A DNA stretch of 64,000 nt from a virus (taxonomy: Duplodnaviria; Caudoviricetes), in the IMG/VR virus record IMGVR_UViG_3300035686_000003, positions 83,707 to 147,706 of that record, one strand, 5' to 3'. Position 1 is the stretch's first letter. The number at the start of each line of letters is the position of its first letter. A program made the translations under genes and the position numbers. A model generated the notes under the pieces. That model saw nothing but the letters and a program-made list of their open reading frames with translations. It ran no database searches and was not told where the DNA came from. Below are positions 1 to 64,000 of the stretch, piece after piece.

Positions 1-1221
1 TTCCTGCCACAGCCTCAATGCGCTGTCCTTAAGGAATGTTTCCGCCTCGAACAATACAATCTCCTCCTTCTGCATAACAGGTGCCTCTAAGGTAGGCTGT
101 TGAGCCGCTACCGCTTGCTTCTGTGAGGACTCGTACATCTTAAACTCCTCCAAGAGGTGACGGTATTTCTCTCCACCCAAGGATAAGTTTTCGAGGACAC
201 GGACGTAATAAAGACTTTTGTTTGTCAAAGTCGTATTGTCCTTCAACAACACGGCATAGAACCAAGTGGTGAAGCTCTTGTACCGCTCCTTCGATCCGAA
301 GATATCATACCGCCATTGGTTATCACGATCTACCTGCTCTTGCCGCAACCGTTCCTTCTCCTCTTTGGCAAGTCGTCTCGCCTCAGCTGCCGCCCGACGC
401 TCTGCTTCTTTTGCGGCTTTACCTGCTGCTACTTCCTCCGGTGTTCTTTTGTTGCGTTTGGGCTTTGACGTATTTTGTGTCAATTTAGTTTGCGGCGGGG
501 GCGAAACTCTTCCAACACCAAGATCAGTTATATTCTCTGCTTTGATTTTAGATTTTGATTCCGATGAGTACGAGAAGGTTTGTTCTTGTGCAGGGTCTTG
601 GATTTCCAGCGAAGCTCCGGAGTCCAGATTTAGTTGTGTGCGAGATTCCCCTAGCGAAGCGTCAAGGTTGCTGGCTTGCCCTGCGTCAGCAGAAAGGTTA
701 GTCTCTTGTTTAGTTTCTGCTCTAGTTTCTTGTATATATAGAGGACTGGTGCAATTTGATCCGGTGACTAGATCAATTTGATCCGGTGACTGGTGCAATT
801 TGATCCGGTCTATTCGTGAGCAGATCAATTTGATCCGGTCATCCTTAGTTAAGCGCCAAGCTTCTTGTCCTATGTAGCCGATAGCTTCTACTCCCTCTTG
901 ATTGATGGTGTACCACTTTTGATTCGTTTTACCGAATTTGGCTGATTCTACTAGCTGCATTTCTTCTAGCGACAGCAGGATTCTTTTGACTGTAGGAACT
1001 GACCACCATCGAAAATTCTTTGCTTGCCACTCTTCTACCGTGTTATAGACCCAATATCTGCCATCTCTGTAGACGGCTTGATTTTGCGACATCTCGTGAT
1101 TCTTTATCCAGTAGTTTATTTGCTGTAGCACGATCGCCTCTTCCAAGCCAATTCGGACTGCTAGTTCCGGCAGGATAACCATCGGGAACTCATCTTGAAG
1201 CAAGTAAATATTCTTTCTCAT
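1..1221 (-). CDS. Phage replication initiator / replisome-organiser-like protein (3' end outside window; not in ORF track)
   Basis: ATG at 1221 after GGAGAG; open to position 1; MRKNIYLLQDEFPMVILPELAVRIGLEEAIVLQQINYW...GRYWVYNTVEEW matches the N-terminus of phage wHTH initiators; internal 22-bp repeats. Confidence 0.75.
   Translation of the reverse strand, partial: MRKNIYLLQDEFPMVILPELAVRIGLEEAIVLQQINYWIKNHEMSQNQAVYRDGRYWVYNTVEEWQAKNFRWWSVPTVKRILLSLEEMQLVESAKFGKTNQKWYTINQEGVEAIGYIGQEAWRLTKDDRIKLICSRIDRIKLHQSPDQIDLVTGSNCTSPLYIQETRAETKQETNLSADAGQASNLDASLGESRTQLNLDSGASLEIQDPAQEQTFSYSSESKSKIKAENITDLGVGRVSPPPQTKLTQNTSKPKRNKRTPEEVAAGKAAKEAERRAAAEARRLAKEEKERLRQEQVDRDNQWRYDIFGSKERYKSFTTWFYAVLLKDNTTLTNKSLYYVRVLENLSLGGEKYRHLLEEFKMYESSQKQAVAAQQPTLEAPVMQKEEIVLFEAETFLKDSALRLWQE
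744..839. repeat. Iteron-like repeats: three tandem 22-mers plus a fourth core (CAATTTGATCCGGT at 752, 774, 796, 826); probable origin
   Basis: Direct repeats inside the initiator gene next to an AT-rich TGTATATATA, a lambda O-like arrangement. Confidence 0.75.
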
Positions 1222-1224
1222 TGT

Positions 1225-1449
1225 CTAAACTCTCCCTTTGTTTGCACGATTTTCAAGTTCGTTCATTGCTATCTCATAAAGAGCATCCACAAATTCTTGC
1301 TTGTTTAGCCCTAGCCGATCTCGCAGACTATCTATTCTTTCTTTGTCTAATTTCGGAATCCTCCAAGGGTACACTGGTCTACTTTCGTTGTATTTTCCAT
1401 CTCGTGTTCTTGACATATTTTCTCTCCCATTTGTAAGCGACGTAAGCAA
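1225..1449 (-). CDS. Small RHH-like DNA-binding protein
   Basis: KERIDSLRDRLGLNKQEFVDALYEIAM; paralog of 1509..1724. Confidence 0.55.
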   Translation of the reverse strand: MLTSLTNGRENMSRTRDGKYNESRPVYPWRIPKLDKERIDSLRDRLGLNKQEFVDALYEIAMNELENRANKGRV

Positions 1450-1508
1450 ATCTCTAACACTATTATAACTTTAGTTTGCCTAAAGCTGCGATAGTGTTAC
1501 TTCAAAAT

Positions 1509-1724
1509 TTATGCCCTACCCTCCAAGACCCCTATTGCAAGCTCGTACATTGCCTCTAGGAACTCCTGCTTGCTATAGCCTAACTTTTGTCGCACCTGCT
1601 CAATCCTTTTTTGTTGCTCTAAATCTACTCGCAAGCTGTACGTGGGATGCTTTGAGTTGTAACGGATGAACCTCTGAGTGTTAGTGCCTGAACTGCCTGA
1701 TTTCTTCTGAGCTTTTGAATCCAT
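1509..1724 (-). CDS. Small RHH-like DNA-binding protein
   Basis: TYSLRVD...RIEQVRQKLGYSKQEFLEAMYELAI; beta-helix-helix pattern. Confidence 0.6.
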   Translation of the reverse strand: MDSKAQKKSGSSGTNTQRFIRYNSKHPTYSLRVDLEQQKRIEQVRQKLGYSKQEFLEAMYELAIGVLEGRA

Positions 1725-1769
1725 GATGCTTCTACCAAATTTAACTTCATCATTGTAGCATACTCAGGA

Positions 1770-1850
1770 ATAGCTGTTAGCGTTTAGCCGTTAGCTATTA
1801 GCTTTCCGGATTCTAGCTAGAGGCTAATAGCTAGTAGCTAAGAGCTGTTG
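1770..1850. repeat. STRR-like heptamer palindromic element (TAGCYRT units followed by their complements)
   Basis: tagctgttagcgtttagccgttagctattagc...gctaatagctagtagctaagagct; half copy near 47125-47150. Confidence 0.6.
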
Positions 1851-1984
1851 TACGGAAGTTTGCACTAGTTGACTACGGTTTACTTCCATGGACGATCAGA
1901 GATCTTTGATAAAGTGAGAGATGTAGTTTAACTCCTTGTTGTATTGCGGAATATGAGAACGAGTTATCCACGACCACCCACAAG

Positions 1985-2051
1985 TCAGTGATCAATGAAC
2001 AGTGATCAGTAGTCAAGATTTGTTAACTGATCACTGTGTACTGATAACTGA
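1985..2051. repeat. STRR-like 67-bp palindromic heptamer element, copy 1
   Basis: CAGTGAT/CTGATAA-type units; 62/67 identical to 44717..44783. Confidence 0.8.
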
Positions 2052-2084
2052 AAAGCCCTAGACTCTTTTGCGGAATCTAGGGCT
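2051..2084 (-). terminator. Intrinsic terminator
   Basis: AGCCCTAGA...TCTAGGGCT stem with T-run on the minus strand, after the helicase operon. Confidence 0.65.
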
Positions 2085-2096
2085 AACTGTTGTTGG

Positions 2097-2339
2097 CTAT
2101 TGAATTCCTTTTGCTTTAGCGATCACTTTCCTGGCTCTGCTAATGATGCGACCATCGAAATAGTCGCGAGTGTCACCTATAGCTGCTAGTTGGTCTGTTG
2201 TAAGCTCTAGCATCTCTAGTAGCTCTGGTGCGGCAGCGATGAGGTGGGCAGTATGTGAATCCAAGTCTTCCACAATTAAATACCCATGCTCATCCCTGAC
2301 ATCAAAAAAGCTCCCGATTTTAACAATTTCCCACCTCAT
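2097..2339 (-). CDS. Phage hypothetical protein
   Basis: AHLIAAAPELLE motif common in phage small proteins; coupled to the helicase stop. Confidence 0.7.
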   Translation of the reverse strand: MRWEIVKIGSFFDVRDEHGYLIVEDLDSHTAHLIAAAPELLEMLELTTDQLAAIGDTRDYFDGRIISRARKVIAKAKGIQ

Positions 2340-4123
2340 AGTTCTCCTCCTTCATACCCTTCAAAGTATTCCAACTTCATCCCCACAGCTGGCAGTTCCA
2401 TTAATGCTTGAATTTCCTCCTCATTGCGAGCCAATGGTACCCAATACATGATACTTTTGCTACGAGTTGTCGCGACGTATGTGGCATTCACCTCTTGGGC
2501 GAACATCCACTTCAACATATCCCGTCGCAAATAAGGCAACACATTTGCGCCCACTAGGAAAACATTTGTTGCTTCGTCGCCCTTCGCTGAGTGAATCGAT
2601 GAGAAAATGATGTGCTTGCTACGGTCTTCAGCCTCCACGGGAAAGGCTTGAGCGATCGCTTGCAAAAACTCATCGAGGTTACGGGCATCCTTCCCCAAGA
2701 ACTCGTAGCAATATTCTAGACACTTGTAGCTGTCACCTACAGCATCTGCTAGTTGCAGTTGTTCACCATCGATATACTGCTGCACCAAGAAGTCCCGTTG
2801 TTCTGTGAGCTTATCAATGAATTCGCTCCACTTACAATGACGTGCGATAGACTTTGCGAACCCTGACATTTCCTGAGCGATATTGCGCCCACGAACAACC
2901 CCCTCTTTCCCTTCAAAGAACTTTGTCTCTAAACACAATTTTACTAGTGGTGCAACAAATCTACATATTACTAAGTCGCCCGGTTGTGCTAAGAGTCTGA
3001 CTTTATGGGGGTGGAGTTTCTCAATGTGACCCACCTGTGCATCATCACGAGCTTTGATGGCAGGGACGATGAGACTAGCAAAGGCTACGTGCGATTGGGG
3101 GCAACGCTGGGTTTCTGCAAGGGGGAGGGTGCGAGCATCTGTCATTCTTGCAAAGGTATCCATTGCATCGTTACGGGCACCCATAAAGGAACCCGTGATA
3201 GCCTGTCGAGGATCGCCTACACCAATGAGCCGATATCCAGCAATCTTAAATTTTTTGTAAAGTGATAACATTGCTGGGTTGTTGTCTTGTATTTCGTCCC
3301 CTAGTAGCACCGCCTTCTCAGCTTTAGGCTTTCTTGGGGATAGTCTTAGCTTATGTACCAGCCATAACATATCGGCATAATCGATGACCTTTTCGTAGAC
3401 CCCCTGACGATAACAGTCGTCTAGGAGGGCGATGGCACTGTTGATGCCCCACGCCTGCCCACGCTTGCCTCCTGGAAACCGAATCCCATAGTAGCCACAG
3501 GTGAACTCTAGTGCTTCTGGTGTTGCTTCAGCGAGGTTTAGTCTAGCAAAATCAATGAGTTTTTGTAGCTCGCCTTTCCAGCGATCTAGTACCAGCTCAG
3601 CCTTATCGGGTTCTGGTGGGAGTTGTGGAGGGGCAACAGGATAATCCCCCTTGAAGGGTTGCTTGTTATCCAAGCGGTACTTGTAGTCAGCGATTGCCGA
3701 CTTTAGTCTCCGTGTGCCAACTTCTGCTAGCTTTAGTGCTTTTTTGTAGTCAACCTTGGGAGCTTCGCCCCTGAAGTAAGACATCAGCAAGCCATAACAA
3801 CATCCGTGTGCAGTAGAGACGTTGCAGCGTTTTGGTATGCGTTTATCATTTTCTAACTTCTCCTTGACAGAAACGTTATAGGCGAGAATGTTGATTTTTG
3901 TATTCACTGGAAGTAATCCAACGATTCCGACAATCAGGGTTGTCTTACCCGCACCCGCCACTGCTTCTACTACTAGGTTGTCATCACTATTCTGAACTTC
4001 TTCAAAGACTGCCAGCTGTTGATCATTCCAGGGGATTGCGTTCAGGAATTCTTTCTTCCAGCGCTGAGGTGTCCAAGTGTCTGATTTAACTTTTGGTGCT
4101 TTTGCTTTGCGTTCTTTCGTCAC
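2336..4123 (-). CDS. UvrD/Rep-like superfamily 1 helicase
   Basis: AVAGAGKTT, DEIQD, GDPRQAI, RCP, SIHSAKGDE, YVATTR. Confidence 0.92.
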   Translation of the reverse strand: MTKERKAKAPKVKSDTWTPQRWKKEFLNAIPWNDQQLAVFEEVQNSDDNLVVEAVAGAGKTTLIVGIVGLLPVNTKINILAYNVSVKEKLENDKRIPKRCNVSTAHGCCYGLLMSYFRGEAPKVDYKKALKLAEVGTRRLKSAIADYKYRLDNKQPFKGDYPVAPPQLPPEPDKAELVLDRWKGELQKLIDFARLNLAEATPEALEFTCGYYGIRFPGGKRGQAWGINSAIALLDDCYRQGVYEKVIDYADMLWLVHKLRLSPRKPKAEKAVLLGDEIQDNNPAMLSLYKKFKIAGYRLIGVGDPRQAITGSFMGARNDAMDTFARMTDARTLPLAETQRCPQSHVAFASLIVPAIKARDDAQVGHIEKLHPHKVRLLAQPGDLVICRFVAPLVKLCLETKFFEGKEGVVRGRNIAQEMSGFAKSIARHCKWSEFIDKLTEQRDFLVQQYIDGEQLQLADAVGDSYKCLEYCYEFLGKDARNLDEFLQAIAQAFPVEAEDRSKHIIFSSIHSAKGDEATNVFLVGANVLPYLRRDMLKWMFAQEVNATYVATTRSKSIMYWVPLARNEEEIQALMELPAVGMKLEYFEGYEGGEL

Positions 4124-4227
4124 GATAACCCTCTCTTGTGTGTTGGACTTGGAACCAAGTTATTTTTTAATCACTTCAATCCGTTGCCTAGTCTTTGTTT
4201 GGTACTTACAACCAACTTTCGTTCACC

Positions 4228-4256
4228 ATCATAACACTGTAGTAAACTACGGTCAA
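4228..4256 (-). promoter_or_regulatory. Sigma70-type promoter with a palindromic operator in the spacer
   Basis: TTGACC-17-TATGAT with extended TG; GTAGTAAACTAC at 4239-4250. Confidence 0.65.
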
Positions 4257-5203
4257 CCGAGGTCGATTCTTTCGCCTAGGACTCCTGCATGATAGGCTCT
4301 TTTGCACAGACTTCCCCAAGAATACTCTTCGTTGTAATAGTAGGCATGGAGGATCTTTTTGAACTCCTTCCAGAACCAACAAATTGACCTTTGATCGAAG
4401 TAGTACAAATCCAGCTTGTAAACCATTGGCTCGCCATCTTCAGAAATATTGTAGGCGCAAGCTAGCATTCCTTGGTTGAGAGTATATTTTTCTTTTGTCA
4501 ATTTGTTGAATGGTGCTACATACGCACTGAGCTGCAAAGCATACTTAATCAAAGGGAAGTATAGTTCTCCATTCTTTTTTTTGCTTATGGGAGCTTTTCT
4601 TTTGTTAAAATTCTTCCAGTCAAGAACAGTCATGCTGTAGCCACGCCCTTCATCTAGAATGTATGGTTTCACTTCAGTCGGCAATAGCGAGCAGTCGATA
4701 TACTTGTAAGCATCAACTGTACCACCGTAACCTAACCGTGGATCTTCTTCGTCATGCCAGAAGATGCGCTTCTCCAAAGATATAGGGTGAATATAGGGAA
4801 AGAGTGGTTGGAATGGTTCAATGAGGTTTAGTTGTGCGTCATCTAACCTCAACGATTCCTTAATGCTGGTGATCGCTAACTCTTGTTCTTCAAGGGGGAG
4901 CAACTGCAACTCAGGTCTTTCTGCGAGGATTAACTCAGGATAATGATATCTAAAGTGATTCTCTAATGCAGCATGGGCATTGGTTCCGTGGTTGCCTGCT
5001 TTAACTTTTATAGCTTCTGCCTTAGCCTTTCCTACTCGTTTCTGCCAACCAGAGAGAAAAGCTTTATCCTCGAACTTGCCGATGATTGTTGTAACTGAAG
5101 AATATTCTTTATCTTTATGGCGGTAAACTCTGCCCTTGCCTTCAACTCTTGAGTTGTCTTGGATAATGTCTGTGTCGTTCCAAAGTTCTATTTGTGGTAT
5201 CAT
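4253..5203 (-). CDS. PD-(D/E)XK exonuclease
   Basis: YSSVTTII, GTNAH, YGGTVDA, LDWK, LQLSAY. Confidence 0.85.
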   Translation of the reverse strand: MIPQIELWNDTDIIQDNSRVEGKGRVYRHKDKEYSSVTTIIGKFEDKAFLSGWQKRVGKAKAEAIKVKAGNHGTNAHAALENHFRYHYPELILAERPELQLLPLEEQELAITSIKESLRLDDAQLNLIEPFQPLFPYIHPISLEKRIFWHDEEDPRLGYGGTVDAYKYIDCSLLPTEVKPYILDEGRGYSMTVLDWKNFNKRKAPISKKKNGELYFPLIKYALQLSAYVAPFNKLTKEKYTLNQGMLACAYNISEDGEPMVYKLDLYYFDQRSICWFWKEFKKILHAYYYNEEYSWGSLCKRAYHAGVLGERIDLG

Positions 5204-5280
5204 TGTTTGTCATTTTAGCTGTGCTTATAATATTTTCGCACATTGTTGACAAATAATTATAGATTAGGTATATTTAAGAA

Positions 5281-5371
5281 GCCTGGTTGAATAATACACT
5301 TTGACTTGGTAAAACCTTAACCCTCTCTTATTCAAAGCCGCTGTAACTCAAGTAAGTCTACAGCGGCTTTT
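5281..5371 (+). ncRNA. Candidate ~90-nt small RNA
   Basis: TTGACA(5246)-17-TATATT promoter, no ORF, TTGAATAA/TTATTCAA stem, AAGCCGCTGTA/TACAGCGGCTT terminator with T-run. Confidence 0.4.
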
Positions 5372-5386
5372 GCTTTGCGTAAGCTA

Positions 5387-6067
5387 CTATCGAAGCTTCC
5401 TATTGATCCGTTCGATGAGAGAGAGAAGGAGGGATTCTTCTTCGGCTTGGAGGTCAGCTATCTTCTCGTATTCTTTTTTTGCTGTAGTTTTTCTTTCTTT
5501 TAGAATCTGGTTGAGTGCTTCAGCATTTTGATTTACCCAGTCAAACTCTTCTTGACTTAGATCATATCGGCTCTGGGGAGTGACCCGCTGGTTGTTGCAA
5601 TCGTAGATGTTACAGAAGCAAGTTGCCTTTTTTAAATCCGATGGCACCGAAATTTCAATCGTAATTATGTCATTGACTTGTGTTCCTAATCGCGCTAGAG
5701 AAAACAAAAGTCCTCTAGTAAAATTTGTAGCTATACCCTTCTCAAGCATCAATGGCACATCAGTCATCAAATCTAAACGTAGCTTAAGATTTTCTTCTCC
5801 TTCAAAATCCCTGACCCCAGTTTTCAGTAGCTTCACTTTTCCCTTAACTGCTCGTTGTTTGATGAACTCTTTCTGGTCGTCTACAGGGCGATCACCATGA
5901 TGCTTGTAAAACGATCCTGTTTTGTCATCAACATAGATTGCTGTACCACCCGAAGGAGGATCGCAGAAGCCAAGCACTTGCTCGCTATTATTACTTTGGC
6001 TTTGCTGTTGTGCTAAGGACGCCAACACTTTGATTGCTGCCAAGATTTCTTCGTTTATACTTGTCAT
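5387..6067 (-). CDS. Hypothetical protein, possibly ssDNA-binding or recombination-related
   Basis: Long ORF with RBS before MTSINEE; beta-rich; lies upstream of exonuclease and helicase; function is a contextual guess. Confidence 0.6.
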   Translation of the reverse strand: MTSINEEILAAIKVLASLAQQQSQSNNSEQVLGFCDPPSGGTAIYVDDKTGSFYKHHGDRPVDDQKEFIKQRAVKGKVKLLKTGVRDFEGEENLKLRLDLMTDVPLMLEKGIATNFTRGLLFSLARLGTQVNDIITIEISVPSDLKKATCFCNIYDCNNQRVTPQSRYDLSQEEFDWVNQNAEALNQILKERKTTAKKEYEKIADLQAEEESLLLSLIERINRKLR

Positions 6068-6104
6068 TGTTCTATCGCCTCTGTGGTCTACTACTCTCAT
6101 TGTA

Positions 6105-7940
6105 TCACGAGATGAGTTTGAATTTTTTCATCAAATCATTGCGTTGAGTCTTGATTAGAAGGCTTAATATTTGTGCCTTTACTTCAGCTACTCTTCTAGT
6201 TTCCCCTAGTTCTTGCTCAATGAAATCATCAAGATCGATGTGGGAGGTCGTGTTTAGCTTACCAAGAACGATGTCGCTTTGTGACTTGACAGTTGCCACA
6301 GCAAGGTTCAACCCCTGACGTTCAGTGGGCGTTAGAGCGTCTTTAGCTGCTATTGCAGTTCTAGTTTTACTTTGGTCTTGCGGAAGTTCAACACTGTCAA
6401 GTGTAAACTGAGTTTTCGGATGCCACTTCCCATTAAATTCAACAATTCTGTCAGAAAGATCTCGTTTTGCGTTGCGAGGTGGTTCGTTATTTTTCAGTTC
6501 GCCCCAGTTACGTGCAGTCGCATCGAAGAGGTTTACGTTCCAAGTAACAGAACTGCCTGTAATGGTTGGAATTTCAACTCCAGGAGCGATCGCCGCAAAG
6601 CAAACCCTGAGTTTAGTTAGGTTACTCATCAAAGCAAGCTTGTTGATGTTTCCTTGAGGAGAACCAAACCAAACATACTTTCCACGCTTGTCTCCACCAG
6701 AAACCAATGAAGCACAAAGGTTCATCAATAGTTCCATTAGCTCTTTAGCAGCAGAAGCCAGATCCTCGCTTTCTTTTTTCTTTACGTCTCTCTCTAGTGA
6801 CTGAGCCAAGAAATAAAACTCGTCAACAATCAAGAGACAAGGGTTGTCGTCTCTGGCATTCTTGAGGTAGTCCCTGATAACCACAATAAAAGATTCGTAG
6901 GCATCAGTCTTATCAACGACATCTCCCAGATCAAAGAATTGCGTTTTAGTGCAATGTGCCCAATACTCAGGATCTTCGCCCTGTTTGGCTAGTGAGCTAA
7001 TCGAATAAACTTTGTTGAATCTCCCCCTTTGCAATCCAATTTTGCTGGAGATTGCCATGAGCAATGATTTGCCGCATCTTTGTCCACCAATAAAGACAAT
7101 TGAGTCAACGCACTCCAAGATGAAATCTACGATGTCTTTAGTTTTTTCGGATCGTTTAGCCATTTCGATTACACTTGGTTGTGAGATTTGTTCCTGCAAA
7201 CGGGTGAAGGGTTCTTGAAGCTGAGTCGGGATAGACTCTACATCTGTTTCAACGAATACGGGAGCAGGCTTTGGAATAACAGTTTGCTTTGGTAGTTGAG
7301 GACGCTTTGAACTAGGAAGGGCAATGCTAGCCGTATATTCGTTTGCAAGATCTTCGCAAGCATCAAGAACTTCCTCATATCTCCAGCCTTTGCAACGAGC
7401 TACGTGGTCAATCGCTTTGGTTAAGGGGTTGTCGCCTTTGTAACTAATCTCTCCATCGACAACTGTTACATCAACTGCCTCCTCAACAGCTTCCAAGAAC
7501 AAGTCCGTGCCTGCAATTTTCCAAAGGCTAGCCCAATAGACTGTTGGTGACGAAGAAATAGCTAACCTCACTTGCTCAGAGGTTTTCTCTAGCTTCATTA
7601 TTTTTGCCTGTTGAGTTCCCGCTGACCCAAGAAGCCCTATCATTCCGGCTCCAGCAAGCACAGGTATAACAGCTGCTCCAATAACACCTAATGTGGCACA
7701 AGAGCTAATTGCAAGTCCTCCAAGTAGCATTCCGCTTAAGCTCAAGGTAGCATTGGTTCTTTCAACGGCATGGCACTCTTTTTCAAGCTTTTTTAGTCCA
7801 TTCAGCAATCTACCCAGAACATCAATGCGGTCTGCAACCGGGGTATCAGGAGTTACATTTGCAACTTGGATTAAGTCGTCAAATGGAGAGTTGACTAAGC
7901 TTCGAGTTAATGCCAGTTCACCTTTGGATAATCTGTTCAT
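6105..7940 (-). CDS. Membrane-anchored FtsK/HerA-type P-loop ATPase (TraB-like architecture)
   Basis: Two N-terminal hydrophobic segments, Pro-rich linker, Walker A GGQRCGKS, Walker B LLIVDEF, GGDKRGKYVWFGSPQ. Confidence 0.7.
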   Translation of the reverse strand: MNRLSKGELALTRSLVNSPFDDLIQVANVTPDTPVADRIDVLGRLLNGLKKLEKECHAVERTNATLSLSGMLLGGLAISSCATLGVIGAAVIPVLAGAGMIGLLGSAGTQQAKIMKLEKTSEQVRLAISSSPTVYWASLWKIAGTDLFLEAVEEAVDVTVVDGEISYKGDNPLTKAIDHVARCKGWRYEEVLDACEDLANEYTASIALPSSKRPQLPKQTVIPKPAPVFVETDVESIPTQLQEPFTRLQEQISQPSVIEMAKRSEKTKDIVDFILECVDSIVFIGGQRCGKSLLMAISSKIGLQRGRFNKVYSISSLAKQGEDPEYWAHCTKTQFFDLGDVVDKTDAYESFIVVIRDYLKNARDDNPCLLIVDEFYFLAQSLERDVKKKESEDLASAAKELMELLMNLCASLVSGGDKRGKYVWFGSPQGNINKLALMSNLTKLRVCFAAIAPGVEIPTITGSSVTWNVNLFDATARNWGELKNNEPPRNAKRDLSDRIVEFNGKWHPKTQFTLDSVELPQDQSKTRTAIAAKDALTPTERQGLNLAVATVKSQSDIVLGKLNTTSHIDLDDFIEQELGETRRVAEVKAQILSLLIKTQRNDLMKKFKLIS

Positions 7941-7975
7941 GATCTTAAGCGGAACGCCTCGTGTAGATTCATTGA

Positions 7976-8734
7976 TTACATTTTGCGAGCAGAGATATCG
8001 ACCGTTGGTGCTTCACGTCTTGGTTCGCCACCACCTCTCGAAGATTGTCCTCCCTTGGCTTGCTGGTGCCCCTCATGGATAGCTTCTGCAATATCGCAAG
8101 CAGCACTGAGCAAAGAGATCGTAACTTCGGGTAACACTAGTGTCACAATGAGCATCAGCATTCCTTGAAAGCTGAGAGACAGAACAGTTGCCCAAAACAC
8201 TAGCTGAATAGCAGTCTCAACCAGGTAGGAAAGATACCTGCCTCTCTCTAACGTTCGATGAGAGAAAGTATGCCAGTTCATCAGACGCTCTGAGACTCCT
8301 TCTGGCAAATCTTTAGCTTTGGGGTCAATGTTTTTGTTAACGTAAGCTTTGGCAATTTTCTTTTTTACTCTCCAAAGACTAGGGAATAATTGATACACGT
8401 TGAAACCAATGCCAGCTAATATTCCTAGTGTTCCAGCACCAATCCCAACAAGGACACCCCCAAGACCCAGAGCTTTTGCAGCCCAAACTCCAATCGCACT
8501 CCACTGGTAACCAGCAGCAATCATCACTCCCGCAAAAATAGCAGCTGCAACAAACACAACAGCATCAGCAGTTGCAAGTACCTCAAGTAAAGTCTTAATT
8601 GCAAAAGTTGTCAGATTAAAGGTGTTATGGATGAACTCGCTAATCAGGTGGACTATCGATTTGCCAAAACTGAAGATCTTCTGCATGATTGCAGTAATTT
8701 TTTCATTCAGAGACTTGTCGTTTCCTTTGGACAT
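7976..8734 (-). CDS. Multi-pass membrane protein
   Basis: About four hydrophobic segments; same operon as the ATPase. Confidence 0.8.
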   Translation of the reverse strand: MSKGNDKSLNEKITAIMQKIFSFGKSIVHLISEFIHNTFNLTTFAIKTLLEVLATADAVVFVAAAIFAGVMIAAGYQWSAIGVWAAKALGLGGVLVGIGAGTLGILAGIGFNVYQLFPSLWRVKKKIAKAYVNKNIDPKAKDLPEGVSERLMNWHTFSHRTLERGRYLSYLVETAIQLVFWATVLSLSFQGMLMLIVTLVLPEVTISLLSAACDIAEAIHEGHQQAKGGQSSRGGGEPRREAPTVDISARKM

Positions 8735-8738
8735 GGCT

Positions 8739-9107
8739 TTACTTTCCTGCTTTGATTAAAGAGATTTGAGCATCAAGTTCTTTTTGGGTAAAAAGGTGTT
8801 GCACTTGTAACTGACTGTTATGATATGCAGCGTGACCAATTTTCCCGCTGGGATCTTTGAAACAAGAAGTTGGACTTCTGCCATCAGCGTGCAGTTGTAT
8901 AACGTCACCAATTAACATCGGTCTAACAACTTTTTGACAGTTATTGACGAGCGAATGTCTAGCCACAGTATCTAAAGCTTTACTTCTGGAAACTTGCGCT
9001 CTACTAGATGTAAGGTTTTGTGCGAGCTGTGCCGACATTGATAGAACAGCACAGCCTGCGAGAATGGCAAAACTAATATGTTTGGCGTACAGAGGAGCAA
9101 TCTTCAT
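8739..9107 (-). CDS. Secreted or membrane-anchored protein
   Basis: N-terminal hydrophobic segment ISFAILAGCAVLSMSA; TGATG coupling with the upstream gene. Confidence 0.7.
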   Translation of the reverse strand: MKIAPLYAKHISFAILAGCAVLSMSAQLAQNLTSSRAQVSRSKALDTVARHSLVNNCQKVVRPMLIGDVIQLHADGRSPTSCFKDPSGKIGHAAYHNSQLQVQHLFTQKELDAQISLIKAGK

Positions 9108-9805
9108 CAGCCCCACACCTCGTCTAAAAAAGAGTCAGTATCAAACTCAACCTTTGAATCCACCGAAGCCTGTCGCTCAACAGTTACTTGCTGTCTTCTT
9201 GTAGTCCGTTGATTCTCCCGTTCCTTCATCTCCTCAAGGAACTCGTCAACATTGACCTCTTCAACCTTGGTCACCTTCTTGTCAACGATCTTCTGGATAT
9301 TAGTCGATGACAGTAAGTTGTCCAACACTTCTTCTTGCTCAGCCATTGCGTCAAGGATTCTGTTTGAGTAATCCTTTTGCCGCTGTTGCCAAGCAGCAAC
9401 GAAAGTTTTCTCTTGTACTTCCGCTAGCAAATTTGCCCGTTGTTGTTCCCGGTTTGCAATGCTTGTTGCGATCGCGAATAACACTCTGTCAGAGAATCCA
9501 ATGTTCTGAGCGGTCAACACCGACTTGGCACTTTTTACTAGCTCAGTTGTGTCTTGCAAGACTAATGCTTCCGTTTGTTCACTACAGTCGCTAGGGGTCT
9601 GTGTTGGTGTAACTGGTGCGGTGCCAGCAAGTTCCTTAGTTTGCTTGACTGCGAATCCCAATGCTTCAAGGGATTCAAATGCTGAAACAACGTCTTCTTC
9701 AGATATGTTATCGCTGTTTTCTGTGTACCCCATAGCTTTTAGAGCAGCTGTCGCATTTTCTTGGGGGTAGCAATCTAAATCTTTTAATGCTTCTGTAAAG
9801 TTCAT
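9107..9805 (-). CDS. Acidic helical / coiled-coil hypothetical protein
   Basis: 232 aa ORF coupled to 8739..9107. Confidence 0.75.
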   Translation of the reverse strand: MNFTEALKDLDCYPQENATAALKAMGYTENSDNISEEDVVSAFESLEALGFAVKQTKELAGTAPVTPTQTPSDCSEQTEALVLQDTTELVKSAKSVLTAQNIGFSDRVLFAIATSIANREQQRANLLAEVQEKTFVAAWQQRQKDYSNRILDAMAEQEEVLDNLLSSTNIQKIVDKKVTKVEEVNVDEFLEEMKERENQRTTRRQQVTVERQASVDSKVEFDTDSFLDEVWG

Positions 9806-9976
9806 GGTCTTCGTTACTTGCGCTTAGTTTTCTGTGTCTTACAACACTATAACACGACGATTAGCAATTGTCGGCTTTTCGACAACAAATATTCATTACT
9901 ATTGCGCTATGAAACGAAGAATATGGATTAGAAATTTTGATGGTAGAAAATACTTAGAGCCAGAGCTACTCCAAGC

Positions 9977-10360
9977 CTATGAGAATAGCCATGACTCTAC
10001 TACTTCTCTTTTCAATGCGAGAATCTTCTTTTTCCCTGACTCATCGGTTCCTCCAATCCAATCGCGAATATCTGCGTACTCACAAATGCTATGTACTTCT
10101 TGGCACCAGGCAATCATCATAAGGAAAAATTTCTGGTAGAAGTCCAGCTTCTTCCGATTCTTCCTGTTTCCCCAATAAAGGATACGCACCAAAGAAATCG
10201 AACTATCAACAATCTCTCGTTCCCAGTTGTAGATCGTCCGTTCGGTGACGGACAGAACTTTAGCCCATTCTTCACGAGAGGAAAGGGTTTTTAGATCGTC
10301 CTTGCTTGCCCCAAACATATTCAGCAAGGTACTTAGGTAATATGCCTCTTGAGTCTCCAT
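9977..10360 (-). CDS. HTH DNA-binding protein
   Basis: SREEWAKVLSVTERTIYNWE; start reassigned to METQEA. Confidence 0.7.
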   Translation of the reverse strand: METQEAYYLSTLLNMFGASKDDLKTLSSREEWAKVLSVTERTIYNWEREIVDSSISLVRILYWGNRKNRKKLDFYQKFFLMMIAWCQEVHSICEYADIRDWIGGTDESGKKKILALKREVVESWLFS

Positions 10361-10453
10361 GTTTTCTACTAATATTAATTCCTTGTAAAGTTTAACACTA
10401 ATTTGTATTTTCAGCCAATTGTTATCACAAAGGTTTGTAGATTTGTTTGTCCG

Positions 10454-10755
10454 AATCCGGAAACGACCCAGAAACGAGTCAGAACCCACCCAGAAAGGAC
10501 TCGGAAAGTGCCTAATGATAGTGGTTCGCAATAGTGGACTAAAATTTTGCGAATGAAACTATAGAAAACGAGTGATTTACTTGAGCTGCATCTGTGAAAC
10601 CCTTATGGCAGTAAGGTGTTTTATTTGAGGGGTATGTGAATCCCAGATTCTTTGTCGCAATAGTAAATCCAGAAAGGACTCGGAAAATCGGTCTTATATT
10701 GACGTATTGTGGGTCAGAAATCGGAACTTCCGGATTTGCTCACACCGTTTCCGGA
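10454..10755. repeat. 11-bp-phased octamer array and TCCGGA cluster in a divergent intergenic region
   Basis: AATCCGGA, GACCCAGA, GAGTCAGA, CACCCAGA, GACTCGGA at 10454/10465/10476/10487/10498; AATCCAGA and GACTCGGA at 10666/10677; TCCGGA at 10456, 10729, 10750. Confidence 0.7.
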
Positions 10756-10930
10756 TTTTGCTGGTAGTATTTATTCCTATGAGTTTGAAAGTTGGAAGCA
10801 GTTCCTTACTTCTTCATTGTTCTTGACTCTGTTATCACAGAAGATGTTCCCGACAATGAGGTAAGCTCGACAACTTGACAACTCGACCGTCCATCTACTA
10901 AGCTGGTGAAATAAACCGTTTCTGGACAAA

Positions 10931-11101
10931 ATGAACACTAAAAGACCGAAATTGACTTGCTTCACAACCCATGAACTTAGAACGTGCCTGAAGAAACACG
11001 TTATAGATGAAGGAACAACCTTGGACAAATTCATCCACGGTTTATTGGAGAATTACTTAAAGGAAAGAGGTCTACTTACAGAGAAAGAGGAGGCAGCTTA
11101 A
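10931..11101 (+). CDS. Small RHH-like protein, 56 aa (not in ORF track)
   Basis: MNTKRPKLTCFTTHELRTCLKKHVIDEGTTLDKFIHGLLENYLKERG; abuts the next ORF. Confidence 0.65.
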   Translation: MNTKRPKLTCFTTHELRTCLKKHVIDEGTTLDKFIHGLLENYLKERGLLTEKEEAA

Positions 11102-11102
11102 T

Positions 11103-11312
11103 ATGTTCTGGAATCCCAACGGATGCAACAATCGCACATCACATAACAATGGTGAGCCAGTGTGGAACGAACCGACACTACGAAGATTTTGGCGATACTG
11201 CGAGATTAAAGGCTTAGACTCAAAGGATGCTAGGTCGGTACAGAAGTTTGTTGAAGAAGAACTGTATCCTCCTATAGGCACGATTAACTCTCAGGGGGTG
11301 CCAAACTTCTGA
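11103..11312 (+). CDS. Hypothetical protein
   Basis: GAGGAGG RBS; coupled to neighbours. Confidence 0.65.
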   Translation: MFWNPNGCNNRTSHNNGEPVWNEPTLRRFWRYCEIKGLDSKDARSVQKFVEEELYPPIGTINSQGVPNF

Positions 11313-11584
11313 TGGCTACAGAAGAATTAACCATTGAACACGTAAGGCGATTTGCGCCATACCAATTGTTCCAGTGTGTATCTCCCGATGGGAGTGAGTA
11401 TCTGTTGGAGTTGCAGGAGATGGACGTTGATGCTGCCATTGAAGCAGATGTGTTTCATATCAAAAACCTTAACAGCTCTGATCCTGTTGCAGTAATGGAC
11501 TTTGCTAACCTAAAGCTGACATTGCAGACCATCAAAACTTATGTACCCTGTTGGACAAACACCTGGGATAGATTAGTGCATTAA
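11312..11584 (+). CDS. Hypothetical protein
   Basis: TGATG overlap with the upstream ORF. Confidence 0.65.
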   Translation: MATEELTIEHVRRFAPYQLFQCVSPDGSEYLLELQEMDVDAAIEADVFHIKNLNSSDPVAVMDFANLKLTLQTIKTYVPCWTNTWDRLVH

Positions 11585-11592
11585 AGGAAACC

Positions 11593-11739
11593 ATGAAGAT
11601 AATCACTGCTGGGCTTTTCATCGTTACGATTCTTGCTACAGCTCAGTTGCTCACTGACTTCACGCCTATTTATGCAGACGCCCAACCGGAACCCACAGAA
11701 TCTTCGCCCCCACGAGGAGGTGGACGAAGAGATATTTAA
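11593..11739 (+). CDS. Secreted PatX-like peptide, 48 aa (not in ORF track)
   Basis: AAAGGA RBS; MKIITAGLFIVTILATAQLLTDFTPIYADAQPEPTESSPPRGGGRRDI: signal peptide, Pro-rich stretch, RGxGRR; terminator follows. Confidence 0.62.
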   Translation: MKIITAGLFIVTILATAQLLTDFTPIYADAQPEPTESSPPRGGGRRDI

Positions 11740-11765
11740 CTTCAAAGGTTAGCGAACCTACCTTC

Positions 11766-11793
11766 AGCCCTGTGGGAAACTACGGGGCTTTTT
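11766..11793 (+). terminator. Intrinsic terminator
   Basis: AGCCCTGTGG-GAAA-CTACGGGGCT followed by TTTT. Confidence 0.75.
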
Positions 11794-11844
11794 GCTGTGT
11801 AAACGCCCACAATAGTAGCAGTAGATACAGAGGAGATTACTGTT

Positions 11845-12777
11845 GTGGCTTTTGGGAAACAAGAGTTTGAGCTAAAAGATTTTGTACAAGAGCAAACTCA
11901 GCGGCTAGCAGAAGAGACACCCAATGAAGAGAGTTGTGGATTTATTCTTCGGGATGACAATGTTATTCGGTGCAAGAATGTATTCTACAATCCAATGCTC
12001 GATGATAAGGACGAGCAGGCACTTGCCGAACTCATGGATGAGTTAATTATTCGTGACGTGTCGCTCGAACAACCTTTGGACAAGGTTCGTGAGGCAATCT
12101 CGGTTAGGACAGGTATCGCAATATCAGCTCGCGATCGCTTAGCAGCAGATAGCAAAGGTATTGCTGCTGTGTGGCATTCCCACTGTCTCGATTCCTCACC
12201 AGGGATGCTGACCTACGAGGATAATCCAGCGCTAGGGATTCATTCGGACATCACACAATCGAAGCTGCAACGGTTACCTTATGTGATGTACCATACCCGT
12301 TTCAAAGAGTGGGATATGTATGACCCCTACAATCTCAGTCCATATCCACTGAAGAAGCAAATCGCCCACCCGGAAAATCCTGATGATTACGCTAACCTTC
12401 CTTACTGTTGGAACCGTGCCGATTGCCTAGAAATTCCCAGATCAGCACTATGGGGAATGTTTGGTATTGACTTAGGTATTCATTTGCGATCTCACCCTTC
12501 CGAGTACATGACTGAAGGATGGCAACGGTATGTCGATGACTTGCCAAAGCTAGGCTTTGAGGAAGTACCGATGTTTGACGCTATGAAGTTCAAAGCTGGC
12601 GATTGTCTGCTAGCGCAACTTCCGCGACACAAGACGCTACATCACTTATTCTTGCTTGTGGATGAGCCGAAGCAACTGGTGCTACACGTCATGGATGGCG
12701 GCTTGAGTGTTATCGAACCTGTAGCGAAGTGGCGACGATTTGTGAGGGTGTTATTCCGTCACCAAAAATTTATCTAG
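11845..12777 (+). CDS. Tail-tip assembly protein K-like (JAB/MPN plus NlpC/P60)
   Basis: EESCG...WHSH...D; ADCL...HH catalytic pattern. Confidence 0.8.
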   Translation: MAFGKQEFELKDFVQEQTQRLAEETPNEESCGFILRDDNVIRCKNVFYNPMLDDKDEQALAELMDELIIRDVSLEQPLDKVREAISVRTGIAISARDRLAADSKGIAAVWHSHCLDSSPGMLTYEDNPALGIHSDITQSKLQRLPYVMYHTRFKEWDMYDPYNLSPYPLKKQIAHPENPDDYANLPYCWNRADCLEIPRSALWGMFGIDLGIHLRSHPSEYMTEGWQRYVDDLPKLGFEEVPMFDAMKFKAGDCLLAQLPRHKTLHHLFLLVDEPKQLVLHVMDGGLSVIEPVAKWRRFVRVLFRHQKFI

Positions 12778-13133
12778 TTCTACAGAGGTTTTGGCTTTAC
12801 AAAGGCTTTATAATTACCTCTGTCGATATAGAAGAACAGTGAAGATACTCCTGATCGCTTGTAGTCCTAAGCAGCTCAATGACTCCTCTTGGAAGATACC
12901 GAAGGGAGCTGAGCTTTTCATTGTCTGGAATCAACGAGAAGCTGAAGCCATCCAAAAGCTTCGGACTTTCGATGAAGTAATAAGGTTTTGTTAATATAGT
13001 TATAGGCATAGCCTGGGGGTAGTCGTATGACTGCCGCAACAGCCGTTCGCAAGGGCGGCTTTTGTTGTGTCTGTGGGAGCTTACGCAAACTTGAATTTGC
13101 TATTGCGGCGATGATTAAAATAAATTTGAAATT

Positions 13134-13430
13134 ATGAATGATATAAAAGTTGCAATTAAGCCAGGTGGCATTGGTACAGAAATATTTTTAAATGGGAAAA
13201 AGATCGATGCTGCAACTAGAAAAATTATTGTCGAGATCAATCCTTCTTCAGCTTCTATGACTGTGGAAGGACTGCTTATAGGAGAGGATGGACTACCATT
13301 AATTGCTGGCGAAGAACTTCAGACTTACTCCTGTAATGCGTCAATAGAAGAACCCGGAGAGATAAACTTATCGTCACCCATGCTCGCACGTTTGTTGCAG
13401 TCGATTGACAGGAGTGCCGATGCTAACTAA
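13134..13430 (+). CDS. Hypothetical protein
   Basis: ATG ORF overlapping the gpI-like start. Confidence 0.55.
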   Translation: MNDIKVAIKPGGIGTEIFLNGKKIDAATRKIIVEINPSSASMTVEGLLIGEDGLPLIAGEELQTYSCNASIEEPGEINLSSPMLARLLQSIDRSADAN

Positions 13431-13983
13431 AGTCCGGCTACTCGGGGTCTTGGGAGAGGAGTTTATCCCTGAGATTAACCTAGATATTAATTCTGTGCAA
13501 GAGGCTTCATGGGCACTCCAAAATATCTTTCCCCGCTTCAAGTCTTGGGTATTGGAGCAGGCGCAACATGGGCTAGCTTATGAAGTTTTCGTGGGCGATT
13601 GGCAAATTGGAGAACAGCATTTGCTGGCGGCTACTGGAGGGCAGGAGATATCAATTATTCCTTTAATAGGCGGAAGTGGTCGAGGCATTATTTCCATCAT
13701 TGGAGGTCTTGCCCTGATCGGACTCGGATTAGCCACAGGAGGTGCGGGTTTCTTGGGATTTTCCTCTACCAGCTTATTATTGGCAGGCGGGGCGCTTTTA
13801 CTCCAGGGCATCATTGGCTCAAAAAGTCCCAAAGCAGAAGAGAATGGACAAAAAAATAGTTTGATCTTTTCCGGTCAGCCCAATGTTACTGCTGTGGGAG
13901 CAGCTAAGCCGTTATGTTTCGGAGTCTTCCTAGTATCTGGCACCGTAGTGAGCGCCAGAATACGTACATTTGAATTATCGTGA
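13420..13983 (+). CDS. Tail assembly protein I-like
   Basis: VRLLGVLGEEF ubiquitin-like N-terminus, IIPLIGGSG, Gly-rich hydrophobic segment, FSGQPNVT..G...PLCFG. Confidence 0.85.
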   Translation: MLTKVRLLGVLGEEFIPEINLDINSVQEASWALQNIFPRFKSWVLEQAQHGLAYEVFVGDWQIGEQHLLAATGGQEISIIPLIGGSGRGIISIIGGLALIGLGLATGGAGFLGFSSTSLLLAGGALLLQGIIGSKSPKAEENGQKNSLIFSGQPNVTAVGAAKPLCFGVFLVSGTVVSARIRTFELS

Positions 13984-14323
13984 CGTACTCTAACGCAGTA
14001 ATTCAGGTCATTCTTTTCGCTTTCTCGTTGGGCTGTCTAAAGATTTTTCTATATCCCAGCCTCTTTTTAATCGATGGTACAATGGTACTCTCGAATTACT
14101 CGAACGTCAAGGGTGGGTTACAATCGTAGCAATACATTAACCTATTGCTGCTCATGTCTAAGGCTGAAGTCTGCAACCACATCGAACGTATCGCAAAGCT
14201 GTTGCGACGAAGGTTTTATGTTTGGTACGACTGTCGCCTTGGCTACTACTGTGCGACTCCTTGGCGTCCTACGGGTAAACCATCAGATCTCATTGAACCG
14301 TGAATGTTAAGCTTCAGTAGTGA

Positions 14324-14596
14324 ATGAGTCTCATCCCTCTTGCCATGATCGATATCGAGTTGGAAGCTGGACTACCTTGGGGAGCAATTGCACACCGTTG
14401 CTACCAGTCGTTCTATAGTGCCCTAGAGGGTGCAGGAGAGGCAAATGAGTACGCAACTTGGGATGAGTTGTCAGTTGGCGAGAAGCTGGCATTTGAGGTT
14501 GCACTACGGGAACTAGAAGAATGCATCTGTGACCGAAAGCAAGAATTGAACCGTTGGAATAATTTTGTTCAGCGAAGACTAAAGAAAGAACTATGA
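14324..14596 (+). CDS. Hypothetical protein
   Basis: ATGA coupling with 14593. Confidence 0.6.
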   Translation: MSLIPLAMIDIELEAGLPWGAIAHRCYQSFYSALEGAGEANEYATWDELSVGEKLAFEVALRELEECICDRKQELNRWNNFVQRRLKKEL

Positions 14597-14937
14597 AAAA
14601 CACAGTAACTCAAGCCGAAATCGACTTCCTACTCGACAATGCAGAAACTCAGGAGCATATCTTCTGGGACAAGGAGCTAGTCATAAGCTACAAGCTACCA
14701 TCAAGCTTCACAATCAGTGGTAGAGCAGCAGTAATTGATGTCAGCAACTTTGATATAAACATCGGTCGTAAGATTTGTCGTGAGAATGCCGCCCATCAGC
14801 TATGGCAGCTCGAAGGTTATCGGAAGCAACTGGAGTTACAAAAGTTAGCGAAAGAGCCTGAAAAGGTTTGCCAGTTCAAAGTCATGGGTTTTGAGGTAAC
14901 AATTGTCAACCATGAATTGCAACCAGGCTGGAATTGA
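14593..14937 (+). CDS. N4 gp49 / Sf6 gp66-family protein (candidate nucleotide-signal sponge)
   Basis: FTISGRAAVIDVSNFDINIGRKICRENAAHQLWQLEGY. Confidence 0.75.
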   Translation: MKNTVTQAEIDFLLDNAETQEHIFWDKELVISYKLPSSFTISGRAAVIDVSNFDINIGRKICRENAAHQLWQLEGYRKQLELQKLAKEPEKVCQFKVMGFEVTIVNHELQPGWN

Positions 14938-16228
14938 TTTAATTAAGTTTTACGAAGGACTTAGATTAGAGAGCTATAAACATACAGGGGATGTCTGGAC
15001 TGTCGGCTATGGTCACACTAAAGGTGTCAAGCCGAATATGCAGATAACCAAAGATGAGGCAGAGGAGTTGCTACGGAAGGACTTGGAACACTTTGAGGAT
15101 GCAGTGACTCGCTTAGTCAAAGTTCCCCTCAATGAAAATCAATTCTCTGCTTTAGTATCCTTTGCATACAATTGCGGCGAAGGTGCATTGGCAACTTCTA
15201 CTGCACTTCGGAGGCTCAACTCTGGTGATTACAAAGGTTGTACGGAAGCGTTACAATGGTATAACAAAGGTTCTAGCGGCAATGTGCTACCTGGTTTAAC
15301 CAAACGCAGAAAAGCAGAAGCGGAGTTATTCAGCCTAGAACCCACGCAGGTCGTAGTGCCAACTTACACGCAGACCCTGGAAAGAACTCCGCTCACCATT
15401 CAAGCCCCTATGAATAATAGTAGTAGTTTCCTCTTCAACACATATCGCTACTTCAAAGATTTGCCACATCAGCGTAGCGCGATCGCTTACCTTGAGCAAC
15501 ATACATCACCAGAAGTACTGCAAGAGATGCAGGAGCTTTGGAGAGCTGGGAACGTCATCGCTCAAGTGCAGAAGATGCAAGTCCGTGAAGATAAGCCCAT
15601 TCGACTTGTCGATAAAATTGTGGCTTACATGAAGGACAAGGGTTATGTCGTATTCAATGAGTCGGGAAAGCGAAATATCGTTTATGTTGAGGGGATGAAT
15701 CCTGACGGGCGATTGAACGATGATCGTCCTAATTGGTTCAATGATATCCGTTGTGTGTTCGAGTATCGTGATGGCAAGCCGGAGATGCTGGGTATTTGGC
15801 AGGGGTCAACCGAACCGGGAAGCCACTACACTCATCGTCCAATGAATCCCAAGGGATGTGCCAGAATCGCCTTCGGACAATATCAGAGTGCTTGGGCTGT
15901 GGGATTACATGGAACCCGTCACAGGTATGAAGCCTTGGTGCAAGTGGGTAACGTCACAGTTCATCGTGATCTCAACAAAGACTTCAAGAGAACTGGGGAT
16001 AAGCTATATACAGGTAACGACTATTACATTAATCAGCACCACGGAGGCAATGCTGCGGAGAATAGTTTAGGGATGCACAGTGCGGGATGTCTCATTGGTC
16101 GCACTGTTGAGGGTCACCAGCAGTTTATGAAGATTGTTAAAGGTGATCCCGATTACCAGCAAAACAAGCACTATCGCTTCACCACTACAGTAATTCCGGG
16201 CGATGAACTGGTAAAGCTGTACCCCTAA
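14912..16228 (+). CDS. Endolysin: GH24 lysozyme plus C-terminal YkuD-like putative peptidase domain
   Basis: LIKFYEG...WTVGYGHT, QFSALVSFAYNCG, GLTKRRKAE; C-terminal INQHHG...HSAGCLIG. Confidence 0.88.
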   Translation: MNCNQAGIDLIKFYEGLRLESYKHTGDVWTVGYGHTKGVKPNMQITKDEAEELLRKDLEHFEDAVTRLVKVPLNENQFSALVSFAYNCGEGALATSTALRRLNSGDYKGCTEALQWYNKGSSGNVLPGLTKRRKAEAELFSLEPTQVVVPTYTQTLERTPLTIQAPMNNSSSFLFNTYRYFKDLPHQRSAIAYLEQHTSPEVLQEMQELWRAGNVIAQVQKMQVREDKPIRLVDKIVAYMKDKGYVVFNESGKRNIVYVEGMNPDGRLNDDRPNWFNDIRCVFEYRDGKPEMLGIWQGSTEPGSHYTHRPMNPKGCARIAFGQYQSAWAVGLHGTRHRYEALVQVGNVTVHRDLNKDFKRTGDKLYTGNDYYINQHHGGNAAENSLGMHSAGCLIGRTVEGHQQFMKIVKGDPDYQQNKHYRFTTTVIPGDELVKLYP

Positions 16229-16581
16229 TCTCTGTAGGACTCATCAACCCAATCTTCCTCGATATGCACGTCAGGCTCCAGATATGGCAACACACGTTGC
16301 GATTGTTCTCTACTGTCAGGCGTTAGTCTACCTTGGCTCAACGTGTAACTGTCGGACTCAACTACGGTAGTGGAATTGTCTTCTCGTTGACTTCCTCCAC
16401 TCTGGAATGCACCCGCTGCTGCCGATATCCCTGCTGGCAATGCTGTAGCTAGGAGAGTGTCGATAGCTTCTTTATTGTCTCCAGGAGCAAACGATAACGC
16501 GATCGCTCCTAGAATGCACAAAGTTGTTACTCCTCCACCAAACATCAAAACATACTTTGCGATACTGTTAGGCTGACTCAT
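16225..16581 (-). CDS. Small membrane protein, holin candidate
   Basis: Two hydrophobic segments and an acidic tail; convergent with the endolysin. Confidence 0.5.
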   Translation of the reverse strand: MSQPNSIAKYVLMFGGGVTTLCILGAIALSFAPGDNKEAIDTLLATALPAGISAAAGAFQSGGSQREDNSTTVVESDSYTLSQGRLTPDSREQSQRVLPYLEPDVHIEEDWVDESYRD

Positions 16582-16658
16582 ACAGATAAATTATATTTTG
16601 TCTACTATTGTAACCCATAGGCTACCATAGTCTAAAATGTGTTATCTACTGCTAACTT

Positions 16659-16964
16659 ATGGATACCTTTCGTCACTTCCACAGGACACTCACTTATGCC
16701 TTCAAGGCAACCCAGAGTGTTACCCATGCAAACCTTGATAACGTTGGCGTCTACACACGAATGTTTATTGGTTGGTGGACAGCGTGTGGGCATAAGTTTG
16801 CTGAACATTACTATGAAAGTCAAAACTTCCAGCAGCTCAACAATAGGATGCTGACGCTCCTAGATGGTAGCAACCTCATCACTTTTGCAGCGAGTATCCA
16901 AGAAGTCAAGAAATATGCAGACCTGTTGGCTGAGGAATTTGGTATTATGGTTGACCCCGACTAA
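16659..16964 (+). CDS. Hypothetical protein
   Basis: 101 aa ATG ORF filling the gap. Confidence 0.5.
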   Translation: MDTFRHFHRTLTYAFKATQSVTHANLDNVGVYTRMFIGWWTACGHKFAEHYYESQNFQQLNNRMLTLLDGSNLITFAASIQEVKKYADLLAEEFGIMVDPD

Positions 16965-17070
16965 TCTTCGAGGAACAGGAAGTAGTCGAACAAGCAGGTT
17001 GATGCCGCAAATAGTAGTAGGAAGAAAATAATATCCATCGAAGATACCAATAATTTCTACGATATTAATT

Positions 17071-17769
17071 CTAGCCTATTCGCGTCAACGCTGGGAACGC
17101 TAGCATCGGTAGCACAGCATTAGCGCCAAAGCGTAACTCACAGGCACCTATAGTCTTCGCACAAGCAGCTTGAGGATCGCCAAAGGGTACTGGAGTGTTA
17201 TTCATGTTCCACTCACTTGTGCCGCTATAGCCGCACTCCAGAGGGTGACGGTAACGAGCTTGGCAACGATTGAGGCAAAGTTGAGTAGGGAGCTTGGTCT
17301 CCAGTAGCTCCAATGGTGTCGTTAATTCAAAGACCACTCCAATTCCAGCAACTAATTCTTTGGGGTGGGATATCTGGAATTTCTGGATAGGTTTTGTCGC
17401 AGCAGGATTTGGTTCGGTGCCATCATCGAGATGCTTCCGAAGTATTTGAATAATCTTAATATTTGCACCCACCAATCCATCACCGTAGTAATCGATAAGT
17501 CCTGTGATAATCTGGGAGTCCTCCGTTGTTGCATCAGACACAGCTAATGTTGGCGTAGGTAGCTGACCCTCTGAAGTAACCTCTAAACCTTCAATGCTAC
17601 AAGCTAAAGGTAAGTAGGAGATCCCGTTATGCACAACTCCATCATGTGCTGTAAAGTGGAACGACTCAAAAGGGGAGCTTTTGTTAAAATTGCTAAGCTC
17701 GAAAAGCAACAGTTCTGAATCATGATCTAGTGATTGCAAAGATTGTATAGTCACAATCCCACCCTCCAC
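17071..17769 (-). CDS. Minor tail protein L-like
   Basis: GQLPTPTLAVS, VFELTTPLEL, C...YR...CGYSG, CAKTIGACELRFG Cys pattern. Confidence 0.9.
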   Translation of the reverse strand: MEGGIVTIQSLQSLDHDSELLLFELSNFNKSSPFESFHFTAHDGVVHNGISYLPLACSIEGLEVTSEGQLPTPTLAVSDATTEDSQIITGLIDYYGDGLVGANIKIIQILRKHLDDGTEPNPAATKPIQKFQISHPKELVAGIGVVFELTTPLELLETKLPTQLCLNRCQARYRHPLECGYSGTSEWNMNNTPVPFGDPQAACAKTIGACELRFGANAVLPMLAFPALTRIG

Positions 17770-18119
17770 ACTTGTTCAAAAGTTCCCTGAAATTGGTGAT
17801 GCAAGATACCATTCTGCTGCCCCGCATAATTCACTTGATATTCTTTGCACTTAAAATTCAACCCCTGCAACTCTGGTGGTGCATCAGTGTCGAATGCAAA
17901 CGGACGTGTACCCCTGAGAGATACCAAGAATGCTTCCAGCTGGGTTCCGTTACTCACTAGTTGATTCACAGCAACACTCAGTTTCACAGAATTTAACCCT
18001 GGGACAACCCGACTCTGGATTAACCCGGATTCTTTCTGCTGCTCAAGCGATCGCACGTCACATTCGTATGACAACTGTGTGCCAAAGGCTAACTTTAGTG
18101 GGATGATGGGGATTGGCAA
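17751..18119 (-). CDS. Minor tail protein M (Dit)-like, copy 1
   Basis: GLNS...LEAFLVSLRGTRPFAF...FKCKEY...GTFEQV; directly upstream of gpL. Confidence 0.75.
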   Translation of the reverse strand: MPIPIIPLKLAFGTQLSYECDVRSLEQQKESGLIQSRVVPGLNSVKLSVAVNQLVSNGTQLEAFLVSLRGTRPFAFDTDAPPELQGLNFKCKEYQVNYAGQQNGILHHQFQGTFEQVWRVGL

Positions 18120-18246
18120 AATCAGTGAACAATGATTAGTGAACAGTTATCCTCTTAATTCTCGTTACATCAGGGGTTTCGGGTATGTGCGTTGACACAC
18201 AAGGTCGGAGGTGTTATTGTAAGAAAAAAGTTGAGGGTTAACTTAA

Positions 18247-18510
18247 ATGAAAAGAACATTGATAGCCGTCACACTCGTTGCAATATTATGTACATCTTGT
18301 GCAAGTGATCAAGTTTTTGCAAAATCAGAAGCGACAATTGCTGACTTAGGTTACACCAACATCAAGTACGAAGGATATGCTTGGGTAAGTTGTGACAAAA
18401 ATGACTTTTATGCTTTGAAATATTCAACTACATCAGCTTCTGGTCGCAGAGTCACGTTAGCCGCTTGCTCTGGAGTCTTCAAAGGAGTCACAGTTCGGAC
18501 AATAAACTAA
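18247..18510 (+). CDS. Phage lipoprotein
   Basis: Lipobox LCTSC; own promoter TTGACA-17-TATTGT and downstream hairpin. Confidence 0.7.
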   Translation: MKRTLIAVTLVAILCTSCASDQVFAKSEATIADLGYTNIKYEGYAWVSCDKNDFYALKYSTTSASGRRVTLAACSGVFKGVTVRTIN

Positions 18511-18622
18511 CGCACCACTCACACCTGTAGCCCGTTACTTCTTCTGGAGTAGCGGGTTTCACGTTTGTGTCAGGGTAACACTTGAGCTATGATGAACAAT
18601 GATAAATATTAAAGAAATCTAA

Positions 18623-18934
18623 ATGTCAGAATTAGCAAAGAAATTATTTGAGAAAAACCCCGACCTCTTCACCCTCATCCAGATTGGTGAGATGAAAGAG
18701 GAACACCAGAAGCAGCTGGAATCCTTCCTGCAAGAGAATGAAGCTGAAGTTAGCATTGAATCTTTCATTGACGAACTCAAGCGGTTAGCCTTTGAAGCTC
18801 CTGGTCGCATGACTACAGCTAGCGATCGTGCTGAAGAAAAGCAATCGCAAGAACAGCAAGCCAAGGAAGAAGAAGCTGCAAACCCCTCCGGTATCCTTCA
18901 GCAAGACCCTGCGTTTCCTGTGAATCCAAAATAG
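18623..18934 (+). CDS. Acidic hypothetical protein
   Basis: ATG ORF followed by a hairpin terminator. Confidence 0.6.
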   Translation: MSELAKKLFEKNPDLFTLIQIGEMKEEHQKQLESFLQENEAEVSIESFIDELKRLAFEAPGRMTTASDRAEEKQSQEQQAKEEEAANPSGILQQDPAFPVNPK

Positions 18935-19008
18935 ATTAGGGATTGTAGTCACAATAAAGCCGCCTCTAGTAACTCTAGTTGGGCGGCTGTTGTTTTTATG
19001 GGCAGTAG

Positions 19009-19425
19009 CTAGCCAAGTTGTTCTATTAACTCTTTTCGTGTTCCAGACAAATAGGTGTCTCCATCCTTGAGAAGGTCATAGCGAAATATTCCAGCAACTT
19101 TGACTTGCCAATGAGAATCGTAAAATCGAGAAGTGTTACGAAGATGATCGAATATTTCTCTTTCGGCAAACTCTAGCTGATCATAGGTGCTTTGACTGAA
19201 TCCACTATTTAATATGGAGATCAAGCTTACCGCTTCCTCACGATCATCTTTGTTGTCAAAGATCGACATACAATCCCCAACTTTTCCTTTCCCGAAGTTA
19301 ATCTTCCAGCACCAGCACTCCTGGTCTTCATCAAAGAACACATCGACTGTTTCGCCCAAAATTGTGCCTTGAAAATAGTTCAAGGAAATCTCTTGCCATC
19401 CATCAGGTAATTTCGTTTGTGTCAT
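19009..19425 (-). CDS. Hypothetical protein (LPDGW family)
   Basis: Shares LPDGW.E and GTR.EL modules with 23496 and 24392. Confidence 0.65.
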   Translation of the reverse strand: MTQTKLPDGWQEISLNYFQGTILGETVDVFFDEDQECWCWKINFGKGKVGDCMSIFDNKDDREEAVSLISILNSGFSQSTYDQLEFAEREIFDHLRNTSRFYDSHWQVKVAGIFRYDLLKDGDTYLSGTRKELIEQLG

Positions 19426-19856
19426 TATTTACCCCTAGCGATTGTAAGATTTAGCTTAGGCGACAAAGCCTTCTGCCAATCCCGCTCACGAAGTCTCCTA
19501 CCTCTTTCACTTTCATCGAACTCTAGCACCATGAAAAATATCTCTGTGTCTGGGCGACGATAATCCCTGAACTTACCGTGGGCTGCATTCGATGCGTACA
19601 AGTGTTGGTTCCAGCGCTGCCAAATGTTTTGCGATTGCCCCACATAATTATGGTCTTCGTGTTGCAACAAAGGGTCTAGTACTGCACAGTAGTAGACCCC
19701 TCCTTGAGACAATGATTCAACAAGATCATAGGGAATAGTGGGAGAGAACCGGAACCAACCCTGGTGAGTCTTGCATTCCGCAACTACGGGTTCGATAAGG
19801 GGGTCTTGCAGAAGTTGGTGAAAGTATTGGAGTAGTAGTGTCATTGGATAAACCAA
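19425..19856 (-). CDS. GIY-YIG nuclease
   Basis: GVYY...YVGQSQNIWQRWNQH...E...N. Confidence 0.8.
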   Translation of the reverse strand: MVYPMTLLLQYFHQLLQDPLIEPVVAECKTHQGWFRFSPTIPYDLVESLSQGGVYYCAVLDPLLQHEDHNYVGQSQNIWQRWNQHLYASNAAHGKFRDYRRPDTEIFFMVLEFDESERGRRLRERDWQKALSPKLNLTIARGK

Positions 19857-20167
19857 GGAATAGAAGTCTCGATGAACTTAGTTGAAACTTTTTGGGGAAA
19901 ACCGTAATTAGACGATCTTCCATTCGTCATGAAAGAAACTTCGCAGTCTTCGTCCATTGAGTGTTCTTTAGAGTAGCAGCTCATAACCCAACTATATAAC
20001 TGACCGTCAACCACAACGTTGCGAGATCTTTTCGTGTCATCCCTTTCGAGGATATGATAAACCTTGCCGTGATCACACAACTTAGAAACTCCCTCTATTT
20101 CAATGAAGTTTTGTTTGCCATACTTTTTCATTAATCTGTTAACTTGGCATCGAGCGCAACTTCCCAT
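19841..20167 (-). CDS. Hypothetical protein
   Basis: GGAGG RBS; Cys-containing ORF. Confidence 0.55.
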   Translation of the reverse strand: MGSCARCQVNRLMKKYGKQNFIEIEGVSKLCDHGKVYHILERDDTKRSRNVVVDGQLYSWVMSCYSKEHSMDEDCEVSFMTNGRSSNYGFPQKVSTKFIETSIPWFIQ

Positions 20168-20222
20168 TTTCCCTCCTTAGTGAACCAACAAAAACTTTTA
20201 CAAGCCTATCGATTTGATATAG

Positions 20223-20462
20223 TTACCTTGGTGGCAATGCCGCACTAGGACTCGGTAGTAGCTTCCACCCTTTTCGTAATAAATCTTGGCAAGTTGCAAA
20301 ACCCTTGCTTCCATTCGCAATGCCGTGGTCGGCTACTGCATGCTGCGGATAGCTTGCGTATGGCTTCCAGGCGCTTTCACCACTAGGACGCAAATGTAAT
20401 ACTTTTGTCTCGCTGTCGCTGCCACTGGGACTCATCCAACACATCTCGTTCATTGCTTGCAT
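20223..20462 (-). CDS. Hypothetical protein
   Basis: GGAGG RBS; 79 aa. Confidence 0.6.
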   Translation of the reverse strand: MQAMNEMCWMSPSGSDSETKVLHLRPSGESAWKPYASYPQHAVADHGIANGSKGFATCQDLLRKGWKLLPSPSAALPPR

Positions 20463-20489
20463 CCTCCGAGAGATTTCTACTATTTTAGC

Positions 20490-21578
20490 CTAGGTAGTGA
20501 TTTGTGGTAGGCTATATAGCTTGTCCCACTTTCTTTTCATGTGAGGGATAGGTAGTTGGCTCAATGCTGAGAGAACATGGATGGCTCTTGTCCCACAAAA
20601 ACCATACTCATATATTGATTTGTGCTTGTGAACATTGCTGACTCTTGCAGTGGGCATTGAAACAGGAAAATGTTTATCCATGATTTCTTTGATCCATATC
20701 AGAAGATCTTCTGTGCCTACAATTTGTAATTTCAAATAACTTGAGCTACGAGTTATGCATCCATCACCGTCAATGACTCCGCAAATGTATGCTAAAGCCA
20801 AATCTTCTGTTAACGGAGGTGGTTTAAGTGTAGCAGTTTTGCGAGAAGTTATATTAAAGTTATTGTTTAAATCTTGGACTAGTTGAGATGCTCCACAAAT
20901 TGCTATTTTAGCAACAGAGTTTTCTCGATATTGTCTTGGACTCTGATGATTATATTGTTTTACTTTGCCTGAATATTTTACGTTTTGAGCAAATCTTTCT
21001 AAGTGAGCTGTATCTTTTTTGTTGAGTGCAATTGCAACTATAGCTGGCTTATCGTACAGGCATCCGTCAGCAGCAATGAAACCTGCCCAATAAGAATTCA
21101 AAAGGTTTGGAGTCGCAAAAAAGTTTGTATCATGGAAAAGCTGCTTGTTCGTCAAATTTAATATTTGCGCTTTAGCATATATTGACGCAGTTGTTCTGTT
21201 TAATGCTTTTGCTATTTCGGACGGCTGAAGTAAATTGTAATTATCTTTCAAGAAGGTGTCATCTGCGTCTGACCAATTTCTAATGCTGTAAATTTTCAAA
21301 TTGTGAGCCTTAGATTCAATCGTTGTCTCTGTTCGCCCCGGAAGAAGCGCCAATAATTCTTTTCGGCTAACTCTTCCATAATACGTTTTTAGGATATCTA
21401 GCTCAGTTTTAGTCCAAGCTTTTTTCTTACCACTAAAAATTTTTAATCTACGGTTTGCAGCACCTTTTATGGCATTGTAAGTTTTGGACGGAAAAAGGTC
21501 TTCCAATTCTTTGCGATTGACTTTTCCGTAAACTTCTCCCAAAAGATTAAGCTCTTGTTCTGACCAAAGTTGTGCCAT
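20490..21578 (-). CDS. Free-standing double-motif LAGLIDADG endonuclease with three N-terminal Myb-like repeats
   Basis: YWAGFIAADG and YICGVIDGDG; WSEQELNLL / WTKTELDIL / WSDADDTFL. Confidence 0.88.
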   Translation of the reverse strand: MAQLWSEQELNLLGEVYGKVNRKELEDLFPSKTYNAIKGAANRRLKIFSGKKKAWTKTELDILKTYYGRVSRKELLALLPGRTETTIESKAHNLKIYSIRNWSDADDTFLKDNYNLLQPSEIAKALNRTTASIYAKAQILNLTNKQLFHDTNFFATPNLLNSYWAGFIAADGCLYDKPAIVAIALNKKDTAHLERFAQNVKYSGKVKQYNHQSPRQYRENSVAKIAICGASQLVQDLNNNFNITSRKTATLKPPPLTEDLALAYICGVIDGDGCITRSSSYLKLQIVGTEDLLIWIKEIMDKHFPVSMPTARVSNVHKHKSIYEYGFCGTRAIHVLSALSQLPIPHMKRKWDKLYSLPQITT

Positions 21579-21636
21579 ACTAGATCCTAAGTGCAATATG
21601 CATTAACTCAATCATAGCATGATTTGGAGAGGTTGT

Positions 21637-22032
21637 ATGAAAGTCCAAACTTTGAAATTTCCTTTACCCCCGACGCTAAACGACCAAATCAATAGCGCTC
21701 GAACCCATTGGACAAAATCAGCACAGGCAAAAAAGAAGTGGACAAAGCTTATTGCTGATCACTGCTTAGGATCGTCATGCTTTGAAGGAAAAGTATGGAT
21801 AACTTTTGACTGGTATGTAGAAAGGTTTTCTAGAGATCCTGACAACATTATGGGTGCAGCGAAATTTATCATGGATGGCATGAAAGATGCGGGAGTAATA
21901 AAGAACGACAACCTGACAATCATTCAGTCGCCTCAGCTGCATAGCTTTGACAGGGGAGAGGATGGGGTAGTTGTCGAAATCTCAGATTCTATTTCATTGA
22001 TAATCGACAAGTTGGAAGCATTGAAACGGTAA
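21637..22032 (+). CDS. RusA-like Holliday junction resolvase
   Basis: PLPPTLN, RDPDNI...KFIMDG...GVIKNDN. Confidence 0.8.
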   Translation: MKVQTLKFPLPPTLNDQINSARTHWTKSAQAKKKWTKLIADHCLGSSCFEGKVWITFDWYVERFSRDPDNIMGAAKFIMDGMKDAGVIKNDNLTIIQSPQLHSFDRGEDGVVVEISDSISLIIDKLEALKR

Positions 22033-22095
22033 TGGTTAAGGGGGCTGGCAAGGACAAATTATTGTTCGACCAATGCCAGCTTTAGTTATCAAGGG

Positions 22096-22608
22096 TTAAC
22101 AGGGGTAGTCTAGAGCGAACTCTTCGTAAGTTGCTTCTGCTTCGTCGTGATCATCGTTATGATCTTCGTCATAGTCCTCATTATAGTAAGAAGGACAGAA
22201 AGTTCGGATCTCTTCTGGTGTACAAAAATCTTCGATCTCTTCCGGCGTACAAAAATCTTTGACACTCCAATACTCTCGATCCAAACTCAGGATTGTCAAC
22301 CCCTTGCTCCCTCCCCAGCAGTCTTCTCCAGCAGTCCAAATCCAAGCATTGTTTGCGCCACGACCAAACTTTGCATCGACAGAGCGTAATTCATCGAAGA
22401 TTTCGATATCACCATCTTTCTTAACAACATAAAAGTAGGGATCTTGGTCTTCATCCAACTCAACGTACCAATCGTAATCAGTCAGATCACAAAAGACTTC
22501 TGCCCCATAACCTTTCGCACCGATGAAAGTCGCAATAGCTGCTTGAGCTTCCTCTAGTTGGTTCTGGAGACTTTTGTGATGCGCCAAAAGTTCTTTGATG
22601 TTGGTCAT
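22096..22608 (-). CDS. Acidic hypothetical protein
   Basis: Paralog of 22618..23034; internal duplication DFCTPEEI. Confidence 0.7.
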   Translation of the reverse strand: MTNIKELLAHHKSLQNQLEEAQAAIATFIGAKGYGAEVFCDLTDYDWYVELDEDQDPYFYVVKKDGDIEIFDELRSVDAKFGRGANNAWIWTAGEDCWGGSKGLTILSLDREYWSVKDFCTPEEIEDFCTPEEIRTFCPSYYNEDYDEDHNDDHDEAEATYEEFALDYPC

Positions 22609-22617
22609 TGTTGTTCC

Positions 22618-23034
22618 TCACTCAACGTTAGATTTTACTGCCAAACCTAATTTAGGGAAAGGGGTATTGTCCTTGAGCAATAACTGAAGACTTTGGACTT
22701 CTTCTGGAGATGCAAACTCTTCTAGGCTTTGACATTGAAGGGGTAAGTCAAAAAACGTTAACACACTTCCCCATCCTTCTTCCCCTGGAGAGTAGCACCA
22801 AGCTCCTGTATCGGTCACCTTGCAAAAATCATCGTAAACCCTAATGCCTCCTGTTTCTCGAACGAAGATAAGAATTGCTCCTTCGTTAACGTGGGAATAC
22901 CAAGAAGCATTGGTTTTGTCTACATACACCTCAGCAGAAACGGCTTGCAGATGATCAACTATTGCAGCTTCTGTTACCTTTAGTTCCTCAAGTTTTGCGT
23001 TTCGTTGCCGTAACAATTCTTTAAGATCCGTCAT
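22618..23034 (-). CDS. Hypothetical protein
   Basis: MT.lKELL, AEV, GE..WG, F.SPEE shared with 22096. Confidence 0.7.
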   Translation of the reverse strand: MTDLKELLRQRNAKLEELKVTEAAIVDHLQAVSAEVYVDKTNASWYSHVNEGAILIFVRETGGIRVYDDFCKVTDTGAWCYSPGEEGWGSVLTFFDLPLQCQSLEEFASPEEVQSLQLLLKDNTPFPKLGLAVKSNVE

Positions 23035-23112
23035 TAGTTTTCTCCTGCTTACCTTAGTTGGCTATTGATGAACGATTGTGAACGGGCGATCACTTCCAAA
23101 GGATCTGTGGTG

Positions 23113-23478
23113 TCAAGAGCTACTGGGTGTGCGTTCTGCTATTCGTTGTCCAATGTGAAAAACCGCTGCGTCGTCCCAACTTTCAATCGCATGACAATCT
23201 CCATAACCAAGCTTCCATTCTAAGGTTTTATCAGTTCGAGCTTGAGCGGTTTCTAAATTGTAACGATAATGAAATTTGTCCCATAGACCATCTTCAAAAC
23301 CATAGCTAATATCATCCTCATTTTCCAGAATCTCAAACTCTCCCGGATACACAAAATCATATCTATTAGGGAGATCGATTAGGTAGGCATCATTGAAAGG
23401 TCTAATGTCTCGGTGCTTACCTATGAGGTACTCTCTTCGAGACTCATTGTTTAAAATCTGTCTAACAATTACGTGCAT
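23113..23478 (-). CDS. Hypothetical protein between ~60-bp direct repeats
   Basis: GGAGG RBS; repeats at 23032 and 23476. Confidence 0.6.
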   Translation of the reverse strand: MHVIVRQILNNESRREYLIGKHRDIRPFNDAYLIDLPNRYDFVYPGEFEILENEDDISYGFEDGLWDKFHYRYNLETAQARTDKTLEWKLGYGDCHAIESWDDAAVFHIGQRIAERTPSSS

Positions 23479-23495
23479 TAGCTTCCTCCTGCTTA

Positions 23496-24257
23496 CTAAA
23501 GTTGACTATCGATGAACGATTGTGCTTGAGTGATCGCGTCAAACTTATTCTCTGCTGAAACAGAATGTACTAGTTCACTGTTGACATATATCCAGTAGCC
23601 ATCGAAATCTGGAACAACCTCAATAAAGCAAAATTTACCCTTCATAGTTGACCAACCAAGCTTAGTCTCTTCCCACCCCTCCGGCAACTCCTCCGCAACC
23701 TCGTCTTCCCTCATCACCTCTGGCTCAGGCATACTTCCGTACACCTTAACCTTACTCCGCCACGGTTGCTGCAAATATCGTCTTACTGTAGTTGCCAACT
23801 CTTCTCGTGTTCCTCTAGCAAACCATCGGTCATCAATATAGCAGTTGTAAACATTGAGTCCAACTGATACTAGCTCATACGATTTGATTCCTTGAATTGC
23901 ATGAAGCAATTGTTCTAACGAAACCCCATCGCTTTCCACTGTTTGTGTTGCCTTCAACGATTGCAACAACTCAAGTTTGCGACCTGTACCATAAAACCTG
24001 CCGTCAACGTAACACTCACAGAAATCTTCTTTGCCTATGTGTTTGAATTCTAATTGTCGAATCCCTTTAGACATCATCAATTCTTCCATCAATTCTTCTA
24101 ATTGCATACTTTCGTTCTCTTTGGGCGCTAATGATCGCACGTACTCACGGAGTACCTCGGTCTTTGTCTTGCCTGTCTTATCACAATGAGCTTCGAGTAT
24201 CTCATGTTCTTCTGGGGTTAAGTAGAAGTCAACCCTCTTCTTGTCTTTGGTTCGCAT
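23496..24257 (-). CDS. CopG/RHH protein fused to repeated unknown modules
   Basis: RVDFYLTPEEHEILEAHCDKTGKTKTEVLREYVRSL; two GTR.EL-type modules; LPEGWEE. Confidence 0.75.
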   Translation of the reverse strand: MRTKDKKRVDFYLTPEEHEILEAHCDKTGKTKTEVLREYVRSLAPKENESMQLEELMEELMMSKGIRQLEFKHIGKEDFCECYVDGRFYGTGRKLELLQSLKATQTVESDGVSLEQLLHAIQGIKSYELVSVGLNVYNCYIDDRWFARGTREELATTVRRYLQQPWRSKVKVYGSMPEPEVMREDEVAEELPEGWEETKLGWSTMKGKFCFIEVVPDFDGYWIYVNSELVHSVSAENKFDAITQAQSFIDSQL

Positions 24258-24391
24258 ACTCTCTTGTGTGGAAAAATTGTGTTGTCAGTGTTAGTATAGC
24301 AAAAGCCACCGAAGCTTGCAAGTGCTAACGGTGGCGATGATTACAAGTATGCAGGGTGGCATCTAGTGATGTCAACTACATTATATAGCGA

Positions 24392-25003
24392 TCAAGGCTC
24401 TAATTGATCATTAATGTACGCTTGAGCTGTGGCAATCGCTACCAGAGGATCTATAGTGTCAATATCGAGATGATGTTTACCGTGATACCACAATTCATAT
24501 TTTTTAGACTCTTCCTGTTTGCCAAACTCCAAGGAAAATTGCTTCAGAAATTCTGGGTAAATTCTAACTTCTATGCCTCGATGAGATCCGTGAAGAATAG
24601 AAAGTTCATCTGCTTCCCAGCCATCAGGCAAGTCTTGTAAGTCTTTAGTTGCATCTGATATAAAAACCTTCTTCCAGCGACCTTGCTGAACAGAATCTCT
24701 CACTCTAGCAGCTAATTCTTCTCGTGTTCCTTGAGCAAACAATTGGGAATTGATAAAGCAATGGTACTCATTAGGTGCTGCCCAAATTAAGTTGTAAGAC
24801 TTTATTTCAGGTATTACACTGAATAGTTCTTCCAGACTCATCGATTCCATCGGCTTTCCCACAGGCTGAAGTGATCGCATAAAGTCACGTAGCACATCAG
24901 TCTTTGAGCGTCCTGTAGCCTCGCAGTAGGCTTCTAGAGCATCTTTTTCTGCATCTCTAACTTGTACCTGAATCCAGTTCCAGCCCTCTTTTGCCTTTCT
25001 CAT
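24392..25003 (-). CDS. CopG/RHH fusion protein, paralog of 23496
   Basis: EKDALEAYCEATGRSKTDVLRDFMRSL; GTREEL; LPDGWE. Confidence 0.75.
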   Translation of the reverse strand: MRKAKEGWNWIQVQVRDAEKDALEAYCEATGRSKTDVLRDFMRSLQPVGKPMESMSLEELFSVIPEIKSYNLIWAAPNEYHCFINSQLFAQGTREELAARVRDSVQQGRWKKVFISDATKDLQDLPDGWEADELSILHGSHRGIEVRIYPEFLKQFSLEFGKQEESKKYELWYHGKHHLDIDTIDPLVAIATAQAYINDQLEP

Positions 25004-25149
25004 TGTTCTATCCTTTGTCTGTACGATACAATGAGTATAGCAAAAGCCGCCAATAGTTGCAAGTGAACCTGCGAAAGCTACTGACGGCAATGAAACCAAT
25101 CAAGTCACTGCGACTAAAAGACAAACAGTAACTTACACATTATATAACG

Positions 25150-25707
25150 ATGAAGAAGCAAAGTGCATCCAAGCGATTTGGCAAAGTATCGGAAGCTGAT
25201 GCTAGCTGGCTATCCGAGCAACACGACTGCGTGAAGACCTTGTGGTTCGATGCAGTGATTGCAGATCCCTTTGGCGACACATTCAAGCCATTGAGGACAA
25301 AACTAAAAGAGAAGTCCTTCCTCCGTGCCAGAAAAGCATTGACGAACAAGGGGTTATTCGAGTTTGAGCCGAAGTATTCAGGTCGCGATCACAGGGTTGT
25401 GGAATGCTGGATGGTCAGAAACTTGCATGGAACCTGCAACTCTGATTACTGGGGACAATCAGAACCAAACAAAGCTCGATCTGACTATGAGATATTCTTG
25501 CTCAGCGATTATTGGCAAGGTGTCCGGCAGCAAGTTCTTGAACGAGATTCTCATACTTGTCAAGCTTGTGGGGCAACATCGCATCTTCATGTTCACCATT
25601 TAACCTATGCCCATCATGGTGAGGAGCATCTATACTTAGAAGACCTGATTACACTCTGCAAGCATTGTCATGCAAAAGAGCATGGTATTGAAGGTCAGAA
25701 TCCGTAA
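25150..25707 (+). CDS. HNH endonuclease with extra N-terminal domain
   Basis: RDSHTCQACG...HVHH...LITLCKHCH. Confidence 0.85.
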   Translation: MKKQSASKRFGKVSEADASWLSEQHDCVKTLWFDAVIADPFGDTFKPLRTKLKEKSFLRARKALTNKGLFEFEPKYSGRDHRVVECWMVRNLHGTCNSDYWGQSEPNKARSDYEIFLLSDYWQGVRQQVLERDSHTCQACGATSHLHVHHLTYAHHGEEHLYLEDLITLCKHCHAKEHGIEGQNP

Positions 25708-25961
25708 TCACTAATCCACGCCAACAAATAATCCCCACCAGGCTGCATGAGTCCGATGGGGATTGTCTTGTGTAGTTCACAGTGGCAGGAGGAGCAAAGC
25801 GTGATGAGATTCTCTAAATCAAACTTTAGTTGTGGTGCTTCACATTGAGGAATGACATGATGGATCGTGAGGTCGCTAGTAGTCCCGCAACGTTGGCAGC
25901 AGTGGTTGTCGCGAGCTAAAGCGAGCTGCCGTGCGCCACTCCTACCTTTTCCTTTTCTCAT
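25695..25961 (-). CDS. Small HNH endonuclease
   Basis: RDNHCCQRCG...HHVIP...NLITLCSSCH. Confidence 0.85.
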   Translation of the reverse strand: MRKGKGRSGARQLALARDNHCCQRCGTTSDLTIHHVIPQCEAPQLKFDLENLITLCSSCHCELHKTIPIGLMQPGGDYLLAWISDYGF

Positions 25962-26033
25962 AGACCGGATTCTGTATCAGGGGGTTGTATCTAAGCTTAC
26001 AGCGGCTCCCAAGGGCTTGTCTGTGGCAAAGCG

Positions 26034-26372
26034 TCACTCATCAGTGTCGGAACTCTTGTGCCCCCTCAACATTCTCAGTGGCAGAGTTAAGTCAATGTCG
26101 GTGGAAACTCCTAGGAGATACAAGGCGATCGCACAGTAGATGAAATTCGGGTACTCTCGGTTATGAACAGCCACGACAGTACCTTCGCTATTTCTGTCAA
26201 CCTTGACATCTACCAAAGAAGTTAGAAGGATGACGCTACTGAACGCAGCTATCGCAATCCGCTTACCAATGTGATACCAAGGTAGCTTAGGTTGGGCTAC
26301 GGTTTTGCGATTAACTTGAGAGGAGGAATTTTTTTGAGTTGGGGGTTGTGGGACTCGCTTATCAATCTGCAT
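26034..26372 (-). CDS. Small membrane protein
   Basis: Two hydrophobic segments. Confidence 0.55.
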   Translation of the reverse strand: MQIDKRVPQPPTQKNSSSQVNRKTVAQPKLPWYHIGKRIAIAAFSSVILLTSLVDVKVDRNSEGTVVAVHNREYPNFIYCAIALYLLGVSTDIDLTLPLRMLRGHKSSDTDE

Positions 26373-26896
26373 TTGCTAGTGATGGCTTCTTGCCAGGAAT
26401 ACTTATCTAATCTTAACTCCCAGCTCATTCCAGGAAGCGTTGGAAGATTAATAATTTCTAACACGAGATAACGTACAACATCGTGCGCTTTAGCATTGAT
26501 ACTGGTAGATCCACCCTGGAGATCAGCAAGATAGGCTGCTTTGAATTTGTATACTTTCTTTTCCTTTGCGCCCACACGAATCAACCATTGAATAGAAACG
26601 ATGTGAGTTTGAGGATTATTAGTATTCAACGGCAAAGCTTCATGCAAAAATCTTTTGATTTCTGCAATGTTATCCAAGGTTATTATCACTTGAGACTTTG
26701 GATGGCTGGCATGGTAGATAAACCAAGTTGCAACACTCCCTGGTGTATTCCTTCGCACTAATTCAGCCTTAGCTTTGCCACAGCGGGACTCTAGTAGCTC
26801 TAGCGTTAGTAGCTTGCGTTCGGCAGGCTTTCGGAACTTGAAGACTACATCTTTGACCCACTCTACCAACCATCCGAACCAGGTCTGATATCCCAT
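26297..26896 (-). CDS. Hypothetical protein
   Basis: 199 aa ORF with GGAG RBS. Confidence 0.6.
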   Translation of the reverse strand: MGYQTWFGWLVEWVKDVVFKFRKPAERKLLTLELLESRCGKAKAELVRRNTPGSVATWFIYHASHPKSQVIITLDNIAEIKRFLHEALPLNTNNPQTHIVSIQWLIRVGAKEKKVYKFKAAYLADLQGGSTSINAKAHDVVRYLVLEIINLPTLPGMSWELRLDKYSWQEAITSKCRLISESHNPQLKKIPPLKLIAKP

Positions 26897-27395
26897 TATT
26901 AGTCACTCCTTGATTCGAGTTTTTTGAGGCGATCACGAATCTCCTGCTGCTCCTTCATGATGAACACGAGTAAGTTCTCGATTCTATTTTGTGACTGATA
27001 TAAATCTGAAATAATCTCGGTTATGTGGTCTTCAATTTTCCATGTGTCATCGTCATAAGTAGTTTTCATTGACTCTTCCTAGTTGAGATAAAATTATTGT
27101 GCCAACAAATTACCCCAGCGAAAGACGTACTTCCACTGGGGTTCGTGTATATCCACGGGTAGGATATATATTTTCTCTTGTTAGAGTTAAATGTTACTCA
27201 TTCGTCATTGCATCATAGAATGCTCTCCACCCCTCCCACCTCTCAAACTTAGTCGTTCTCCAGGCACGATCTTTGAATTCTAGATGCGTCCCACATTTAG
27301 GACAAAAACAAAGCCTCCCCTCAATATCCAAAGATCTGTCAGCCCTTGCTACTTCCGTTAAGCAACAGGTTCCTAAAGGCATTACCACTGCACTA

Positions 27396-27950
27396 TTAAC
27401 TGCCACTTATCCAACTCCTTGTTATCTCTAGATGATCTGCTCGTGCTAGATTGTACACTTTAATGTTGTGTGCGGAAGCTACTCGGATTGCCTGACCTGT
27501 ACCTCCTGTTGCTTGTGATGTTTCTTCGCCCACTGTAGCCCCATCAGGAGTCCAGCAGAGTACGAAATTAGCTGGCTCTTGTAAACTAATGCCTAACACT
27601 TGGAAACAATTGCGGGTGTGGAGTTTCTTCGTGTACGCCTTAAGATAGAGCCACGAGGGGTGGTGTTGTGCGGCAATCGCTTGTGCTTGTTCCCATCGTG
27701 ATTGAGGATATTTCCATTTGACTATTGTTCCATAGCATTTTCTTTCTTCCCAATCATTTGCATAAAAGGTTTGTTTTTCCCCTTGAACTCTATCACACCC
27801 CCTCTCAAAGGCTTTGTCTGCTCCCTCAGCACCTCCACTCCTTAGCACTACTCCCTTCAATGCCAGCTTCGCACCCAATGCTTCCATTAGTTCACAGATG
27901 TCAGCTGGTGTTCTGCGAGAGCCGATACCTGCGTAAACTTTAGTCGTCAT
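27396..27950 (-). CDS. SLOG/DprA-like nucleotide-binding protein
   Basis: YAGIGSRRTP, LRSGGAEGAD, GGTGQAIRVA. Confidence 0.8.
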   Translation of the reverse strand: MTTKVYAGIGSRRTPADICELMEALGAKLALKGVVLRSGGAEGADKAFERGCDRVQGEKQTFYANDWEERKCYGTIVKWKYPQSRWEQAQAIAAQHHPSWLYLKAYTKKLHTRNCFQVLGISLQEPANFVLCWTPDGATVGEETSQATGGTGQAIRVASAHNIKVYNLARADHLEITRSWISGS

Positions 27951-28894
27951 TGATTTCAGAGTCCTCAATGTATTTCAAGATTTCTTCTGGTGTTGCAGCT
28001 TCTAGAATTAAAAAAGCATCACCACATTCACCCAAATGAAAATAATTAGGATGCCCTGACTGATACAACAGTAGTTCACGCTCGCTAACAATAGCAAGAG
28101 TACGCAAAAGTTCATGGTATGTCATGGATATAGCAACTCCTCAATCACTTCATCGAACTCACTCATGTCTGCTGATGGTCTACGTCCGTTAGCTTCTGCT
28201 TCTTGAGCGAGGATGCAACGGAGGGCTACGATTAAACCTTGCTCTTTACCTGCGTTGAACGCTTTATCAATGTTTGCCTCTAAGATTGATTGGTAGTCGT
28301 GGTTTAGTGTGGCTTTGTTGTACTTTTCAATAGCTAACTCTACTTGCCATTGATGAAAGTGAATGTGAGTGACAATTAACTTCTTGGCGTCAATGTTGCC
28401 TTTGCACTCTCGAACTTTTGCATACTCACTCATTGTTTTCTCCCTACATCCGTAAAGGCGTCCAATCTTGGAAAGCAACACCTCTCTCTTGTGCTTTTAC
28501 AATTATTCGTGCTTGAGTAGCAGCTTTCACTTGCAAGCCACCGTTGATGATTGCTGTTGCTGCCTCAAGAGTTGTCTCTCGTTCTACTTGCTGTTCTATG
28601 CCTATACCACTAATATATTTTCCTTCTGGCAAAGACAAAGCTTCTTCTGCTGAATTGATTGTTGAATCCCAAACGTTAATCATCGCATCCTCCAAGATCT
28701 TTCACAATACTAACTCAGCTAAGGTTGATCGTCAAATCGACATTACGGAACTAGTCTTGAACGTAGATTGTCATGAAGTTATCTGTGGAATTAATATCTT
28801 TAGCCAGTTTCAACTTTTGCCCTTCTTTGGTGGAGGCTGAAATATATCTGCCAGGTGGAATGATTTCTACGCTTTTTGTTTTCATTGTTTGTCC

Positions 28895-29893
28895 CTAAAC
28901 CAACAATTCGGCAATAGCACGAGCAACAGGAGGAGCTACTGCGTTACCGACTACCCTCATGTCCACTGCCATCTTCCCACTGAACTTGTAGGTGGGATTA
29001 AAGCCGCTCAGGATAGCTAATGCTTCTATGGTGAGTGATCGCGAACAACCGTCTACTAAAACGTCAATAAGTTTAGTGCGACTACCACCTTTGCCATCGT
29101 CAGCGAGGTGGGCACGGAGAGTCCAGATGGGTTCGTACGAGCGACGGATCTTTGGTGTGTCACGGTAGGCAACACGTTCAATGATGAGGTCATCGGCAAC
29201 ATCTAGTTTCTCTACAGCTTGACATTGAGCTTCAGTGAGGACTGAGGTTGGCAGCTCATGTACGAGATCTCCCAGTGCTTTCCTCCAACCAACGATCTTT
29301 GTGGTAGTGCCATAAATCTTTGGTATTTGACGATCTCTTGTGGCAATGAGGAATACTCGCTCCCTATCTTGTGCAACCCCAAAATCTTTCGCGTTCAACG
29401 GTCGTCCTGCCCAGTGAAACTCATTGTTCCAATGCTTCGGATTCAGCCATCCCTTACGAAACGTCACTTCCGGACAATACACTTGCCACCTGTAACCCAG
29501 CTTATGCACAGCAATTGCTAGCTGCTGGATACTTTCGCTACGTTCGTAGCCTACTACATTCTCCACGACAAGGAAGCGTGGCTTGATGGTGTCTAGCCAA
29601 GGGATGAAGTCGAGGGTTAATTCCGCATCATCACGTTCAGGTGCAGACTTGCTTCTTCTACGGGAATGTGATTGACAGGGTGCTGACAACCATATCCCAT
29701 CAACATTGAGGAAGTCTTTGGGGTCAAGATGTCGGAAGTCGGAGCAGATCGTGTTGCCGTGGTTGGCTTGGTGGATGGCAGCGATCGCCGCACAAGACTC
29801 CACACCGATGACATCGAAACCTGCCTCACTTAAACCCCAGCTCGATCCGCCTCCCCCACAGCACAAATCTAAAACTGTTGGCTTGGTTGCCAT
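28895..29893 (-). CDS. DNA cytosine-C5 methyltransferase
   Basis: DLCCGGGG, APCQ, VENV, Q.RER, GNAV. Confidence 0.92.
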   Translation of the reverse strand: MATKPTVLDLCCGGGGSSWGLSEAGFDVIGVESCAAIAAIHQANHGNTICSDFRHLDPKDFLNVDGIWLSAPCQSHSRRRSKSAPERDDAELTLDFIPWLDTIKPRFLVVENVVGYERSESIQQLAIAVHKLGYRWQVYCPEVTFRKGWLNPKHWNNEFHWAGRPLNAKDFGVAQDRERVFLIATRDRQIPKIYGTTTKIVGWRKALGDLVHELPTSVLTEAQCQAVEKLDVADDLIIERVAYRDTPKIRRSYEPIWTLRAHLADDGKGGSRTKLIDVLVDGCSRSLTIEALAILSGFNPTYKFSGKMAVDMRVVGNAVAPPVARAIAELLV

Positions 29894-30098
29894 AACACGT
29901 ACCTCCCATACATAAATGGACTCTCATAAATCCAAACATCTCCAGCTACATCCCAGTAATCTTTTCTCCACTCATTGAGGCTAATAGCAGGGAAACAATC
30001 GAACCAACGTACACTTTCGCAACAAAAGCTTCCATTAGGTAACGGATAGAGGTAATCAAGAAGCCAAGGATTCTCTGCAACCCTTGGGATTTCGGTGG

Positions 30099-30553
30099 TC
30101 ATGATATCACCGCTTCCCAGGCTGAAATAAGATCATCGAGGTTGGACAAGTTATGTGTGATTACTCTCAATGATGCATCGTTCTCGAATACGATCTCGTA
30201 CTGGTAGTTGATTCTATCGAAGTCACAATTGTAAATTGTGGGTGAGGAAATATAGTTGATCTTCATCAGATTTACTACAGCCCCATTGTCTAACTTAAAT
30301 ACCTTGCTTGTGCCAAATACTTTATCTTCACTCATGCGATTGCTGCCTCCCAAGCTGCAAGAAGTTCTGTGCGAATTGAAAGGTCTGGTAATTCAGCCAC
30401 TTCTAGTGTTGAACCGTCATCGAAGTAAATTGTGTACTCTACCCACTTGTCTCGTCCCAAAGATTCTTCTTTGACTCGTCCAATTCTTGTAATTTTTGTG
30501 AGATTAATTATGTTGCCTTGGGTGAAGGTAAATAGTTTACTATTGCTGCTCAT
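30099..30553 (-). other. Tandem pair of paralogous small CDSs (30099.. and 30332..30553)
   Basis: F....G.vvNL.KI..I...Y.I.F....L...AWEA shared. Confidence 0.6.
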
Positions 30554-30680
30554 GTACTGCCTCTGTTAGCTTGTGACATTATAGCTGGTACAACTTTGTT
30601 TGTAAATGGGATTTTGTCACACGTTACCACATTCCTACATATAAAATAGGAGTGTAGAATTATATACGTAATTTTGTTAG

Positions 30681-30974
30681 ATGTCAAAGGAAAAGAAGTA
30701 CGAGAATCCTGTTGAGCGAATCTACTATGGTATGAATTTACGGCAGGTGAATTTAACGCGGCGCGAGTCTGAGATTATGCGATGGATTTGTTTTGGGTTG
30801 AGAAACTCTGAGATTTCGGAGATGATGGCTGGAACCCTTGCCAGTAGAGGGGTAGAAAGTCACGTGAGGAACATATTAATTAAGAGTGGGCTGAAAAGTC
30901 GGGTTCAATTAGCTATATGGGGACTAAAAGAAGGTATTCTAAACTTTAAAGAGTTGCCGGGGGTAGAAGAATAA
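30681..30974 (+). CDS. LuxR/GerE-type HTH regulator
   Basis: LTRRESEIMRWICFGLRNSEI...VESHVRNILIKSGLKSRVQL. Confidence 0.85.
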   Translation: MSKEKKYENPVERIYYGMNLRQVNLTRRESEIMRWICFGLRNSEISEMMAGTLASRGVESHVRNILIKSGLKSRVQLAIWGLKEGILNFKELPGVEE

Positions 30975-30977
30975 TTG

Positions 30978-31112
30978 TTAATCTGGCTTGGGAAAAGAAG
31001 CAACCATACTTCTTACTAGCTCGGATTTAGTCATTCCACGTCTTTGAGCCTCTTTCTCTAGTTGACGCATTTCGTAACTTGTCATTTTCACTTCTAATTT
31101 TTTGTCTTTCAC
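30978..31112 (-). CDS. CopG-like RHH protein, 44 aa (not in ORF track)
   Basis: MKDKKLEVKMTSYEMRQLEKEAQRRGMTKSELVRSMVASFPKPD, GTG start. Confidence 0.65.
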   Translation of the reverse strand: MKDKKLEVKMTSYEMRQLEKEAQRRGMTKSELVRSMVASFPKPD

Positions 31113-31189
31113 AGCCAGAAGTCCTGCCTAATGTCATGATATTTTTTGCTATAATTAATTATATAACACTTTCAGAGAGTTGATGCAAA

Positions 31190-34100
31190 ATGTTTGACAA
31201 ACAAGGAAAATCATTGTTCGATGAATTAATCGAAATGACGGCTGCTGGGTTAGATAGTGAAAGTGACAATAACAAGATAAGAGACAAGTACATTGAAGAA
31301 GTTTTTGAATTTGGCGGAAAGAAATTCGTTGAACGAGTTAACAAGTATGGGTATACCGAAAAAGGCGACAAAGTAGTTCTAGATGACTGGTTTAAAGAAT
31401 ATCTGGAACTGATCGGTGATTATCGAATTCCTCATACCCTTACTACTGGTGCAGCTCAGTGTGGAAAAGCGCAACCTGTTTACTCCAAAGTTCTTACTCC
31501 TTCAGGTTGGACAACAATAGGTGAGCTAAGACCAGGCGATGATGTTATGTCAGCAGCTGGCACTCCTTGCAAGGTCATTAATATTTATCCACAGGGAATA
31601 AAAAAGGTTTTTTCAATTAAGTTTGATGATGGCACATCGACAGAATGCTGTGAAGAACACCTGTGGCTTACCCAGAACCAAAAAGAAAGGAGACGATATC
31701 GAGAGCAGTCTTTTAGACTACAAGAAAAGCCTTTCTGCTCTGTAAAGACGCTTGCTGAAATCAAACAAACATTAAAATTTAAAAATCCCGAAAAAAAGAC
31801 AGGGCAAACTCATGCAAACAATCATTGTATCCCATTGACAAAAGAAATACAGTTTGATTGTCAAGCTATACCTTTAGATCCGTATTTGTTGGGTGCAATG
31901 CTAGGAGATGGCAGCATGGCTCATCCTCAAAGAATTAGTTTCACGAATATGGACTTAGAAATAATTGACTTGGTAAGGCAAAAACTTCCAGCGGGGTGCA
32001 TTCTCAAAAAGCAAGTCAATGGTGAATTCAGACGTGATGGGAAAAGAGCTGTAGAATATCGTATCAATCAAAGCAAAACTCTTGTTCATGCTTTTGAAAG
32101 TCTAAATTTACTAGGCACTCGAAGCAAAACAAAGTTCATTCCTGACTGCTACAAATACAATTTGCCAGAAATCAGACTAGAAGTTTTACGTGGGCTAATG
32201 GATACAGATGGTAGCATTTGCAACGTGAACAATATGCCAACTATTAGCACTACCTCTAGGCAAATGGCTGACGACATAAGAGAAATAGCTTTGTCATTAG
32301 GGGGATTAGCAATTGTCCATACCATGACTGCTCCTAGTCGGCAAAACGAAAACTGGAACACTGCTTATTCCGTTCGACTAACATTGCCTAACGGAATAAA
32401 CCCATTCCGTTTAACCAGAAAAGCAGAAAGAGTTAAAGAGAGGAACTACTGGCGATTCAAAAGATTTGTGGTAGGTATAGAAGAAGCTGGCGAGCAAGAG
32501 TGTGCCTGTATTTTAATAGATCACCCAAGCCACCTCTATGTTACGAACGATTACATTGTAACTCACAATACATTGGGTCACAATCTTTTGCTAGCAGATA
32601 CCATTATCAATGGCAAACTTAATTGTGGATATTTTTTCTCCTCTAGAGATTCTAGGGAGGTCAATACGCCAGAGCAACAACGCCCAACAATAGAAAGGTT
32701 TGCCGAAGAATACGAAAAAATAAACGGAGTCAAGATCAGGCAACGGTCTGATAGAAAGCTGTCTTCAAGATATCAGATTGATGGTGTGACAGCAATCTTT
32801 TCGTATCTTTCAACTTCAAAGGCAAGCGATAGCAAGAGTTCGTTGGCAGCAGCTGGCGGAAGCGCTGTTTCTTTTACGGCACACGTTATGTTTGTAGAAG
32901 AAGCTGGACAGTCACCACCAGAGTCAACAGAAGTTGTTATGCCTCGCTTATCTGCCTCTAAGATACCGACTAAGCCTAGACGTGATCTAGGGACGCCGGG
33001 AGGAGGAGGTGCTTCCATTGAAGTTTTGTTGCAAGATGTTCACAGAAATTTTTATCCTCATGCACAATGCAAACATTGTCGAAAAATATTTCCACTTCAT
33101 CCATTAGGTTGTTTGCTGAAACCAATCAAACGAAAAAACGACCTAGGGAAGGAAGTGACTAGTTATTTTTTGAGCAGTGGACGCCCTGCACTATGGTTCT
33201 CCCATGATGCAGAACGACCAGTGGAAACAGCCTATATCGGTTGTCCTCATTGTGAAAAACCTATCGACAATGAAACAAGATATGCAGCTCGCTATAGGTG
33301 TACGAAAACAGGGGTTTGGTTAAGAGATTTTCTTGATAGTTTGCCTGTAAATGATCCGGTAGCTTGTGCCGATCTGAACACTAGAGTTGGTATCCACATC
33401 TCTCCCCTAGTTCGCAAGACCAAGCAGAACCTTGCCGCCGATCTCATAGACAAAGGTTTAAGAGCATCTAGAACCGCAGACTATCACCAGCAACAATTAG
33501 GAATTGCAAGTTCCACACAGATAGTTGGCATCTCCCTCGAAATGCTCCGGAAAGCACTTGCAGCACCTAAGCCTGATGGTTCGCCCCTGTTCACTCTAGC
33601 TGGCTTAGACATGGGCAGGAGTCGCGACTTCCTCACGATCGCCCAAATCTATCTCCCTGAGAATTACCGCTTCCTAGATCAACAGGAAATCTCGAAGCAA
33701 TCCATCAGGCGCATTGTCTTCAGCTCAGATGTTGAGCGATCGCAAATACCAGAGCTGCTAAAGCGGCATAAGGTCAACTATGGTATCTGTGATAACGAAC
33801 CTAGTAGGGACTCTTCAATGGAGTTGTGCAATGAAACGAAAGTGTTGCAGATGGCAGACCAGAAGGATACCTTGAAGGATGCTGTGAAGCTTGACAAGGT
33901 TAAGGATGGTGGTGCGGAATATCCTTGCTGGTTTATCCGTAACAAGAAGTTCCAAGACTTAATCCTGGAGACATTTCTTGAAGTTGCTGAAGACGGCTAT
34001 CCGCTTTATCGACTTCCCGAAGCGTGGAACAAGCATCTCAGTTCAAAGTCCGACTTGTCGCCATTCAAGCATCTCACTAGTCCCACTCGTGACCCTGAGA

Positions 34101-34228
34101 CTGAGAAGTGGAAGCGAGCTGCCGATGGGAACGACGACTTGTTCTATTCATTCCTTTTCCTCGAAGCTGCATTTTACATCAAGTGCCTTGAGTTAGGCAA
34201 GTATCCAGAGTGGATTGGTAAGGTTTAG
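31190..34228 (+). CDS. terL: Terminase large subunit, intein-containing
   Basis: Split Walker A AAQCGK|T, VMFVEE, GTP, CxxC pairs, AGLDMG nuclease motif, DDLFYS. Confidence 0.8.
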   Translation: MFDKQGKSLFDELIEMTAAGLDSESDNNKIRDKYIEEVFEFGGKKFVERVNKYGYTEKGDKVVLDDWFKEYLELIGDYRIPHTLTTGAAQCGKAQPVYSKVLTPSGWTTIGELRPGDDVMSAAGTPCKVINIYPQGIKKVFSIKFDDGTSTECCEEHLWLTQNQKERRRYREQSFRLQEKPFCSVKTLAEIKQTLKFKNPEKKTGQTHANNHCIPLTKEIQFDCQAIPLDPYLLGAMLGDGSMAHPQRISFTNMDLEIIDLVRQKLPAGCILKKQVNGEFRRDGKRAVEYRINQSKTLVHAFESLNLLGTRSKTKFIPDCYKYNLPEIRLEVLRGLMDTDGSICNVNNMPTISTTSRQMADDIREIALSLGGLAIVHTMTAPSRQNENWNTAYSVRLTLPNGINPFRLTRKAERVKERNYWRFKRFVVGIEEAGEQECACILIDHPSHLYVTNDYIVTHNTLGHNLLLADTIINGKLNCGYFFSSRDSREVNTPEQQRPTIERFAEEYEKINGVKIRQRSDRKLSSRYQIDGVTAIFSYLSTSKASDSKSSLAAAGGSAVSFTAHVMFVEEAGQSPPESTEVVMPRLSASKIPTKPRRDLGTPGGGGASIEVLLQDVHRNFYPHAQCKHCRKIFPLHPLGCLLKPIKRKNDLGKEVTSYFLSSGRPALWFSHDAERPVETAYIGCPHCEKPIDNETRYAARYRCTKTGVWLRDFLDSLPVNDPVACADLNTRVGIHISPLVRKTKQNLAADLIDKGLRASRTADYHQQQLGIASSTQIVGISLEMLRKALAAPKPDGSPLFTLAGLDMGRSRDFLTIAQIYLPENYRFLDQQEISKQSIRRIVFSSDVERSQIPELLKRHKVNYGICDNEPSRDSSMELCNETKVLQMADQKDTLKDAVKLDKVKDGGAEYPCWFIRNKKFQDLILETFLEVAEDGYPLYRLPEAWNKHLSSKSDLSPFKHLTSPTRDPETEKWKRAADGNDDLFYSFLFLEAAFYIKCLELGKYPEWIGKV
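31469..32569 (+). mobile_element. Class-3 intein (367 aa) with LAGLIDADG homing endonuclease
   Basis: Starts AQP, block B EEHLW, block F ECACI, ends VTHN before Thr+1; LLGAMLGDG and LRGLMDTDG. Confidence 0.9.
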
Positions 34229-34269
34229 TCTAAAATATAAAAATACTTGTCTTATGTTCTAGAGGTTCT

Positions 34270-34479
34270 ATGACTCACATCAATGCTCCGAAACGAGGTA
34301 GCGGCAGAAGGACTTGGAAACTCCCTGGTGAGAGAATATCGGAATACCCTCGCATCACTTGTAGGGTTGACCCTGAGACAGAAAAGTTCTTGGAGGAGCA
34401 GAGGAGTATAGGTGAAACAGATCAGTCGTTAATGACACGATTGATCAAAAATTTACAGGGATATCTGCTGGGAAGTTAA
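34270..34479 (+). CDS. Small RHH-like protein containing RGSGRR
   Basis: PRITCRVDPETEKFLEE...SLMTRLI; AGAGG RBS. Confidence 0.6.
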   Translation: MTHINAPKRGSGRRTWKLPGERISEYPRITCRVDPETEKFLEEQRSIGETDQSLMTRLIKNLQGYLLGS

Positions 34480-34639
34480 GTAGATTAGAGAAGCTTGCTA
34501 ATGCCACCAACGAAGCGAAAGGAAGCAAAAGCAAGCAGGAGAGAGGAGGTAAGAAGGGAGAGGCAACCCTTCCCTCCTTTATTGATACACAGGAACTGGC
34601 GCAACCATATGGGGTCTTGCATAGGATGCACTAGTTACA

Positions 34640-34990
34640 ATGGATTTAACGATAATATATCCCTATAATATAATGTCATCCCCCGATATTGAAGATCAAG
34701 AAGCCTATCTTAAATACAAAGATCAACTAACTCAAGAAGTAACACAAACTTATGCGGGGTTAAAGTACAGCATCCTGGAAACTAATGACCGCGAAAAACT
34801 TCGAGAAATTTCGTTGACCCTAGCAAAGAGTGCTTATGAACAATGCTTAGTTAACTATGACACAGCCGTTGCGATGCTCACGATCAAGAGAAAGTACAAC
34901 ATTGCTCTCTCCCTCATCGGACTTCTTGCAGTTGTTGGAATCCTATCTAATATTGTCACAGCCCTAATTGTATGGCAGTTCCTACGCTAG
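34640..34990 (+). CDS. Protein with C-terminal transmembrane segment
   Basis: IALSLIGLLAVVGILSNIVTALIVW. Confidence 0.6.
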   Translation: MDLTIIYPYNIMSSPDIEDQEAYLKYKDQLTQEVTQTYAGLKYSILETNDREKLREISLTLAKSAYEQCLVNYDTAVAMLTIKRKYNIALSLIGLLAVVGILSNIVTALIVWQFLR

Positions 34991-35316
34991 AGCTATTGGT
35001 TATCGAAGCAGTGCCTAAGACTGTAACCTTCCAAATCAAGGAGACTCTGTTGGGCGACGGCTATGCTCAAGTTGCTTCAGTGGGCAAAGGTTATTCTTTA
35101 ACCAACTACAATATTACTACAGACTATATGCCGTTACCAGTGTCGCTAGAGTTAAAGGAAAAACTAGCTAATTGGCGAGGGGTGCAAGCATTCTATTGGA
35201 CACCGAATCCCGGCATTGTGCCAGCGAAACTGTTTACCTGTAAAGAATGGGGGATTAATCTAGCTACATCGAACTCTCGACAACTCACAGCCACTTTCAA
35301 CGAGGTCATTAAATGA
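34972..35316 (+). CDS. Minor tail protein M (Dit)-like, copy 2
   Basis: LGDGYAQ...RGVQAFYWTP...FTCKEW...LTATFNEV. Confidence 0.82.
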   Translation: MAVPTLELLVIEAVPKTVTFQIKETLLGDGYAQVASVGKGYSLTNYNITTDYMPLPVSLELKEKLANWRGVQAFYWTPNPGIVPAKLFTCKEWGINLATSNSRQLTATFNEVIK

Positions 35317-35642
35317 ACAAGTACGTCGAAGAACACGACGATGAAGATGAAAGAGATGATACTCTTTTGTCAGCAACATCAACAATCGAGTCCCTGCTGA
35401 TTCAGGCGCTAACGAACCAACTGAGTGCTATCGTTAACTCACAAGGTAGAGCTAAGGCTATCTCCTACGAGAATGCCTTTCGTCAAGCAGAAACGTTGCG
35501 ATCGCTGGCTCAGACAGCACTGATGTTGAGCGATTCTGATTCAGTGTACCTTCATGGTGCCAAGATTCAGGACTTCCTTAACAGAGCAATTCTCAGTCAC
35601 ACATTCCACACACAATCTACTTCCAATGAGTCTAACCCTTAA
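35313..35642 (+). CDS. Hypothetical protein
   Basis: ATGA coupling. Confidence 0.55.
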   Translation: MNKYVEEHDDEDERDDTLLSATSTIESLLIQALTNQLSAIVNSQGRAKAISYENAFRQAETLRSLAQTALMLSDSDSVYLHGAKIQDFLNRAILSHTFHTQSTSNESNP

Positions 35643-35808
35643 CCAAGAACTCGAAATCCAGAACTTTCGCCTACAGCTACAAAAGATGTCCCATGAAGAA
35701 GCACAGCAGGTAGCTGTAGATTTATTTGTGCAGCTATTGCAACAACAGAATGCAATCAAGGAGATGTTCAAAGAGATAGCTCTTGGTGGAGGGCAGAGCT
35801 TCCAATGA
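35626..35808 (+). CDS. nblA: Phycobilisome degradation protein NblA-like
   Basis: MSLTLNQELEIQNFRLQLQKMSHEEAQQVAVDLFVQLLQQQNAIKEMFK fits the NblA pattern; 60 aa. Confidence 0.78.
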   Translation: MSLTLNQELEIQNFRLQLQKMSHEEAQQVAVDLFVQLLQQQNAIKEMFKEIALGGGQSFQ

Positions 35809-36287
35809 TGTTGCCTGCGATCCAATACTGCAAGAAGTGTGGTGAATACAAGGAGTGGTGTGAGGAAAATTTTTACGTTGATTTTCGTACAGGTAAACTG
35901 GAATACCATTGCAAGCAATGTAGAAGAAAAGATTCTAGCAAAAGAAATAAAGCTAACCGTCAAACAGATCGGGGTTGGGCAAGGGATTTAGTCAACAAAG
36001 CAAGAGAAAGAGCCAAACTTAAAGGCTTGCCTTGCGACATCACTGTTGAATGGATTTTGCTAAACACCCCACTACTCTGCCCTGTGCTGGGAATTCCTTT
36101 GAAAAGAAATAAACTAGCCGTATCGGATAACTCTCCCACCCTTGACAGGATTAACAATTTGCTTGGTTACATCATCGGCAATGTCCAAATCATTTCCATG
36201 AAAGCAAATCGTGCCAAGAATAATCTTTCCTTTGAAGAAATAGAAAGATTGTACCTCTACTACCAAGAAAATAACGTCAGCGACTAA
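35805..36287 (+). CDS. His-Me-finger / HNH-like endonuclease
   Basis: CKKC..CKQC, CPVLGIPL, SPTLDRI..GYI.GNVQIIS.KAN.AK. Confidence 0.75.
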   Translation: MMLPAIQYCKKCGEYKEWCEENFYVDFRTGKLEYHCKQCRRKDSSKRNKANRQTDRGWARDLVNKARERAKLKGLPCDITVEWILLNTPLLCPVLGIPLKRNKLAVSDNSPTLDRINNLLGYIIGNVQIISMKANRAKNNLSFEEIERLYLYYQENNVSD

Positions 36288-39200
36288 TGCCTCTACCCAC
36301 CCTTGTCCTCTCCCCAGAACTCACTGCCAGCAAGACCCTGCGATTCCAGACCAAAGAAACCCAGCTAGGGGACGGGTATGTGCAGACATGTGCTGTGGGT
36401 AAGAGTGATGGACTAGAGGAGTGGAGCGTCCGAAGTGATTGGCTCAATGATGCTGATATACAGATACTGATCAACCAGCTCAAATTCCTGCGAGGCTCAA
36501 AGCCTTTTGCGTGGCAACCAGAGGGTGCGGATAGGGGACGAGTGTACATTTGTGAACTCTTCGAGGTAGTGCAGCAGGGGCAACTACAGCAAATCAATGC
36601 AACGTTTGTGGAGTTTTTGGAAGGCGAATGTGAGCCTTATAGGGGACAGCTGATAGCGGAAGACGAAATATTGGAACTGTTGGCTGCAAACAAGGGGTTT
36701 ATTCATAGATTCACCAGAAACCAAAAACCTTTTTTAGTAAATACCTCTTTTTTACTCACCAACTCTTTCCAAGAAACTCTAGGAAGAGGAAATTATTTTA
36801 CCCAATTATCCGCCACTACTGAAGGACAGTTTGTTGCAATCCGAGCATCAATGTATGCCTATGAGCAAACGGGTGACACCTATTGGCGTGACGTAGCGAT
36901 CGCAATGGCAAATGCTGCTATCTTTTATCTTTACCCTATTCAACCTTTTCCTCCGGTAAACTGGCAAACACTTGACGAAAACAATATTGTTGTTGCTCAC
37001 TGGCTTTGTAATCTAGATCCCGTACCTAGTAAAGCGCCTGTAGCTGACGATCCGTTGAACAATGGTTACTTCAATCTAGTTGTAAATTTTGTCAATGGTG
37101 TTGGGCAAATTCCTCATGGGGCACCCACTTTTGGAGAAAAACTGTCAAATGTTTATCGAGTAATTCCAATGAATGAAGAATTACTTTGGCAGAATGTTTA
37201 TGCGTTTCCGAGATACAATCCCCAGAGCTATTATGAGATCGACTATTGGGTAACAGACATTTCTTTAAAGGGTTTAATCCGTAGGTTCTATGCTGATGCT
37301 CAGCAGCCAGGTGGACGCCAACCACTGCCTACCAACGAACCTTTAGGGTTGGTTAAGTTGATTGTCCCTTATACAGGACAACTTAAGGTTACTTTTTCAA
37401 CTTACACAGGCGCAATTATCCCAGTCAACGGCTTATATGAGCCATATCCTTGTTGGAGACTCTTGCGTCCTAAAGAGGCTCTAGCAGCCATTGATACTTT
37501 AGCTTGGTCATGGGATGCGTACCGAAAGCTTTGGGAAAATACTGGTAATGAGTATTGGTATCGGTGTATGTATTACACAGCTTTGACAGAAGTGAGAGCT
37601 GCCCAAATAGAAAATTCTTCGGCTTGGTACAAGAAGTACGACGCACAAGACCCTTTTAGACATCCTGGAAGCCAAATTATTATAACTCCTGAAAACGATA
37701 GTCGCACTTACGTTGCAACAAGAAACTATGGGGGAGACAAAAACCTTTGGCTTAAAGTAGATTTGACTGCTTCTAACAAATCTTTTCCAACCGTTGAGAT
37801 TCAAAACTTTGCTGTTCAACCAGGAATAAATACAGATACTGTTGTCCAAGTAGAAGCCGCTTGTTCTCAAGCCACAACATTAGAAGTCGTATTAAGTTTA
37901 TCTCAAAACGCTTTTGATTTTACAAAATATTATATTTGTCGAATGCCTGTACCCAGCGGCAACGTGCCCACGGTAGCAAACTTTACTTCAAGGGAGTTTG
38001 TAAAGTTTGAACCTAAAACAAATGTTTGGAACCCGTTCATTGCCGACAATCCAATTTACACCTACAAGGGAGATGATGGAGAGGTTACTGTAACCCTAGT
38101 TAAGTCCTTAATCGATGGCGTTGCTAGAGATGTGTACGCAATTAACTTAAAAGCTAGAGGTGATTATGCTGGCGCAGGCTTTGTCACAAAAGGGATAGCT
38201 CCTGATCTGGGTGGTGCCGCTCCTAATTTTCCTTTAAAACTATTCTACAGATTTGAAAGAGTAAACGATGGTGGTTGGCTTTACTTAACAGTTAACGGCA
38301 AGAAATATGGAGTTTATCTCGAACAAACACAAGATTGGGCAATTCAAAGTTTAGAACCTTCAGATCTGGTAAATGACGATGATGAAGCTCCACCTTCAGA
38401 TGGAAAAATTACCAACATTGAGGTTGAATGTAACGGAGACGACAGAGCTATCTTTTATGTTTGGTGGATAGGTTCAGCAGCAGAAGAATTACCAGCGTAT
38501 GCTCAAACTTACAAAGCAGCTATAGTTTCTAAAGTTAAAACTGCTCACACTTTATGGTGTGGAAACTTTGAGGCTATAGGGGCACCTAGTAATGCCTTGC
38601 GTTATGTTCCAGGAGTGAATTTATTCACGGTAAATGTAGAGAATGGTGCAATTGACTCTTGGCGCGGATCTTGCGTGATGGCAGGTTACCAAGACCCTTA
38701 TCACCTCGTTAGAACAGAGCAATGGGAGCGCTTAGGTAATCAACTGCAATTTTTAGAAGACTCTCAAAATGCTTATCAACAAGCTAATCCTGACAGAATC
38801 AATGGACTATTTTATCAAGGTTTTTTGCTGCAATTTTGGGACGCTGTTGATTTTGTAGACAATAGAGGCTACAACGTTTTTACGGAAAATACTATCGATC
38901 CTAACTCTGAATGGTGTCAGTACTTTACTCGCCCATTGAAGTCAACAGCTTATGCATGGTATCTATTAGTTGAAAAAGGTATGGGCAAAACTAAATATGC
39001 CAAGCAAGCAGAACGAATCGTGATGAGGTTTCTTGGCTTTCTCTTCACTTTTCATAGGAACAGAAACTCAAATCAACCCCCTACAAACATTAGAGTTGAT
39101 AATGGCGCAAAGGTTCTTTATCACGAACCTTCTACCGCTGCTTTAACGCTTGCCGCCTCTATATTTGCTAACTTGGCTGGTGGCAATAGCCTGATAACTT

Positions 39201-39424
39201 TCGGAATGATTAAGGGGATGTACGAATATATAAAATCTCAGAAGGTAACTGGCGGTTTGATGGATGGTTCTTTCTCTGCTGGACAACCGGAGTTTACAGT
39301 AGATGGTGTCGTTTATCGCGAATATTTCGGCTTTTGGAACTATGAGATAGTCGAATCGCTCTCGCTACTGCATAAATACCGAGAGCAAATTCGACTACCT
39401 AATTGTAGTAGCCCTTTATTCTGA
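36287..39424 (+). CDS. Large tail protein: gpM/Dit-like N-terminus fused to a putative glycoside-hydrolase-like region
   Basis: Residues 1-~110 LGDGYVQ...LRGSKPFAWQP...INATFVE; then ATTEGQ and aromatic-rich helices. Confidence 0.7.
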   Translation: MPLPTLVLSPELTASKTLRFQTKETQLGDGYVQTCAVGKSDGLEEWSVRSDWLNDADIQILINQLKFLRGSKPFAWQPEGADRGRVYICELFEVVQQGQLQQINATFVEFLEGECEPYRGQLIAEDEILELLAANKGFIHRFTRNQKPFLVNTSFLLTNSFQETLGRGNYFTQLSATTEGQFVAIRASMYAYEQTGDTYWRDVAIAMANAAIFYLYPIQPFPPVNWQTLDENNIVVAHWLCNLDPVPSKAPVADDPLNNGYFNLVVNFVNGVGQIPHGAPTFGEKLSNVYRVIPMNEELLWQNVYAFPRYNPQSYYEIDYWVTDISLKGLIRRFYADAQQPGGRQPLPTNEPLGLVKLIVPYTGQLKVTFSTYTGAIIPVNGLYEPYPCWRLLRPKEALAAIDTLAWSWDAYRKLWENTGNEYWYRCMYYTALTEVRAAQIENSSAWYKKYDAQDPFRHPGSQIIITPENDSRTYVATRNYGGDKNLWLKVDLTASNKSFPTVEIQNFAVQPGINTDTVVQVEAACSQATTLEVVLSLSQNAFDFTKYYICRMPVPSGNVPTVANFTSREFVKFEPKTNVWNPFIADNPIYTYKGDDGEVTVTLVKSLIDGVARDVYAINLKARGDYAGAGFVTKGIAPDLGGAAPNFPLKLFYRFERVNDGGWLYLTVNGKKYGVYLEQTQDWAIQSLEPSDLVNDDDEAPPSDGKITNIEVECNGDDRAIFYVWWIGSAAEELPAYAQTYKAAIVSKVKTAHTLWCGNFEAIGAPSNALRYVPGVNLFTVNVENGAIDSWRGSCVMAGYQDPYHLVRTEQWERLGNQLQFLEDSQNAYQQANPDRINGLFYQGFLLQFWDAVDFVDNRGYNVFTENTIDPNSEWCQYFTRPLKSTAYAWYLLVEKGMGKTKYAKQAERIVMRFLGFLFTFHRNRNSNQPPTNIRVDNGAKVLYHEPSTAALTLAASIFANLAGGNSLITFGMIKGMYEYIKSQKVTGGLMDGSFSAGQPEFTVDGVVYREYFGFWNYEIVESLSLLHKYREQIRLPNCSSPLF

Positions 39425-40210
39425 CAACCCGTACCAACTTGTTATATGTAGCCAACGTCTACGCAAGCAGATATCGTTAATTAATGCTACAGATACACCA
39501 AGTTCAACACTCATTTCTTTGCAAGTTAAGTGTTCCTGATTGTCTAGAATCCATTTAACATCATCTTCTGTTAGCTTTGAAGCGTTATGCTTGCTCCCTT
39601 GTTGAAAATTCCCACTATTGATTTTGCAAACTTTCAAAACTTCGATTGAGTGTCTTGTGTTCTCTAAAGGAGTTACCCATTCTAGATTGCTTACATAATT
39701 GTTGGAAGGATTGCCGTCAATGTGATTGACTTGGTGTTGAGGTGTTGGCGGGTCAGAGATAAAAGCAGTCGCAACAAGTCTGTGAACTAAATATCGCTTA
39801 GCTTTTGGCATACCTTTTATCCAAAAACATACTCCCTGATACCCTTTTTTGTTGCTGGGCTTTAGGATTTTGTTGTTCTTGATGCTTCTAACGTTTCCAA
39901 AGCTAGACACTTCGTACTCTCCTTCGTAACCCTTGATATCTCGCCATTCCTCTGAAGAAACACTGCTTCGTTCCAGTTGCTCAGCCAACCTTTCTTTTTG
40001 AGTTTGCGTGATTATTTTTTGACGATAAAGAGCTTCTTCGATATTCCATCTTTTTTTGCAACAAATGCAATTGCCAGCATGACCAGTATTATTCTTTCTT
40101 CTCAGACTTTTCCCAATCGTCCCCCATTCGTGTCCTTTTGGATCTTTGCGACACAATCCCCCTAACACGTAGTTTTGTTCGTCAAATCTCGGACAGTTTA
40201 CGTAAGTCAT
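39416..40210 (-). CDS. NUMOD4-HNH homing endonuclease
   Basis: EEWRDIKGYEGEYEVSSFGNVRS, VHRLVA, VNHIDGNPSNN..NLEWVT..EN, C-terminal HTH. Confidence 0.92.
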   Translation of the reverse strand: MTYVNCPRFDEQNYVLGGLCRKDPKGHEWGTIGKSLRRKNNTGHAGNCICCKKRWNIEEALYRQKIITQTQKERLAEQLERSSVSSEEWRDIKGYEGEYEVSSFGNVRSIKNNKILKPSNKKGYQGVCFWIKGMPKAKRYLVHRLVATAFISDPPTPQHQVNHIDGNPSNNYVSNLEWVTPLENTRHSIEVLKVCKINSGNFQQGSKHNASKLTEDDVKWILDNQEHLTCKEMSVELGVSVALINDICLRRRWLHITSWYGLSE

Positions 40211-40296
40211 TTTTCTGCCAACTCCTGCTACGATCGCTAACTTTTGCTGGCAGATGCACCCCCCCCCCCAAAAAATCAGCTGTCAGTCTTCAGTGA

Positions 40297-43200
40297 TCAC
40301 TGCCATCGGCTTGCGAAGCTACTGACTAGTAAAGCCTCCACTAAATCTCTAAACCCCTCAATCGTATCTACATCCCAGCGCTTGCAACGTTGGTCTGCAA
40401 CTGTGTACTGAGGCGAATCTAATATAGCCTCTAGTTCGTCTACGGTCAATCTCTCCATCGTACTCAGTGATCTCACCCCTTGAGATCTTTCGTGAAGCTT
40501 GAGGGCATCCTCCTTTGATAATCCCTTCTCTGCCTGCACCCACCAATATGTTCCAGCACGAAGAAGTCTCAACGTATCACCAGGTAACCAGCATCGGTAA
40601 TATTCAACCTCTTCTGAGATAGCACCAAATTCAATGCCAAAGCAATCAAGAACCAGGTGCAGCTCCTGAACTACTTCGTCAGACGTGGCATACGATTTCA
40701 TCATTAGTCCTCCTTCAGTACTCTATTGCAATAACTATCGAGACACCTCTGTACAGTCGGATCAAAGTGACCTGACGCAATCATCCTAATCCTTTGTTTT
40801 CGCTCATCGGTAAGCCTATATTTCTCTGTAGCTGGCTTTGGTGTTGCGCCCGTCCAGAGATAGGAAAGAATCCAAGCTACTACTGCTAGTACAACAGTGT
40901 CTTCCCCATCGGCTGCAAAACCTGCAAGCCGTTGAGTTAAATAATTTGCAGCTACAAAAGTTACAACTAATGAAAAATCAAGGCTTTGCATTTCTTGCTC
41001 GTACATAATCACTCTCCAAAGTAACGAATTGGTGGACACACATCATCTACATCTTGCAACGGTTGCCCCCTATAGTAGTCCTCTAGTGCGGCGATCGCAA
41101 CTGCTGCAACTTGAATCAACTCTACAGCGTAATTGTCACTGTCGCCTTCAAGGATGGCTCTGGCAACCTCACCTGTTTCCTCAGTTAATATCGCCAACCA
41201 CAAGGAAGGCTTAAGATTCCGAGGCATTGCACCAAACTTTTTGTCTTGTCTTTCTCGTTCATCAATTACTTTCTTGATGACAAGTGCCCTGACTTGATTA
41301 GGGTCATTATAATTTATGGGGCTAGCAGGTTCAAGCATTAGTTGTCGTTCTCCGTAATTGTTATAACAGAATTTAGATTGCCAATCATCTGATGTAGCTG
41401 GTGAAGATTGTTATTGCCACGAACTATTTCCGAGACGTAATAACTAACCTCATGATCTTCGTATCTTTCAATGATTTCGTCTTCATATTCTTGGTAGTAA
41501 AAGTCTACCTTTTGCATTGCTTCTAACAAAACGTTCCAGCCATCGAAGCAAGCATAATGTTCGGCACAGTAACGTAAATGTCTAACAGCCTTAATAAATT
41601 CTTGCATCACTCTCCTCCCTCTTCCTTCAACGCCTCATGCAACTGTCGCCACATTTCTGTAGCTATAGCCTCGTCTGCTGGCTTTAGCACCCCACACTTG
41701 ATACTCCAAGATAAACATTGATAGAGGACTTCCCCTTGAGCATCACTGATAGCTTCCATGAAAGAAAGACAGCGGAAATTGTCTTCGTAATATTTCTTAG
41801 TTTTACTCACAGCTTATTGTACTCCTCGATTGCATTGCTAAATCCTTCAATGAACATAGAATCTCCAGTATTCTTGTTAACCACAACATAGTGGGCTACA
41901 TCAGAATACGAAGGACTCACGACTACTTCCAACTGTTTACTATCGCAGCTAGCGAGAACTTTGATAGCACGACAGTCACGGAAATCTGACATCTTGACGG
42001 TGTGTTTCATAGCGTTAATCGAACCTCCGAAAAGAATAACGAGGCGGAAAAGGCATTGAGCGATCAAGATCAACAACGTAATTTACGTCAAATTCAGCTG
42101 CTAACACTACTAATGCATCAATGAAATCAGCATCAACGTGCTGGATTACCCTATCTCCTTTCATTGACACAGCACATAAATCTGGATACACCACCTCAAT
42201 ATCCTCGATAACAATTGCATCGGGTTCATTGCGAGGCAAAATGAAATATTCTTCAAGACAGTTAAGCGCACTAACACCAATAGCAACCGCTAGTCCTACT
42301 GTTGGACAAATGCTACAAATAGCCAAGGTTCCAGCAGCAGTGATACAAGCGTAAGCCTTCTGTTCATGACTGCGACATTCGTACTCTTCCTGAGTTCTTA
42401 AACCTTTTTCGTACAACTTGTAATTGTATCCTCTGAGATCTACTATTTCATCTCTCAATGTCATCTTACTTCCTCCTTACAAAGCCCCGATTCTTTTTAA
42501 GTGTTGCTGATAAAACCATTCTATTTTGTCGTGATGTTCAAGCATATCAACATACGAACAATCTTCATCAATATAGTAACCGACCTTAAACTCACTTTTG
42601 AGTTCTATTAAAGCGTCAACAAAATCACGATCTACATCTTCGATTAAGTCATCGTTCTTTGTTGCAATAATAAGCCATTGTGGGTAAACAACTCTGATAT
42701 CTTCTATCGGAACACCCTGGACAATAGAAGGATCGTCCAATATTTCAGATATCGTATCTCTCAATGTCATCGTACTTCCTCAGTTACTTTTCTTACTAAT
42801 GTTGGCTGATGCACCCCTGAAAAATCAGTAGGGTTTCACAGCATGAATCATTGACATTGGAACTTCAATGAAATCACAACCATGACGACTGTAACCTTCT
42901 ACTTGAGGGTAGTGACTGAATGCTGCCTGCTTGCCAAAATATTTAGCTTGTTCCATTGATTCAGCCGTGTAGACGAGTATTCGACTAGCAAAACCAACTT
43001 CGTGACTCGCCCAACAATAACCTGCGTACAACTTTAACATCTCAGATCCCTCCTACTTAAACTTCACTCTTAGTTGCGGCTTCAGCTCCGTATGGGAAGC
43101 CTCTAGCTCCTGTAGCTGCACTAATGCTGCCCTGCCCTTATCCGTATTGCTGAGGTAGGCAATCTTCTCCTCCAAAGCAGTTAGTTCCTCCGCATTTCGT

Positions 43201-43736
43201 GCTTGGGCGATCGCAACCTCCTCCTTCACCACTTCCCTGAGTTCTAGTATCTCATCGGTTGGTACAACTGTAGGCACCATTGCCACAGAAGCATAACCAT
43301 CGTCACCAATCCAAACTTTTGTATCCTCCCGTTTACTCGACTTTCGCAACGCTAGAGCTTCTTTAGTAGCCCCAATTTGAAGGATGCGACACCACCCCTG
43401 AAGTCCTTCGAGTTCCCTCTTGTGATGGATGTATTCCTCCAGTGGGCTTCGTTCTCTCATCGTAGTTTACCACGTTTCTAAGGTTTCTGCAAATCGTTCT
43501 AACTCTTCTATTATACCGTTGAGCCTCGCAAGGGAAATCCTGCCGCTGACCAGCTCAGCAATGGTGGACTCTAGCTGAAGTCCGTACATTTGCTGTACTT
43601 CCATTTCTGAGAAGAAGCAATAGTAGGCTACACGAACTTGTGCGATCGCATCTTCGAGGTACGGTAGTCGGTCACGAGAGCAACAGGTAAGGGAACGTTC
43701 CTTCAAAGTTCGTATGGCATTGATTAAAGTTTGCAT
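40297..43736 (-). other. Run of about 11 co-oriented small hypothetical CDSs
   Basis: Abutting ORFs, many with GGAG-type RBS. Confidence 0.7.
41009..41338 (-). CDS. MazG-like nucleotide pyrophosphohydrolase
   Basis: LTEETGEVARA...ELIQVAAVA. Confidence 0.75.
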   Translation of the reverse strand: MLEPASPINYNDPNQVRALVIKKVIDERERQDKKFGAMPRNLKPSLWLAILTEETGEVARAILEGDSDNYAVELIQVAAVAIAALEDYYRGQPLQDVDDVCPPIRYFGE

Positions 43737-43839
43737 GAGTAGATGTGGGATGAAGTTTAGTACACCAATCTACCACACAAAGGTTACTAGAATCTGGAAG
43801 CGCACCCACAAGTTCAACCATCTGTTCTTGTAGCGGCAC

Positions 43840-44236
43840 CTAGCAGCTCCGTGAAGCCACACAAGTATCTTCGACAAGCAAATCATCATCTGAACTTCCA
43901 TCATCGGTTTTAGCGCGAAAATTTGCGGCGTGGCAGGGGCGGAACTCTTGCTCCGGAGTTGTAACGGTATTTCGTGTGAGGATTGTTGATCTTGATTTCG
44001 ATGAACACGAGAATGTTTGTTCTTCCAGGGTCTTCGAGTCCCAGCGTGAGCAACCGAGATTCTTCCTTGCGCGACATCCTCTTGTAACCTCAAAACCTGC
44101 TGTCCAACCCGCTTGCGAGATAGTTAGTCTTTTCTTAGTCTCTTTATATATAAGAGGAGTGGATCAATTTGATCCGGTCACTAGATCAATTTGATCTTGT
44201 CATAACAAGTGGAGACTAGTCCAATTTGATCCGGTC
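43840..44236 (-). pseudogene. Decayed fragment of the replication-initiator gene retaining iterons
   Basis: DQIDLVTGSN* and EEQTFSCSSKSRS match 1..1221; stop codon and frameshifts; CAATTTGATC cores at 44165, 44187, 44222. Confidence 0.7.
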
Positions 44237-44401
44237 TTCACAAAAACTCATCGTGGTGTTGCAAGAGTTTCGAGCTGCCCACACCACAAATCGCGACACT
44301 TTACGTCACATCTGTCTCTAGAGCTACAGTTGATTCCCATAGCAAGTTTTGCCACTAAAGCGTACGATAGAGGCAAAGATTTCTATTTAAGATCAAAGAT
44401 T

Positions 44402-44716
44402 ATGCCAGAAGTCCCCGATTCCCAAGCCCCATCCTCTGAGGAACAACAGCTCTCCTCAGAAGCTCTCGTTGCTTCCCAGGAGGCTGAAGCTGTAGCCGAG
44501 ATGCCTGCCGAAGAGAAAGAAGCTCTAGAGAATTCGCCCTACAAGGAAGGCGATGTGTATTCCTACATGAATCCTGCCGGACAGAGCTACCAGATCAAGG
44601 TTGAGTCTGTCAACGGTGATATGATTACAATTCGCAATACCACTGTCAGTGCCGAAGCTCAGGAGGTAAGCCTTGATGAAGCGAAGACTATCCTTGACTC
44701 AGCAGCTCGGACGTAA
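44402..44716 (+). CDS. Hypothetical protein, paralog of 46401
   Basis: PY..GD......P.G..Y.I..E...G...T.RN shared. Confidence 0.7.
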   Translation: MPEVPDSQAPSSEEQQLSSEALVASQEAEAVAEMPAEEKEALENSPYKEGDVYSYMNPAGQSYQIKVESVNGDMITIRNTTVSAEAQEVSLDEAKTILDSAART

Positions 44717-44783
44717 TCAGTGAACAATGAACAGTGATCAGTAGTCAGCATTTGTTAACTGATCACTGTAAACTGATAACTGA
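44717..44783. repeat. STRR-like 67-bp palindromic element, copy 2
   Basis: Near-identical to 1985..2051; followed by a terminator hairpin. Confidence 0.8.
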
Positions 44784-44842
44784 CTCATGCCGCTCTTGCT
44801 TACCTTTGTTTGCTTGGGCGGCTTTTGTTGTCTGGAGGAACT

Positions 44843-45091
44843 ATGGGATATAAAGTTAAAAGATTTTTGCGGTGGTACGACAAGATTTCTGAAGCACTCG
44901 TAGGACGAATAGAACTGAAAGATGTCGCGTTAGCCAAGCTACAGCAAGCTTTTGGTGCAGATGCGAACAATCCTATGTACGACTGTTATCTCGTAGAGAC
45001 TGATGCCCAATGTCGGCTCCTTGAATCAATTGTCGATATCTCGATTCGTCAGTATGCCTGGGATTACTTCATTGAGGCGGATACAATTTAG
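44843..45091 (+). CDS. Small protein resembling colicin E3 / cloacin immunity protein
   Basis: GGAGGA RBS; MG.K...WYDK.SE...G...KD...DYF pattern; 82 aa. Confidence 0.45.
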   Translation: MGYKVKRFLRWYDKISEALVGRIELKDVALAKLQQAFGADANNPMYDCYLVETDAQCRLLESIVDISIRQYAWDYFIEADTI

Positions 45092-45209
45092 AGTGCGGGT
45101 GAAAGATTTTTGTTATTATAGAATAATGCTGGCGAACTCAAGCAATGCACCAACATTACCTGAGTTCACTACCACCAGCCGACAACCCCTAGAACACGTA
45201 GAGGTCATC

Positions 45210-45977
45210 ATGATCAATACTATCATTCCTCACACGTTCAATGAGAGTCTTATTCGTCAACTTTCAGAAGAAACGTTGATCAATGGGCAGCTTGTGCCCA
45301 AAGGCTATTGCAATGCAACCGAAATCTGTCAAGCCAACAACAAACGTTGGGCTAAATATTTGGAGTTTAGCAAAACCCAACCCTTTTTAGACGCGTTGGC
45401 TGAGGTTAGTCCCGCTCAAGGACTGACCCATGTGATAACAATTTCCGATGGATTAAACGAATATCGGGGAACTTGGGTTAGTTTACCTGTTGCAATGAAT
45501 TTAGCTCAATGGTGTTCGCCAAAGTTTGCGGCTTGGGCTTCAATTGTTTTGAGTGCAATAGTCCAAGGTGAGTTTCAGCCGTTAACCAAAGAAGCTGCGA
45601 TCGCTCAACAAAAGCTACAAGAGTTATGGCAAGAGATTCGAGATGCTTCAAAAGTTGCTTTTTGGAACTTAGGTGATGCAACAAAAGCTTATTTAGATTC
45701 GCACTCCAACTTGTCAGAAAATTATCGACGTTTCATTTACTCCAATTGCCAAGATACAGTAAATCGTGGAATTTTGGGGAAAATGGCAAACAAAATTCGT
45801 AGCGAGCTTGAAGTTACAGACTTGTTACGTGATCACTACAAGGCTGAAGCGCTGGAACGCATCCAAACTGTTCAAAGAATTGCTGCTATTCAAATAGTGA
45901 ACAAGGGAACAGAACCCTTGAAGGCAGTAAAGGACACACTAGAGTTTTGCGGTTATGAAGTGATTAATTACAACTAA
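45210..45977 (+). CDS. KilA-N domain protein
   Basis: GYCNATEICQANNKRW, GTWV, LAQWCSPKFA. Confidence 0.88.
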   Translation: MINTIIPHTFNESLIRQLSEETLINGQLVPKGYCNATEICQANNKRWAKYLEFSKTQPFLDALAEVSPAQGLTHVITISDGLNEYRGTWVSLPVAMNLAQWCSPKFAAWASIVLSAIVQGEFQPLTKEAAIAQQKLQELWQEIRDASKVAFWNLGDATKAYLDSHSNLSENYRRFIYSNCQDTVNRGILGKMANKIRSELEVTDLLRDHYKAEALERIQTVQRIAAIQIVNKGTEPLKAVKDTLEFCGYEVINYN

Positions 45978-46400
45978 CCCCCACCCACAACCCCTGTTGT
46001 TCGCCGCTGCACCCTGTAGCGGCTTTTGTTTGGCTTTAGTCCAACCACTCAACTTGTTTGGAACAATCAATCATCCGCCCTGGTTCGGTGCCCAAGTAAA
46101 ACTCTGTCAAAGTCTCACTGTCAATGGCAATCTCTCCCTGTTTCGTATGGATATTGTCGGGATTCCAAAGCAAAGTAATTTCTGCCTTATAGTGATCAAG
46201 TCCATCTCTGTGACCAATGTAATCTCCAAGGATACCTTCACACAAAGGTTGACCCGCCTTAGAACCAATCTGATCAACTCTAAACCTTCTCATCATCCTA
46301 TTCTCCAATAGTTTTCACTAAAGTAACACTGGTAAACCCGAACGTCAACTAGGGCAACTGCTGTGAGCTACAATGGTACGAAACACTTTGTAGTAACACC

Positions 46401-46673
46401 GTGGTTAGACGAAATAAGCCAATCCCACCTACTCCTCTCATTGAACTGCCAGAGTTGACGGATGACATTGACGCACCCCTCAACCTCACACCCTATCAGC
46501 CAGGAGACGAGCTGTTTTTCAGTCCTCCATCAGGGGTACCCTACTCAATCATCATTGAAGCCATTGAGGGCACGAATGTTACCTTTCGCAACAGTATTCC
46601 TGAGTCAATGAAAATGACATTGGAGCTATCGAAAGCACAAGAGATACTAGAGTCGCAAGCGAGGATACGGTAG
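46401..46673 (+). CDS. Hypothetical protein, paralog of 44402
   Basis: Shared domain; coupled to 46673. Confidence 0.65.
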   Translation: MVRRNKPIPPTPLIELPELTDDIDAPLNLTPYQPGDELFFSPPSGVPYSIIIEAIEGTNVTFRNSIPESMKMTLELSKAQEILESQARIR

Positions 46674-47125
46674 TGGCACTATTGCCTATCAATATGGTGT
46701 TGTTCGTGCCTGAAGGAGCTGTGAGCTTAGCCTATGACGAGTACGGTAACCCCGTTGAACAACGTCCAGCGATCGCACAGTACCTTCTGTCAGTCACCGA
46801 AGATAACCAACAACCAGTCCTCAAGTCAAATCCTGGCTTAGATACCGCTACCACAACCTACAGTGGTCGTTGCATGGGAAAGGTGAAAGATACTTCGTTG
46901 AAAGAACCTGACTTGTACGCCCCCGCTAACATCGATAGTCGCGCTAGGTTCCTACCGTCCACGTTAGTTAGCAATAAGCGGTTTGACTGTGAAATCACTG
47001 ACCCTGCAACGAAAGAAAAGCAGAAGGGATCTTTTGTAATCCTCTCTGCTTTCCAAAGTCGTTTTAGAGTAGTAACCAAAGTCCTTGGTTCACGTATCAA
47101 TGGCTACTTTGAGTTTGGGAGGTAA
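46673..47125 (+). CDS. Possible head-tail connector protein
   Basis: YDEYGNPV motif and size; weak. Confidence 0.35.
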   Translation: MALLPINMVLFVPEGAVSLAYDEYGNPVEQRPAIAQYLLSVTEDNQQPVLKSNPGLDTATTTYSGRCMGKVKDTSLKEPDLYAPANIDSRARFLPSTLVSNKRFDCEITDPATKEKQKGSFVILSAFQSRFRVVTKVLGSRINGYFEFGR

Positions 47126-48114
47126 CAGCTGTTAGCTATTAGCCGTTAGCCTCAAGGTATTCTTCGGGTGTCGGCATATTCTCTATGAAGTCAATATCAA
47201 GTTCCTCCCCAAATTGTTTGACTGCCATTCCCAGTACAGACCAGGCGTTATCTTGGTTGATACTCAACAAAGTATAGGGTGCTAAACCGGGATATTGCTC
47301 AATGAGATATTGTTTGCATATCTTCGGTCGTGACCCCTCCAAGAATGTGAACTCGCTTGCAGGTTCTCCTGTCATAAACTCGACAAGCTTTTTTGCATTC
47401 TGTAGTCCTCGTTCAAAGCTAATGCCTGTAACAATTGTTAACACTGTCTCGATTGCAAATTTCATGTCAAACTCCTTGATTGATCGTTAAATCTAAACTG
47501 TATCTACCGCTTAACATTTGTAAACACTGGCACATATTCGTCGCACTCGCGATAGTGTTCCCAGTTGATACATTCGTTAGCTACGTAGATGCAGACAGCT
47601 GACTCAACACTTTTCGTAGCAATTTTACCTTTGAAATCTGACCACGGCTTCCAAGCTTGAAATGAATCTTCGACAGTGCCTGACCAAATCAATGTGTATC
47701 CTTTCATCTCAGATTGTCCTCCCACACTTGCTTTGCTTCTGGTGTTAACCAACCATACCAAATCAGGATCGGTTTCACGTAGATTGTTTTCCACCCACAA
47801 AAGCTCCAGCCGTTTGCTTTAGTCCACTTGGGCGCATACATGAATCTGACATTGAAGAATGTCATTGATTACTCATCCTCATCAGAGATTACTTCCACTT
47901 CCGCATCAGCCTCATAAATGTCAGGGTAACTAATGCCAAAATAAGTAACTTTGTATTGTTCGGGGTATGATTCGAGGGTAACAACTGACTCAATCGTTAA
48001 AATTCCTTTGCCGACACTGTGAATCACAATCATTCCCGCCTCTAGTTCACTCGCTTTAACTTTCATCCTCTTTCCTCCAAAACTTTCCACTACTATAACT
48101 CGACTTGTCGAACT

Positions 48115-48792
48115 ATGCAAACATCGTCTTACCAACAACCGTACACTATCGAATCACTAGAGCTTGCGATCGCCGCCCTAGAGCCGAACCCTTGGAATCC
48201 CAATGAGATGTCATCGTTTATGGTTGACAAAGCACAGGAATCCCTTGATAGGTTTGGACAAATCAAGAGGGTCATCGTTAGACCTCATCCAACTGAAGAG
48301 GGGCGCTATCAAATCTTGGATGGTTACCACCGTTGTCGTATTGCGGGTCTTGCTGGCGAAACAATGATGCGTTGCGAAGTTGTTCACGGCATCCCTGATG
48401 CAGAAGCTAAGCGATTGGGTCTTGCTCTCAACGACATCCACGGTGACAACAATCGTGAGAAGCTAGGGCAACTCTTGTGCGACCTAGGGGCGGCTGAAGA
48501 TACTGATGCACTCCCTTGGAACGAGAATGAGATCGAACACCTCATGGGACTTGGCAGCGATGATGACGACGAAGAGGTAGATGAACCCGAAATCTCTGAT
48601 CCACCCGACACTACTGCGGAACCACCCCTCGATGAACTAACAACTGTTATCCTTTGCATGACTCCAGTTGGCGTAGATAAACTAGGGCAGTGTATGAGTC
48701 TACTACAATCTGAACTAGGACAGGTAAGTGATCAACGAGAGGCTACGGGATTGGTGGTGGAAAGGTTGTGTGAGGGATACCTAGGTCAGTGA
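48115..48792 (+). CDS. ParB/Srx-like domain protein
   Basis: LEPNPWNPN, SLDRFGQ..VIVR, YQILDGYHR. Confidence 0.85.
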   Translation: MQTSSYQQPYTIESLELAIAALEPNPWNPNEMSSFMVDKAQESLDRFGQIKRVIVRPHPTEEGRYQILDGYHRCRIAGLAGETMMRCEVVHGIPDAEAKRLGLALNDIHGDNNREKLGQLLCDLGAAEDTDALPWNENEIEHLMGLGSDDDDEEVDEPEISDPPDTTAEPPLDELTTVILCMTPVGVDKLGQCMSLLQSELGQVSDQREATGLVVERLCEGYLGQ

Positions 48793-49018
48793 TTCCAGCA
48801 CAAGCTCTCCAGCAGGCAATAGCTTGTAGACGACGATAAACAAAGAATTAACCTCACGAGAGATCCAATTTTCTTCAACCATGTCTTGTAAGCAAACCTC
48901 AAGTCGCCACGGAAGAATACCAGTGCAAAGTGCAATGGCTTCTAACGTAGCTTCATCGTTGCGGTATAGAAAGTCTAGGACTTCCTTCATATCTTCTGCT
49001 GCTATCATTGTTCCCCTC

Positions 49019-49770
49019 CTAAAACACATAGCTAATACTCCAAGTCTTCGGCTCCTGAGAAGTCCCCAGAAACTCTTGCACAGCCGCTACAATAGCTGGC
49101 GTTAGTTGCGATCGCGCTTCAGTCTCCTTCACGACAAGATCCGACAAATCGACTTCTTTGATTTCAAACTCTCCCCAGGAAGCGATTGAGTGCCCAATGA
49201 CGACTCCTTCTTCTTCCTCGTAGCCAATCATGTGATACCTTAAACCAACCTTCTTGCAAAATTCATTGATTGCAACGTCTAAAGTGTCAACGTCTTCATC
49301 ATACTTTTGCCACAAAGCAGTAAATTCTTCATCGTCCTCTGTAATCAGGATTCCGTACCAAATATCTTGTTGCGGATCTCTCATGATGTAGTCTCCTAAA
49401 ACATATAGCTGATAGTCCACGTTTGCGGTTCCTGTTGTGTGCCAAGGAACTCCTGTATTGCTCTGACGACTTCTGGTGTAAGCAGACATTTAGCCTCAGC
49501 CTCTTTAATGGCGAGATTCGAGAAGCTTACTTTCTCTACCTCAAAGTCACCCCAACTAACAATTTGCTTGCCTATGATGATGCCGTCTTCGGAGTCATAG
49601 CCGATGAGATGATATTCTAATCCAAACTTTTTTGCAAAATCTTCGACAGCCTCAACTAGAGTCTCTAGGTCGTCATCATGTCGTTCCCAGAAGTCTACTA
49701 GCGCATTGTAGTCTTGACGTTCTTTGATAACAATTCCATACCAAATATCTTGTTGTGGAACGATGCTCAT
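49019..49770 (-). other. Tandem paralog pair (49019..49384 and 49396..49770)
   Basis: PQQDIWYGI...SWG.FE...QEFLGT.QEP.TW.ISY.F in both. Confidence 0.8.
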
Positions 49771-50166
49771 CTTCTCGCCTCCGAAAGTTCACAACAGTTT
49801 AACATTAGTTTGCTTTTGTGCCAAGGTGGGGCTAGATCTCGACTGTAGGATTTGGGTCAATGTCAATTTGCCATCCCAAATAAATGTCTTGTGCCTTCTC
49901 GTATATTTCATCCCACATTGCATCAGTAATCTCATCAACCTCAATGTTAAATCCATCGTCAACAAAGATTGAGGTTGAATCATGAGCAGACGTTTCACCA
50001 GGGTAACAAGAATACGCTACGTATTTAAAAATCAAAGCTTTCACAGGGATTCCTCCGTTGGTTTTATTGCTATGATAGGAAAAAGCCGACAAGCCTAAGA
50101 GATGGAGAGAACATCCCAAAGGCTCACTACCATCGGCAGTAAACCCTAGTCCAATTAGGATCTACC

Positions 50167-50916
50167 ATGTCTAATCTAACAGTTTTTCTCAAGCAACTTC
50201 AAGATGAATTTCGTGTTGATACCACGGGCAAAGTATTCACGTCGATACGTGGTGCCGCTCGTTTGGCAGACGTAGATGACGGAGGCATAAGCAAGAGCTT
50301 GAAGAGTGCCACTGACGAGAAGCCACGTCCATTGGCTCTGTTCCTTGTGCAAGAAGGATTTAAGCCTGCTGACCTACTTGAGTGGGGTGAAGTTGGCATA
50401 CCTGACATTGGGCTTGGGTTGATACTGGAATATTACGGATATGAATGCCAAGAGCGATATCGAACTGAGCTAGCAAAACAATGCTGTCGGGCTTTTCGAT
50501 CTGTTGGAATCCGAGCTTGGATACAAAAGGAACTTGACTGGGAAAAACCTAAGTCTACAGCGGATATGCTGATAATATATGCTCAAGCCTTCAAGGAGCA
50601 TGAGGAGCGAATGAGTCGCATTGAACAGCAGAATACTGAAATTAAACATCAACTTGAAGCTATCGATATGGAGACAGCAGCCAACACTGCTGAGCTAGAG
50701 CGATTCTCGAACGGTCACGGATTTTGGACAAGCATTGCAGGTTGGTGCAAAACTCACGACATTAAACAGTCTACTCAATGGATGTCGATTCAAGGACGTA
50801 AGGCAAGTGCCCTATGCAAGCAGAAAGGATTGAAGCCTGTGCCCATACGTGACCCTCGATATGGCGAAGTTAACACTTACCCTGACAGTATCCTAGCTGA
50901 ATTAACTTGGGATTAA
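50167..50916 (+). CDS. Antirepressor-like DNA-binding protein
   Basis: SIRGAARLADVD HTH, coiled coil, GRKASALC...DPRYGEVNTYP. Confidence 0.7.
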   Translation: MSNLTVFLKQLQDEFRVDTTGKVFTSIRGAARLADVDDGGISKSLKSATDEKPRPLALFLVQEGFKPADLLEWGEVGIPDIGLGLILEYYGYECQERYRTELAKQCCRAFRSVGIRAWIQKELDWEKPKSTADMLIIYAQAFKEHEERMSRIEQQNTEIKHQLEAIDMETAANTAELERFSNGHGFWTSIAGWCKTHDIKQSTQWMSIQGRKASALCKQKGLKPVPIRDPRYGEVNTYPDSILAELTWD

Positions 50917-50939
50917 CCTCCCGCCACACCCACACACAA

Positions 50940-50980
50940 AAGCCGCCCAAGGTAGCTATTGCTTTCTCAAGGCGGCTTTT
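50940..50980. terminator. Bidirectional intrinsic terminator
   Basis: AAAAGCCGCC...GGCGGCTTTT between convergent genes. Confidence 0.65.
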
Positions 50981-51080
50981 GTATACCAATTCACCTTATC
51001 TGTGACAACAAAGAGTTGTAGTGCTAAGGCTGCATCCTAGTTAGGCGTGATAGGTAGCACACGCAGGCTATACTTCATTA

Positions 51081-52627
51081 TCACTGATTTTTATCAGAGA
51101 TCTTCTGTACTGTCTGACAGAGGTTAGCGATCGCCGCTTGAGCTTCCACTAGTGCAGCTTTAGCCTCCGAATAGTGGTCGAACAAAGGTTGTTCACCAAT
51201 ATGGGCTACTGTCTGCTCTAGTAAGTCAAGTTTATCTTCAACTTCAATGAAATGGTAGGGTTCAAGATTTGTCATAGCAGGCAAACTCCTAAGAATTCTT
51301 CACCTAAATTGTCGGTAGCATCAGGGTATACTTCTCGTTCAACGTAACTTTCTACTTCATCGGGTAAGCGGCACAACTTGGTTAAACCCACGACAGTTAT
51401 TTGTTGCCATACCTCGAACTCTGCATCCAGCACAAATACTTCTGGGTCACTAGGGATTTCTTGTAGCTTAGCGATCAGTTGTGACTTCTTCATTGCATAC
51501 TCTCTCAAGGAACTCTTTGATTTCTGAAACATCAAAACTCATCTTGCCACCATAATCGTCAATCCAACACCTCCAGTAACCTTGTGGTAAAACGTAATCG
51601 ATTCGTACCTCTTTGCCACAATAGTTGCCTCTAGCTTCTAACGGTGCCCGATCACGAGGGAGTGACTGTTGAATGGATGTCAGATGGATCAAGTCACCAA
51701 AGTTAGTCTTGATAACTTTCGCAAACTCAATCAAATTGTTCACCTTTTACTCCTCTGTATACTGTTGCAACAATTGTACTGCGTCAACGTGCATTGGTTT
51801 GTCATGGATACCAAGGGAGAAGCGAGTGGAGACGATCTTGTCAGCAAGAACAAGGTACACATCCCACAGAGAATATTGTCCATCAGAGAAATTATCGCAT
51901 ACAGCCGACAAATCGAATGTCACGATATAGTTACCAACTTTGAAAGTGAGATTGGTCATTGGTGGTACAAGGAGTTGAAGTGGGTTGAACAAAGTGAACC
52001 TGCTTGAGCAAAAGGATGCCTGTTAGCGTTATGGAACCACTTATTGTTGTCAGAAGTGCCGATGCAAAACCCAAGAAATTCCAATCAACTTTCATCTCGA
52101 CTTCATCTCCGTAATCTTCACGAGTACGATACGCCAATTCTGCTGGTGTAGCCGATTCTCAACATTGCCTTTGTATCCTAGGCGTTGTGCGCTAGCTCGT
52201 ACCTTTTGTTCGACCTCTTCGCGAGTAGTCCCTGCATAGTGTGGTAGATACATTGAACCTGCGGAGGGGCTAATGGATTTGACTATCCAGAGGGTATCTA
52301 GGTGTGGCATCCTCAGTTCTCCATCCAATCATATTTGGTCGTGAGGCGAATGTAATCTTCTGCGTTCATCGGCACCCAAGAAGTGCCAGAGCCTTCATCA
52401 GTAGCCAGAGCCTCCTCAGCTAGCACGAGTTGTAGGCGGGCGATCGCGTGTTCAGGAGAGTCAGCCTCAATGATGTAGACTAGGAACCCCCACATCTGAT
52501 AGTTGCCAAGGTAACCATAGGCTTTAGCATCAGCATCTTTGAGATTGTCAGGGGTTCTTACAATGTCCAAGAACTTGAAGCCTTTGTCGGTAATTACGAT
52601 GTGGTAGCGTCTAACTTTCACTGTCAC
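51081..52627 (-). other. Run of small hypothetical CDSs
   Basis: Overlapping co-oriented ORFs. Confidence 0.6.
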
Positions 52628-52643
52628 TCCTCAATAATTTGTT

Positions 52644-53504
52644 TTACTTGGTGGGCAGAAATTTATCTTTCTCAATGATAGTACTACGATTAGCCACAGA
52701 TTCCAACACATCAACGTTCGCTAACTTTTGTTGACTCCAGTCGGCTATATCACCTCCTTCAGGACAATCACTCCACACTTCCAAGGGATCTAGGACTACG
52801 ATAGGAAACTTATTCTTCGGTAGTACTGGAGCTGCACACGCTTGCCATAGTTTAACGGCTTTTCGATATCCCGGCAAGTCGTAGTCGGGGTAGTAGCAGA
52901 TGCCACTAATGCCTTGTGATCGCAGCACTAGCAGTGAAGCCATGAGGTCGTTAGGTGTCCACGATGCTCCCTGCCAAGTTATAGCAACGATGCCCAACTC
53001 TCTTGCGAACTCAACGCATTTCTCTCCTTCGCAAGCGAGAATCCAGGAGCCATGACCGTACAACTCTGCCTCATCGATTCTGTAGGGGAACCAGACTTTC
53101 GTACCTTTACCCCTGGAACCATTGAAGTAAGGGATAGTGAATTTGTCTTCTCCCTCGTAATACCGATGCACCTTCTGAGACTGCGAGTAAGTATACCACG
53201 TTTCCTGTGCCAAGTCAGCCTTCACTGGTTTGGGGAACCTTGCGAGCTTCACAGGACTTTGGATTAGTGCTGGCAGGTACTTCCGTGGTTGCTGTGAGGA
53301 GTTGCTGCTGCGGTGTCCTAGTGGGGCTACAGCTTCTCTAATCTCTTCTCGTGGGCATTCGCTTGTCCAGCAACTATAGGCTCCTGTAGCCTTTGATATC
53401 GTTAGTCTACGACCGTTACAGATCGGACACTCACAAACAAATTCTGAGGATAACTCAGAGATGACTGTTAAATTTTCGAGGTGGGTTCTGATGTCAAATG
53501 CCAT
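52644..53504 (-). CDS. Primase-like protein (Zn finger plus TOPRIM)
   Basis: CPICNG...CW..C, CEGEKC, PDYDLPG, GGDIADW. Confidence 0.8.
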   Translation of the reverse strand: MAFDIRTHLENLTVISELSSEFVCECPICNGRRLTISKATGAYSCWTSECPREEIREAVAPLGHRSSNSSQQPRKYLPALIQSPVKLARFPKPVKADLAQETWYTYSQSQKVHRYYEGEDKFTIPYFNGSRGKGTKVWFPYRIDEAELYGHGSWILACEGEKCVEFARELGIVAITWQGASWTPNDLMASLLVLRSQGISGICYYPDYDLPGYRKAVKLWQACAAPVLPKNKFPIVVLDPLEVWSDCPEGGDIADWSQQKLANVDVLESVANRSTIIEKDKFLPTK

Positions 53505-55068
53505 GAAGCACCACTACAAGGTATGTGAATGATTCTACTCCTTAAGTAGATGCCTCCTGAGTGGAACTTTATACAACTCCCGCTTCTTGTGCCAAGTGCA
53601 AGTGTATCCTTCTGATGCTTGCCTCTCTGACACTTGCAGCTAACATCATTGCACACACAAAAGGTTGATGCAAGTTGCACCATTCAGGATTCAGGAACAA
53701 ATCTGTTCGATTACGATCTATGCCTGCCTCTTCAAGGATGCGAGCGAAGTGAATTCGAGCATTCATGTAATTCCAGTTAGCCTCCTCAAATTCCCACCAC
53801 TCAGCACAAGGAATCAGCTCCTTAATCTTATCGATAGGCACTTCTTCCTCAATGTAAGACCCTGGTCGAAATCCTCGCCATACAGACTCTTTCTCTGAAT
53901 AAACTAGGTCTGTCCAGCCAGAAGATTCAGCCCAATCCAAAATTGTACGCTTGTTCCACTTAATTAATATCATCGCTTCTTCACCAATACAGGACTACCT
54001 TACCCGACTTATCGACAAAACACCAATGTTGCCAGGAGGGATTAGTTGCAGGAATATTCGCTTCGGTTGGACGCTCCCACAGATATTGTGCAAAGTTATC
54101 GATGGAAACATTGAGGTCTACTAGGTCAGCCTCATGTCCGTCGAGGATATTTTCAGGATCTTCAACTAACTCTTCCGCAGACAACAGGAAATGAATGGTA
54201 GCTGTAGACTCCCACTGCTCAACAGTTACACCATCAAGGTTGATATAAATTGTGTAGGTGCGATAGGGGAAGGATACGATGCGTGGTGAGGAGATGAGGG
54301 TTCTCATAGATCGTCGGGATAGAAGTGACCAAGCAATTCAGGGTCATTGTCAGCATTATCGCAATCGGCATCCACCCAATATGTTGACAATGCAAAATTC
54401 CAATTGTTGCCTTCGCAAGCTGAATTCTTGTGGGACACCATGTACTCTTTAGCGTTATCGAGTGATGAAGCGATATGCATCAAATCTGTTTCAATGATTG
54501 ATACTCCACCAATTTCAACTTCTTCCTGAACTTCAACAACAAATACTTGCATCTTCATCGTTTCCTCCTATTCTACTCAAAAGCCAGCACCCGAAAGCAC
54601 TGGCGTTACACTGGTGTAGCGATGGCGACGAATTAGTTATTCGTCATCATCTTCCAACTCTTCTTCTTCGATTTCGATCTTGCTGAGAATACCGTGGAAA
54701 AAGTTTCCTTCAACAACTTTATCGTGGACATCCCACTCGCCAATCTCAAAGAAGAAGTCTTTGGTAGGTTCTTCATCGTCGTCAAAGCTCACGTTTTGTC
54801 GGGCTTTAGTGACTGCCTCCTCCTCAGACTCAGCATTGACTTCAACAACAAAGTAGCCTGTAAATGGCAGTCGAATGTTGTACCTCTTCATCCTTGTCCC
54901 TCCTGTTCACGAACGTTTACATTGATGCAAACATGACCTGTTGGTGTTACGTCAGCCCAGAAGTGGGCATATGAACCATCTTTGAAGTGAACCATAATCT
55001 CTGATGCCGACAATGTTCGTACAGAAAATACTGTCTTGTCAATAATGGCATTGGGGTCACGCAAGATA

Positions 55069-55404
55069 TTAGGTTGGATACCCATCTTCAGCTACCTCTA
55101 AGTTTTCGCCTATCTCGTGGATGCGACTAACGCTGAGTTCAGCTACCTTCTCCTTGTAGCCATCCTTCCGTTCAACGGTATTCATCCGTAGCGCACCCTC
55201 TACTGCGACCCTTTGCCCACGCTGGAACCCTTTCAATGCTTCGGAAACGTTTCCATAAGCAACGATACAGATGTTCGCAGGAGCTGGCTCTTGGTCACGA
55301 CTATGAAACTGAAAAGTAGCCTTAGCGATAGGAGTTTGGTTGTCAGTGGTGTAACGAAGTTCTGGTTGTGAGAGGAGTGTTCCAATGAATGTTGCACTGT
55401 TCAT
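55069..55404 (-). CDS. ssb: Single-stranded DNA-binding protein (second type)
   Basis: PELRYTTDNQTP, VEGALRMNTVER..GYKEKVAEL. Confidence 0.85.
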   Translation of the reverse strand: MNSATFIGTLLSQPELRYTTDNQTPIAKATFQFHSRDQEPAPANICIVAYGNVSEALKGFQRGQRVAVEGALRMNTVERKDGYKEKVAELSVSRIHEIGENLEVAEDGYPT

Positions 55405-55472
55405 TGCTAAATACCTTAGTGATGTGGACGTAGATTCCTGATAATCGAGAAAGTCTGTGGTGATGCGAAAAT

Positions 55473-55832
55473 TTAGAAGCCGTACTCATCGGTAGCGGTC
55501 GTTGCGGGTGCCTCACGATCATTCTTGCTACCCAACAGATCTAACTTATCCACCTTAATCACTGGTTTGGAACGCTGTGCCCCTGATGTGCGATCATCCC
55601 AACGGTCAATCTTTAGTGAACCAGAGATTCCGATGAGGGAACCCTTTCTCACATAGTTAGCTGCAACCTCGGCAGTCTTTCCCCAAATCTCTAATTCAAA
55701 CCAGTCAGTCTCCTTGTTCTTTGATTGGCGATTGACAGCTAAACTTAACTTAGCCTTCACTTTCCCTGATTCAAAGTACTTCACATCAGGATCTCCGCCA
55801 ACACGACCAACCAAGTTCACTGAATTTAGCAT
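55473..55832 (-). CDS. ssb: Single-stranded DNA-binding protein
   Basis: NSVNLVGRVGGDPDVKYFESG, WGKTAEVAANYVRKGSLIG. Confidence 0.93.
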   Translation of the reverse strand: MLNSVNLVGRVGGDPDVKYFESGKVKAKLSLAVNRQSKNKETDWFELEIWGKTAEVAANYVRKGSLIGISGSLKIDRWDDRTSGAQRSKPVIKVDKLDLLGSKNDREAPATTATDEYGF

Positions 55833-56801
55833 TGTTTTTTCCTTTTACTATTCCTTCAACTCTTACGCCCGGAAGGAGGAGCGGTGCGATATCTTTTCGG
55901 TGGGCGATCGCGTTCCCACAACTCACTTCGTTCGTCTAGTAACTATCGAGCAAAGCTTTCTACTTTAGTAGTGTACCACATATTCGATAGTTACTATTTG
56001 AGCGCAGCGAAACTCAGTTGTCAACAGTTAACAATCTTAGGTATTCATCGTAGTCTACTCTGTTGTAGATGCAAACCCAATACATCCTCATTTTTTGCCA
56101 ACCTTCAGCAATGTTGTTCCAAGTGAGGACTTTGTTTCCTTCATCATCCTCGAAGTAACCAGAGCCAGAAGCCGCAAGAGTCACAGAAATGTTGCCTGTG
56201 CCCCACTCCTTCCTCAAACATTGAAGATAATAGTAAATCTTGTCTACGTCACTGTTAACGTTAGCTTCCATTGTCTCCTCCTGCACGTCTTAAGCGAACC
56301 CGTAGCAACGTCTTCTCTGCCAACACCTTAGCCCTTCTAGCAGCCTCCCTCATTGCAATGCGCCCTTGGCTAACTTCTGTAGTTAACACATCATTGACGA
56401 TGAGCTGCAAACACTTCTCCATCAGTTGCTCATTGGTCAACGCAGTTGCTTCACTATCGCCCACCTTTATCACACAATTGTAGTATACTTCGTCGCTATC
56501 GTTACCGATAGAAGCAAGTGTGTGCAAAAAGTTTTGCAATAGCTCCTCTCGTGACCTACCGGAAATCTCGATGTGGTTTTTGACCATTAGCTTAGCTCTA
56601 GAAGTTGATAGAGCTTGTAGATGGGAATACGTTCTTCAATTGTGATCCCTTTCCTATTCTTGTATGTCTGAACCAAGGATACTTCGAGTTGTATTCCATC
56701 TTTGAACATTACTCGACATGAATCTTCGTTCATTGGTTCAACGTACAAGACTTCTTCCTTGCGTAAAATGTAGCCATTGAAGTTGATATACGTGTTAGCC
56801 A

Positions 56802-57200
56802 TTACTCCTCCAATAGTTGCCTTAGTTGCTCTAGCAAGACTTTAGCCTGCTGGGATACTGATGTAACCCCTTGGTTTTCCTCGAACCACTGAGTCATCGC
56901 TTCGAGAATGAGATTCTGACAGATTATTCGATCACTGTAACTCCGACACTCATCAAGGTTCAACAAGTCTCTATCGGAAGCCAACAGTTTCTCCAGCAGT
57001 GCATTTGCCTGCTCTTGCGGCGATCGCACTAGCTTCTGTTGGGCGGCTGTGGGAGACTGTAACATTGCCTTGACACCTATATCCAAGGCTTCTTTGATAA
57101 TTGTGCTTTTGCGCCTGCCAGTTTTTTTCATCATCTCTTCAATGGCTTCTCCTGTATCAGGGTAAATGATGACTGACAGCATTGGATGTTTTGTCGGCAT
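56802..57200 (-). CDS. RHH-like protein with C-terminal extension
   Basis: LSVII...IEEMMKKTGRRKSTIIKEAL. Confidence 0.6.
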   Translation of the reverse strand: MPTKHPMLSVIIYPDTGEAIEEMMKKTGRRKSTIIKEALDIGVKAMLQSPTAAQQKLVRSPQEQANALLEKLLASDRDLLNLDECRSYSDRIICQNLILEAMTQWFEENQGVTSVSQQAKVLLEQLRQLLEE

Positions 57201-57325
57201 AACGTTCTCCTCTTACATATAGTTTAACACAGTTCACTCAAAATCGTTAACTCTATGGTAAAATAAAAATAACCGCCAGAGAAAATGTAGTTGACTCAAG
57301 CGGTTATCACTTATCACTGAAAACA

Positions 57326-58036
57326 ATGCTATCACGAAATGAGTCTGATTTTATCTTCGGTACAAATGGTCATGCCGGATTGTCGAATCGTAAAGCAGCA
57401 GAGCTTTTGAAAGTGCAACACACAAGCGTAGATGACAGCTTGAAGCCTGGAGTGACTTTCACTGATTTAGAGCTTGAATTGATTGCTACGCAAGGATTTC
57501 AGGGTGGAGTGCTTGTGAAACTGGCTAAGCGTTTTGCAAGATCTCCTTTCGTCAAGGCAGAAACTCGTGAACACTGTCTTGACTTCTTGGAGAAAGTTGG
57601 GATTGTCGGTGCCCAAACTTTTATCAACAAAATGGCTGGGGTAATGGAACCCAAAGATAATCAACCGTTACTTTTGCCTGAACAAAGGCTTGATATTGGA
57701 ATAAGAGCAATCGAGTTGTTCGGCATTGATAAAGACAATCCTCGGTTTGCTCAAGGTCTGAAAGATTGGTGCATGAATCTTTTGCTTAGCGACAAGCTAT
57801 TGCCAGAATCATCTGAGCAATGGCTGGGTGTAGCTGAGAGAGCCGAAGAGTTGGGTTATGGTCGTGTAGGATCAGACTTATCTTTAAGGACACGACTAGG
57901 TTCTTTTGTTGGGAAGGTAGATTTGGAGAGGAAGCGAGAAGAAAGGTTGTGCAACGGAACCACTCGTAAAATCTGGGTCTACAAAGTTTGCCAAGAGCTA
58001 GACGATGTGATTTGTGATTTCTTCAAACAACAGTAG
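57326..58036 (+). CDS. Antirepressor-like DNA-binding protein
   Basis: SNRKAAELLKVQHTSV HTH; WLGVAERAEELGY C-terminal domain. Confidence 0.6.
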   Translation: MLSRNESDFIFGTNGHAGLSNRKAAELLKVQHTSVDDSLKPGVTFTDLELELIATQGFQGGVLVKLAKRFARSPFVKAETREHCLDFLEKVGIVGAQTFINKMAGVMEPKDNQPLLLPEQRLDIGIRAIELFGIDKDNPRFAQGLKDWCMNLLLSDKLLPESSEQWLGVAERAEELGYGRVGSDLSLRTRLGSFVGKVDLERKREERLCNGTTRKIWVYKVCQELDDVICDFFKQQ

Positions 58037-58085
58037 CGCACCCTGAAGCAACTAATGTAACTTTAAGCCGTCTGTAGTTACTGCG

Positions 58086-61000
58086 CTACGGGCGGCTTTT
58101 ATGTGATTCCTTTTCCCAGCCAGGGTATCCGTAATCAGTCTCTCCCGAAACAAGTCCTAGAAATTTTACCTTTGCTTCTTCTTCATTGCCAAGCCCCATG
58201 TAGCTGTCAACGTATGGTAGTAGCTTGTCTAGAGACTTGCGCTGTCGAATTTTGTCCAATGCTACTGTCAATGCCTCATCGCTAGATCTGAAGTCAGTGT
58301 TGTATGCCGCTTTCCCGTATGCAGAGATTAATGATTCTGCTTCTAGTTCTGTTAGCTCTAGGATGTCAATGAACAAACTCTTCAAAAGGGATGCTACTTG
58401 ACGTGGTGTAGCCAGCATTGTATTGGTGCGTTCTGTGAAGTCCGAATCCTTCCGCCACTTTCGCAACAATAGAGCTACGACTCTTCTGTAGTGTTCTTTT
58501 GTTTCCACAGGAAAACTTGAAGTTAATTGCATACTTCGTACTCCTAACTCTCTGTAGTATACCACAAGTTTTAGTAGCGCACCCTAGCAAACTATAGCGG
58601 CATCACTCCCACTCTTGTAGCAGCCACGGCTTTTGCGGCATTAGTTTACCTTCGGCTTTGGGGATGCTGAGGCGAGCGTCATACTCGTCCCTGAAGTGGA
58701 ACCTTTGCTCATCAAAGGACATCAGCTCCCAGACACTATAGTCGATACATTCATCTTCGTCCAAGAACAGAATCCTGTACCAGTCACCAATCGTAATGCT
58801 TGTCATCATTGCATTATCCTTCTTAATTTCCGTAGCATACCACAACTCATCGATTCAGCCAATAGGTGGTCGTGCAGTTCGCACAAGTGATATTGGCAGC
58901 AACACCTGACTTCGTGCCAATGATAAAGGAATCCCTAGCATTGCAGATGGGACACAAGTAACTGTTGTTAGCTTTTGTATCTTTGGTGAGGGCACGAGCG
59001 ATCGCATGGAAGAGATTATTCATGGGTGACGCCCACTATTGCGGCTTGAGTTTCCGTTAGACAACCTTTGTTGGCAGCTAGAACGTGAGCCAGATAATCG
59101 GATACTCCTAATGCTGTCATCTCATAGTAAATCTTGTCATACCACCCGACAGCCGTCCATCCACCTTGAAAACAATAAGTCAAAGACTCCAGATACTCAT
59201 TCCAAACCTTTTCGTCTAGTCCCTGAAGTTCGCTAAGGTATTCAGGATATATTTTAGCGACCATCGCTACAACTTCTTGCTTGAGGATGTCTTTGATATC
59301 AGTCATTGTAATTCCCTTCGCTCTGGATGAATTGGTGGTTGCAGGGGATGCCAATAGGTAGGCACTTCGATGATTCCTTCATGGAGCGTAAGCCACATAT
59401 CCTGATCTTCAGTGTTCATGTCATAACTGCGTTTCGCAATATATGGCTGGGTTTCCGTGAAGCCTGACCTTGCTACCCAAACATATTCCCCATGCTCAGG
59501 TAGGCTGTCAGAAGTCTTACGCCAAAAATAATATTCCTGTGTTGGATAATAGTCTTGCATTGTCTCCTCCTAAACTAAGTTTTCTCTCACACCACACTCT
59601 GCAAACTTTAGCCTTCTTGCTTTAACTCTTGCTGGCTGTAGTAGGCTCTCTCGTACTCTAGTCCTTCAATGAGGTCTTCAAGGGTGTAGAACTTAAACAT
59701 GACAACATTAACTGGAGCGACAACTTCTCCTCCCTTGGATGAAATGTGAATCGTATATTCTGCATTAGCTAACTTAGACACCTGATGTAACAGGGTCATT
59801 ACTTTTGCAAGTTCTACTGTCTCTTTGTTCGCTTCTGCCGACTCTAGTTGGCTATAGTTTGGCGCAATCCAAAATAGATCGAGTTCCTCTGGGACTTCTT
59901 TGAGCTTAACTAGTACCCCTGATTGAGACACTGCACCAAATGTAATACTTTCTATCGTCGCTTCCCGATATCCTTTTTGAGCATCAGGGTAACTCGTTAG
60001 AACTTTGTCCCCAGCACCAAATGTTTCTGCCCACTGTTTCTTTGTTTTCATCTTCATCTCTCCTGAACTCTCTGTAGTATACCACAGTTGACTAAGGTGT
60101 GTAATCGTAGATGATCTCAAACTTTGAGGATTTGTAAACTTTGTCAGCGATCTCCTTCCGGAGATGTTGGATCTGGAAGTCGGCAAATCCTATCTCACTC
60201 AAAGCATTGTAGAAATCAGGATGGGTCACCCCCATGTCAATCAACACTGCTCTCAAGCTCAATGCCCCTGATGATTTGCGTAAATCTTTCACAAGTTACT
60301 CCTGGGAACCTCTAGTTAACTGATCGAGGCTATAATTCCCCCTGAACTCAATCACCTCATCACTATGACGAATATACCTAATCTCTGGTAGGCTCTCGTT
60401 CCTAAAGACCAACCAACCGCTGCAAAAGTTACCTGCTGGGTTGTTGAAGGTGCCATTGAGGAGTACAAGGTCACCCCAGAAGGCTTCGTTGCCTCTACCG
60501 AAAGCTAGGACATGATGCTCTGCTGGTACTCTATCATCGAGAATTTCATCGTGGTAGATGAGCGAGGTGGTTCCGACAATCTCTGTGAATTCATACCCCA
60601 ATGATTCCGCAAACTCGACAATCTTCTCAAGTCGTTCATCCGGAAAGTAATGTTTGGTATCGGACATTGTTGTATCTCCTTAGCGATTGCCGCAATAGTA
60701 AACTTTTGTTGCTTTAGTGATCCTAGATTATTTTTGGTTTTCCTTAATCATGTCGAGAATAATTCTTTCCCAATATTCAAGAACTTCTTTGTTGATTTCT
60801 CCATTCAGCTTCTCGATTCCTAGTCTTTGCTCAATATATCTCGCAATCATCTTAACGCTGACACTCACACACTGATCGAGGATTTGTTCTTCAATTGTTA
60901 TTACAGGTTCTACCTTCCAAGATCTGAGAGTTGTCTTGACTAGATACAACTTTTCAATGAGGTCTTGACTGTTCTCAAATCTAAACAGTGGTTTGCTTGT

Positions 61001-62917
61001 GGGGGAACTTTGGTAGAAGCCGCTACCGTCAGCATAAGTTCCAATGAAAGCAAGGGGACAATGCCTTACCTCGTTGACTTCAGCCAGCAATTGTAATGCA
61101 ATCTCGTGGTCACTTTTCATTGTCTACCTTCACCTCTAATAGTTGATGTGGTCGAAAGAGATATTCTACAGGCGTCTGAGACAAACCTGTTAGCAATGAT
61201 AGCCCTAGTGTTCTATTGCTCTCTGAGAAGATGCTAGCCCTAGGATTAACGCCAGTTACCTTTCCCCACCAGTGGAACCGGGGATGTTGGATAACCTGCC
61301 CGATATGCACCCTGTCAGCACGAATCTTACTCGCTCTCTTCATCGCTCGTCCAAATCTTCTTGTACTCTTGCGCCCAATAGCGGTCAATGTTTGCTTTAG
61401 CTCGCTCTAGGACGGGTTCAGGGTTACGACAGTAACTTTTAGGTTCTAGATTATGGTAGCGTTTCCCAGAGACATCGTAAACCTTTACGTAGAACGCTTG
61501 GGATGTTTGGTCACATTGTAGGAGAAAACCACGGTATTGATGGGTGCCCACTAAATCTTTGTTCATTGATTTACTCATCGCTTCTTACAAGTGTCTTTAG
61601 CTGCTTCTAATGCTGAGATAAGGATTGTGTCACAATTTGTCTCAACAAACAAATCGTAGATTAAACCAAATAGCTCTCCGCTCTCAATTGTGAAGTTTTG
61701 TCCTGGCTTTGATAAGACGAAAGTGGAATGCTCTGTTCTCTTTATTCGACTGACCTCAATTCTTGCCATAGTCTTACATCTCCTTTAACTTCAACACACT
61801 GTAGCCTACTACCAAGCTATCGTCAACTAATGAACCCACCAAGCAGCGGCGATCACGTAAGTGACACCTCTGTCTTCAAAGGCATCCTTTAGCCACGTGC
61901 CACCTGTATACTCTAGTCCACTATTGTTCAGGTAATTCAGTCCTGCATTTATAATGCCAGAGAATCCTTCGTCCTCAAAGTCAACGATGTAGAAGCTGAT
62001 GTCTTCTATGCAACGAGGGGGAGACAAATGCTGGTCACACATTTGCAGAAATTCTGCTCGTATTTGAGCGAACTCTTCCAAACCTTGCGGAGATAACTTG
62101 AATGATGGCGTTACAAACATTGGTGTACTCCTCTGTTATTTGTGGCAAGACCCTAATGCACCCACCAAACTCACTTCGTTCGTAGAGAAGCTGATACTGA
62201 CTTTAGTGAACCCACCAGTAAGCATCAATCTTACCCATTGCTTTATCGACTGCAATGTTTTCAGTGGAGCTATATCTGAGCGGCTGCAACTCTTCCCACT
62301 GTTGCCCATCTTCATCCCAAACCTCAACCATATAACCTTTTCCAACATGGCGATAGACGTTGAGAACAAAGCTGCGATACGCCTGTGAACTAATGAGGTT
62401 ATCCGTATTACCGTACATCTTCTTACTCCTCTGTTATTTGTAGCTATTGTACATTTCTGTCACCCAAGAAGAATCTTTATCAAGGAGGCGTCCAACTTCT
62501 GTCCACTCTCGTAAATCTAAATAAGACAACTTGAATTTTGTCATTGCTACCCATGTCCAAAAGGCTGATTCAGGAGTAGATCCAAGAATCTTTGAAAGAG
62601 CTAGCCAATCCCCAAGTGTTAGTTGGCTAAACATAAGTGTCTGTTCAAATTGTGGGTGGTTCATTGATCGTGTCTCCTTATTTGTAAGTGTTGTACATGG
62701 TGGTTATCCAAAGCTGACCTTTGTCGAGCTTTCGCCCAATCACAGTCCACTCTTCCAGATTTAGCTGGCGCAACTCGAAGGATGTTGCCTCCACCCACGA
62801 CCAAAATGTAGACTCGACATCTAACCCAAGAATCTTTGACAAATTTAGGTAATCCGCCAAAGTTAAATCCTTGAGATAAACTGTTTCTTTCAACTGCGAA
62901 CCAATCATTGCTTGCAT
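58086..62917 (-). other. Early-gene-like run of about 15 small CDSs with repeated promoters
   Basis: Abutting ORFs with GGAG RBS; paralogs 62434/62678 and 61327/62203; DUF551-like 59303..59560. Confidence 0.7.
61799..61826 (-). promoter_or_regulatory. Sigma70-type promoter with operator
   Basis: TTGACG-17-TACAGT; GTAGCCTACTAC at 61801. Confidence 0.65.
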
Positions 62918-62936
62918 CCTCCTCTAATCTCCTAAT

Positions 62937-62965
62937 ACTGTAGCCTACTACAGAGCTAATGTCAA
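62937..62965 (-). promoter_or_regulatory. Sigma70-type promoter with operator
   Basis: TTGACA-17-TACAGT; GTAGCCTACTAC at 62940. Confidence 0.7.
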
Positions 62966-62986
62966 ACAGTAGGCTACGGATGTGGG

Positions 62987-64000
62987 CTAGGGGTGGTTCT
63001 CGGATTCCTTGCGCTTGGCGTAGTCGCGATTGCTTTGCTGTACGTAGAACTGGCGAAAGACGTTGTGTTGCATGAAAGGTTGTCCCTGTAACCGAATCAT
63101 TTCTCGAATGCAGGGAACTCGCAAATCCTCATCAACTATCGGCACTTCCTTCCAGAGGCGAAGAGACATCTCATCTAGACCAAGCTCAGGCGTCCAGGTA
63201 TCCACCGTTAATGGTTGTCGTGATACTTCGGCGGGTGCAGGGGTTGCCGTGCCTTCACGAGGCTTCCAGGAGTGGCTGAGTGCTTGCCGGAAATACCCGC
63301 CCAAGTTATCAATCTTCTTCCCACGGCTAAGATTCTCTTTCACAGCGTTTATCGCATCCCGCAACACAAGGGCATCAGTATTATTGATATCCTTTCTCAT
63401 CGCAAGCAAGAATTCAGGTGAGAGGCTACGGTTCTCCATCCACGAGGCAAACTCTTGAATTTGTTGGCTGTGGGAGGGCTGCAAGGCTCCTAGAAGCTCG
63501 CGAAGGGTTTGTGGGTGTCTTTGCTTAGCTTTGACCTTTTCATCGGTTTTAGCGACGATTTTTGAATTTTGCGGCGGGGGCGAAACTCTTCCAACACCAC
63601 GATCACCTACATTCTCTGCTTCGATTCCAGATCTTGATTCCTTTGAGTCACAGAAGGTTTCTGATTGTTCAGGGTTTTCGTTTCTCAGCGAAGCTCCGGA
63701 GTCAGGGTTTAAAGCGTCGGGAAGTGAGGAGTGCGTAGCCTCTAGCGGAGCGCTCTCCGAACGACCAGAGCGTGGAAATTCAGATGATTCATGGCAAAGG
63801 TCTGTTTTTCTCTGTTTTATTTCTGATAATGTCTGATTAAAGTCTGGGAGAATGTGTACGCCGCTCGCAGCAAAGGTTTCGCACTCAATAGGCGGCAACT
63901 CATTTCCAATAGGCGGCAACTCATTTCCAATAGGCGGCAACTCATTTCCAATAGGCGGCAACTCATTTCCAATAGGCGGCAACTCATTTCCGTCTATTTT
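62987..64000 (-). CDS. Second replication-initiator-like protein (5' end outside window)
   Basis: Frame open to 64000; DSGASL...GVGRVSPPPQ and LRLW.E shared with 1..1221; internal repeats. Confidence 0.65.
   Translation of the reverse strand, partial: KIDGNELPPIGNELPPIGNELPPIGNELPPIGNELPPIECETFAASGVHILPDFNQTLSEIKQRKTDLCHESSEFPRSGRSESAPLEATHSSLPDALNPDSGASLRNENPEQSETFCDSKESRSGIEAENVGDRGVGRVSPPPQNSKIVAKTDEKVKAKQRHPQTLRELLGALQPSHSQQIQEFASWMENRSLSPEFLLAMRKDINNTDALVLRDAINAVKENLSRGKKIDNLGGYFRQALSHSWKPREGTATPAPAEVSRQPLTVDTWTPELGLDEMSLRLWKEVPIVDEDLRVPCIREMIRLQGQPFMQHNVFRQFYVQQSNRDYAKRKESENHP
63886..63990. repeat. Five perfect 21-bp tandem repeats CAATAGGCGGCAACTCATTTC (iteron-like)
   Basis: Read directly; encodes (GNELPPI)n with no synonymous variation. 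Confidence 0.9.

Follow-up and report, generated by a model that had tools for sequence, protein, structure and literature searches.

A conserved cassette with a predicted membrane-anchored FtsK/HerA-type motor shares a divergent control region with the head of a tail-gene operon in a cyanobacterial virus

What relates two oppositely transcribed sets of small viral genes that face away from one array of phased repeats, and what might they do? The ~148-kb virus genome (147.7 kb, circular map) comes from a biocrust metagenome, and its host can be named as a cyanobacterium. We analyzed a window of 64,000 nucleotides of this genome (positions 83,707 to 147,706 of IMG/VR record IMGVR_UViG_3300035686_000003), in which the locus is centered on a divergent control region of 570 bp carrying 11-bp phased repeats. 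Five genes are read leftward from this region; their products are an HTH protein and a helical, charged protein, then a bitopic protein and a polytopic one, and last a P-loop ATPase anchored in the membrane. On the other side lie four small genes, the last of which encodes a C-terminus reading PPRGGGRRDI. The original prediction treated all of this as a single locus for colonizing filaments, with a TraB/Spd-like operon placed back to back with a PatX-like signal operon. An ORF listing returned all nine ORFs where that prediction had put them, and the features are as follows.

6105..7940, minus strand: ATPase611, P-loop ATPase (hydropathy, domain model, structure matches)
7976..8734, minus strand: TM252, polytopic membrane protein, the best-conserved ATPase partner (hydropathy, conservation)
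8739..9116, minus strand: sec125, bitopic or secreted protein with a ~95-residue domain and two Cys (hydropathy, conservation)
9107..9805, minus strand: cc232, soluble protein whose C-terminal half is helical and charged, lacking any hydrophobic segment (hydropathy, conservation)
9977..10360, minus strand: HTH127, predicted repeat-binding regulator, first gene of the leftward operon (HTH word EEWAKVLSVTERTIYNWERE)
10416..10780, no strand: bidirectional control cassette (blastn match to a second genomic copy)
10456..10511, plus strand: array 1, five direct YCRGAAA repeats at exact 11-bp spacing, ~100 bp ahead of the start codon of HTH127
10669..10760, no strand: arrays 2 and 3, direct copies at 10669 and 10680, another at 10714, and an inverted pair TTCCGGATTT at 10728 and 10749
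10931..11101, plus strand: RHH56, small lineage-specific protein with a ribbon-helix-helix-like pattern (ORF, sequence pattern)
11103..11312, plus strand: u69, small lineage-specific protein packed tightly behind RHH56
11312..11584, plus strand: u90, small right-arm gene (conservation, gene order)
11593..11739, plus strand: pep48, peptide of 48 residues whose N-terminus is hydrophobic and whose Pro-rich linker leads to the C-terminus given above (ORF, hydropathy)
11766..11789, plus strand: intrinsic terminator after pep48, 10-bp stem
11845..12777, plus strand: gpK-like minor tail protein, for context (phrog_30 at 3e-15)
13405-13983: gpI-like tail assembly protein (phrog_32 at 2e-35)

The phased array noted in the divergent control region was confirmed. 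The five copies in array 1 begin at 10457, 10468, 10479, 10490, and 10501, exactly 11 bp apart, and more copies follow at 10669-10760 and 10919, with those at 10728-10760 and 10919 inverted. YCRGAAA density here reaches eight exact matches per 300 bp, and more than two occur at just one other place in the genome. A second, inverted copy of the control cassette lies at genome positions 2512-2888, ~2.5 kb past the window end on the circular map, where it faces a 633-aa gene and then a glycosyltransferase. The two copies share 81% identity over 385 columns (blastn); their repeat-bearing ends are nearly identical, and their centers have diverged.

In relatives, the array architecture is kept but the words differ (CCGGACAGT in L002, TTGGACAGT in L005, and CGGAAAGT in L006). 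The classical HTH word within HTH127 is kept across six phages; Pfam returned no match for this protein at E < 0.1, and the HTH assignment is drawn from sequence pattern only. The recognition helix of the HTH127 family falls into two groups, NW and RY, and the repeat words split into the same two groups, a co-variation that amounts to a single phylogenetic split. Because the repeats co-vary with the recognition helix and a second inverted copy exists, the control cassette makes most sense as a promoter and operator element. With its phage-specific repeat words, matching HTH regulator, and second copy, it offers a small, self-contained case in which regulator and operator sites have changed their specificity in step.

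ATPase611 opens with an N-terminal helical region that contains a hairpin. A Pro/Gln-rich linker (~207-267) leads to the P-loop motor, which is of FtsK/HerA type (~265-520), and a helical domain (~535-606) makes up the C-terminus. The 40-residue hairpin, Gly/Ala-rich and hydrophobic, was located by hydropathy at residues 66-109, N-terminal to the motor. Together with the fold, it bears out the expectation of a membrane-anchored ATPase standing beside small membrane proteins. Both the Walker A (FIGGQRCGKS) and Walker B (LLIVDEF) motifs are invariant in relatives. The domain model is confident (pLDDT 93.6, pTM 0.90), and its best twelve VIA rows all belong to the FtsK/HerA superfamily (Z 11.8-14.6). 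Matches included VirB4 (Z 14.6), TcpA (14.3, over 212 residues), HerA (13.6), B204 of STIV2 (12.9), EccC (12.7), and FtsK (11.6). Foldseek placed B204 (1.7e-6) and TcpA (8e-6, TM 0.51) at the top, and HerA-DUF, Sir2-HerA, DndH, and TdpAB were also among the structural matches. Because these are the best matches of a confident fold, we place ATPase611 in the FtsK/HerA superfamily. Its modeled fold class appears nearer to FtsK, HerA, VirB4, T4CP, and A32-type motors than to RecA, AAA+, and F1, with a modest margin of ~2-4 Z units over generic ASCE ATPases (Rho, F1, RecA, and AAA+ folds reached VIA Z of ~10 to at most 11.8). The C-terminal region (535-606) is helical in the full model (pLDDT ~80), without a structural match.

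In sequence searches, Pfam gave nothing for ATPase611 except a weak AAA match (E 0.01), and the FtsK_SpoIIIE, DUF87/HerA, and AAA_10 models did not recognize the protein. Only a few distant relatives touched DUF87, AAA_10, or ATPase_2 around Walker A, and a PDB sequence profile search returned nothing under E 0.38. Relatives numbered 247 among 1.84 billion representatives. Judged from its modeled fold, ATPase611 represents a new FtsK/HerA branch that is orphan at the sequence level, and it is predicted to be membrane-anchored. TcpA, the FtsK-like coupling protein of Clostridium perfringens pCW3 (PDB 6o1w-6o1z), is likewise a membrane-anchored single-domain motor of the FtsK/HerA type. However, identity between the two is ~10-13%, and ATPase611 differs in having no FtsK_SpoIIIE match, no Tcp-type partners or relaxase in sight, and a phage setting.

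The remaining leftward proteins are also strangers to sequence families: weak AAA match aside, Pfam, PHROG, PADLOC, and NCBI-type names recognized none of the five. TM252 has hydrophobic blocks at residues 44-113 and 171-216 and shares 69% identity with its L002 counterpart and 28-35% with those of L006, L007, and L012. A single N-terminal hydrophobic segment (residues 9-32) marks sec125, which is conserved in L002, L005, L006, L007, and L012. Identity of cc232 is 25-32% in L002, L005, and L006, and the protein travels with the module in phages; its closest Atlas clusters, offered as a lead only, are cyanobacterial hypothetical proteins (0.85-0.88). Beyond these genes, the operon continues into exonuclease and UvrD-type helicase genes.

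The core of bitopic protein, polytopic protein, and ATPase was found again in ~ten HIP1-rich phage contigs and on plasmid5 of Fischerella sp. NIES-4106. Gene order is shared by L002, L005, L006, L007, L008, L011, L012, L016, and the P0010 contig, and the HIP1 word GCGATCGC is enriched at these relative loci. The left-arm cassette holds a fixed position at the head of replication genes in distant phages rather than sitting in a variable island. Plasmid5 (AP018303), a 24.5-kb relaxase-less replicon with a ParA-like gene and an integrase, carries true homologues of the three core genes on a plasmid rather than a phage. These are the bitopic protein (40% identity, E 1e-17), the polytopic protein encoded directly upstream of the ATPase (35%, E 1e-34), and the ATPase itself (hhalign 98.6%), in an order identical to that of the phage and all annotated hypothetical (NIES4106_61350-61370). 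A tblastn search found no counterpart of HTH127 or cc232 on this plasmid (L018).

More distant ATPase relatives, reached through the plasmid5 protein, occur on 30 plasmids, all of filamentous cyanobacteria, and pCC7120alpha of Nostoc PCC 7120 carries a distant cousin. In line with the proposed restriction to filamentous hosts, every named replicon with a relative comes from a filamentous cyanobacterium, a pattern that combines a single direct match with transitive ones, drawn from a plasmid database in which Nostocales are abundant. The Planktothrix phage PaV-LD, a filamentous-host cyanophage, also has an FtsK-type ATPase among small membrane proteins (ORF127 “FtsK/SpoIIIE protein,” HQ683709). 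Yet, in profile comparison ORF127 and ATPase611 share no more than Walker A (hhalign probability 1.5%), and the M23 peptidase of the PaV-LD cassette is absent here.

The right arm is the head of a tail-gene operon, running from u90 through the gpK-like minor tail protein and the gpI-like tail assembly protein to a lysozyme. Of this arm, u90 and the tail genes are all that relatives retain; u90, the sole small gene among them, is 40-44% identical in L002 to L005 and overlaps the gpK-like tail gene there. L002, L005, and L012 hold the whole left arm but lack RHH56 and u69, and L002 and L005 lack the peptide gene as well. In contrast to the original prediction of one locus, then, the two arms are not co-conserved, an outcome that the prediction itself had named as refuting it. 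RHH56 had no Pfam match at E < 0.1, its strand-helix-helix reading coming from the residue pattern alone.

The pep48 gene has AGGA 8 nt upstream, and hydropathy places a hydrophobic segment at residues 1-26 of the peptide, followed by IYA/DA. Its layout resembles that of PatX: a putative export signal, hydrophobic and N-terminal, is followed by a Pro-rich linker and by Arg-Gly-x-Gly-Arg near the C-terminus. However, it carries RGGGR instead of the RG(S/T)GR that defines PatX, PatS, and HetN, shows no homology to them, and is phage-encoded ahead of tail genes. No relative was found among 5.8 billion proteins, and the sole positional counterpart (L012) ends in PRSDDRRD, so RGxGR is not conserved. 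L012 does keep the trailing terminator, along with the GCCCACAATAG word ahead of the tail gene. The proposal of a PatX-like signal operon was not supported, and the pep48 gene, which is not conserved with the ATPase cassette, probably does not work with it. HetR_C had no match in the phage genome. RGSGR words occur three times in this genome, against 0.25 expected.

We assign a probability of roughly 45% to the reading that two unrelated gene sets stand under one bidirectional control cassette, with a membrane DNA-handling motor operon on the left and the head of a tail and lysis operon on the right. HTH127 would bind the 11-bp phased repeats, controlling its own operon and the second cassette copy elsewhere in the genome, and the leftward operon would open the phage's DNA-metabolism transcription unit. 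The bitopic protein, polytopic protein, and ATPase may assemble into a motor complex, seated in the cytoplasmic membrane and acting on the element's double-stranded DNA, the presumed substrate. Its likeliest action would be to pump this DNA through the membrane or along it, the activity known from TraB, TcpA, and FtsK, with both transport direction and purpose presumed. The rightward arm would be the start of an operon for tail tip and lysis, with RHH56, u69, and pep48 as insertions made in this lineage; the last would be a small exported or membrane peptide, and its RGGGR is no conserved motif. The cassette is an uncharacterized but conserved one with a membrane-anchored FtsK/HerA-type motor, and its most likely role would be to handle DNA at the membrane.

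Because FtsK/HerA motors such as EccC and VirB4 also move proteins, the fold by itself does not establish a DNA substrate. A motor energizing phage protein secretion across the cytoplasmic membrane would suit the membrane nature of its partners and the presence of EccC, EssC, and VirB4 among the best structural matches (Z 11.4-14.6), but ATPase611 has one ATPase domain to EccC's three, and the Pfam search gave no WXG-like substrate or T4SS or T7SS component, making export decidedly unlikely. Unlikely, in our judgment, is an exclusion or defense module, with the motor and its membrane companions barring or ejecting incoming DNA of competing phages and plasmids to the benefit of the carrier. HerA-type ATPases are components of several defense systems, and the HerA-DUF, Sir2-HerA, DndH, and TdpAB matches, the carriage by phages and a plasmid alike, and the early operon with its own regulator all agree with this. 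However, PADLOC matched no cassette protein, no nuclease or effector domain was detected in the core, and the fixed position ahead of replication genes is not that of a variable island. Direct repeats serve as partition or iteron loci in models such as R1 parC and iteron origins, and the 11-bp-phased repeats upstream of an NTPase operon resemble these. If the repeats were iteron- or centromere-like sites, the ATPase could anchor or partition replicating genomes at the membrane, as the downstream exonuclease and helicase and the plasmid-borne copy would allow. Still, the ATPase is of neither ParA nor ParM type, plasmid5 has the core but gave no tblastn match to HTH127 or cc232, and the repeat cassette is duplicated before an unrelated virion and glycosyltransferase gene set, which a promoter or operator fits better. 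We therefore hold a replication or segregation tether to be rather unlikely.

Streptomyces TraB and Spd proteins carry out conjugative double-stranded DNA transfer and intramycelial spread; in TraB, a membrane region is followed by a DNA motor of hexameric-type fold and by a small helical domain at the C-terminus. The TraB C-terminal winged-helix domain binds 8-bp repeats of the clt locus. The viral cassette is like this system, as generally described, in its domain layout, adjacent small membrane proteins, nearby short DNA repeats, and multicellular hosts. Of the proposed TraB/Spd-like left arm, the domain order of TraB, TcpA, and FtsK stood; homology did not, with no FtsK_SpoIIIE match and no sequence relationship to TraB. 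Unlike in TraB, the repeats track a separate HTH protein rather than the ATPase, and the repeat cassette, with its second copy, looks like a promoter element. It is very unlikely that the arms act as one unit, the left spreading phage DNA along the trichome without lysis and the RGGGR peptide acting on HetR so that neighboring cells stay undifferentiated. The TraB/TcpA-like architecture and fold, the relaxase-less plasmid of a filamentous cyanobacterium, the uniformly filamentous named hosts, the PatX-type layout of pep48, and the excess of RGSGR words speak for it. By contrast, the missing co-conservation, the lack of TraB homology, and the relative-less pep48 with its RSDDR counterpart speak against it, as does the central Gly of pep48, since the Ser or Thr hydroxyl of PatS/PatX hydrogen-bonds HetR Glu253 (PMC4649674). 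The C-terminal carboxylate of the peptide faces HetR Arg223 (PMC4649674), and PatX is exported and matured to HRGTGR (PMC12756182), whereas three residues follow RGGGR in pep48 and would require trimming to free that carboxylate.

Returning to two gene sets under one control cassette, the left arm, if it moves DNA, would represent relaxase-independent FtsK-type DNA transfer or handling in cyanobacteria, common to phages and plasmids of multicellular hosts. Streptomyces TraB would then have an equivalent in another multicellular phylum. Support for the PatX-like reading, remarkable though it would be if true, is weak. We find it extremely doubtful that this virus, taken as infecting a filamentous cyanobacterium, interferes with the multicellular state of its host through HetR-directed RGSGR-type peptides and through a membrane cassette, shared with plasmids of filamentous cyanobacteria, that passes DNA between trichome cells. 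Candidate peptides under that reading are a trimmed pep48 and a 13-codon ORF, MYRDPDDNRGSGR-stop, which is read in a different frame within the gene for DNA polymerase.

The leftward arm of the locus is a genuine cyanophage cassette for a membrane motor, conserved but uncharacterised, with a gene order that recurs in relatives. All nine open reading frames lie in the order and on the strands described in the original prediction, and the series of HTH, charged, bitopic, polytopic, and ATPase genes is also found in the related loci L002, L005, and L006. A looser form occurs in one further contig (P0010) and in loci L007, L008, L011, L012, and L016, and every contig with the strict or looser order is phage-like and rich in the HIP1 word. 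By hydropathy, the bitopic protein sec125 (125 aa) has a single N-terminal hydrophobic segment, the polytopic protein TM252 (252 aa) has hydrophobic blocks at residues 44-113 and 171-216, and ATPase611 (611 aa) has a Gly/Ala-rich hydrophobic hairpin of 40 residues at 66-109.

These last three genes form a core that is common to cyanophages and one filamentous-cyanobacterium plasmid. Plasmid5 of Fischerella sp. NIES-4106 (24.5 kb, typed as non-mobilisable) carries all three in the same order. Its bitopic protein is 40% identical to sec125 (E 1e-17), its polytopic protein is 35% identical to TM252 (E 1e-34), and its ATPase aligns with ATPase611 at an hhalign probability of 98.6%; tblastn detected no counterpart of the charged protein cc232 or of HTH127 on this plasmid. 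With the Fischerella ATPase as the bridging query, tblastn recovered relatives on 30 plasmids, from Nostoc (13), Tolypothrix (7), Aulosira, Microchaete, and Trichormus (2 each), and Fischerella, Calothrix, Scytonema, and Leptolyngbya (1 each). All of these hosts are filamentous cyanobacteria, and PLSDB contains many plasmids from unicellular cyanobacteria too. A more distant cousin of the ATPase core is encoded on pCC7120alpha of Nostoc PCC 7120 (hhalign 88%, E 3e-6), where the membrane genes upstream of the ATPase showed no detectable relation to those of the cassette.

Pfam, PHROG, and PADLOC models applied to all nine proteins returned only one weak AAA match; ATPase611 otherwise went unrecognised, and a profile search of PDB sequences gave nothing significant for it. 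Neither the locus nor ATPase611 nor TM252 matched any of 50,697 isolate phage records (blastn, tblastn), TM252 had only chance-level matches in an Atlas look-up, and no relative of the ATPase family turned up in pattern scans of 185,579 species genomes. Among viral contigs, a first scan was empty and a wider scan yielded three loci. Six ATPase611 relatives came from a word-indexed search across 5.8 billion proteins, and 247 (183 at <1e-10) from a full profile search across 1.84 billion cluster representatives. In some relatives, the N-terminal region is kept and the motor is too divergent for the profile to detect. Kinship with ORF127 of PaV-LD was also considered, and profile comparison found nothing beyond Walker A; the ATPase611 family is distinct from that protein in sequence.

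Because the full-length ATPase611 model was poor (pLDDT 59.6) and its Foldseek matches were all weaker than E 0.001, we refolded the motor domain with a deeper alignment. The resulting model, built from 118 relatives, reached a pLDDT of 93.6 and a pTM of 0.90. In exhaustive structural alignment it matched VirB4 (Z 14.6), TcpA (14.3), HerA (13.6), STIV2 B204 (12.9), EccC (12.7 and 12.3), DndH-C (12.1), and FtsK (11.6), with Z ≤11.8 for Rho, F1, RecA, and AAA+ folds, and Foldseek agreed (B204 1.7e-6, TcpA 8e-6). These matches to VirB4, TcpA, HerA, and FtsK, together with the lack of a family model, place the modelled ATPase611 as a sequence-orphan branch within the FtsK/HerA superfamily. Its layout of membrane hairpin, linker, motor, and small helical tail is like that of membrane-anchored DNA motors. 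The C-terminal helical domain (residues 534-609 of ATPase611 and 583-680 of protein P0020) also matches regions of hypothetical proteins elsewhere, namely in Nostoc and Tolypothrix plasmids and in phages of Cylindrospermopsis, Nostoc, Anabaena, and Leptolyngbya.

The original prediction had read this arm as a candidate TraB/Spd-like system that may spread phage DNA along the trichome. Our best guess is a putative TraB/TcpA-like DNA-handling role for the cassette, and exclusion, tethering, and protein export are other candidate roles.

Between the two arms, the control region contains five YCRGAAA words at an exact 11-bp spacing (10457-10501). Additional copies, both direct and inverted, extend as far as 10760, and another lies at 10919. 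This amounts to 8 exact matches in 300 bp, and just one other site in the genome exceeds 2. The relatives have the same three-cluster architecture with words of their own: CCGGACAGT in L002, TTGGACAGT in L005, and CGGAAAGT in L006. By recognition helix, the HTH proteins sort into two groups that match those of the repeat words, with RTI-NW in the window and L006 and T(I/L)-RYE in L002 and L005. This co-variation suggests that HTH127 is the predicted repeat binder, albeit weakly, since it reflects a single phylogenetic split. The ribbon-helix-helix-like protein RHH56 was ruled out as a general repeat binder because array-bearing relatives do not have it. In L002, a second small cluster of three CCGGACA-type matches in ~110 bp (L002:700-820) lies ~6 kb from the main control region, which suggests that secondary operator sites are a feature common to relatives.

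A second, inverted copy of the control cassette at 10416-10780 occurs at genome 2512-2888, ~56 kb rightward on the circular map. The repeat-bearing ends of the two copies are almost identical and the centre has diverged; array 1 of the second copy points towards a 633-aa gene, with a glycosyltransferase next. Because this bidirectional element is duplicated ahead of unrelated operons, a promoter/operator fits it better than an origin, centromere, or transfer site, and a replication origin was ranked low on the same grounds. The control region contains 0 sigma-70 consensus sites, and Rfam had no match at 9800-12000. The genes patS and patX have DIF1 (TCCGGA)-type promoters (PMC7377430). The repeats were rejected as a promoter of this type, as their conserved part is GGACAGT or CGGAAAG rather than TCCGGA, a word for which the genome shows no enrichment (20 observed vs 36 expected).

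The right arm is not part of this system. In L002, L004, and L005, a homologue of u90 directly follows the intergenic region and overlaps the gpK-like tail gene, with the gpI-like gene next, and RHH56, u69, and pep48 are missing. The peptide pep48 (48 aa) has one N-terminal hydrophobic segment, and its gene is preceded by AGGA at 8 nt; downstream, a hairpin (10-bp stem) leads into a T-run. The export of PatX and its maturation to HRGTGR (PMC12756182) make the overall layout of pep48 resemble that of PatX, but it does not carry PatX's defining motif. No relative of pep48 was found among 5.8 billion proteins. The one counterpart, a 42-codon ORF at the equivalent position before the tail gene in L012, has a similar hydrophobic start and Pro-rich continuation, and is followed by the same terminator and the common GCCCACAATAG word. 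Its C-terminal region reads PRSDDRRD vs PRGGGRRD in pep48 (pairwise E 0.002), so neither glycine of RGxGR is conserved. In the HetR-PatS6 structure, most contacts are made via two arginines and the main chain, the serine hydrogen-bonds Glu253, and Arg223 is faced by the free C-terminal carboxylate (PMC4649674); the RGGGR of pep48, followed by RDI, would forgo the serine contact and require trimming. A PatX-like identity for pep48 therefore fails on both motif and conservation. HetR_C had no match in the phage genome, nor in the control genomes.

RGSGR words do occur elsewhere in the genome. In six-frame translation it has three, against 0.25 predicted by a third-order Markov model; two of them are RGSGR-stop (0.02 expected), and neither count was reached in any of 150 simulations. 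Both RGSGR-stop words are inside the DNA polymerase gene (genome 72239-76651), in these frames:

Genome 75695-75736 (-), RGSGR-stop frame within the DNA polymerase gene
Genome ~74825-74872 (+), RGSGR-stop frame within the DNA polymerase gene

One frame is antisense to the polymerase gene and lacks a start codon. The second is a 13-codon ORF, MYRDPDDNRGSGR-stop, which reads through an acidic linker on the coding strand in a different frame; AGAGGAG lies 9 nt before its ATG. Out-of-frame reading of purine-rich acidic linkers yields Arg-Gly words, and because the Markov model misses this effect, the true chance of such words is higher than estimated. Neither RGSGR-stop word was found in ~250 kb of related loci, a related polymerase included. 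A 69-aa ORF (window 34270-34479, +), whose sequence pattern is ribbon-helix-helix-like, contains the third RGSGR (as KRGSGRR) in its basic N-terminal tail. We regard the excess as an oddity that may leave the PatS idea alive. The 69-aa ORF adjoins the 3′ side of a 1012-aa gene (window 31190-34228, +) with a LAGLIDADG_3 domain (E 8e-9) that is probably an intein.

The genes neighbouring the locus are those of a phage:

UvrD-type helicase, phage lysozyme, and N4 gp49-type protein
gpK-like minor tail protein
Exonuclease and gpI-like tail assembly protein

Together with the cyanobacterial HIP1 word, these genes identify the virus, on sequence grounds, as a tailed cyanophage, with its host placed no finer than cyanobacterium. 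Across the whole genome, HIP1 (GCGATCGC) is ~29-fold enriched (65 observed vs 2.3 expected), GGCC is absent (0 observed vs ~577 expected), and CCGG is five-fold depleted. This pattern points to a cyanobacterium with a GGCC-specific restriction system as the host. GGCC avoidance is common to relatives L002, L014, and L016, but not L012 and L015. The locus was present in only one public sequencing run, of biocrust metagenome DNA that may be from the sample of origin, and no RNA run was listed among those containing it. The UvrD-type helicase of L002 and L003 is intein-bearing (1056 aa, Intein_splicing), whereas that of the window (595 aa) is without an intein. The record of 147,706 bp, of which the window covers bases 83707-147706, was rated complete by CheckV. 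Although classed as linear, it looks circular or terminally redundant because a 22-bp tandem repeat (CAATAGGCGGCAACTCATTTC, 4-5 copies) with identical flanks is common to both ends (genome 1-120 and 147580-147706).
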